Shown here: one piece after another, positions 1 to 7,482 of the stretch
Numbering within the stretch: position 1 is the stretch's first letter
Layout: each line of letters starts with the position of its first letter
IMG/VR virus record: IMGVR_UViG_2657245015_000003
From: a virus
Lineage: Duplodnaviria > Heunggongvirae > Uroviricota > Caudoviricetes
Length of the DNA stretch: 7,482 bases
Reading direction: 5' to 3' (one strand)
The notes under the pieces: model-generated
Seen by the model: the letters and a program-made list of their open reading frames with translations, nothing else
Database searches by the model: none
What the model was told of the DNA's origin: nothing
Position numbers and translations under genes: made by a program

Positions 1-750
1 GATTGTCACCGCCTCGCTGGCGTCGCGCAATAAGGTAATATGTGGATGAAACGGACGATTGCTTTGAAAACAACCGCTGCGGGCAGCCTGTGAACGGAGC
101 ATATTCGCCAGCTGGATTAAGCTGCGAAGGGACGGAAAAATCAGCTCATCTGCTTGCGTTTCGGTAAACGATGGCAACGGCTGCACAATGTCCGCCACAG
201 TTTCTGTTTTAATTTCTTCCTGTGTTGCGGCTTCCCGGACTGGTAACGCAGCACCTGCTGGCTGAGGAAAGGCCTTACCATCACTTTCCGTTACCAGCGC
301 GGCTTTCGGCTCTGCTGGTAAATTATCGCCCGGCATGCAGTAACGAAATTTACCGTTCTGATTAACGCGTGCCAGCCGCCCCGTTGCGGTTACCACCGCC
401 AGCGTGGAGGCAACCTTGCGAGTACTGACGCCGAACTTACCCGCCAGTTCCTCACACGTTTTAGCACCATCCTGACCGATAAACTCAATCATCATGTCTG
501 CGGTAACTTTTTGTTCGACCTCTCCGGTCAGCATATCCTGTGCTTCAGATTTTACTGGCCGCTCTTCGGTTACCCGGGATTCACCTTCGCCAGCCAGAAA
601 CCAGGTGTGACCAGTTTTATCAACGACGCCATTTCTTTTGAGTTCCCACAGCTCGTTGAGAACCTCTTCACGACTGATATCAAGTCGCGCGGCCAGTTCT
701 ACCGATGTGGCTTTTCCCATTGCTTTCAGTGCGTCAAATACGGTTTCCAT
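1..750 (-). CDS. Prophage protein with two tandem winged-helix-like domains (DUF1627-like), 3' end runs off the window
   Basis: Reverse-strand ORF open from ATG at 750..748 to position 1 with no stop (250 codons, verified by hand translation; absent from the ORF track because it is incomplete). GGAGG sits about 8 nt upstream of the ATG. N-terminus [45 protein letters not shown] and a second similar unit ([44 protein letters not shown]) look like tandem wHTH modules. Family assignment is from memory. Confidence 0.55.
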
Positions 751-783
751 TAAAATTTCCTCCGACAAAATCGTTTCTCAGAT

Positions 784-1449
784 TCAAATAAAACCAGCTG
801 CCTTCCGGCGTTCGTATTCCTGTTTCAGCCGTTCAATTGGCGTTGGCCCTTGCGGGTGTTTCGCCCCTTCCAGTTGTCGTCGCACTGGCGGAACACTCAT
901 CCCGTTACCAACATGCTTTGCCCATTTCGTCAGTTGCCGTTCCGCAAGTCGTTTTAACTCACCCTGCGTCATCTGGCGCTCAATCCCTCTGGTACGCATT
1001 TCGAGGCAGATGTGGTACAGCACAGGCTGTGGCCACGGGTATTTATCACTCCCGTCGTATCGCCAGGATTCATTGCGCCAGCGCCGGTACTCTTCCATTA
1101 CTGCATCCACCGTAAGACCAAATGGATTTGCCCCACTCTCCGAAATCAGTGCAACAAACTCAGCCAGGTCCGGGGGCCACGTTTCACCCGCCCGGCAGCG
1201 GTCCATGCACTGACGGCAGACCAGCCGGATTTGCTGTTCAGTCATCGCGCCAATCTGGGCAATCCAGAGCTTCGAAGGTGCGGCCCCGTTCTTCTGTGTC
1301 CAGCGGTTCGAATACACCTCCCCCATAAGCTCCCACAGCTTCCAGACCGTTTCCGTCGCTGATAAATCCGTTTTCACGTTCCCACTGCTCACGTGCTGCC
1401 CGAATTTCCTGAACTGCCCGTGATGCGGTGCCACCTGGTGCTGCTGCAT
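784..1449 (-). CDS. Replication protein P-like (lambda P family helicase loader)
   Basis: 221-aa ORF. Segments such as WPPDLAEFVALISES and YPWPQPVLYHICLEMRTRG...ELKRLAERQLTKWAKHV resemble recalled lambda P regions (FLPSPGQFVAWCREE; YPWKSNAHYWLVTNLYQNMRANALTDAELRRKAADELVHM). AGGGGG lies 6 nt upstream of the ATG at 1449. Lies directly downstream of the O-like gene. Start is uncertain: the ATG at 1245 overlaps the O stop as ATGACTGA but has no clear SD. Confidence 0.65.
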   Translation of the reverse strand: MQQHQVAPHHGQFRKFGQHVSSGNVKTDLSATETVWKLWELMGEVYSNRWTQKNGAAPSKLWIAQIGAMTEQQIRLVCRQCMDRCRAGETWPPDLAEFVALISESGANPFGLTVDAVMEEYRRWRNESWRYDGSDKYPWPQPVLYHICLEMRTRGIERQMTQGELKRLAERQLTKWAKHVGNGMSVPPVRRQLEGAKHPQGPTPIERLKQEYERRKAAGFI

Positions 1450-2278
1450 GGTTTACCCCCTTGCTGACTGGTTTAACCTGCGCCCTGACGTGATTTACGT
1501 GACGGGCGAATTTCTGCTCCCACTGAATCTGCGTAAACACTTTCCCCTCCGCTGCCCAGTAGTCCCGGAAGGCGGCAAGTTCAGCAGGTGTAAATTCTGT
1601 CTCCGGCAAAGCCATCCCCCACAACGCAGCCCGTCGTCGAAAATCCCGTGACGGATACCAGCTATCGGTCATCGGAAATTTTCCGATGGGTTCGCTCAGG
1701 CCATCCAGGAATACAAGGGGTGCTGCCTGTAACGACAAAACTTCCTGCTCACTGGTCGGAGCACTCTCGCGTGCGTTATGTGTGGGGTTTAGATCTTTGG
1801 GTTCCTTTGGGTTCCGTGATCCGTTTTTGGGTGTCTTTGATGGAAAATTTGGGTGTCTTTGGTTATTTTCCATGCAGCTAAGAGTTCCGTTTTTGGGTCT
1901 GTTTTGTGCTGAAACATAACCATTTTCGGTACTGTTTTTATTAACAGCACCAATTTTACCCACCTTTAAAGACTCCCGTTTTTGGGTGTATTCAGGCTCG
2001 GCAACACTTTCTTCTACACCGATAAGTCGGTACACCACAATTTGCTTTGTTCTGCCTTTTCTCTCACCGGTATCAACAATTAACCCAATCTCCATCAGGT
2101 GTCGTAAGCTGTCCTGCACAGTCTTTTTGTTTAGTTCCGTTACTTCTGCCAGTGCAGATACAGACGGGTATGCACACAAATCGGCACCGCACATATCAGC
2201 AAGCCAGGTCAATACAGACTTACTGGATGAACTGCCGGTTTTCACCTTTTTAGCCCATCGTAGTGCATCGATACTCAT
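1238..2278 (-). CDS. Replication initiation protein, O-like: N-terminal HTH DNA-binding domain, iteron-encoded linker, DnaT-like C-terminal domain
   Basis: Long reverse ORF (track 1238..2353). Preferred start is the ATG at 2278 (MSIDALRWAKKVKTG...), with AGGGG 6 nt upstream. The N-terminal region SVSALAEVTELNKKTVQDSLRHLMEIGLIVD is HTH-like. A low-complexity PKNG/KTPKNGSRNPKEPK linker is encoded by the DNA repeats at 1795..1990. The C-terminal FPMTDSWYPS...FRDYWAAEGKVFTQIQWEQKFARHV resembles the DnaT C-terminal domain as I recall it. Confidence 0.7.
   Translation of the reverse strand: MSIDALRWAKKVKTGSSSSKSVLTWLADMCGADLCAYPSVSALAEVTELNKKTVQDSLRHLMEIGLIVDTGERKGRTKQIVVYRLIGVEESVAEPEYTQKRESLKVGKIGAVNKNSTENGYVSAQNRPKNGTLSCMENNQRHPNFPSKTPKNGSRNPKEPKDLNPTHNARESAPTSEQEVLSLQAAPLVFLDGLSEPIGKFPMTDSWYPSRDFRRRAALWGMALPETEFTPAELAAFRDYWAAEGKVFTQIQWEQKFARHVNHVRAQVKPVSKGVNHAAAPGGTASRAVQEIRAAREQWERENGFISDGNGLEAVGAYGGGVFEPLDTEERGRTFEALDCPDWRDD
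1795..1990. repeat. Iteron array plus AT-rich segment inside the O-like gene: candidate phage origin of replication
   Basis: TTTGGGT core occurs at least 6 times (about 1796, 1806, 1826, 1848, 1892, 1981). The longer unit CCGTTTTTGGGT occurs three times (1821..1832, 1887..1898, 1976..1987). An AT-rich stretch at about 1900..1975 lies next to it. Lambda ori has the same layout: iterons within O, then an AT-rich region. Confidence 0.5.
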
Positions 2279-2801
2279 ACAAACCCCTGGCAGACATTTG
2301 TTTATCTGCAAAGTAATATTGATATTGCTGACGATACGCATGCTTGAAAGCAATAGCTTTTTCTATAAGCTCGTCAGTCTCACGTTCCACAACAGCTGGA
2401 TCCGCAAAAAGCAGCCCGGACTCCACCACATCGCCATATTCTTTGTTTAATCCGGCGATCATGTACGTAATGCTTTTTCCATCACTGATCTCACGATACA
2501 ACCTGAAATCACTAATTCGGATAGCCTCCATAATTGCCGGAATCAGCGCCGTGAATTTTTTCCGCTTATCCCTGGTGTCGATAGCTTTCCAGCGTTCGAA
2601 TATCTTCACCCGGTTAACGCCCAGCGCCCGTTGATCAACCTCGCCATCATTAAACGTGACGCGTTGAACATCGATGTTCGGGCGTTCTTTCAGAGCCCAG
2701 AATGCTTCCGTGATTAATATCGTCGCTTGCTCCTGTGTCATTCCTGGTCGACATACCCAGGCATCCAGAGCCTCACAAACCTGTTCAGGGGTGATTTTCA
2801 T
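2250..2801 (-). CDS. YdaT-family protein (CII-position gene of the Cro-side operon)
   Basis: 183-aa ORF immediately downstream of, and overlapping by 17 nt, the Cro-like gene. It starts MKI and contains ALIPAIMEAIRISDFRL, reminiscent of the recalled K-12 YdaT (MKI...KLIPAILAILPRELRHRL). Longer than the 140 aa I recall for K-12 YdaT. Confidence 0.6.
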   Translation of the reverse strand: MKITPEQVCEALDAWVCRPGMTQEQATILITEAFWALKERPNIDVQRVTFNDGEVDQRALGVNRVKIFERWKAIDTRDKRKKFTALIPAIMEAIRISDFRLYREISDGKSITYMIAGLNKEYGDVVESGLLFADPAVVERETDELIEKAIAFKHAYRQQYQYYFADKQMSARGLYEYRCTTMG

Positions 2802-3012
2802 TGTTCAACCGCCCCGCCCGCTTTGCCTTACGATATTCGTCATAAACTTTGGGGTCGTACTGAAGTTCCCCGCCGGATGCCTCCTGTAGACGCATCGCGC
2901 GACCTTCAGGAACCAGTTTCCCCCATGCAGCAACGCTTGCCAGCCTAACGCCTGCGGCATTGGCAAGCTTTGTTTTGCTGCCAAAAAACGCTATAGCATC
3001 AATTTTCAACAT
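2785..3012 (-). CDS. dicC: Cro-position small regulator, DicC/YdaS-like
   Basis: 75-aa ORF divergent from the dicA-like gene. AAGGAG lies 6 nt upstream of the ATG at 3012. The motif FGSKTKLANAAGVRLASV is HTH-like. Position and size match dicC of Qin. Confidence 0.7.
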   Translation of the reverse strand: MLKIDAIAFFGSKTKLANAAGVRLASVAAWGKLVPEGRAMRLQEASGGELQYDPKVYDEYRKAKRAGRLNNENHP

Positions 3013-3088
3013 ATCGAACTCCTTAGATTTTCCTAAGGAAACTAGATCGTAGAGAAACCTAAGTCAAGAAAAATTAGAATTACCTAAT
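3013..3088. promoter_or_regulatory. Divergent promoter/operator region between the dicC-like and dicA-like genes
   Basis: 76-bp AT-rich intergenic region. It holds a perfect inverted repeat CCTTAG-N6-CTAAGG (3021..3038) and further CCTAAG/CCTAAT half-site copies at 3058..3063 and 3083..3088. Confidence 0.5.
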
Positions 3089-3496
3089 ATGAAAAACGAA
3101 ACCTTCGGTGCTCGCCTCTTATACAGGCGTAAAAAATTAAAACTGTCTCAGGCCGCATTAGGTAAGCTGGTCAAAGTGGCTCACGTAACAATTTCTCAAT
3201 GGGAAAGAGATGAAACACAGCCAGCGGGGAAGAGATTATTCGCACTGAGCCAGGCGCTTCAGTGCTCGCCGACTTGGCTTCTTTTTGGAGATGAAGATAA
3301 GCAACCAGGCGAACCGATCCCAGATAATCAGCCAGTTAATCTGACAGAAGATCAAAAAGAGTTGCTTCAACTGTTCGACGCACTGCCTGAGTCAGAGCAA
3401 AAGGCTCTGTTGTCAGAGATGCGTGCTCGAGTTGAGAATTTCAACAAACTTTTTGAAGAACTACTCAAAGCTCGCAAAAGAAGCGCAAATAAATAA
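3089..3496 (+). CDS. dicA: DicA-like HTH (XRE/CI-type) prophage repressor
   Basis: 135 aa. The N-terminal region ARLLYRRKKLKLSQAALGKLVKVAHVTISQWERDETQPAGKRLFALSQALQCSPTWLLFGDEDKQP and the C-terminal EMRARVENFNKLFEELLKARKR closely resemble the recalled E. coli DicA. No obvious SD upstream. Confidence 0.85.
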   Translation: MKNETFGARLLYRRKKLKLSQAALGKLVKVAHVTISQWERDETQPAGKRLFALSQALQCSPTWLLFGDEDKQPGEPIPDNQPVNLTEDQKELLQLFDALPESEQKALLSEMRARVENFNKLFEELLKARKRSANK

Positions 3497-3569
3497 CCCC
3501 CTCCCTTTTTTTCGCCACTCTCTGTAATAAAAAGCATAAACTTTCAAATGCTTGTGTTTTTTACATCAA

Positions 3570-3630
3570 AAAACTTAGGTTTTTCTACACAAAAAGCTTG
3601 ACCACAATTCTTAGGTTATTCTAAATTCTA
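3570..3630 (+). promoter_or_regulatory. dicB-operon promoter (PL analogue) with flanking DicA-type operator repeats
   Basis: Candidate -35 TTGACC (3598..3603) and -10 CTAAAT (3621..3626) with 17-bp spacing. Two copies of CTTAGGTT(T/A)TTCTA (3574..3587 and 3609..3622) bracket the -35, echoing the CCTTAG/CTAAGG half-sites of the dicA/dicC intergenic region. Confidence 0.45.
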
Positions 3631-3703
3631 CTCATCAAGACACCGCACGGTGTTCTCAGCAAACAGTTCCGCTACCCTGGCGTTAAGGGGAAATGAGGTC
3701 AGC

Positions 3704-3859
3704 ATGGATACTATCGATCTTGGCAACAACGAATCTCTGGTATGCGGCGTGTTTCCCAACCAGGACGGCACGTTCACCGCGATGACGTATACCAAAAGCA
3801 AAACGTTTAAAACCGAAAATGGTGCCCGTCGCTGGCTGGAAAGAAACTCAGGTGAGTGA
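3704..3859 (+). CDS. ydfA: YdfA-like small protein (51 aa)
   Basis: ATG at 3704 with GAGGT upstream gives MDTIDLGNNESLVCGVFPNQDGTFTAMTYTKSKTFKTENGARRWLERNSGE. Length and position (first gene after the promoter downstream of dicA) match ydfA of Qin. The ORF-track N-terminal extension from 3650 is unlikely. Confidence 0.65.
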   Translation: MDTIDLGNNESLVCGVFPNQDGTFTAMTYTKSKTFKTENGARRWLERNSGE

Positions 3860-3860
3860 T

Positions 3861-3989
3861 ATGGATTTCGACACAATCATGGAAAAGGCTTACGAAGAAT
3901 ACTTCGATGGTCTTGCCGAAGGCGAAGAAACTCTCAGCTTCAACGAATTTAAACAGGCGCTTTCCAGTTCGGCAAAATCTAACGGCTGA
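3861..3989 (+). CDS. ydfB: YdfB-like small protein (42 aa)
   Basis: Below the ORF-track size cutoff; found by hand translation as MDFDTIMEKAYEEYFDGLAEGEETLSFNEFKQALSSSAKSNG. AGGTGA lies upstream and the start is 1 nt after the ydfA-like stop. Size and order match ydfB. Confidence 0.6.
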   Translation: MDFDTIMEKAYEEYFDGLAEGEETLSFNEFKQALSSSAKSNG

Positions 3990-4018
3990 TAAGCGAAACA
4001 GCACCGCGAGGAATCAGT

Positions 4019-4237
4019 ATGCAGAAACGAGAACCCGTCATCATCGCGCCAGACTATACCGATGATGAACTTTATGAGTGGATGCGCCAGAAAATTAATG
4101 CAGTGCAGGATCTGAAATGGGCCAATGAAGCCAGGACTAAGCAGGCTGAAAATCTGTCCGCTCTGGAGCAGGATATCACCAGGCTGGAAAAAGCAGCGGC
4201 ATTAAGCATTGCCAGAATGGTTACATACCCACGTTAA
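4019..4237 (+). CDS. ydfC: YdfC-like small protein (72 aa)
   Basis: 72-aa ORF with GAGGAA upstream. Size and order match ydfC of the dicB operon. Confidence 0.65.
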   Translation: MQKREPVIIAPDYTDDELYEWMRQKINAVQDLKWANEARTKQAENLSALEQDITRLEKAAALSIARMVTYPR

Positions 4238-4259
4238 TAGCTAACCAACGAGGCTAATA

Positions 4260-4661
4260 ATGGAATTTAAAGATTTACCAATGCCATTCCAGGAAATGGC
4301 AGCGAATGTGGTTCGCTCTCAACTGGCGACTCTTGACCTGAGTACTGTAGAAAAGGAAACCATCGATACTATATCCGGTAACGTGCGTCGTGCCTTTATA
4401 GGTCTGTATGAAGAGAAGCGCCTATTCGGCGGACAGAATTCGCCTGAAAACAAGAATCAAGCAAATGATGAGAAGCTGAAACACATTATCGCCTTACTTT
4501 TGGAAGACGCAAAACGTCTACAGCAACTGGAACCAAATGCAGGCACAGAGGCCCGCATTTGGATTGCCATGAAATCACTCAAATGTGAAAGCAGTGATTA
4601 TTTCAAAACAACAATTAAAACTACTCAACTTTCGGGAGAGCTACTGAAGAAATTGCCATAA
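4260..4661 (+). CDS. Hypothetical protein (133 aa), unknown function, co-oriented with the dicB-type operon
   Basis: ATG 22 nt after the ydfC-like stop, with GAGG 6 nt upstream. Codon pattern is coding-like. No recognisable motif. Lies in an AT-rich segment. Confidence 0.5.
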   Translation: MEFKDLPMPFQEMAANVVRSQLATLDLSTVEKETIDTISGNVRRAFIGLYEEKRLFGGQNSPENKNQANDEKLKHIIALLLEDAKRLQQLEPNAGTEARIWIAMKSLKCESSDYFKTTIKTTQLSGELLKKLP

Positions 4662-4899
4662 GAGCATGGTCTTTCTCTTGTTCTGCAAGATGAGCATTAA
4701 TACCTGGTATGGTTTTTTCAAATTTATCTATCTGTTGAATAACAACTTCGCGGTATACGTTTGTTTTTGTACCACCAAGCGCAGCCGTTAATGCAGAAAG
4801 CATATTTAGTATCATATCAGTGCGATATGAAAGAATCCTGATAGCTTCATCTTGTTTTTCAATAATAGATTGCAGGGCCTCAATTTGCTTTTTATCCAT
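4621..4899 (-). CDS. Hypothetical protein (92 aa from ATG at 4899; 105 aa if the GTG at 4938 is used), antisense to the dicB-type operon
   Basis: Strong RBS: AGGAGGG lies 4 nt upstream of the ATG at 4899. AT-rich coding-like codon usage (MDKKQIEALQSIIEKQDEAIRIL...). Its 3' end overlaps the convergent 133-aa ORF by 41 nt. Confidence 0.5.
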   Translation of the reverse strand: MDKKQIEALQSIIEKQDEAIRILSYRTDMILNMLSALTAALGGTKTNVYREVVIQQIDKFEKTIPGINAHLAEQEKDHALMAISSVALPKVE

Positions 4900-5231
4900 T
4901 TCACCCTCCTGAGGGTTGGTAATTAAGGAGTTCTCCACGGGTCAGGTGGAGTGCGTGCGCCGGACACGGGTGAACATCCGGCACTGACAGTTTACTGAAA
5001 GGATATGTCCCTGAAAAGTCAGGGCATAACGCGAAAGCGCACGGCGAAATTGGTCTCTCTGTACGGTGTCGTTAAATTTAGTTCGACCGTGCGCTTCCGG
5101 TTGTGGCACTCCGCGAAATGGCGCGGCGGTAAGTATGGCGGGGTTATTCCTTCCCCCGTTGAGGACACCGGGTTGTCAGGTTGACCATACGCTTAAGTGA
5201 CAACTCCGCTGCAACGCCCTCTGTTATCAAT

Positions 5232-5289
5232 TTTCTGGTGACTTTTGGCGGTATCAGTTCTACTCCGTGACTGCTCTGCCGCCCTTTTT
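5232..5289 (+). ncRNA. dicF: DicF small regulatory RNA with 3' intrinsic terminator
   Basis: TTTCTGGTGACTTTTGGCGGTATCAGTTCTACTCCGTGACTGCTCTGCCGCCCTTTTT matches my recollection of DicF at nearly every position. The 3' end is a GGCGG...CCGCC stem followed by a T-run. Lies between ydfC and dicB, as in Qin. Boundaries approximate. Confidence 0.8.
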
Positions 5290-5571
5290 AAAGTGAATTT
5301 TGTGATGCGGTGAATGCGGCTCAGCGCACGCGGAACAGTTAAAACCAAAAACAGTGTTATGGGTGGATTCTCTGTATCCGGCGTTAATTGTTAACTGGTT
5401 AACGTCACCTGGAGGCACCAGGCACCGCATCAACAAAGTTCACTTCGGTGATGAAAGGTAGAGAAAATGTTGAATGTAGCTATTGAAAACCAGAACGGGT
5501 GGAATTATAGTGCACCTGCACCTCATAAAACGGGTGCCGGGCGTGGAAACCCGAAATCATTCACGGCGCAT

Positions 5572-5594
5572 AACCGCGCTCAGGCGGTTTTTTT
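5572..5594 (+). terminator. Candidate intrinsic terminator upstream of the Rha-like gene
   Basis: AACCGC-GCTCAG-GCGGTT hairpin followed by a run of 7 T on the plus strand. Confidence 0.4.
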
Positions 5595-5763
5595 ATGCGT
5601 TAAGCACAGCCACATTCGCATTATGGTGGGGCGTGCAGGGCAGCCGCAAGGCTGGCCGGGTTCCGTGATGACCGGTATTTCCACCCCTGTACGTCTCACC
5701 ACCCTTATGGTCGTGGAAAACCTCGGTGGTGAGTTAATCAAATTCATCGCGGAGGCTGCCATC

Positions 5764-6321
5764 ATGGCTACTATCCTTACCCTTTCTCACCCTGACGTAA
5801 CCATCGAAAATGGTCGCGCTGTCACTACGTCTGTTGCGATCGCCGAGTTCTTTGGCAAACGCCACGAACGAGTGTTGGATAAAATTCGCAATCTGGACTG
5901 TTCAGCAAAATTCACTGAGCACAATTTTGTGTCGAGCGAATACACCGACTCAACCGGGCGCAAACTCCCAATGTACCAAATCACCAAAAACGGCTTCGTT
6001 TTCCTGGTGATGGGCTTCACTGGCAAAAAAGCCGCTGCATTTAAAGAGGCATACATTGCTGAGTTCGACCGCATGGAAGCTGAACTGCGCCAGAATAACG
6101 CCCCGTCTCCCGACAAAATGATTCACGGGGACGGACGCACCCTGGTTATCCGTCTCGACGAACACGGCAATATCAAATTCACTGAAACCGTTCCTGACGG
6201 CGCAATGGTCTGCACCCTGGATACCTTCCTGTTTTATCTGGAGCAACAAGGCTGGACTCTTGTAAACCGGAGCGCAATTAAAAATATGACTGTGGAGCAA
6301 TTGCTAAAAATTCATTGTTGA
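5764..6321 (+). CDS. Rha-family phage regulatory protein
   Basis: The ORF-track frame runs 5467..6321, but the ATG at 5764 has GGAGG 8 nt upstream. The terminator-like hairpin at 5572..5594 lies inside the upstream extension, whose translation looks non-protein-like. From 5764, the segment VTTSVAIAEFFGKRHERVLDKIRNL...KLPMYQITKNGFVFLVMGFTGKKAAAFKEAYIAEFDRME matches the Rha-domain pattern as I recall it. Confidence 0.6.
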   Translation: MATILTLSHPDVTIENGRAVTTSVAIAEFFGKRHERVLDKIRNLDCSAKFTEHNFVSSEYTDSTGRKLPMYQITKNGFVFLVMGFTGKKAAAFKEAYIAEFDRMEAELRQNNAPSPDKMIHGDGRTLVIRLDEHGNIKFTETVPDGAMVCTLDTFLFYLEQQGWTLVNRSAIKNMTVEQLLKIHC

Positions 6322-6331
6322 GGACGCGATA

Positions 6332-6520
6332 ATGGAAACGTCACTACCAAACGTTAATACGTCTGACGGGTGCTTTAATATTGGTGTTCTGCTCAGTAAC
6401 AGGGATTTCACCGAGGATGCAATCAATATGAGAAAATATGAACCCTACCTGCTGAATGACAATTCCATACTCTCCAGAATTGCCCTTCTTAAACTCGGTA
6501 TTTTCGGAGAGTGGCGATGA
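6332..6520 (+). CDS. dicB: DicB-like cell-division inhibitor (62 aa)
   Basis: METSLPNVNTSDGCFNIGVLLSNRDFTEDAINMRK... closely resembles the recalled K-12 DicB N-terminus (M.TLLPNVNTSEGCFEIGV...FTEDAINKRK). 62 aa. GAGGA upstream. Lies downstream of dicF. Confidence 0.8.
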   Translation: METSLPNVNTSDGCFNIGVLLSNRDFTEDAINMRKYEPYLLNDNSILSRIALLKLGIFGEWR

Positions 6521-6720
6521 ACACATTATTCGTACTCATTCTGACTGTACATCTCAATACTGGTGAGTCGCTTGATGCAATCACCGGCATGTACAACTCA
6601 ATGAAAGAATGCATGGCTGCCGCAGCGGAACAGAAAATTCCCGGCAACTGTTATCCGGTCGATAAAGTTATTCACATGGACAATAACGAAATCCCGGCAG
6701 GATTAAAAACAGCGCCGTAA
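6517..6720 (+). CDS. ydfD: YdfD-like small protein (lysis-associated in Qin)
   Basis: ATG at 6517 overlaps the dicB stop as ATGA. 67-aa product with a hydrophobic N-terminus (MNTLFVLILTVHL). Position matches ydfD. Confidence 0.65.
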   Translation: MNTLFVLILTVHLNTGESLDAITGMYNSMKECMAAAAEQKIPGNCYPVDKVIHMDNNEIPAGLKTAP

Positions 6721-6800
6721 TTAATATCCAGTTTCATTTTTATATGCCAGCAATGGCAGGGATTTGTTCACCCTGAAATCTGTAATGAGGTTAAAACAAA

Positions 6801-7482
6801 ATGAGTAAGGTCTTTATTTGCGCCGCTATTCCTGACGAACTGGCAACAAGGGAAGAAGGCGCTGTGGCTGTAGCCACAGCCATTGAAGCTGGCGACGAAC
6901 GCCGTGCTCGAGCAAAATTTCACTGGCAATTCCTGGAACATTATCCGGCTGCTCAGGACTGCGCTTATAAATTTATTGTCTGCGAGGATAAACCTGGCAT
7001 ACCCCGCCCTGCCCTCGATTCCTGGGATGCTGAATATATGCAGGAAAACCGCTGGGATGAGGAATCCGCTTCCTTTGTCCCGGTTGAGACTGAATCAGAT
7101 CCGATGAACGTCACTTTTGACAAGCTGGCCCCTGAAGTACAGAACGCTGTCATGGTTAAGTTCGACACATGTGAAAACATCACCGTTGATATGGTTATTA
7201 GCGCACAGGAATTGTTGCAGGAAGACATGGCAACATTCGACGGACATATCGTTGAAGCGTTGATGAAAATGCCAGATGTTAACGCCATGTATCCGGAGCT
7301 TAAGCTGCATGCCATCGGGTGGGTTAAGCATAAATGTAAGCCTGGTGCCAAATGGCCCGAAATTCAGGCAGAGATGCGCATCTGGAAAAAACGTCGCGAA
7401 GGCGAACGCAAGGAAACCGGAAAATACACGACTGTTGTTGATCTCGCCCGCGCCAGAACCAATCAACAGCACAGTGAAAATT
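6801..7482 (+). CDS. Prophage protein of unknown function (possibly YdfE-like), 3' end runs off the window
   Basis: ATG at 6801 is the first start after an in-frame stop. The frame stays open for 227 codons to the window end (hand translated; absent from the ORF track because it is incomplete). Acidic, protein-like composition. GAGG lies about 10 nt upstream. Confidence 0.55.
   Translation, partial: MSKVFICAAIPDELATREEGAVAVATAIEAGDERRARAKFHWQFLEHYPAAQDCAYKFIVCEDKPGIPRPALDSWDAEYMQENRWDEESASFVPVETESDPMNVTFDKLAPEVQNAVMVKFDTCENITVDMVISAQELLQEDMATFDGHIVEALMKMPDVNAMYPELKLHAIGWVKHKCKPGAKWPEIQAEMRIWKKRREGERKETGKYTTVVDLARARTNQQHSEN

Follow-up and report, generated by a model that had tools for sequence, protein, structure and literature searches.

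Lambda-type origins and related initiator modules

The layout in which a replication origin lies inside the gene for its own initiator has been known since lambda. Lambda ori consists of four 18-19-bp iterons and an AT-rich region within gene O, with O and P forming an initiator-loader pair, and the Stx-phage variants of this origin carry six iterons; for the comparison with lambda-type origins we relied on PMC7466680 and PMC5509034. DopC/DopE (Brezellec et al. 2017, PMC5509034) is a lambda O/P-like pair that has been domesticated, and the dopC locus is described as being without iteron-like sequences (PMC5509034). The Rac prophage is described in papers as having an active origin, oriJ, whose coordinates we did not find in the accessible literature. 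The iteron origins of theta plasmids (RepA, pi, RepE) likewise combine a winged-helix initiator with direct repeats. In plasmids, the iterons are usually found outside the rep gene, together with DnaA boxes.

Here we describe a repeat array at positions 1795-1995 of a 7482-base sequence from a lambda-like prophage of E. coli (the window, meaning the whole stretch of DNA analysed). Our analysis suggests that it is the iteron array of the prophage replication origin, located inside the linker-coding part of the prophage's own initiator gene, and we assign this interpretation a probability of roughly 0.8. The arrangement is the well-known one of lambda, with an initiator from another family; its type is ordinary, and it changes no concept.

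The initiator gene and its neighbours

The O-like replication initiator gene spans 1238-2278 on the minus strand (ORF and translation, 346 aa). Its product matches the PHROG family 'replication initiation protein' at 1.8e-90; in RefSeq it is named just 'DnaT-like ssDNA-binding domain-containing protein', and no origin is annotated. The N-terminus (aa 1-89, window 2012-2278, minus strand) matches the winged-helix HTH_36 domain at 3.3e-4 and 20.8 bits, below the family cut-off of 25 (Pfam). An AlphaFold2 model, which rests on a shallow alignment of only 10 sequences, shows a winged helix for residues 1-89 (pLDDT 71-94) followed by a low-confidence linker on the same strand (about aa 90-200) that is predicted to be disordered, with pLDDT <50 for residues 90-229. 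The DnaT-like domain follows at aa 201-267 (window 1478-1678, minus strand; Pfam DnaT 6.5e-17, PDB DnaT matches 1e-16 to 1e-19). Foldseek searches with the model returned generic winged-helix matches only (E >= 2.5e-3), including plasmid Rep N-domains and a Rep-DNA complex, all with weak E-values. Lambda O matches PF04492 (Phage_rep_O) at 5.7e-36 (Pfam) whereas the O-like protein does not match it, and both the O-like N-domain and the N-terminal half of lambda O match PHROG 678 and 345, which are O-like families. Since the initiator is built from HTH_36 and DnaT_C and not from Phage_rep_O, it qualifies as O-like only through its architecture and remote homology.

The next gene (784-1245, minus strand) encodes a lambda-P-like helicase loader (Pfam Phage_lambda_P 1e-15; PHROG 'P-like helicase loader' 2e-63). 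Its ATG at 1243-1245 shares bases with the stop codon of the O-like gene (ATGA), and its frame is open upstream to 1449. Upstream of the initiator the order is cro and then a YdaT/cII-like gene (PHROG 'CII-like transcriptional activator', 7e-42). Lambda and the prophage have several of these features in common: cro and then a cII-like gene upstream, a P-like loader gene next to the initiator with overlapping stop and start codons, and a mosaic structure in which the N-domain and iterons form one module and the C-domain and P another. The regulatory neighbourhood is Rac/Qin-like, with dicA, dicC, ydaT-like genes and DicF. In Rac-SA53, the C-terminal DnaT-like half of ydaU and the P-like gene ydaV are 85-91% identical to those of the prophage. 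DopC/DopE and the prophage pair share the same architecture: the first protein has an HTH_36 N-terminus and a C-terminal DnaT motif, and a P-like protein comes next.

A repeat array in the initiator gene

The sequence-only reading had reported six or more TTTGGGT cores, three of them within exact longer copies, in about 200 bp of this gene, and our counts and shuffles bear this out. TTTGGGT has exactly six matches in the window, all on the plus strand (1796, 1806, 1826, 1848, 1892 and 1981), compared with an expectation of 1.48 over both strands of the window, and six copies were reached in 0/200 shuffles. Exact copies of CCGTTTTTGGGT occur three times (1821-1832, 1887-1898 and 1976-1987); one-mismatch copies of this word occur nowhere in the window, and matches with 2-3 mismatches elsewhere in the window are at chance level. 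Together, the six cores and the three exact 12-mers occupy 192 nt (1796-1987) of a single strand. In an unbiased test, the six TTTGGGT copies are the window maximum for any 7-mer per 200 nt, a maximum that never exceeded 4 in 1000 whole-window and 1000 local shuffles (the latter dinucleotide-preserving, over 1700-2100); a 12-mer with three copies was also never reached in shuffles (maximum 2). Repeat searches and the 7-mer/12-mer test detected no second array with such properties in the window. In a near-identical prophage of 44 kb, ACCCAAAAAC occurs only three times, always in the O-like gene, and the array contains 6 of the 8 ACCCAAA copies.

All elements of the array are given in gene order on the minus strand. 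Iteron 1, a long form at 1968-1995 (core ACCCAAAAACGG, plus strand 1976-1987; PWM score 32.7), reads T-Q-K-R in frame 0, and its homologous position is kept in 7/7 aligned Enterobacterales genes. It is followed by a decayed iteron, GGGTAAAATTGG, at 1950-1961, which belongs to the AT-rich stretch; the PWM does not call it, but its aligned counterpart in Edwardsiella and Plesiomonas is a perfect ACCCAAAAACGG. A degenerate long-form iteron with core TACCGAAAATGG at 1920-1931 belongs to dispersed-repeat family D1 (PWM 25.2) and has 8 of 10 dyad positions complementary. The next long-form iteron, at 1879-1906 (core ACCCAAAAACGG, plus strand 1887-1898; PWM 35.3), reads P-K-N-G in frame 2. A short core copy, ACACCCAAATTTTCC, at 1842-1857 contains TTTGGGT at 1848-1854 and reads H-P-N-F in frame 1; relatives retain a CC..TTTT motif at its position, and it may be a degenerate inverted half-iteron. 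The last long-form iteron, at 1813-1840 (core ACCCAAAAACGG, plus strand 1821-1832, frame 2), has a CCCAAAAACGG core that is invariant in all seven aligned Enterobacterales genes. The array ends in a 10-bp tandem repeat of GGAACCCAAA at 1795-1815 (2.1 units by TRF), which contains the short TTTGGGT copies at 1796-1802 and 1806-1812 and occurs only in the E. coli lineage, with a variable number of units. The long iterons that are conserved comprise only the three perfect copies and one or two degenerate ones. The count of six cores stands, with the qualification that the short copies at 1796-1812 are confined to E. coli in the alignment.

The iterons are conserved and follow the N-terminal domain

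The proposal of an origin had been made to depend on conservation of the repeats in homologous O-like genes, and they are conserved. The CCCAAAAACGG unit is found at the same place in N-domain homologues from Edwardsiella, Plesiomonas, Enterobacter, Kluyvera, Scandinavium and Acinetobacter lwoffii, and a PWM scan called 4-6 copies per gene in 10 genes (six Enterobacterales genera and A. lwoffii). The homologue in Edwardsiella phage EPP-1 (50% identical by tblastn over query aa 1-201, 67% identical at the DNA level) carries three exact and two one-mismatch copies of ACCCAAAAACGG, which start at the same gene position, 292. In the alignment, conserved CC.AAAACGG...GTT islands alternate with divergent spacers. 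More distant homologues carry repeats of their own at this place, AACAGTCCCAACAAYGG five to six times in Acinetobacter (43-56% identical) and GGGGTGTCACCCTGA four times in Roseibium (32% identical), in each case in three frames. This diversity came from genome-contig loci: querying protein sequences with the 97-aa N-domain yielded hardly anything but short or partial proteins, and the 80 viral-contig loci are nearly all E. coli duplicates that are informative for within-species variation only.

EPP-1 combines the same N-domain and iterons with another C-terminal domain (Phg_2220_C). Conversely, the DnaT-like C-terminal half is shared by Rac-SA53 YdaU (85% aa identity), but the N-terminus of that protein is DUF1376, and a search of its gene found no comparable iteron array. 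The megablast match to Rac-SA53 covers 1238-1798 only, and at about 1798 there is a mosaic junction with Rac-type ydaU. These comparisons indicate that the repeats are inherited with the N-terminal winged-helix domain and not with the C-domain. The gene after the initiator is lambda-P-like in Enterobacterales relatives and DnaB-like in A. lwoffii. The conserved array also sets the prophage gene apart from the dopC locus, and its presence is as expected for the mobile, origin-bearing ancestor type of DopC/DopE.

AT-rich DNA and other origin signals

The lowest GC content of the gene in any 40 nt is 0.30, at 1935-1974 between iteron 1 and the degenerate iteron (gene average 0.50), and this strand-neutral stretch is a candidate unwinding element. 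It is made of decayed iterons, and its position is not conserved among homologues; the GC minimum lies just 3' of the array in some of them (Acinetobacter, Kluyvera and Roseibium). The downstream (3') flank of the prophage array has 50-60% GC, and the most AT-rich DNA of the window is found at operator regions near 3055 and 3525. The AT-rich segment that had been noted next to the repeats is thus present, but it lies inside the array and not beside it, and it is modest: 30% GC, compared with 20% in lambda, where the AT-rich DNA comes right after iteron 4 (3'). Being internal, modest and not conserved in position, it does not clearly correspond to the AT-rich element that comes after the iterons in lambda. 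The lambda-like arrangement of an origin inside O, as originally proposed, is supported by the intragenic multi-frame repeats, their position in the linker and the P-like gene; a strongly AT-rich flanking element is not evident, and the initiator is not of the Phage_rep_O family. Helical phasing of the cores and A-tracts (10-11.5 bp) is marginal, with p 0.02-0.06 after choosing the best period. The array contains no DnaA box (TTWTNCACA), and the single match in the window, at 6668, is at chance level; being intragenic as well, the array differs in both respects from plasmid-type origins. We detected no sigma-70 promoter-like or intrinsic-terminator-like sites in 1600-3200.

One alternative is that the O-like protein binds the iterons but unwinding and initiation take place elsewhere, or no longer in the array, the array serving in copy-control, autoregulation or titration or being the relic of a defective prophage. 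A lambda-like flanking AT-rich element is not evident, the AT-rich operator regions would suit such a scheme, and there are signs of decay: E. coli retains two of the iterons only in decayed form, the exonuclease and portal genes of closely related PPompW records are frameshifted, and the initiator is truncated in 6/74 scorable E. coli viral contigs. We nevertheless consider this alternative unlikely, given that the array is retained in every homologue examined, isolated phages such as EPP-1 included, that the initiator gene is intact (a 345-346-aa ORF) in the other 68/74 contigs, and that the window offers no other array of this kind.

A second alternative is that the repeats are sites for some other regulator, such as the YdaT/cII-like activator or a host protein, and control an internal or antisense promoter or another process instead of initiation by the O-like protein. 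Lambda cII does bind direct repeats within coding regions, and the YdaT/cII-like gene lies directly upstream of the O-like gene. However, tblastn (E <= 1e-3) found no YdaT homologue in any of the homologous loci searched, whose Enterobacterales genes keep the iteron, and we therefore rejected the YdaT/cII-like protein as the binder. Since the motif also co-varies with the initiator's own N-domain in three bacterial orders, and neither promoter-like sites nor a DnaA box accompany it, we regard sites for another regulator as very improbable.

Variation among E. coli prophages

We found the module in 908 of 5426 complete E. coli genomes (about 17%), with up to four copies per genome. Iteron cores vary among the E. 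coli variants at positions 381, 390 and 391. Truncated proteins of 160-170 aa are common in the database. The GGAACCCAAA tandem repeat sits at the 3' edge of the array, and two loci (L036 and L038) have three units of it, which results in a frameshift and a truncated product of 170 aa; the ~170-aa three-unit product consists of the N-domain and linker only. Programmed frameshifting at C_CCA_AAG was considered and rejected, as the gene is intact in most contigs and the truncations occur at scattered positions, so that decay or slippage is the simpler reading. A bolder proposal is that the N-domain and iterons are a portable origin cassette joined to at least three unrelated C-domains, and that GGAACCCAAA slippage acts as a replication switch or dominant-negative control and is not decay. 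The C-terminal recruitment domains would in that case perhaps be the DnaT-like, Phg_2220_C and Acinetobacter types. Slippage would be a heritable on/off switch if the ~170-aa product bound iterons but failed to recruit the loader. We consider this proposal highly speculative and give it little credence.

The repeat is a DNA element

The six cores use every one of the three frames of the O-like gene (0, 2, 1, 2, 1 and 2, yielding TQK, PKN, HPN, PKN, NPK and EPK), which shows that the repetition is at the DNA level and not in the peptide. Core spacings in the window include 89, 44, 22, 20 and 10 nt, which follow neither the single frame nor the multiples of three of a peptide repeat. The translation agrees with the PKNG-type linker described in the sequence-only reading (YTQKRES...NRPKNGT...HPNFPSKTPKNGSRNPKEPKDLNP, aa 97-166), and the array does code for the segment between the HTH and DnaT-like domains (aa 98-161, after the winged helix). 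The four annotated iterons of lambda, used as a control, lie in frames 0, 2, 2 and 1 of O (aa 117-145). Lambda and the prophage both have same-orientation direct repeats in several frames in the middle of the initiator gene, in the linker that directly follows the DNA-binding domain at the N-terminus.

The family consensus is an imperfect palindrome of ~26 bp with an A-tract at its centre, AACAsTCCC-AAAAAC-GGGACTGTT. Complementarity at 10 mirrored positions of the family PWM is 57%, compared with 18-37% in shifted registers, and the copies in the window score 4-8/10. Judging from the alignment, the functional unit is most likely this ~24-26-bp imperfect palindrome and not the 7-mer. The lambda iteron ATCCCTCAAAACGAGGGA and the family consensus iteron AACAsTCCCAAAAACGGGACTGTT are both imperfect palindromes with CCC...GGG arms around an A-tract. 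Compared with those of lambda, the prophage iterons are longer (about 24-26 bp) and their spacing is wider and irregular (26-66 versus 20-24 nt).

Protein-level selection for a low-complexity PKNG-type linker, with the DNA repeats as its by-product, is the least credible alternative: the region does encode a Pro/Lys/Asn/Gly-rich linker that is predicted to be disordered, and most copies in most homologues read P-K/E-N-G in frame 2, but one 7-12-nt word encodes TQKR, PKNG, HPNF and NPKE in three frames of a single gene, family PWM-scan spacings (26, 56, 55, 25 and 35 nt) are not multiples of three, the dyad symmetry reaches flanks coding for unrelated residues, the conserved islands persist despite strong divergence of the linker peptides, and the Acinetobacter and Roseibium motifs are likewise DNA-level. 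The last iteron overlaps a single-frame peptide motif found family-wide, (S/T)P(K/N)xG(T/S)RN, and some protein-level constraint is therefore possible there.

A model for initiation and its implications

If the array is the iteron part of a replication origin, initiation may, by analogy with lambda, proceed as follows. Rightward early transcription would run from the cro/dicC-like side through the YdaT/cII-like gene into the O-like gene. The N-terminal winged helix of the O-like protein, probably as dimers, would then bind the ~24-26-bp imperfectly palindromic iterons, in the window presumably the three perfect copies and a further one or two that are degenerate. The resulting nucleoprotein complex could destabilise AT-rich DNA nearby, and the C-terminal DnaT-like domain may recruit the lambda-P-like protein in complex with host DnaB, leading to helicase loading and origin activity. 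We found no experimental report of binding or origin activity for this O-like family in the searchable literature.

The module occurs in EHEC prophages that carry type III effector genes and adjoin Stx phages. The defined iteron provides a testable origin for a widespread class of lambdoid prophages with initiators other than the lambda O type, and the prophage module probably represents the phage form, origin included, of the domesticated pair DopC/DopE. The matched N-domain/iteron pairs in Enterobacterales, Acinetobacter and Roseibium constitute a natural series for winged-helix site recognition, and the iteron definition helps to predict replication compatibility among co-resident prophages.

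Prophage setting and the repeat cluster

The window represents the early region of an E. coli prophage, lambdoid and Rac/Qin-like; EHEC PPompW prophages (e.g. LC567818 and LC567822) are 98.5% identical to it over 1238-2278. In transcription order, its minus-strand genes are a P22-Cro/DicC-like gene (2785-3012), a YdaT/cII-like gene (2250-2801), the 346-aa O-like gene (1238-2278), which encodes an HTH_36-type N-terminal and a DnaT-like domain and contains the array of TTTGGGT-core repeats (iterons), a lambda-P-like gene (start at 1245 or further upstream, end at 784) and, 3' of it, a DUF1627 gene (1-750 region), whose product weakly matches LigT-like phosphoesterases at the C-terminus (aa 209-244, E 3e-5), where the match is cut by the window edge. 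A DicA/cI-like repressor gene (3089-3496, +) is divergent from these. Operator-like repeats ACTTAGGTTTTTCTAC and TTAGGTTATTCTAA lie in inverted orientation on both sides of it (3015-3087 and 3556-3627), the second set including a 23-bp tandem repeat (3556-3599), and probably serve as OR-like and OL-like operators. The lambda-P-like open frame runs 212 nt upstream (1238-1449, -) into the O-like 3' end in a different frame, and P-loader matches start ahead of the ATG lying across the O-like stop codon (ORF aa 59 for Pfam and aa 19 for PHROG, versus M69); the two genes may have a long overlap, and P has more than one candidate start. The PPompW annotation instead places the P start 32 nt past the O stop. 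PHROG family 15931, which spans 482 positions, hits the O-like and P-like proteins alike. Further along the plus strand are Rfam gathering-level matches to DicF RNA, isrK and C4 antisense RNA (5233-5284, 5518-5594 and 5619-5706), the latter two overlapped by a mechanically called 284-aa ORF with Ash and Rha Pfam domains (5467-6321). The arrangement resembles an antirepressor module of the P1/P7 c4-icd-ant type lying downstream of a dicF locus, with Rha/ant probably starting at an internal ATG near 5764 instead.

The window holds six copies of TTTGGGT, always on the plus strand and within 1796-1987, against 1.48 expected over the whole window, a count reached in 0 of 200 shuffles. Three exact copies of CCGTTTTTGGGT start at 1821, 1887 and 1976, and no near-copies above chance were found elsewhere in the window. 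When we scored the highest count of any 7-mer within any 200 nt, without a preset motif, TTTGGGT was the window maximum (6); shuffling the whole window or the local T/G-rich segment, 1000 times each, never gave a maximum above 4 or three copies of any 12-mer. Within a complete 44-kb PPompW prophage, the 10-mer ACCCAAAAAC is confined to the O-like gene, and the array holds 6 of the 8 copies of ACCCAAA (TTTGGGT in gene orientation). The cluster picked out by an earlier sequence-only reading is thus borne out beyond all shuffles, and the coordinates and linker peptide that it assigned agree with the sequence.

The iterons are conserved and travel with the N-terminal domain

The sequence-only reading took the array for a lambda-like origin and would have been refuted by a lack of the repeats in homologous O-like genes; the repeats are kept in those of Edwardsiella, other Enterobacterales and Acinetobacter lwoffii. 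The protein of Edwardsiella phage EPP-1 is 50% identical over query aa 1-201 by tblastn (DNA 67%), and its gene has three exact and two one-mismatch copies of ACCCAAAAACGG, the first copy at gene position 292 as in the window. Scanning an N-domain alignment against one genome per species yielded 27 loci. After the HTH, 4-6 copies of the window's unit occur in every homologue from Enterobacterales (Scandinavium, Enterobacter, Kluyvera, Plesiomonas, Edwardsiella) and in one from A. lwoffii, the lone exception among individual copies being a decayed first iteron in E. bugandensis. The family PWM has the consensus tTAAACAcTCCCAAAAACGGGACTGTTA; this longer model finds four copies in the window, whose cores lie at 1976-1987, 1920-1931 (degenerate), 1887-1898 and 1821-1832. 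Across a seven-genera DNA alignment, CC.AAAACGG...GTT islands alternate with divergent spacers, and the last iteron core is invariant. Other Acinetobacter homologues (43-56% identical) carry five to six copies of a distinct but related unit, AACAGTCCCAACAAYGG, and a Roseibium homologue (32% identical) has four of GGGGTGTCACCCTGA. Just 3' of the last iteron, an AGATCT (window about 1785-1795, alignment columns about 255-270) within the well-conserved tail AAAGATCTAAACCCCACACATA is kept in 7 of 7 aligned Enterobacterales genes; its GATC is a possible Dam/SeqA site or origin element.

The C-terminal partner of the iterons changes. The megablast match to Rac-SA53 covers only 1238-1798, the DnaT-like half, and stops at the array's 3' edge; the YdaU gene there has a DUF1376 N-terminus, and no comparable array was found in it. 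In EPP-1, the window-type N-domain and iterons are joined to a different domain, Phg_2220_C, the C-terminal domain of lambda O (PMC5509034), and a strong lambda-P homologue follows. These exchanges show that iterons and N-terminal domain form one module, just the ori-specificity module already known from lambdoid O genes (PMC7466680). In A. lwoffii the next gene encodes a DnaB-type helicase, and no YdaT homologue was found at other homologous loci. In Actinobacillus phage vB_Apl-pPE4 (PP818812.1), a ydaU-type C-terminal half and a P-like gene show about 90% DNA identity to the E. coli module, a closeness unexpected for a Pasteurellaceae phage (recorded host Actinobacillus pleuropneumoniae).

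Anatomy of the unit, the protein and the array

The family PWM has a dyad about its A-tract, with 57% of ten mirrored positions complementary versus 18-37% in shifted registers. The arms, AACAsTCCC and GGGACTGTT around AAAAAC, follow the same design as the lambda iteron ATCCCTC-AAAAC-GAGGGA. AlphaFold2, run on a shallow alignment, predicts a confident winged helix-turn-helix at residues 1-89 and no structure at 90-229 (pLDDT below 50). Foldseek returns winged-helix DNA-binding domains only, plasmid Rep N-domains included, with weak E-values. The N-domain and the N-terminal half of lambda O both match PHROG 'O-like' families 678 and 345, although the window protein, unlike lambda O, is not Phage_rep_O at Pfam level. 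For the DnaT-like domain, DnaT C-domains of known structure match at 1e-16 to 1e-19.

The sequence-only reading counted six or more TTTGGGT copies; six are present, but not all are conserved. The pair at 1796-1812 belongs to a 10-bp tandem repeat of variable copy number, GGAACCCAAA x2.1 (1795-1815), and is E. coli-specific and probably not a conserved binding site, because other genera read GGAATCTACCAAGGAACCATAAAG there; of the copy at 1848-1854, which may be a degenerate inverted half-site, relatives keep only a CC..TTTT signature. Three GGAACCCAAA units occur in 2 of 80 viral contigs (L036 and L038), causing a frameshift and a 170-aa N-domain-only product ending in ...KPHT. The 167-aa database protein P0002 has the same tail, and its peptide sequence suggests that one extra nucleotide in the A-run immediately downstream leads to the same stop codon; truncated initiators such as P0002 and P0004 represent dozens of database members.

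The AT-rich segment of that reading exists but is modest (40-nt GC minimum 0.30 at 1935-1974, versus 0.20 in lambda), and it lies between iterons, not beside the array. Judged from the alignment, it is decayed iteron sequence, since its counterparts in Edwardsiella and Enterobacter are two intact iterons. AT content in the window peaks in the operator regions, not in the array, whose 3' flank is 50-60% GC. In some homologues (Acinetobacter, Kluyvera, Roseibium), the GC minimum falls directly 3' of the final iteron, which is also its place in lambda. Helical phasing of the copies is marginal only, and no DnaA box, promoter-like or terminator-like site was found in the array region.

A candidate lambda-type origin

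A lambda-type origin is the best explanation of the array. Initiator dimers would use the winged helix to bind the iterons of their own gene, nearby AT-rich DNA would unwind, and the P-like loader would be recruited in a complex with DnaB by the DnaT-like C-domain; early rightward transcription would run through the array. Three other explanations are each less likely. That the initiator binds the repeats but replication starts elsewhere is improbable, and that the repeats serve another regulator is a good deal more so. Least credible of all is a by-product of a peptide repeat, which cannot give one DNA word in several frames: counted along the gene, the cores begin at 292, 381, 425, 447, 467 and 477, in frames 0, 2, 1, 2, 1 and 2, and read TQK, PKN, HPN, PKN, NPK and EPK. 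Because one word is read in three frames, the repeat is a DNA element. In the lambda genome, our positive control, the four annotated ori iterons (aa 117-145 of O) use frames 0, 2, 2 and 1, and the Acinetobacter AACAGTCCCAACAAYGG and Roseibium GGGGTGTCACCCTGA sets use all three.

An origin inside the initiator gene is the textbook layout of lambda. Stx phages share it (PMC7466680), and Stx-phage replication units with HTH_36 and YdaT have been catalogued with iterons unmentioned (PMC8951638). The HTH_36, DnaT_C and P-like architecture is known from the domesticated DopC/DopE pair, for which iterons are reported absent (PMC5509034). RefSeq annotates the gene, found in 908 of 5426 complete E. 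coli genomes, merely as a CDS, and we found no published description of the window-family iteron in the searchable literature, the coverage of which is incomplete. The advance is therefore modest: the ori-in-initiator layout was already known, and what is probably added is the iteron of an HTH_36/DnaT-type initiator.

Follow-up and report, generated by a model that had tools for sequence, protein, structure and literature searches.

The window (the whole stretch of DNA analysed here, 7482 bp long) is a segment of a lambdoid, PPompW-like prophage. Its positions 2785-4257 are 99.8% identical to the genome of E. coli 55989 (positions 1-1473 of the query 2785-4300), and PPompW-type and Stx2a prophages are about 93% identical to it over 70% of its length. 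In PPompW itself a rem gene is annotated. On the minus strand, to the left of a dicA-like gene, the window carries replication genes, a YdaT-like gene and then a dicC-like gene, which is annotated as DicC or as a Cro/CI family regulator in the matching genomes. The dicA-like gene is followed on the plus strand by ydfA, ydfB, ydfC, the DicF RNA, a dicB-like gene whose product is 64% identical to K-12 DicB and, finally, a ydfD-like gene (Table 1).

In the DicA-like protein, Pfam identifies an HTH_3 domain at residues 12-64 and otherwise helix-turn-helix families only, all of them within residues 6-72. The closest solved structure is the N-terminal domain of the P22 repressor C2 (PDB 1ADR and 2R1J, E of about 1e-21), to which the protein aligns residue for residue until the alignment stops at residue 69. 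A C-terminal S24 peptidase or RecA-stimulated cleavage domain is absent from its 135 residues according to Pfam, and the protein falls outside the LexA-like autocleavable class of repressors; the DicA of Qin is likewise devoid of a cleavage domain (PMC10448788). The gene is followed by a likely terminator, and by eye the relatives of this locus retain a hairpin at the same position with differing stem sequences. Further downstream, the leader of ydfA (3632-3706) shows no significant overall structure (folding z=0.36), just a small local hairpin.

Table 1. Coordinates, strand and basis of the features discussed, numbered from the first letter of the window
Feature	Position	Strand	Sequence or size	Basis and remarks
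Immunity cassette	about 2916..3630	.		sliding identity vs K-12 Qin (NC_000913)
dicC-like gene, Cro analogue	2785..3012	-	75 aa	ORF list; Pfam P22_Cro, E=2.5e-13
O1	3022-3037		CTTAG-ATTTTC-CTAAG	0 mismatches; counterpart of Qin Oc and P22 OR1
PdicC -10 (putative)	3039..3044	-	TAGTTT	17 nt from -35; same place as Qin TATCTT
O2	3048-3063		CGTAG-AGAAAC-CTAAG	1 mismatch; counterpart of Qin Om and P22 OR2
PdicC -35 (predicted)	3062..3067	-	TTGACT	read from sequence; AGTCAA at operator edge also in Qin and P22
O3	3073-3088		ATTAG-AATTAC-CTAAT	2 mismatches, itself a perfect dyad; counterpart of Qin Oa and P22 OR3
PdicA -10 (putative)	3075..3080	+	TAGAAT	within O3; P22 has TAAGAT at the same position
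dicA-like repressor gene	3089..3496	+	135 aa	N-terminal helix-turn-helix; 63% identity to K-12 Qin DicA
dicA terminator (likely)	3528..3563	+		A/U-flanked hairpin and U-run; fold -9.3 kcal/mol, z=-3.6; inverted repeat I4
OLa	3574-3589		CTTAG-GTTTTT-CTACA	2 mismatches; counterpart of P22 OL2
PdicB -35	3598..3603	+	TTGACC	promoter scan; identical hexamer in Qin dicBp and P22 PL
OLb	3610-3625		CTTAG-GTTATT-CTAAA	1 mismatch; counterpart of P22 OL1
PdicB -10	3622..3627	+	TAAATT	promoter scan; TAAATT at the same place in P22 PL
ydfA	from 3704	+
ydfB	from 3861	+
ydfC	from 4019	+
DicF RNA	5233-5284	+
dicB-like gene	6332-6520	+

The initial annotation had read a palindrome in the spacer between dicC and dicA, made of CCTTAG (3021-3026), six nucleotides and CTAAGG (3033-3038), and it is found exactly there. 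Reduced to the pattern CTTAG-N6-CTAAG with at most 2 mismatches, it has exactly five matches when both strands of the 7482-bp window are searched. All five matches fall within the 283 bp of non-coding DNA that flank dicA, that is the 76-bp dicC/dicA spacer (OR) and the 207 bp downstream of dicA (OL), and the remaining 7.2 kb of the window hold no match at this threshold. The claim that one operator family occupies two regions on either side of dicA is thus borne out by five dyads, three in OR and two in OL. The arms of O1 are perfect over 7 bp (TCCTTAG/CTAAGGA, within 3020-3039), O3 adjoins the ATG of dicA, and the starts of O1, O2 and O3 are 26 and 25 bp apart. The additional CCTAAG (3058-3063) and CCTAAT (3083-3088), formerly described as extra copies, are present, but each is the right half of a dyad (O2 and O3, respectively) and not a free half-site. 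Similarly, the two copies of CTTAGGTT(T/A)TTCTA reported downstream of dicA do exist (CTTAGGTTTTTCTA at 3574-3587 and CTTAGGTTATTCTA at 3610-3623) and bracket the TTGACC hexamer at 3598-3603 as described, but their reading as direct repeats has to be revised, each of them being part of a whole imperfect dyad, OLa and OLb respectively.

An independent repeat finder placed O1/OLa/OLb first among the direct families and put O2-OLa (94% over 16 nt), O3-OLb (88% over 17 nt) and O2-OLb at the head of the inverted pairs, so that the OR sites are closer to the OL sites when read on the minus strand. Read along the adjacent early promoter, the oriented consensus common to all five dyads is CTTAGGTTWTTCTAA. 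A third OL operator was not found, neither as a further match with at most 2 mismatches in 3497-3703 nor, by eye, as anything dyad-like one operator spacing upstream or downstream of the OL sites. The DNA upstream of OLa is that of the dicA terminator hairpin.

The dyads are closely interlocked with the predicted promoters. O2 fills the spacer of PdicC and overlaps its -35 element by 2 nt, and O1 lies just downstream of the -10 element, over the predicted start near 3032; in Qin the start of dicC was mapped by 5'RACE (PMC3441716). No Shine-Dalgarno sequence precedes the ATG of dicA, which, together with the homology to P22, suggests that the dicA mRNA is probably nearly leaderless, with a start around 3086-3089. 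A consensus promoter scan missed the -10 element of PdicC as well as PdicA, both of which are weak matches placed by homology. On the other side of the gene, PdicB has a spacer of 18 nt and a predicted start near 3634; OLb occupies this spacer and overlaps the -10 element, and 8 nt separate the end of OLa from the -35 element further downstream. Another promoter-like match, inside dicA (3410-3439), comes with neither an operator nor a conservation argument and was treated as a chance occurrence.

Counted over the whole window, the five matches are weak evidence, since 1.86 are expected and 10 of 200 shuffles attain the same number. This window-wide count only marginally above chance, the AT-richness of both intergenic regions (32% and 40% G+C, respectively) and the resemblance of the minus-strand OR sites to the OL sites beyond the dyad cores all speak for a reading in which no protein binds the shared motif, which would instead be a likeness between two AT-rich paralogous promoters, PdicC and PdicB, or a chance match. 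Local statistics point in the opposite direction: when each intergenic region is shuffled 20,000 times with its dinucleotides preserved, the three sites of OR have P=1e-4 and the two sites of OL P=0.005, the latter being an independent test since the pattern was defined from the OR palindrome only. In a complete 43.8-kb PPompW prophage that encodes an identical DicA, five of the six matches are the operators described here, against 9.4 matches expected genome-wide from shuffles. The non-protein reading is moreover hard to reconcile with the conserved columns, which are the dyad cores and not the -35 flanks, with a half-site that covaries with the helix-turn-helix in both regions, as detailed below, and with the DicA binding of the homologous Qin site (PMC3441716). 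It is already disfavoured, and we give it hardly any probability.

The conservation data come from loci of the same immunity, namely 80 IMG/VR loci and several genome loci whose DicA is 79-100% identical to that of the window and differs little or not at all in the recognition region. In the 24 distinct OR and 47 distinct OL sequences, 34 of the 40 TTAG/CTAA core columns show no variation, whereas only 10 of the 69 columns elsewhere in the two regions are invariant (Fisher P of 1e-3 for OR and 3e-8 for OL). The conservation of the motif in related prophages, on which the initial annotation depended, is therefore observed, the cores being kept while the DNA between the sites drifts. Around PdicB, the bases free to vary are the six between the -35 element and OLb and those just past the -10 element, a freedom that OLb itself does not share. 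Part of the conservation of O3 and OLb could reflect promoter constraint, because both overlap -10 elements. O2 lies in a promoter spacer, the sequence of which is normally unconstrained, and despite this location the 24 distinct relatives show little or no variation in its CGTAG and CCTAAG; O3 is kept down to 79% DicA identity.

These patterns bear on whether all five dyads are used by the repressor. O1 and OLb could be the only working DicA operators, with O2, O3 and OLa as relics or as sites for DicC only, given that these three are 1-2 bases off the consensus, that all immunity types have A or T as the outer base of O3, as expected if this site were tuned away from the repressor, and that, of the three singly cloned Qin operators, DicA bound Oc but not Om or Oa (PMC3441716). 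Single-site assays, however, miss cooperative binding, and down to 79% DicA identity the conservation of O2, O3 and OLa is as strong as that of O1 and OLb; the position of O2 in a promoter spacer offers no other reason for its invariance, and the half-site of OLa changes with the immunity type. A restriction of DicA to O1 and OLb is accordingly improbable in our view, and the reading in which the five dyads are operators is retained.

The operators and the proteins predicted to bind them also form a unit of inheritance. Identity to K-12 Qin is at least 90% in 2540-2915, falls to 45-65% in 2916-3630 and rises to at least 95% from about 3632. The diverged block contains the first ~32 codons of dicC, OR, dicA, the terminator, OLa, the promoter and OLb; its right end falls a few bases past the -10 element of PdicB, and it encloses both operator sets and both DNA-binding regions. 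The joint exchange of a repressor, a Cro protein and both operator sets is the classical hallmark of lambdoid immunity regions. Of 5426 complete E. coli genomes, 751 (~14%) carry this cassette as a unit, O157:H7 and O104-lineage strains among them. The operator specificity of Qin, GTTAGY as in Oc (TTGTTAGTCATAACTAACAA), is not that of the window, where the half-sites read CTTAGR. Such a difference suggests a probably different immunity specificity and, since the whole 2916-3630 block is just 45-65% identical to Qin, the allele of the window probably represents an immunity type of its own.

When one genome per species was scanned, ~35 further DicA-family loci emerged in Enterobacterales, with dyads at the same offsets (~-67 and ~-17 from the ATG, ~+40 and ~+76 from the stop codon). 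Three combinations of helix-turn-helix and half-site can be distinguished: SQAALGK..AHVTISQWE with CTTAGR in the window DicA, TQR..SHVSVSQWE with GTTAGY in Qin, and TQR..[AS]HVTISQWE with GTTAGR in other Enterobacterales. Within each DicA type the half-sites of OR and OL agree at both variable positions, and that of OLa changes along with the immunity type. In window-type loci, G at half-site position 1 occurs in only 2 of 42 OR and 1 of 30 OL half-sites, and C at this position was never seen in the tabulated TQR-type loci. The phiES15 group, with a helix 3 of the form ..FKWEN.., has no TTAG-N6-CTAA and displays a CTAAC-N4-GTTAG dyad on both sides of the gene. The exact 16-mer of OLb leads to the same DicA type: 46 of the 80 IMG/VR matches listed have an SQAALGK-type DicA just upstream and none of these 80 has another DicA type there, the rest being ~30 unrelated AT-rich contigs without promoter context, or truncated loci. 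As there are few independent lineages, with about one switch for each of the two half-site positions, this covariation is supportive of a recognition code and not a proof of it.

One could speculate further that the specificity of the DicA family is set by two separately read half-site positions, combined with one fixed geometry for pairwise cooperative binding, an idea that we regard as tentative and rather doubtful in its full form. The outer half-site base, C or G, may track the N-terminus of helix 2 (SQAA versus TQRx), and the first spacer base, purine or pyrimidine, may track helix-3 residues 34-35 (T-I versus S-V). The distance between neighbouring sites is 25-26 bp in OR and 35-36 bp in OL, a difference of exactly one helical turn that suggests a single cooperative geometry.

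Comparison with Qin, drawing on the K-12 sequence and more recent papers, reveals the same gene order (dicC, dicA, then a promoter followed by ydfABC-DicF-dicB), the same 135-aa repressor family, dyads with a TTAG-N6-CTAA core at five equivalent positions, the same spacings of 25-26 bp in OR and 35-36 bp in OL, and the same -35 hexamers, TTGACT and TTGACC. The two loci differ in the helix-turn-helix of their repressor (TQRSLAK..SHVSVSQWE in Qin against SQAALGK..AHVTISQWE in the window), in the quality of O2, which is a far better dyad than Qin Om, and in the presence of extra genes between ydfC and dicB in the operon of the window. In Qin, Oc binds DicA in vivo and mediates both the repression of dicC and the activation of dicA, and no in vivo binding of DicA was detected to Om or Oa when each was tested alone (PMC3441716). 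Qin DicA also represses dicBp, and operators have been described in both intergenic regions (PMC10448788). The dicBp region of Qin is said to have three operators (PMC10448788), in contrast to the two found in the OL of the window.

The annotated record of P22 (NC_002371) provides a second reference, its immC region having three OR operators, of which OR3 adjoins the ATG of c2, and a PRM 5' end 4 nt before this ATG. As in the window, a TTGACT -35 element overlaps OR2, with AGTCAA inside the annotated PR promoter, and PL combines TTGACC...TAAATT with an OL1 that covers the spacer and the -10 element. OL2 of P22 lies ~7 nt upstream of the -35 element and 35 bp from OL1, and OLa is likewise located upstream. 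The DicC-like protein belongs to the P22_Cro family, and the N-terminal domain of DicA aligns with C2. P22 differs in its operators (TTAAG-N4-CTTAA, an 18-bp dyad, against CTTAG-N6-CTAAG), in an annotated OL3, whereas no third OL site is visible in the window, and in its repressor, C2 having 216 aa and a C-terminal LexA-like cleavage domain and DicA only 135 aa with an unrelated C-terminus (PMC10448788). The logic is also that of lambda, where CI and Cro share tripartite operators between divergent promoters, a second operator set lies at the leftward early promoter beyond the repressor gene, and the repressor mRNA is leaderless; the lambda operators have no detectable sequence relationship with those of the window, however, and the lambda repressor is RecA-cleavable, unlike DicA, which has no such domain. 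The region thus combines divergent repressor and Cro genes with three dyads between them, a second operator set over an outward-reading PL-like promoter, homology to C2, DicA and P22 Cro, and the co-inheritance and covariation of its operators. Taken together, this comparative sequence evidence suggests that the five dyads most likely represent the operators of a P22-immC/Qin-type immunity switch in a lambdoid, PPompW-like prophage.

For the allele of the window, genetic data are available from E. coli O157:H7. The dicA primers of that study (PMC6915034) match the window exactly at 3089-3110 and 3474-3496, and the homology arm of its dicC deletion (PMC6915034) matches 3012-3062 with 3 mismatches. 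Overexpression of DicA decreased dicB, and overexpression of DicC decreased dicA and increased dicB, in this genetic study that left the operators unmapped (PMC6915034). The operator sequences of the window allele were not found in print in the literature searched. The increase of dicB under DicC overexpression in O157:H7 (PMC6915034) might be taken to mean that the OL sites are mainly sites of the Cro-like DicC and that DicA acts on dicB only indirectly, via dicC, as might the ChIP-seq peaks of Qin DicC, which lie on both sides of dicA and share the TTNG...CNAA palindrome (motif TT(A/C/T)G...C(G/A/T)AA, PMC11430063). This increase is, however, explained by the lost expression of dicA, OLb sits over the spacer and the -10 element in the classic position of a repressor site, and a dicBp-lacZ fusion outside the native locus is strongly repressed by Qin DicA (PMC10448788). 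An indirect action of DicA is accordingly very unlikely. The proposal of the initial annotation that one repressor has two operator sets agrees with the layout, the conservation, the covariation, the shared cassette and the published work on Qin and O157:H7, but it needs amending in a further respect: these sites very likely serve the Cro-like DicC too and are therefore not operators for a single protein.

Assuming a direct action of DicA on both operator sets, a mechanism can be proposed, in which we infer the occupancy of the sites, the cooperativity, the transcription starts and the protein preference of each site. Dimers of the 135-aa DicA-like protein would recognise CTTAGR half-sites arranged as CTTAG-N6-CTAAG, adjacent sites being bound cooperatively. 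On O1 and O2, DicA would cover the start, the spacer and the -35 element of PdicC and silence dicC together with the replication genes downstream of it. Because Om and Oa of Qin are unbound singly (PMC3441716), DicA may bind O2 and O3 only cooperatively, or not at all. Located over the -10 element and the start of a weak, nearly leaderless dicA promoter, O3 would serve in autoregulation and would also be the site at which DicC shuts off dicA. On the other side, OLb over the spacer and -10 element of PdicB, together with OLa upstream of the -35 element, would allow DicA to block the ydfABC-DicF-dicB operon. The Cro-like DicC would read the same sites with other preferences, resulting in a bistable switch. 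Derepression would proceed through an antirepressor (Rem-like) or through DicC, and not through RecA, since DicA has no autocleavage domain.

The immunity architecture of P22 and Qin has been known since the 1980s, and conceptually the present locus adds nothing new, being a further allele of a well-known arrangement. It provides exact coordinates of the putative operators for a cassette that is common in pathogenic E. coli and that governs the cell-division inhibitors DicF and DicB. If the specificity of the DicA family were indeed set by two half-site positions, PPompW-type and Qin-type prophages would be mutually insulated when residing in the same cell. With several DicA-type prophages per strain, cross-regulation among them becomes a testable question.

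The relationship of the window with the K-12 cryptic prophage Qin is mosaic, with sharp junctions at 2916, within dicC past about codon 32, and at 3630, a few bases 3' of the -10 element of PdicB, the rightward promoter downstream of dicA. Identity to Qin is 45-65% between these junctions and at least 90-95% beyond them.

At the start of dicA, the last base of O3, the predicted operator nearest the gene, directly precedes the start codon, and the operator contains TAGAAT (3075-3080). No Shine-Dalgarno sequence was found 5' of the ATG (3073-3091), and the leader of the dicA mRNA should be of 0-3 nt, given the homology with the annotated start of PRM, the repressor promoter of phage P22. At the other end of the gene, a hairpin stands between the stop codon and OLa, the first predicted operator 3' of dicA (-9.3 kcal/mol, z=-3.6); relatives retain a hairpin at this position with different stem sequences. 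This hairpin probably terminates dicA transcription, and it could act bidirectionally. A promoter-like match within dicA has no operator near it and is probably due to chance.

The ydfA leader shares about 95-100% identity with that of Qin. Both of its stems are seemingly kept in more distant relatives with changed bases (e.g. CCGC...GCGG); folded whole, the leader gives no significant structure (z=0.36). After 4257 the window and E. coli 55989 part company, and two ORFs, neither of which has a Pfam match, look like accessory genes inserted between ydfC and DicF.

Further 3', Rfam matches to isrK and a C4 antisense RNA lie immediately upstream of a long ORF or within its 5' part. C-terminally this ORF consists of a Rha-family regulator domain; its N-terminal part gives an "Ash" match that overlaps the RNA genes. 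This group resembles an antisense-controlled module of antirepressor type, like immI of P1/P7. It is located between DicF and dicB, on the same strand as the DicA-repressed operon.

Features of the dicA to dicB region (window coordinates)
Feature	Position	Strand	Description
Promoter-like match	3410-3439		within dicA; TTGTCA, 18-nt spacer, GAGAAT
Hairpin	3528-3563		A-run and U-run flanks
ydfA leader stems	3639-3654 and 3675-3690		small perfect inverted repeat ACACCG-CA-CGGTGT; second stem CCCT...AGGG around GGCGTTA
133-aa ORF	4260-4661	+	
105-aa ORF	4621-4938	-	
DicF RNA	5233-5284		
isrK	5518-5594		3' of DicF
C4 antisense RNA	5619-5706		3' of DicF
RNA genes and long ORF	5233-5706 and 5467-6321		resembles an immI-like module

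Over the whole 43.8-kb prophage PPompW_EH2246 (L166), which encodes an identical DicA, the operator dyad pattern has 1 match away from the five operators versus ~9 expected from shuffles, a hint that the phage avoids having spurious look-alikes of its operators elsewhere in its genome. This sixth match (6333-6348) is in a CDS adjoining the operators and its right half is poor. The distant, phiES15-type DicA subgroup (L085 and L104) carries a helix 3 with ..SVFKWEN.. and a different dyad, CTAAC-N4-GTTAG. Since this dyad is present both 5' and 3' of the repressor gene, the two-region operator logic, as predicted from these sequences, holds across the DicA family.

Follow-up and report, generated by a model that had tools for sequence, protein, structure and literature searches.

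The dicBF locus, studied in K-12, is a textbook case of prophage genes with effects on host division and on sensitivity to phages. What stands between ydfC and dicF in a related prophage that carries additional DNA at this point? The question is raised by the window analysed here, a stretch of 7,482 nucleotides from a Caudoviricetes virus (IMG/VR record IMGVR_UViG_2657245015_000003). Its genes are those of a Qin-like dicBF early-left operon, with a DicA-type repressor, ydfA-ydfB-ydfC, DicF, dicB (6332-6520) and ydfD on one strand in this order; the order was taken from the annotation of K-12 and of locus L001, which is 99.6% identical to the window. A preliminary description of this DNA pointed to an AT-rich segment at 4238-4940 with two convergent, overlapping ORFs and took it for acquired cargo. 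The features on which the following sections depend are these:

4019-4237, plus strand: ydfC homologue, the final backbone gene ahead of the cassette (RefSeq annotation of L001)
4258-4913, unstranded: 656-bp stretch absent from K-12 Qin, a clean indel (blastn against NC_000913.3 and reading of the junction)
4260-4661, plus strand: ORF1, here called X, 133 aa, starting at ATG (ORF list)
4621-4661, unstranded: convergent 3' overlap of X and Y, 41 nt (ORF list)
4621-4899, minus strand: ORF2, here called Y, 92 aa from the ATG at 4899 (ORF list)
5233-5284, plus strand: DicF sRNA, the backbone landmark downstream (Rfam RF00039, 71.5 bits; gathering score 48)

The segment and the K-12 locus

Window positions 3633-4257 and 4914-5442 align to directly adjacent bases of the K-12 genome (blastn, NC_000913.3). 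Because these flanking alignments abut in K-12, its Qin prophage is without exactly 4258-4913, the stretch in which both ORFs sit. The alignment of the ydfC side, at 96%, stops at 4257, and the empty K-12 junction reads GCTAA followed directly by GGTTAGTAATTAAGGAG. The K-12 interval between ydfC and dicF is 340 bp long and gene-free, as the preliminary description had stated, and its suggestion of acquired or exchangeable cargo withstood this alignment check. The stretch has a GC content of 40.4% and the whole segment 4238-4940 one of 40.8%, compared with 48.3% for the window and 54.2% for the right flank (4914-5232), so the reported difference in AT content is real. For ORF2, the GC content is 36.9% and GC3 is 25%. 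Direct or inverted flanking repeats that would mark a mobile element were not found beyond chance. The same operon contains a second insertion relative to K-12, at 5443-6306 (isrK, C4, Rha).

Two genuine genes of unrecognised families

ORF1 starts 22 nt downstream of ydfC, within the repressor-controlled early-left operon. Both ORFs have the good ribosome-binding sites that had been ascribed to them, GAGG 7 nt ahead of the ATG of ORF1 and GGAGGG 5 nt ahead of that of ORF2, and the 41-nt convergent overlap was also as described. The length of ORF2 had been left at 92 to 105 aa. The longer reading (4621-4938, minus strand, 105 aa from GTG) was dropped and 92 aa is the right length, since the members of the family, all of 90-93 aa, start at ATG. 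The start, this length and a strong Shine-Dalgarno (SD) sequence are kept across diverged members.

Comparison with Salmonella and other copies gave dN/dS values of 0.11-0.30 for ORF2 in its own frame, which is the lowest of six and the sole stop-free frame; the values were 1-2.4 in four other frames and 0.25-0.44 in the codon-mirrored plus frame. In a 19-codon core (YRTDMILNMLSALTAALGG), the alignment of E. coli with Salmonella shows seven synonymous differences and no non-synonymous ones. The C-terminal module of X also lies in the sole stop-free frame. Its dN/dS is 0.17-0.40 over the whole module and 0.10-0.20 over the conserved part in two of three pairs, the third pair having a saturated dS. 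These substitution patterns indicate that ORF1 and ORF2 are genuine genes under purifying selection in their own frames. ORF2 is AT-rich and lies opposite a transcribed operon, as might be expected if the plus strand alone were functional or if the minus strand gave only non-coding antisense RNA. Such an explanation has next to no probability left: the dN/dS values rule out a shadow ORF, and the conserved start, length and SD of ORF2 point the same way. The earlier treatment of ORF2 as a gene is thereby upheld.

ORF1 matches phrog_1363 over practically its full length (E=3.4e-45, aa 1-131 of 133), and ORF2 matches phrog_18692 over all 92 profile positions (E=9.6e-63), with aa 14-105 of its 105-aa reading aligned. 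Neither PHROG has a known function, and the PHROG table gives no link between them. In RefSeq, the two are the hypothetical proteins WP_000394529.1 (ORF1) and WP_000358771.1 (ORF2). The homologues of ORF1 form 263 clusters, all enterobacterial and every one named hypothetical. The Y family is small, with 22 clusters and with 20 representatives among 1.84e9 proteins; a tblastn search of 50,697 phage records gave no match to Y, and no member was found in GTDB species representatives.

The view that neither ORF belongs to a recognisable family was borne out by wider searches. ORF1 has no Pfam, NCBIfam or PADLOC family, and X, Y and their relatives, searched against Pfam, NCBIfam, PADLOC and PHROGs, gave only PHROGs of unknown function and one HTH_3. 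The defence models of PADLOC-DB v2 gave sub-threshold noise for X and Y (E>=0.014). The X protein of P2-like locus L011 reached E=1.5e-7 at best with the RmrA and HTH_VI models, covering only its HTH_3 domain (aa 83-163). Searches with sequence profiles had no match in the PDB, and no sequence or fold relative was found there. AlphaFold2 (AF2) predicts Y as a soluble three-helix bundle (pLDDT 79), a generic helical bundle for which the fold search gave no informative match. X is predicted to be helical, with no membrane segment, and is modelled as two modules with a disordered linker between them; the N-terminal module has helices at 8-23 and 32-56 (pLDDT about 80-87) and the C-terminal one is of low confidence (pLDDT about 53), too low for use as a fold-search query. 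The suggestions of a toxin, defence or exclusion gene found no backing here and are conjecture, since no such family or fold was found. The segment had further been called the best candidate in the window for an undescribed system. The proteins were already RefSeq hypotheticals and members of PHROGs; of the cassette, no description was found in the literature on ydfC, dicF, dicBF and excludons.

A polymorphic slot with an exchanged unit

The comparison of loci divides the cassette as follows:

4260-4418, plus strand: X N-module, aa 1-53, a conserved helical hairpin common to all cassette versions
4464-4661, plus strand: X C-module (X-C), aa 69-133, the part belonging with ORF2
4420-4896, unstranded: exchanged unit, beginning at X codon 54 and ending one base short of the Y start codon (type-B/type-C comparison)

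ORF1 is by these alignments a fusion, in which the first 53 aa or so are common to all versions and only the C-terminal half goes with ORF2. The N-module has near-invariant alignment columns, is shared by several PHROGs (6937, 2151, 9419) and is joined to many different C-termini. A stand-alone Salmonella ORF of 71 aa, paired with an ORF2 homologue, shares 60% identity with X-C.

At least three exchangeable versions, A, B and C, occur in E. coli. The full stretch seen here, type A, occurs in 124 of the 5,426 complete E. coli genomes and type B in about 198; the strains NCCP15648 and CE10 have the type-A cassette with 99-100% identity. About 896 genomes contain the initial 162 nt of the 4258-4913 query (4258-4419), so that roughly one sixth of the genomes carry at least the X N-module. 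The empty K-12-type junction is the commonest state (2,333 genomes). Type C is found in phage Evi and in PPompW prophages. Locus L002, of type B, agrees with the window as far as 4419 and again from 4897, and type C rejoins it at 4900; both partners are thus swapped at matching boundaries. Y-B and Y-A are colinear homologues with 28% identity, and the X-C modules of types A and B are linked by transitive homology; the Y' of type C has no similarity to Y. Judged by these comparisons, the slot is polymorphic, the segment is its type-A allele, and K-12 has lost this cassette. The earlier idea of a moron site is therefore retained in part. Presence and absence, with other types at the same boundaries, and an atypical GC content (40% against 48-54%) agree with it; a one-off insertion does not agree with several types in one slot.

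The genes are convergent in every locus examined. The overlap of 41 nt recurs in the Salmonella loci L004-L007 and L010 and, among P2-like prophages, in L011 (44 nt in L016); type B has an overlap of 32 nt and type C one of 23 nt. X is intact in 50 of the 50 IMG/VR loci with an intact type-A Y, all of which overlap by 41 nt. These figures support the view that the convergent overlap is a conserved design feature and no accident. Salmonella lambdoid prophages have the 71-aa X-C alone, without the N-module, together with Y. In P2-like prophages, X-C, recognised by transitive homology, stands behind other N-modules together with Y, and the conserved leader described below is absent. In L011, X-C follows a genuine HTH_3 domain (30.5 bits, cut-off 23) in one protein, the domain order of a regulator whose tail binds a partner. 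The cassette is always either close to an immunity repressor, at about 1.2 kb or less, or placed directly behind cox, and one copy of the genes sits in an integrase/RM island.

The pair does not always travel together, a point that the preliminary description had put up for checking. Loci with an intact X only are common (L029; about 480 genomes with a type-B-like X only), and there are a few with Y only (L008, L012/L013), Y being intact without X in L012/L013. For this reason, neither partner strictly needs the other. An IS3 element interrupts Y in one locus, and frameshifts break it in 5 of 56 loci. As its partner in the lambda-like loci L014 and L015, Y has only an uncalled ORF of 55-58 aa, the conserved tail of which could be forced by the overlap with Y.

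Leader and expression signals of Y

Three features on the minus strand bear on the expression of Y:

4900-4984, minus strand: 5' leader of Y with hairpin 1 (GUGCCGGAUG...UGUCCGGCGC), hairpin 2 (CUCCAC...GUGGAG) and then the SD GGAGGG
4989-5017, minus strand: promoter-like hexamers for Y, TTTTCA, 17 nt, TAAACT (found by eye)
4197-4214, minus strand: terminator-like hairpin inside ydfC (consensus scan)

Thirty nucleotides of the leader are invariant over 12 loci from five genera. The minus-strand fold has -33.9 kcal/mol (z=-2.95), and none of 200 shuffles was as stable; for the plus strand, z was -0.45. Most base pairs of the hairpins show no variation at all, and covariation accordingly falls short of significance. 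A permissive Rfam scan of 4600-5300 gave DicF only and no family for the leader. The leader is kept in K-12 and Shigella without any Y and stands ahead of unrelated ORFs in Edwardsiella, Pluralibacter and phage Evi, a distribution that marks the leader and the SD of ORF2 as conserved backbone to the right of the cassette and not as cargo. The 156-aa Edwardsiella cargo was also considered as a SLATT-like defence effector and was supported by no model.

We infer that the hexamers at 4989-5017 form the Y promoter. A strict consensus scan did not call it; in L010 and L022, the upstream DNA, although not homologous, has similar -10-like hexamers whose ends are 6-9 nt ahead of GCCGGAT. No terminator intervenes in the sequence between the convergent ORFs. 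It is possible that the Y transcript ends at the hairpin at 4197-4214 and would then be antisense to all of X, the hairpin itself being weak evidence because such sites are no more numerous than in shuffled sequence. A LexA box (CTGT-N8-ACAG, at most one mismatch) is absent from 4001-7482, and its count over the whole window is at chance level.

Proposed explanation and alternatives

The explanation that we favour, at slightly less than an even chance, is a two-gene accessory cassette of temperate enterobacterial phages in which X-C and Y would be cognate partners with reciprocal expression. What we infer here is their binding to each other, when each is made and what they do. X would be read with the repressor-controlled early-left operon, in the order dicA - ydfABC - X - dicF - dicB. 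Y would be read from the opposite strand by means of the backbone promoter and the structured leader, stopping 41 nt inside X. The functional unit would be X-C plus Y, which are swapped jointly between phages and diverge jointly, and which would be cognate binding partners. Convergent overlapping transcription would make expression reciprocal: the lysogen would produce Y, and derepression of the early operon would bring on X and turn off Y through polymerase collision and a complementary-RNA duplex. Y may thus be a factor of the lysogenic state, which the phage neutralises or redirects on induction through its own early protein X. The reverse polarity is equally possible; X would then be an early effector and Y its resident inhibitor. 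In favour of the cognate cassette stand the purifying selection on both frames, the recurrence of pair and overlap in E. coli, Salmonella and P2-like prophages, the intact X in all 50 loci with an intact type-A Y, the joint swaps in types B and C, the HTH_3 fusion of L011, the two-module model of X, the leader as a stable minus-strand fold and platform for other cargo, and the low GC content. Against it count the promoter hexamers that the consensus scan missed, the lack of significant covariation in the leader, the X-only and Y-only loci, the short partner of Y in L014 and L015, the type-C Y' that does not resemble Y, and the generic fold of Y.

A more far-reaching form, which we regard as rather unlikely, would make X-C and Y a new cognate-pair family that joins an early-operon effector to a lysogen-expressed partner in a bistable convergent-transcription switch. 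The several specificity types might then serve self versus non-self recognition between related prophages, as exclusion or anti-exclusion where lambdoid and P2-like phages compete. In K-12, the leader would act as an antisense promoter, firing into ydfC-ydfA and damping leaky expression of the toxic dicBF.

Other explanations were weighed against the cognate cassette. X and Y might be two unrelated morons, back to back in a recombination hotspot and functioning independently, with the X N-module and the leader as mere homology arms between which the block is swapped. The unrelated ORFs behind the leader in Edwardsiella, Pluralibacter and phage Evi, the many C-termini of the N-module, the X-only and Y-only loci and the prevalence of the empty junction fit this picture. 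It is unlikely, with some real weight: X-C, Y and the same overlap persist in Salmonella and P2-like prophages without either homology arm, X is present in all 50 loci with an intact type-A Y, and X-C and Y diverge in parallel. A toxin-antitoxin (TA) or addiction module, with the antisense overlap adding RNA-level control as in type I, is quite improbable. The genes are convergent and form no co-directional operon of the type II kind. No toxin or antitoxin family reached threshold in Pfam, NCBIfam or PADLOC, the best type II superfamily match being RelB-like with 15.5 bits against a cut-off of 50. Neither the 92-aa Y nor the 133-aa X is a small hydrophobic peptide of type I, and where type I has a non-coding antisense RNA, the cassette has a conserved protein. 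Intact orphans of X and of Y would argue against a strict addiction pair. On the other side stand the small, paired, co-diverging genes in prophages and in the integrase/RM island, the likeness of the HTH_3 and X-C fusion to an antitoxin with a DNA-binding domain, the disrupted copies of Y, and weak MqsA-like (E=0.045) and RelB-like (E=0.015) matches, both far under the cut-offs.

Slighter again is the probability that Y or X regulates the choice between lysis and lysogeny as an antirepressor or modulator of the DicA-type repressor. The closeness of the cassette to the immunity repressor or cox would suit such a role, as would the repressor of the window, which is HTH-only and without a self-cleavage domain, and the HTH of one X. 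Nevertheless, the family also occurs beside S24-type CI repressors, which need no antirepressor (L014, L015), many functional-looking relatives do without the cassette, and no similarity to the Ant, Tum or Rha families was found. The LexA box of SOS-controlled antirepressors of the Gifsy or 186 Tum type is absent near the Y promoter region.

The ydfC-dicF slot has a meaning beyond this window, as a place for exchangeable, co-diverging gene pairs that are missing from the studied K-12 locus. The pair in Salmonella and P2-like prophages is a defined and easily cloned candidate for a module of phage-phage or phage-host interaction, and the conserved antisense leader upstream of dicF in K-12 amounts to a prediction on the control of dicBF. 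Even if no phenotype should appear, the locus would be a clean case of modular exchange, with breakpoints exactly at a domain boundary and a start codon.

Comparison with known systems

The morons of pL operons (lambda rexAB and sieB; Qin dicB and dicF) share several traits with the cassette, namely presence or absence between near-identical prophages, a GC content below that of the backbone and a site just downstream of the immunity repressor; morons have a promoter and terminator of their own for expression from a repressed prophage, and the apparent expression signals of Y's own may be a further common trait. Unlike them, the cassette genes face each other, overlap and swap as a unit, and X is fused in frame to a conserved, backbone-like N-module. 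The characterised morons have no sequence or fold relationship to the cassette proteins.

TA systems (RelBE, HigBA, MqsRA; TxpA/RatA) are also small, paired, co-diverging genes on mobile elements, and one X relative has an HTH_3 ahead of the partner module, as many antitoxins do. The cassette differs from them in that it is convergent, both partners are conserved proteins, intact orphans occur, and no family reaches threshold. CdiA-CT/CdiI of CDI systems and Rhs proteins resemble it in the conserved N-terminal part with an abruptly variable C-terminal module, in the variable partner gene next door that is swapped along, and in the frequency of truncated or orphan copies. In contrast to these, X has 133 aa, looks cytoplasmic and has no secretion signal or delivery domain, its partner is on the opposite strand, and there is no recognisable toxin domain.

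Transcriptional interference has been described for pR and pL of phage 186 (PMC5001618). Together with the excludons of Listeria, this system shares with the cassette a convergent gene order in which the transcripts would have to overlap. With such an overlap, transcription from one promoter should lower that from the other. The cassette differs from both in that the overlap read from its sequence is between the 3' ends of two protein-coding genes, and in that its two proteins appear to be cognate.

Locus Organization and Comparison with K-12

The features on which the analysis is centered are the following:

4260-4661, plus strand: ORF1 (X), 133 aa, starting with ATG (six-frame ORF list)
4621-4938, minus strand: ORF2 (Y), 105 aa from a GTG, or 92 aa from the in-frame ATG at 4899
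5233-5284: DicF (Rfam)

Both ORFs, given in the preliminary description as convergent and overlapping at their 3' ends, were confirmed in the six-frame list, and their common stretch (4621-4661) is 41 nt long. The good ribosome-binding sites claimed for them are present, with GAGG ahead of the ORF1 start and GGAGGG located 5 nt before the ORF2 ATG. The segment is indeed AT-richer than the DNA to its right: its GC content is 40.8% (36.9% in ORF2), compared with 48.3% for the window and 54.2% for the structured DNA at 4914-5232. The length of ORF2 had been left at 92 to 105 aa; since every family member begins at an ATG and is 90-93 aa long, ORF2 is taken at 92 aa and the longer form is dropped. 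The observation was right on every checkable point, and the description is accurate.

Window positions 3633-4257 and 4914-5442 match neighbouring bases of K-12 MG1655, so K-12 Qin lacks exactly 4258-4913, and this alignment sets the edges of the insertion. In line with the preliminary description, the ydfC-dicF spacer of K-12 contains no gene. The left edge of the absent piece lies 2 nt upstream of the ORF1 ATG and its right edge at the ribosome-binding site of ORF2. At the junction in K-12, GCTAA is followed directly by GGTTAGTAATTAAGGAG, and no repeats beyond chance flank the cassette. In a 99.6% identical RefSeq locus (L001), the dicA-like, ydfA, ydfB and ydfC genes are annotated together with the hypothetical proteins WP_000394529.1 (133 aa) and WP_000358771.1 (92 aa), a gene of the Rha family, dicB and a DUF1482 gene.

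K-12 Qin also lacks 5443-6306, a second insertion that lies between dicF and dicB. Rfam places isrK (5518-5594) and a C4 antisense RNA (5619-5706) in it. Both fall within the 5' part of an ORF annotated as "Rha family" (284 aa, 5467-6321). Pfam Phage_ASH matches residues 14-109 of this ORF, so that an Ash-like frame and both RNAs share the same DNA. This arrangement resembles the P1 immI (c4-icd-ant) and Gifsy-1 isrK-anrP modules. Just left of the insertion, RefSeq records a DicB fragment flagged as lacking the C-terminus (L001 5689-5772, window ~5354-5437), and intact dicB lies to the right at 6332-6520; it seems that the beginning of dicB was split or duplicated by the insertion.

Evidence for Coding and Architecture of X

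Homologues of ORF2 in Salmonella are 71-82% identical. Nei-Gojobori dN/dS was calculated in all six frames for the window cassette DNA aligned with two diverged copies (L004 and L010). Only the ORF2 frame was free of stops, and its value was the lowest of all (0.11-0.30, with 1.0-2.4 in four others); the reading of ORF2 as a shadow ORF is rejected. In the core YRTDMILNMLSALTAALGG, E. coli and Salmonella show seven synonymous and no replacement differences, as read from the alignment. For the conserved part of the C-terminal half of ORF1, dN/dS in its own frame was 0.10-0.20 in two of three pairs, without stops; the other frames contain 1-9 stops each. Judged by these substitution patterns, both ORFs are real genes.

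PHROG profiles divide X in two: residues 1-62 are common to phrog_6937, 2151 and 9419, and residues 69-117 to phrog_30817, 12693, 32391 and 2982. When homologues are aligned, the first 53 residues are nearly invariant and the C-termini diverge abruptly beyond them. In the AlphaFold2 model, a helical hairpin is predicted with confidence (8-23 and 32-56, pLDDT 80-87), the linker that follows (56-71) is disordered, and the helical C-module has low confidence. In Salmonella lambdoid prophages, the Y homologue (93 aa) is opposed by an ORF of 71-75 aa that has a separate SD and ATG, corresponds to X residues 69-133 (60% identity) and again overlaps Y by 41 nt. A stand-alone 67-aa version of this C-module (X-C) also occurs in one E. 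coli-like IMG/VR locus. The partner of Y is the C-module of X only.

No model in Pfam, NCBIfam or PADLOC matched X or Y at threshold and no sequence relatives were found in the PDB, in agreement with the earlier impression that neither ORF has a recognisable motif. The Y model (pLDDT 79) matches generic three-helix bundles only. No LexA box lies near Y; a perfect CTGT-N8-ACAG (LexA-box core) is located at 1932-1947, in the replication-gene region, and the window total of such matches is at chance level.

A Polymorphic Slot and the Spread of the Pair

In a swine isolate (L002), the match to the window ends at 4419 and resumes at 4897. The differing DNA between codes for a version of X with another C-module (109 aa), faced by a convergent ORF of 91 aa that is a colinear homologue of Y with 28% identity (type B; the window is type A). 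Type C, with boundaries as for the other types, was found in phage Evi and PPompW prophages; here, X has a variant N-module and an unrelated C-part (135 aa), and its partner is a convergent 77-aa ORF without similarity to Y, overlapping by 23 nt. Because types B and C differ within the same boundaries, the exchanged unit begins at X codon 54 and ends one base ahead of the Y start codon. Slot counts in complete E. coli genomes are given below.

Occupancy of the ydfC-dicF slot in 5,426 complete E. coli genomes
Empty junction as in K-12: 2,333
Full type A: 124
Full type B: about 198
Type-B-like X only (including O157:H7, with Y deleted): about 480
First 162 nt of the 4258-4913 query (span of the X N-module): about 896

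In one short metagenomic ENA contig (639 nt, protein P0107; compare L029 2205-2426, minus strand), type-B X is fused in frame to the reverse-complemented dicF-upstream region, either by local inversion or through chimeric assembly.

An exhaustive profile search for Y among 1.84 billion representatives returned only 20 hits, including five new members (90-93 aa) and one spurious HEAT-repeat protein. A tblastn search of 50,697 deposited phage genomes did not find Y, and GTDB species representatives also lack it. Two P2-like prophages (L011 and L016) have the gene order int, C repressor, cox, X, Y, with X of 214 or 140 aa overlapping Y by 41 or 44 nt. Their X proteins share an N-module that differs from that of the window, and one of the two proteins bears a true HTH_3 (30.5 bits). 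Both have an X-C-like C-terminal end (over 36 aa, 42% identity to X-C of type B; over 31 aa, 35% to that of type A). In two lambda-like loci (L014 and L015), Y converges with an S24-type cI, and the only partner ORFs are short and uncalled. A few genes beyond a Y-only Salmonella locus (L008 3032-3594), the same early-left operon contains a ParE/PhdYeFM toxin-antitoxin pair and a Rha gene, showing heavy build-up of accessory cargo in this region.

The pair does not always travel together. Intact type-A Y was accompanied by intact convergent X with the 41-nt overlap in 50/50 IMG/VR loci, while L029 has an intact type-A-like X without Y; hence, Y implies X, not the reverse. Y adjoins an integrase without a partner in L012 and L013. 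Besides the 50, one IMG/VR locus is truncated and Y is frameshifted, to 27 aa, in five of the 56 viral-contig loci (L081-L085), where X is intact. X is also intact in a complete genome in which an IS3-family element interrupts Y (L030 2003-3216).

A Conserved Leader Upstream of Y

Approximately 30 nt 5' of Y on the minus strand are invariant in 12 loci from Escherichia, Shigella, Salmonella, Edwardsiella and Pluralibacter, and the DNA upstream is unrelated among them. Minus strand 4985-4885 is predicted to form two hairpins and, after them, an SD that is partly paired (-33.9 kcal/mol, z=-2.95; 0/200 shuffles equally stable), with z=-0.45 for the plus strand, on which two invariant U-G pairs become A-C mismatches. 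Covariation was formally not significant, since most pairs never vary, and no Rfam family matches the leader. Promoter-like hexamers, read by eye, end 6-9 nt before hairpin 1 (window TTTTCA-17-TAAACT; L010 TTAATA-17-TAAAAT; L022 TGgTATTAT); the window site was not called in a strict scan.

What comes after this leader and SD differs between hosts: Y genes of types A, B and C; in Edwardsiella, a peptide of 30 aa plus a 156-aa ORF; in Pluralibacter, a 104-aa ORF; and no ORF at all in K-12, Shigella and E. albertii. None of the cargo proteins matches a known family. Because differing ORFs, or none, follow it across hosts, the leader may be regarded as an expression platform of the phage backbone, oriented against the early operon, with Y genes as its cargo. 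In Edwardsiella ictaluri/anguillarum (L021 2181-2835, minus strand; L028), the cargo adjoins xis and int at the icd gene; the peptide is proline- and lysine-rich, the 156-aa ORF has two hydrophobic stretches, and neither has a Pfam or PADLOC match. K-12 Qin keeps the leader and putative promoter without Y (L003 ~3575-3650, minus strand; window counterpart 4900-4984, minus strand). Transcription from it would enter ydfC in the antisense direction, so that the dicBF operon of K-12 is predicted to contain an antisense RNA that is not annotated.

Interpretation and Relation to Known Systems

X-C and Y are best explained as a cognate protein pair whose genes would be wired for reciprocal expression, because both are real genes, their pairing and overlap are kept across phage types, they are exchanged and diverge together, the N-modules vary and include an HTH, and Y has a separate conserved leader. 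X would be made with the repressor-controlled early operon and Y from its own putative antisense promoter. Complementarity between the two transcripts would necessarily extend over 41 nt or more, and probably over the whole of X should transcription of Y reach the terminator-like site at 4214-4197. The binding of X-C to Y, the timing of expression and the biological role are inferred. A serious rival is that X and Y are independent morons in a recombination hotspot; it leaves unexplained the persistence of the pair, with the same overlap, without either homology arm.

The cassette is one allele within a wider two-gene family that had gone unremarked and whose convergent layout is unusual and conserved. 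It is catalogued solely as hypothetical proteins, and no paper describing it was found in the literature searched. We rate it as prophage accessory cargo with putative antisense coupling. The toxin/modulator reading offered earlier fits a classical type II or type I toxin-antitoxin system poorly: several defining features disagree, namely the orientation, the family membership and the protein nature of the antisense partner, and the intact orphans of both partners weaken it further.

Follow-up and report, generated by a model that had tools for sequence, protein, structure and literature searches.

The small RNA DicF of the Qin cryptic prophage of Escherichia coli K-12 has been under study since 1989. 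It lacks its own promoter and is cut from the dicBp transcript, which RNase III processes to a 190-nt species and RNase E to the 53-nt DicF, while some transcription ends at the DicF hairpin and some continues to dicB-ydfD (PMC10448788), this read-through occurring without other phage functions (PMC10448788, PMC5069750). The 190-nt RNase III precursor, which PMC10448788 and PMC9438474 trace to Faubladier et al. 1990, is stable and builds up in stationary phase (PMC10448788). RNase III cuts on either side of DicF, and a 72-nt form with an RNase III 3′ end is derived from read-through RNA (PMC9438474). As published, 53-nt DicF pairs with ftsZ, xylR, pykA and manX together with Hfq; its 5′ end, or 5′ arm, has been assigned to xylR and its 3′ region to ftsZ and pykA (PMC5069750). 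Structured early-leader RNAs which need no phage protein are also known in the form of the put elements of phages HK022 and HK639 (PMC9378689).

The current study concerns a stretch of phage DNA of 7,482 nt (IMG/VR record IMGVR_UViG_2657245015_000003), referred to here as the window, in which a DicF gene is preceded by a structured leader. We describe the DicF allele, the leader and a conserved RNA domain contained within the 190-nt precursor, and consider what the function of this domain might be.

Results

The window is a Qin-type early-left operon. It is 100% identical to an E. coli prophage adjoining ompW in strain 700462 (L002), and its open reading frames, read together with the RefSeq annotation of that prophage, give the order dicC-like (minus strand), dicA-like (plus strand), ydfA, ydfB, ydfC, two extra ORFs, leader, dicF, Ash/Rha, dicB, exonuclease, xis and int. 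The K-12 gene order is kept as regards the dicC/dicA-like genes, ydfA/B/C and dicB, with ydfA, ydfB and ydfC upstream of DicF and a Pfam DicB protein at 6332-6520. Compared to the K-12-type Qin locus (L001; dicC-dicA-ydfABC-dicB-ydfD-IS2-int), two more ORFs are present before the leader and an isrK-C4-Ash/Rha module is present between dicF and dicB. Three RNAs in the window reach Rfam gathering level, namely DicF (5233-5284), isrK (5518-5594) and C4 (5619-5706). Transcription from the DicA-type repressed promoter would be expected to cross ydfA-ydfB-ydfC and the two-ORF insert into the leader, and some transcripts would end at the DicF hairpin and U-tract.

DicF and all RNA features discussed below are located on the plus strand. 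The match to the Rfam family RF00039 (5233-5284) scores 71.5 bits against a gathering threshold of 48 (E 1e-14) and covers the full model, positions 1-52 of 52, while alignment to the K-12-type copy places the 53-nt sRNA at 5232-5284, downstream of ydfC and upstream of dicB. The 3′ stem-loop at 5247-5283 (-15.3 kcal/mol) is followed by TTTTT at 5285-5289, constituting a Rho-independent terminator inside the operon and a 3′ end of the Hfq type. A preliminary description of this DNA had proposed that DicF is retained and that it differs from the known sequence by two substitutions. The Rfam score is far from poor and confirms the former proposal, while the latter was exact, as alignment to the K-12-type Qin locus shows precisely those two differences: GACGTTTGG>GACTTTTGG at nt 12 (5243) and CAGTTTTAC>CAGTTCTAC at nt 29 (5260), corresponding to G>U and U>C in the RNA, respectively. 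This exact 53-nt allele (U12/C29) is rare: of 4038 E. coli records, 90 have it as their best match, and it is present in three of the 79 canonical copies among the collected loci. Seed positions vary among natural DicF alleles, nt 12 being G in 65, A in nine and U in five of these 79 prophage copies; nt 29 is U in 76 and C in three.

The energies of target duplexes were computed for local segments against real K-12-type target leaders, accessibility and Hfq being ignored, since whole-molecule DicF-target duplexes were over-extended and uninformative. Nucleotides 5-17 of K-12 DicF and codons 3-7 of xylR form an uninterrupted 13-bp duplex of -20.3 kcal/mol in which G12 is central, and either U12 or A12 splits this duplex into 7+5 bp with an energy of -14.5 kcal/mol. 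Nucleotide 29 belongs to the DicF loop segment that faces the ftsZ ribosome-binding region, where it pairs with the A just 3′ of the Shine-Dalgarno sequence; C29 changes the energy of the ftsZ duplex from -12.9 to -11.6 kcal/mol, a cost of approximately 1.3 kcal/mol, and shifts its register. The computed duplexes agree with the published target regions of DicF (PMC5069750), and the earlier suggestion that the substitutions affect target-pairing bases is supported by these bare energies, nt 12 lying in the xylR duplex and nt 29 in the ftsZ duplex. By the same energies, which contain no accessibility or Hfq term, both duplexes still form with the window allele in a weaker form: G12U is predicted to weaken the xylR duplex by about 6 kcal/mol, and the predicted effect of U29C on the ftsZ duplex is small, in the order of 1 kcal/mol. 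With U12, the regulation of xylR is thus predicted to become uncoupled from that of ftsZ, in which case the prophage copy and allele content of a strain would be relevant to the effect of DicF on metabolism versus cell division.

Homology of the window to the K-12-type Qin locus begins at 4914, directly 3′ of the two-ORF insert, and continues to about 5440 with 92% identity. Within it, the leader block of 318 nt (4914-5231) matches the ydfC-dicF spacer of K-12 with 92% identity and is slightly longer than the structured precursor of about 290 nt that had been noted at first. The leader is real and GC-richer than its 5′ neighbourhood (0.54 in 4901-5200 versus 0.35-0.44 in 4601-4900). Of 5426 complete E. 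coli genomes, 4318 (approximately 80%) contain the region 4900-5300, often in several copies, most of which are more than 90% identical. The fold-energy z-score of the leader is -1.9 on the plus strand and -3.2 on the minus strand, and stability by itself is not decisive; that the structure of the leader goes beyond chance is instead deduced from its conservation in these genomes and from covariation.

The 5′ part of the leader (4914-5036), as delimited by homology to the K-12 spacer, contains three hairpins. Two of these had been quoted in the preliminary description with coordinates that were off by 1-2 nt, and both exist: hairpin A (GCCGGA/TCCGGC, 4959-4964/4977-4982) is conserved without convincing covariation, and hairpin B (CCCTGA/TCAGGG, 5009-5014/5019-5024) keeps a core of CUGA/UCAG and exhibits a GC to UA swap at 5013-5020 (53 versus 10 of 67 sequences). 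The third is a CGC-GAAA-GCG tetraloop hairpin (5030-5039). The hairpin GCGCACGG/CCGUGCGC at 5037-5044/5087-5094, a candidate RNase III substrate, is paired in 60-67 of the 67 Qin-type leaders with variants that are G-U only, and its hypervariable loop (5048-5086) represents the sole strongly diverged patch of the leader in comparison to K-12. An alternative to this hairpin would be a stalk between 5081-5099 and 5316-5337 (CCGUGCGCU/AGCGCACGCGG, the latter at 5323-5333), which would bracket the domain and DicF with a duplex of -23.1 kcal/mol. The stalk partner is likewise present in Qin-type copies, and cdtI-type phages possess a covarying counterpart, GUGCUCU/AGAGCAU; the boxA-like appearance of GUGCUCU beside the domain is better explained by its being one strand of this stem. 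Against shuffled controls the energy of the stalk was not significant (z -1.5 to +0.8), and for this reason a flanking stalk around the domain and DicF is listed as a possibility that is suggestive only.

The description of the region as a processed precursor matches the published DicF precursor with its 190-nt RNase III and 53-nt RNase E species. Counting 190 nt back from the terminator places the RNase III 5′ end at 5095-5100, which is the 3′ foot of the 5037-5094 hairpin, and the 190-nt species is then composed of a four-helix domain (5100-5215), a short linker and DicF. The linker and the beginning of DicF (5216-5242) contain a hairpin in which GUUAUCA (5223-5229) pairs with UGGUGAC (5236-5242) of the DicF 5′ arm, all seven pairs being present in all 90 canonical copies, where the sole two variants, each a single change, keep the pairing. 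The loop of this hairpin, AUUUUC (5230-5235), holds the 5′ end of mature DicF (5232) and is for that reason the putative site of RNase E cleavage. The arm that pairs with xylR would accordingly be masked in the precursor, and cleavage in the AUUUUC loop would unmask it.

The segment 5100-5215 is a discrete, conserved and covarying RNA fold of four helices, which at 116 nt forms the 5′ body of the 190-nt species. It is closed by an outer stem (5100-5107/5208-5215) and contains H1 (5111-5115/5122-5126), P2 (5127-5130/5167-5170), H2 (5139-5143/5154-5158) and H3 (5171-5178/5198-5205), in addition to a possible pseudoknot of 5133-5138 with 5185-5190 to which one covarying pair can be assigned. The covariance model built for the domain, R1, matches 5096-5218 with 147.8 bits. 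When the invariant loop of H3 was used to scan IMG/VR together with contigs from one genome per species, 85 unique 150-nt copies were obtained, from taxa including Citrobacter, Trabulsiella, Erwinia, Izhakiella, E. albertii and Shigella. In a MAFFT alignment of these copies, 95.4% of the cells are paired versus 30-52% when partners are slid, and 12 pairs have changed on both sides, which was matched by none of 500 shuffles. Realignment to R1, a procedure that leans towards its own model, gave 95.9% paired cells and double changes in 14 of the 30 pairs, again with 0 of 500 shuffles on every measure.

Compensatory changes are already visible among the nine phage copies aligned. H3 changes from GGGUUGUCA/UGACAACCC to GGGUAACCA/UGGUUACCC in Izhakiella and to GUUGCCA/UGGCAAC in P1, H2 is represented by at least eight different stem sequences, a U-A pair of P2 is C-G in P7 and a C-G pair of the outer stem is U-A in cdtI-type copies. 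H1 never covaries informatively, and the pseudoknot pair is UA in 78, UG in four and CG in three copies. Since the 85 sequences are related and the double changes stem from a handful of lineages (the P1 group, Izhakiella, Citrobacter, Trabulsiella and the cdtI group), the independent covariation events are few. Minimum free energy folding of the 190-nt or 379-nt RNA fails to reproduce the covariation-supported fold, and the RNAalifold consensus places H3 in another register, which is contradicted by the compensatory changes in Izhakiella and P1.

Among the unpaired nucleotides, the 19-nt H3 loop and the junctions are near-invariant. Conservation of the loop was rechecked in at least 120 loci by means of an independent anchor (H1/P2/linker), which revealed seven real copies with single-base loop variants, two more matches (L160 and L169) being false positives; as it was upheld with an independent search anchor, the conservation of the loop is considered genuine.

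An Rfam 15 cmscan of 4850-5520, with E values up to 10, returned no family for either domain or leader, the only matches being DicF, a sub-threshold STnc100 downstream and a chance mascRNA (14 bits). The weak mascRNA match, and T-loop-like hairpins that occur upstream in some lineages, raised the possibility of a tRNA-like nature, which was rejected as ARAGORN detected no tRNA in nine related loci including that of strain 700462. No prior description of the domain was found in literature searches whose coverage stopped short of Faubladier 1990 and the P1 genome paper (Lobocka 2004); such absence is not proof. The four-helix domain appears to be undescribed.

BLAST comparison of the leader with phage genomes revealed that only its last ~125 nt (~5100-5223), which contain the domain, are shared more widely, namely by cdtI, Stx2c phages, 2H10, Salmonella phage F1055, a phage labelled Actinobacillus pPE4 and P1/P7/RCS47. 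R1 identifies one copy of the domain per locus, and a second, putR-like early-right copy was absent from the window and from the phage loci examined. In cdtI, cI and its terminator are followed by a near-consensus promoter with operator-like palindromes (2184-2211), a gene-free leader of 280 nt, the domain, a terminator of -21 kcal/mol and the early-left genes, and no N-like ORF was found between promoter and terminator. The domain comes after the repressor gene in 2H10, pPE4 and F1055, and in P1/P7 it starts approximately 20 nt past the start of Pban and is followed by CCCAUC-UUCG-GGUGGG and U6, before the tRNAs and ban. In Qin-type prophages it is situated some 0.8-1.5 kb into the operon and not at the promoter.

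Of 30 sequence groups, 28 have a strong hairpin with a U-tract 30-110 nt past the domain, and the two groups without a scan match, from Erwinia and Izhakiella, still have a T-run preceded by a long GGCGGU…ACCGYC hairpin. The stem of the terminator is usually GGCGGUA.../...UACCGCC, its loop and 5′ arm varying widely, and an Rfam-level DicF is present in only one of 12 divergent loci. Given the frequency of the terminator and the rarity of DicF, the conserved unit is the domain plus its terminator, of which DicF is one elaboration. To act as a scaffold for DicF or for an sRNA is not the general role of the domain, since most of the non-Qin versions are seedless and P1 has a bare UUCG tetraloop terminator.

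Discussion

Based on the findings of this study, it is highly probable that 4914-5289 of the window constitutes the leader and sRNA part of a Qin-type prophage dicBF operon, in which domain and terminator form an early-leader non-coding RNA cassette and the seed of DicF has been taken over from that cassette. The core of this finding is ordinary, as leader and DicF are the published DicF precursor. We would propose that the folded domain serves as the stable 5′ body of a terminated or RNase III-trimmed RNA, and that Qin-type prophages took over the terminator hairpin and its 5′ arm as the DicF seed. The domain is present in approximately 80% of E. coli genomes, and P1-like and other lambdoid phages carry it across several enterobacterial genera. 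Should it control the terminator or bind a factor of the host, it would represent a widespread piece of phage early gene control.

As to what the domain does, one tentative reading is that 5100-5215 is a cis-acting antiterminator RNA in the manner of HK022 put, modifying host RNA polymerase so that it passes the following terminator and perhaps later ones. The arrangement in cdtI, with the domain between the promoter and a strong terminator, ahead of all early-left genes and with no N-like ORF in between, would fit such a role, as would the position of the P1 domain between Pban and the terminator that precedes the tRNAs and ban. Unrelated phages use the same RNA, which suggests a host partner, and read-through to dicB occurs without other phage functions (PMC10448788, PMC5069750). 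However, a leaky terminator would account for read-through equally well, and in K-12 termination at DicF is substantial (PMC10448788). Furthermore, the domain bears no sequence or structural likeness to HK022 putL/putR or HK639 putL, and is a single copy in each locus, with no early-right copy in the loci examined. The wider proposition, that the domain defines a new class of cis-acting phage leader RNA by which a terminator is passed, processively or locally, without an N protein, and that DicF evolved out of the terminator of the cassette, is similarly advanced as a doubtful but conceivable one. If true, it would explain early gene expression in lambdoid phages lacking N, in Qin-type prophages (dicB) and in the ban operon of P1.

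It is also conceivable, if rather unlikely, that a structured RNA made early acts in trans and that the domain is its functional part, serving, for example, as decoy or ligand to a protein or defence factor of the host; the 3′ end of this RNA would simply be the terminator, and DicF a later add-on. In favour of this reading, the domain lies immediately behind early promoters outside the Qin-type loci and is ended by a terminator in nearly all sequence groups (28/30), its unpaired nucleotides in the H3 loop and junctions are extremely conserved even when the independent anchor is used, and stationary-phase cells accumulate the stable 190-nt species (PMC10448788). Against this, no partner is predictable from the sequence, Rfam contains no relatives, and in the Qin-type arrangement the domain is 800 nt into the mRNA and not at a promoter. 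The weight that remains beyond these two readings is assigned to a role in stabilisation or processing, or to a function that has yet to be thought of.

It is very improbable that the upstream region acts as DNA or protein, be it as a small coding gene or as promoter/operator for the antisense ORF at 4621-4899, the latter function having been suggested in the preliminary description. The leader can accommodate ORFs of 44-59 codons, and some phage records annotate hypothetical proteins there, with differing strands and extents. The compensatory base-pair changes are an RNA-level signal, close relatives differ by 1-nt and 3-nt indels within the candidate ORFs, and no sigma-70-like promoter was found on the minus strand of 4900-5300; it is this combination that renders the DNA-level and coding alternatives unlikely. 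The leader is, in addition, conserved in K-12 and in most of the E. coli genomes without the antisense ORF, and the suggested promoter function is consequently not upheld. An equally slight probability attaches to the view that the hairpins are a chance product of a GC-rich spacer and prophage ancestry with no selected structure, as the z-score of just -1.9 and the >90% identity of most copies might imply, given that lineages as distant from one another as P1, Izhakiella, Erwinia, Trabulsiella and Citrobacter retain the pairing by way of double changes, whereas the sequence around it has been replaced, and that slid-partner controls fall to 30-60% paired.

Returning to the reading of domain and terminator as an early-leader cassette, a number of described systems invite comparison. 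The put RNAs of HK022 and HK639, located here by their shared motifs and the HK639 annotation, are likewise structured leader RNAs of early operons with no N gene upstream and with terminators after them, and a put-like location, in a transcribed early leader upstream of terminators, is found for the domain in cdtI, 2H10, pPE4, F1055 and P1/P7. The put RNAs relieve termination in cis by way of the zinc-binding domain of the RNA polymerase beta′ subunit. However, put RNAs are approximately 70 nt in length with two stems and conserved motifs, whereas the domain is approximately 116 nt with four helices. The put signature GUCGG...GGCGGGYUCAGGAWGARCGGCAAU and the two-stem ~70-nt architecture are absent from the domain, alignment produces only short patches at chance level, and R1 matches nothing in HK022 or HK639, so that membership of the domain in the put family was rejected.

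The "dicF-like region" annotated by the P1 authors (NC_005856, 68791-68892) lies in the ban-operon leader, which in P1, P7 and RCS47 carries the domain with R1 scores of 85-91 bits, followed by an intrinsic terminator. Rfam finds no DicF in this region, its likeness being to the domain upstream of DicF and not to the sRNA itself. The P1 domain differs in its outer stem and has a 7-nt insertion. In phage lambda, the nutL/N leader lies between pL and the first terminator and is processed by RNase III, a comparable position, although no N gene accompanies the domain and no boxB-type hairpin function is ascribed to it.

The published 190-nt precursor corresponds to 5100-5289 by length and homology, with an RNase III-type hairpin and an AU-rich, single-stranded RNase E site as predicted processing sites. 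It is presented in PMC10448788 and PMC9438474 as a processing intermediate, with no conserved fold, covariation or occurrence in DicF-less phages described. DicF of the K-12 Qin cryptic prophage is identical to that of the window at 51 of 53 nt and alike in operon position, terminator hairpin and U-tract, the window copy being distinguished by G12U and U29C, which together make it a minority allele.

Variation in DicF and its leader

A variant of DicF, found at three of the collected loci (L135, at 4789-4840, L040 and L159), carries the same C29 loop as the copy in the window. In this variant the stem has undergone compensatory changes (GGUGGCA/UGCCACC) and the 5' arm differs from that of the window's DicF, and since the C29 loop therefore also occurs together with another stem and 5' arm, C29 is not exclusive to the window's lineage.

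In the leader, positions 5048-5086 are hypervariable and differ from K-12 by numerous substitutions as well as an indel of 3 nt. This patch corresponds to the loop of a hairpin that is otherwise conserved, the surrounding leader being 92% identical. Three further loci, L024 (1634-1755), L145 (2649-2770) and L069 (5223-5344), possess variants of the four-helix domain in which the outer stem's 5' strand and H1 have given way to different sequence, and these are scored at a reduced 98-125 bits by R1, the covariance model of the domain. The variants apparently arose by recombination at a repeated CGCGAAA, copies of which lie at 5030-5036 and 5113-5119 of the window.

Hairpins and terminators of divergent loci

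Upstream of the domain, the leaders of Erwinia (L156, approximately 4400-4530), Izhakiella (L157, approximately 2240-2370) and Salmonella phage F1055 (L007, approximately 1870-2000) present hairpins with T-loop-like UUCAAUU/UUCGAUU loops; ARAGORN found no tRNA in these leaders. An AGGAGG lies within the long terminator hairpin of these leaders, and after it comes a mini-ORF with an ATG/GTG start whose product begins MFCR. In phage pPE4 (L006, approximately 2590-2760), a unit comprising the 3' strand of the outer stem, the linker, the terminator hairpin and TTTTTAAAGTGAATTTTGTGAT is tandemly duplicated.

Gene content relative to K-12

The dicF-dicB spacer (5296-5437) is nearly the same sequence as in K-12; within it PGAP calls a truncated dicB (5354-5437), and the Salmonella sRNA family STnc100 attains a sub-threshold 36.6 bits (cut-off 47). 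Compared with K-12, an ORF pair is inserted between ydfC and the leader, its members (4260-4661, + strand; 4621-4899, - strand) converging with a 41-nt overlap at their 3' ends. They correspond to two families of unknown function, phrog_1363 and phrog_18692, and neither ORF has a Pfam match; a similar pair is present in strain 350. Between the spacer and dicB (6332-6520), the window further carries a module at 5467-6321 composed of isrK (5518-5594), the C4 antisense RNA (5619-5706) and an Ash/Rha antirepressor-type component. Both RNAs are enclosed by an annotated 284-aa ORF, the N-terminal third of which matches Phage_ASH (Pfam), and the module as a whole is additional to the Qin locus of K-12.

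Follow-up and report, generated by a model that had tools for sequence, protein, structure and literature searches.

The prophage-encoded division inhibitors DicF and DicB are textbook cases that have been studied almost only in K-12. In the caudoviral DNA analysed here (IMG/VR record IMGVR_UViG_2657245015_000003; the whole stretch of 7,482 nucleotides is referred to as the window), the two genes are separated by additional DNA that carries a Rha-domain open reading frame (ORF). This arrangement raises the question of what the additional DNA encodes and whether it bears on expression of the dicB-ydfD end of the operon. Taken together, the evidence makes it probable that the block is a self-contained, antisense-RNA-controlled antirepressor cassette of the P1 immI and Gifsy-1 isrK type, situated in a Qin/Rac-like early-left operon. 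Prophage switches of this kind are known; a position upstream of division inhibitors is previously undescribed. The features discussed below are collected in Table 1.

Table 1. Features of the dicF-dicB interval and its immediate neighbours, with positions in the window.
Feature	Position	Strand	Details
DicF sRNA	5233-5284	+	Rfam RF00039, 71.5 bits; upstream neighbour, common to K-12
864-bp extra block	5443-6306	.	no counterpart in K-12 Qin between dicF and dicB
sigma-70-type promoter	5483-5511	+	TTGAAA-17 nt-TATAGT, 10/12 consensus positions (promoter scan)
IsrK-like sRNA	5518-5594	+	Rfam RF01394, 67.7 bits vs gathering score 50; three hairpins
site a1 (GTGGAAA)	5543-5549	+	decoy/target, loop of IsrK hairpin 2
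site b1 (TCATTCACGG)	5557-5566	+	decoy/target inside the IsrK-like sRNA
intrinsic terminator	5572-5596	+	AACCGC-GCTCAG-GCGGTT, then T7; terminator scan, Rfam alignment, fold
C4-type antisense RNA	5619-5706	+	Rfam RF01695, 81.9 bits vs gathering score 45
leader reading frame	5623-5763	+	conserved AUG in 5' strand of C4 stem; positional equivalent of orf45
segment b' (UUCCGUGAUGA)	5661-5671	+	loop of C4 hairpin 2
segment a' (UUUCCAC)	5678-5684	+	single-stranded in C4
target site a2 (GTGGAAA)	5713-5719	+	exact complement of a'
target site b2 (UCAUCGCGGAG)	5744-5755	+	11 bp with b', 2 of these G-U
Rha-type putative antirepressor gene	5764-6321	+	185 aa; Pfam Phage_pRha, E=5e-31
dicB	6332-6520	+	Pfam DicB, E=1e-32; downstream neighbour

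The block between dicF and dicB

Alignment of the window with the Qin prophage of K-12 (BLASTN and MAFFT, NC_000913) extends to position 5442 and picks up again at 6307. The flanks of the intervening block form an imperfect 8-bp direct repeat, AAAGTTCA (5435-5442) and AAAATTCA (6307-6314), which is compatible with either an insertion in the window or a deletion in K-12. The K-12 operon (dicA-ydfABC-dicF-dicB-ydfD) matches the window at 93% identity over dicF and the next 150 nt and at 88% over dicB-ydfD. Its dicF-dicB interval holds no isrK, C4, or Rha gene and measures 174 bp, in agreement with an initial annotation that had placed dicB within about 200 bp of dicF in K-12. The corresponding spacing in the window is 1047 bp; the gap of about 870 bp given in that annotation fits the size of the extra DNA and not the separation of the two genes. 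Its proposal that a Rha-domain ORF lies here and is missing from K-12 at this site agrees with the ORF list, Pfam, and the K-12 alignment. Elsewhere in the window, a second extra block relative to K-12 occupies positions 4258-4913.

At the downstream edge, the Rha stop codon TGA (6319-6321) lies within TTGTTGAGGACGCGATAATG, the sequence preceding dicB that had been described as overlapping it, and the dicB ATG follows 10 nt further on. The Shine-Dalgarno sequence of dicB (GAGG, 6320-6323) overlaps the same stop codon, and a terminator scan returned no terminator between Rha and dicB. Given this 10-nt gap without a terminator, an influence of the Rha gene on dicB-ydfD is plausible from the arrangement of the sequence. 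Searches of the window found no tRNA or tmRNA. Control of the block's promoter by DicA was also considered and found no sign in its favour: no DicA operator lies by that promoter, and CTTAGG half-sites cluster at 3032-3063 and 3574-3615 only.

Genome counts show the arrangement to be a minority one. Among 5426 complete E. coli genomes, 314 have the block together with both its flanks, and 3838 have the short K-12 arrangement. Counted by coverage of 80% or more, the block is found in 394 of the 5426, at 84-100% identity and in three contexts, namely before dicB, kil/kilR, and ydaE. In E. coli, carriers account for about 6-7% of genomes, including those of ST131 strains. A scan of genome contigs with the translated sequence upstream of the Rha domain retrieved 4 loci only, all from E. 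coli or Shigella. Since these offered little diversity, the comparisons below use loci from phage and E. coli collections (22 cassettes, the window included).

Two RNA genes and their complementary sites

The Rha domain lies in a long ORF of 284 aa (5467-6321, with the frame open from 5455). The initial annotation regarded its first part as an N-terminal extension and missed the main feature of the locus. Judged from sequence, the supposed extension is two RNA genes, one IsrK-like and one C4-type, and this pair is present in every related locus scanned. The two RNAs lie 24 nt apart in the window, a spacing shared by 18 of the other 21 cassettes.

The IsrK-like sRNA is identified by its model score, its promoter, its terminator, and its placement directly upstream of a C4-type RNA. 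The hairpin at 5572-5594 had been read as a terminator, and the terminator scan (stem 5572-5589, then a T-run), the Rfam alignment, and the fold all support that reading. The earlier description overlooked that this hairpin forms the 3' end of the sRNA. In 22/22 cassettes, the distance from the end of the best -10 hexamer to the IsrK 5' end is exactly 6 nt, a constant position maintained despite at least 6 different promoter sequences. The promoter is the positional equivalent of PisrK in Gifsy-1 and P1c4 (P51b) in P1. In Gifsy-1, the isrK promoter has been mapped by experiment, and transcription of anrP has been shown experimentally to require it (PMC4825925).

A separate promoter or transcription start for Rha had been expected in 5595-5763. 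The promoter scan is empty there and places the promoter upstream of the terminator instead; Rha would therefore be reached by terminator read-through.

The C4-type RNA is the counterpart of STnc1160 in Gifsy-1 and has a long basal stem with two internal hairpins (MFE -47.3 kcal/mol, z=-4.4). Besides the model score, its assignment is based on covarying structure and on the complementarity of a' and b' to a1/b1 and a2/b2. In the window, a' pairs 7/7 with both a1 and a2, and b' pairs with b2 over 5744-5754; the b pairings are imperfect, with a 1-nt bulge in b1 and the two G-U pairs in b2. The b2 site reaches into the Shine-Dalgarno sequence of ATG 5764 (GGAGG, 5751-5755), and in each of the 22 cassettes it abuts or overlaps that of the first gene downstream.

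Comparative analysis strengthens these assignments. The a' 7-mer complements a1 and a2 in 22/22 cassettes, compared with 0/374 in the cross-locus control, and the set comprises 9 a-types and 15 b-loops. The fraction of paired cells across cassettes is 96.8%, compared with about 40% after sliding of the partners; 23 pairs have changed on both sides, and the observed values were reached in 0/500 shuffles. In C4, paired cells make up 100% of the basal stem and 99% of hairpin 1, and two-sided changes occur at 6 and 5 pairs, respectively. IsrK hairpin 1 covaries at 6/6 pairs and the a1-a' helix at 6/7. By sequence, cassettes able to share one genome possess many orthogonal a/b specificities, which bears on cross-talk between co-resident prophages.

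The Rha gene, its start, and alternative readings

The coding start was placed by codon periodicity. Variable sites in 5467-5763 are distributed over the three codon positions as 53/63/54 (p=0.57), without periodicity, whereas those from 5764 onward give 53/47/93 (p=5e-5), a strong third-position excess; the real gene is therefore the 185-aa one. The choice of ATG 5764 as the true start, already made in the initial annotation, is further supported by a conserved GAGG-N8-ATG and by a separate upstream reading frame in two relatives. Within the upstream segment, the leader reading frame continues in frame into Rha, without a stop and without codon periodicity. This in-frame fusion is found in the window and 14 relatives; the frame is AUGA-coupled in Gifsy-1 and one further locus (L011) and ends in an early stop in 5. 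With no stop between AUG 5623 and Rha, the window has no AUGA coupling of the orf45 type, and it has neither an icd-like ORF nor any other ORF between b2 and Rha. The leader may nevertheless be translated to some extent, as the 284-aa frame is open in 15/22 cassettes and annotation pipelines call the long form. By analogy with Ant1/Ant2 of P1, the in-frame leader could even give rise to Rha in two forms, one of 232 aa and one of 185 aa.

The protein belongs to the Rha family, as the initial annotation had proposed on the basis of its ORF. Phage_pRha (PF09669) matches at 107.5 bits against a cut-off of 29.9 (E=1e-30 in the long ORF), covering aa 21-105 from ATG 5764, which correspond to aa 120-204 of the long ORF; TIGR02681 matches at 107.8 bits against 45.95. 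The C-terminal domain (aa 100-172) aligns with positions 106-180 of PHROG 2379, 'anti-repressor' (E=8.6e-9). This AnrP-type match is limited to the C-terminal domain, the N-terminal domain being Rha and not ORF6N; BLASTP against AnrP itself gives E=1e-3. The anti-repressor label is also borne by several of the PHROGs matching the N-terminal domain, and in the databases the family goes by the name 'phage regulatory protein / transcriptional regulator'. On these comparisons, Rha is a putative antirepressor. The best 120 homologues are 86-97% identical, which suits annotation statistics and is too close for a deep alignment. A sequence search of the PDB with Rha gave no match (best E=0.78), and an AlphaFold2 model of the 185-aa protein from 21 close homologues was poor (mean pLDDT 42.6, pTM 0.26). 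Homology to P1 Ant was rejected (BLASTP against Ant1, E=6.1).

Several alternative readings have to be weighed. PGAP and most other sources annotate the homologues as 282-284 aa, and such a protein could be real, in which case an 'Ash'-Rha fusion would start at ATG 5467 under a dicA-controlled upstream promoter and the RNA matches would be secondary. The reading frame is open over 5455-6321 and in the 15 cassettes mentioned (70-100% nucleotide identity), and AAGG lies 7 nt upstream of ATG 5467. A 3-nt length difference between a2 types preserves the frame. In addition, Pfam PF10554 (Phage_ASH) matches aa 14-109 of the long ORF, nt 5506-5793, at 60.8 bits against a threshold of 26. The segment matched by Ash, however, coincides with the isrK and C4 RNA genes, both above their Rfam thresholds. 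The supposed extension (5467-5763) also contains a positionally conserved promoter and an intrinsic terminator, and it lacks the third-position excess that Rha displays in the same sequences. Where its positions vary, they do so in complementary pairs, with the effect of rewriting the hypothetical amino acids. Of the cassettes, 7 have a broken frame, among them those of Gifsy-1 and of P1, whose c4 is an established RNA. The 184-185 aa form is already found in a few annotations. We regard the long protein as quite improbable. At least for the cassettes examined, the 'Ash' domain and the 'Rha family' proteins of 282-284 aa that hundreds of genomes list in their annotation seem to result from translating the two RNA genes, and the real protein has 185 aa.

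A different view accepts the RNAs as described but takes Rha for a DNA-binding transcription regulator acting on promoters, for example those of dicB-ydfD or late genes. The database family name favours it, as does the finding of the same Rha with two unrelated neighbouring repressors. We consider it unlikely in light of the genes found downstream in other cassettes, which are antirepressor-type genes of varied families (ORF6N, Bro-N, Ant, derepression protein, and Rha), and of the C-terminal domain shared with AnrP, the inducer of Gifsy-1; the anti-repressor labels of the N-terminal PHROGs argue in the same direction. To our knowledge, all characterised C4/IsrK-type leaders lie ahead of a gene for an antirepressor or for derepression (P1 ant, Gifsy-1 anrP). 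The block could also be a leftover of mosaic prophage recombination, inert and without a regulatory role in a cryptic or defective prophage. Qin/Rac-like regions are often cryptic, the Rha gene of one relative (L006) is split by an IS3 element, and that of another (L013) carries a frameshift. This is hardly credible for the window, where the Rha ORF is intact with a signature of purifying selection, and where the promoter, terminator, both RNAs, and all four target sites are preserved along with their mutual complementarity; the conservation of the block in 394 genomes and three contexts likewise speaks against it.

The antirepressor-cassette reading that we prefer has points against it as well: the imperfect b pairings in the window, a Rha rather than an ORF6N N-terminal domain, the lack of similarity to P1 Ant, the lack of an icd-like ORF or AUGA-coupled orf45, and the long ORF open in 15/22 cassettes. 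Another is a 99.6% identical cassette in a different strain, which adjoins an unrelated repressor and immunity region. For this reason Rha has no visible match to the adjacent DicA-type repressor, and this small sample gave no evidence that Rha and the neighbouring repressor form a cognate pair.

Known systems and the proposed switch

A close parallel to the window is isrK-orf45-anrP of Gifsy-1, with the same order of parts (promoter, IsrK with terminator, C4-type RNA STnc1160, a2-b2 leader, antirepressor) and an antirepressor gene of similar size (185-187 aa). In both loci the two RNAs score above threshold with the same pair of Rfam models, and the logic of a'/a1/a2 complementarity is identical. 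AnrP and Rha have homologous C-terminal domains but differ in the N-terminal one, which is ORF6N in AnrP. The a and b specificities differ too. In Gifsy-1, the orf45 stop and the anrP start overlap as AUGA, whereas the equivalent frame of the window runs on into Rha. The Gifsy-1 locus adjoins the late antiterminator gene antQ, in contrast to the early-left position between dicF and dicB; Rfam detected no isrJ-like RNA downstream in the window. Experimentally, PisrK drives anrP in Gifsy-1 and yields a long mRNA that is translationally silent; IsrK acting in trans activates anrP translation, and AnrP induces the prophage (PMC4825925, Hershko-Shalev et al. 2016). In lysogens, transcription of both IsrK and STnc1160 is high in every condition tested (PMC7067206).

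The immI region of P1/P7 (c4-icd-ant1/ant2) provides a second parallel; its features were taken from the NC_005856 annotation (operon work: Citron and Schuster 1990). The leader is collinear (promoter, a1, b1, terminator-like hairpin, C4, a2, b2), a1 begins 32 nt after the -10 hexamer as in the window, and b2 covers the ribosome-binding site of the first ORF, icd in P1 and Rha here. P1 and P7 have different a/b 'specificities', as do the relatives of the window. Like P1, the window probably combines an antirepressor and a cell-division inhibitor in one transcription unit, although in P1 the inhibitor icd precedes the antirepressor, whereas in the window the putative antirepressor is the first ORF and dicB follows. 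Other traits set the two apart. The upstream element of P1 scores 35 bits, below the isrK threshold, the promoter of the window lacks a C1-type operator, and P1 Ant (PF03374, KilAC domain) is unrelated to Rha; the icd and Ant components that characterise immI are absent here.

These parallels suggest how the switch may operate. Transcription would start at about 5518, and most transcripts would end at the terminator, yielding a 77-nt IsrK-like sRNA. Read-through transcripts would include the C4-type RNA, which might be processed from them, together with the leader, Rha, and probably dicB-ydfD. Pairing of a'/b' with a2/b2 would cover the Shine-Dalgarno sequence and leave Rha untranslated in the lysogen, and, by analogy with P1, Rho may then terminate transcription before dicB. 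Since a1 and b1 are the same two target sequences, the IsrK-like sRNA could compete for or titrate C4, the mechanism by which IsrK turns on translation of anrP in Gifsy-1. The resulting 185-aa Rha protein would act on its target as an antirepressor or regulator and relieve prophage repression.

More tentatively, the same IsrK/C4 switch might gate a division inhibitor besides the antirepressor (dicB-ydfD, or kil/kilR in Rac-like relatives). We see this extension as possible rather than likely. If true, it would provide an RNA-controlled, DicA-independent route to filamentation and prophage derepression, and a chromosomal counterpart of the icd-ant pairing of P1, nested in a dicA-controlled operon. 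In any case, a sizeable minority of E. coli, clinical lineages included, would harbour an RNA-controlled antirepressor cassette between dicF and dicB. In such strains dicB sits behind a second terminator, possibly under C4/IsrK control, and conclusions on dicB regulation drawn from K-12 may therefore not transfer.

The cassette is also found in other settings. The sb41 gene of ST64B, e14-like 'Rha family' genes, and Stx-phage 'antirepressor' genes belong to the same isrK, C4, and Rha cassette at 70-81% nucleotide identity, located in the early-right operon after cro and ymfL homologues. Their Rha proteins have C-terminal domains that differ from that of the window, and the genes are annotated as single proteins of 340-385 aa that span the promoter as well.

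The Rha gene and its position between dicF and dicB

The window corresponds to the immunity and early region of a Qin/Rac-like, lambdoid prophage. The Rha-domain open reading frame (ORF) named in the initial annotation (5467-6321, 284 aa) matches Phage_pRha at E=1e-30. Alignment with Qin, the K-12 prophage bearing dicF-dicB, runs to 5442 and restarts at 6307, leaving an extra block of 864 bp with one copy of an imperfect 8-bp direct repeat on each side (AAAGTTCA and AAAATTCA). The dicF-dicB separation is 1047 bp in the window versus 174 bp in K-12. As first described, the Rha stop codon (6319-6321) falls within sequence that in K-12 lies just before dicB. The contiguous K-12 arrangement occurs in 3838 of 5426 complete E. 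coli genomes, versus 314 with the window arrangement and both flanks; the block alone (at least 80% coverage) occurs in 394. This block with its left flank also lies upstream of kil/kilR in Rac-like prophages and upstream of ydaE. A consensus scan places the stem of the terminator-like hairpin with its T-run at 5572-5589. The initial annotation therefore stands, since a Rha match was found, K-12 and most genomes have no such gene at this position, and the hairpin is a predicted terminator.

Features of the window, with the basis of each assignment
Feature	Position	Strand	Remarks
Replication genes		minus	First features in the window
CII/YdaT-like gene	2250-2801	minus	
cro-like gene	2785-3012	minus	
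DicA-type repressor	3089-3496		NCBIfam DicA, 241 bits
ydfA/B/C-like small genes			Between DicA-type repressor and DicF
ORF in second block	4260-4661	plus	133 aa
ORF in second block	4621-4938	minus	105 aa
DicF	5233-5284		Rfam, 71.5 bits
Promoter TTGAAA-17-TATAGT	5483-5511		Promoter scan
isrK	5518-5594		Rfam, 67.7 bits (gathering score 50)
a1	5543-5549		Loop of IsrK hairpin 2; exact complement of a'
b1	5557-5566		Pairs with b', one-base bulge
C4 antisense RNA	5619-5706		Rfam, 81.9 bits (gathering score 45)
b' UUCCGUGAUGA	5661-5671		In C4-type RNA
a' UUUCCAC	5678-5684		In C4-type RNA
a2	5713-5719		Exact complement of a'
b2	5744-5754		11 bp with b', two of them G-U
dicB	6332-6520		
ydfD/DUF1482 gene	6517-6720		
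Exonuclease gene, start only			After ydfD/DUF1482 gene; last feature

A second block without a K-12 Qin counterpart lies between ydfC and dicF (4258-4913). Its two ORFs are convergent and overlapping, with no Pfam match and PHROG matches only of unknown function. Within the dicF-dicB spacer shared with K-12, a sub-threshold STnc100 match (Rfam, 36.6 bits versus 47) covers 5296-5437, and PGAP labels 5354-5437 in matching genomes as a pseudogene ('DicB, missing C-terminus'). Judged by eye, the K-12 spacer appears to read in frame into dicB.

Leader RNAs and the start of the Rha gene

The supposed N-terminal extension of the 284-aa form holds a promoter and two RNA genes. The third hairpin and U-run of isrK are the terminator spotted initially, and the C4 segment folds at -47.3 kcal/mol (z=-4.4 against shuffles). 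The isrK and C4 pair recurs in all 21 further cassettes, which come from E. coli prophages in several contexts, Stx phages, ST64B, P88, TL-2011b, YYZ-2008, a Yersinia phage, a Klebsiella phage, and the Salmonella prophage Gifsy-1. In 22 of 22 cassettes, including that of the window, the spacing from the end of the best -10 hexamer to the IsrK 5' end is exactly 6 nt, and at least six different promoter sequences occur among them. Experiments in Gifsy-1 show that transcription of the antirepressor gene downstream depends on the equivalent promoter (PMC4825925).

Three lines of evidence place the Rha start at ATG 5764, as proposed, giving a protein of 185 aa. Variable sites among 11 Rha-linked homologues are spread over codon positions as 53/63/54 in 5467-5763 (p=0.57) and as 53/47/93 in 5764-6105 (p=5e-5). 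A GAGG-N8-ATG-GCT motif is conserved at the start. The relative L011 and Gifsy-1 have another frame upstream, which ends in AUGA on the start codon; in five other cassettes, and also in P1, the upstream frame closes early. The 284-aa form is the one called by PGAP and by most sources, and nearly all of the best 120 database proteins are annotated at 282-284 aa. The isrK and C4 genes occupy the stretch matched by Pfam 'Ash' (60.8 bits, aa 14-109), and sequence comparison leads us to conclude that, for these cassettes, the match is translated conserved RNA sequence. Across 5506-5793, PF10554 'Ash' and the N-terminal parts of PHROGs 995, 821, 6928, and 3960, labelled 'transcriptional regulator/repressor', match the translated RNA genes; these models may have been built largely on such translations. 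A conserved AUG at 5623, on the 5' side of the C4 stem, matches in position the start of orf45, a frame translated in Gifsy-1, and is in frame with Rha here. A 232-aa Rha isoform from this AUG, or ribosome transit opening the leader, is conceivable.

Four relatives, the e14-like prophages L009 and L010, ST64B sb41 (L012), and an Stx1 phage (L018), carry the cassette in the early-right operon after cro and ymfL homologues. Their 'Rha/antirepressor' coding sequence (340-385 aa) starts 300-400 nt upstream of IsrK and spans the cassette promoter, terminator, and both RNAs. Its first ~120 codons, which have no Pfam match, sit at what we take to be the ymfM position of K-12 e14; ymfM is an SOS-induced division inhibitor.

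Antisense pairing within the cassette

The C4-type RNA carries two segments, a' and b', that are complementary to sites inside IsrK (a1, b1) and before the Rha start (a2, b2). In the window, b2 overlaps the GGAGG at 5751-5755, 8 nt before ATG 5764; in each of the 22 cassettes it adjoins or overlaps the ribosome-binding site belonging to the first gene downstream. Nine a sequences and 15 b loops occur, and every cassette has its own a1 and own a2 complementary to its a'; between cassettes of differing type, a' complementarity was found in 0 of 374 cases. In an alignment including P1, 96.8% of cells are paired, versus ~40% with partners slid by 1-3 columns, and 23 pairs have changed on both sides; no shuffle reached the observed values. 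The a1 x a' helix, intermolecular in type, has both-side changes in six of its seven pairs.

The leader alone is predicted to fold with CCUC (5721-5724) on the Shine-Dalgarno (SD) sequence, both in the window (z=-3.6) and in most relatives. This fits the Gifsy-1 long mRNA, which is translationally silent on its own (PMC4825925). CUCACCACC, which makes up the 3' side of the C4 basal stem, also complements GGUGGUGAG (5725-5733), itself the partner of b2 and the SD in the predicted leader hairpin. These three mutually exclusive pairings (5695-5755) could form a conformational switch.

Locus L008 (NZ_CM190143.1, 788-2298) holds two complete isrK and C4 cassettes in tandem with differing specificities (TTGGCGT with CCGTTGAC; GTGGAAA with CTATGTTGA). 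A Rha-type ORF follows each, with a third Rha gene immediately upstream. The locus resembles a series of antirepressor cassettes with orthogonal addresses.

Proposed control, the Rha target, and related systems

The class itself is already known from P1/P7 c4-icd-ant and Gifsy-1 isrK-orf45-anrP. P4 CI RNA and N15 CB RNA belong to it as well. The P4 analogy has been noted for the Gifsy-1 locus (PMC4825925). The placement of b2 at the ribosome-binding site of the first gene is exactly as annotated for P1 immI (promoter P1c4, a1, b1, c4, a2, b2, icd), and in P1 as in the window a1 begins 32 nt past the -10 hexamer. A terminator-like hairpin closes the P1 a1/b1 region too, and isrK matches there below threshold (35 bits versus 50), which suggests that P1 makes an IsrK-like short transcript. 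The P1 record annotates a 'dicF-like region' elsewhere in that genome; the two observations concern 23231-23312 and 43792-43893 of P1.

Sequence and comparison establish where the promoter lies and where coding begins, and they identify two RNA genes, the terminator, four target sites that covary, and the domain homologies. By analogy with P1 and Gifsy-1, the majority of transcripts would stop at the IsrK terminator. Read-through transcripts would yield the C4-type RNA, whose pairing with a2/b2 would block Rha translation. IsrK, bearing the same a/b sequences, would compete for the C4 segment and activate translation, and Rha would then counter prophage repression. Rha lies 10 nt from dicB with no terminator between them, and its stop is overlapped by the dicB SD. 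Co-transcription of dicB-ydfD with Rha is therefore probable, and coupling of dicB-ydfD to Rha translation may occur. If so, C4 control would speculatively reach the division inhibitor, as it does icd in P1.

The 185-aa protein combines an N-terminal Rha domain with 75-85 C-terminal residues that match the C-terminal domain of the Gifsy-1 antirepressor-like protein AnrP (PHROG 2379, E=8.6e-9; BLASTP, E=1e-3), whose N-terminal domain is ORF6N. When expressed, AnrP increases transcription of the antQ operon and brings about prophage induction (PMC4825925). Downstream genes in other cassettes are of ORF6N, Bro-N, Ant-annotated, and P4-type 'derepression' kinds, which makes the leader a portable control unit for genes of antirepressor type. 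P1 Ant has no similarity to the Rha protein, and the Rha structure prediction was too poor for use. The antirepressor reading is weakened by two observations: a 99.6% identical cassette lies beside an unrelated repressor in strain 700462, and a motif scan of the window found no CTTAGG DicA-operator-like sites near the cassette. Rha might instead target another prophage's repressor, or DNA.

Both RNAs are already in Rfam and the gene is already annotated. A full-text literature search for dicF, dicB, and Rha together found nothing related. The cassette's position between dicF and dicB or before kil, the combination of Rha and AnrP C-terminal domains with an in-frame leader, and an explicit showing that the 'Ash' part is non-coding all seem undescribed.

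CTTAGG/CCTAAG pairs at 3032-3063 (dicC-dicA intergenic) and 3574-3615 (upstream of the ydfA-like gene) flank the dicA-like gene and are likely repressor operator half-sites, with a window total of four against 2.2 expected, which is not above chance. Strain 700462 (L001, NZ_CM128581.1) is 95% identical to the window over 122-1798 and 99.6% over 3665-7482. Between these, at 1799-3664, the immunity region is swapped: the repressor, cro, and cII-like segment is unrelated, with a DicA-type repressor in the window and, in strain 700462, another HTH protein accompanied by YdaS and YdaT.
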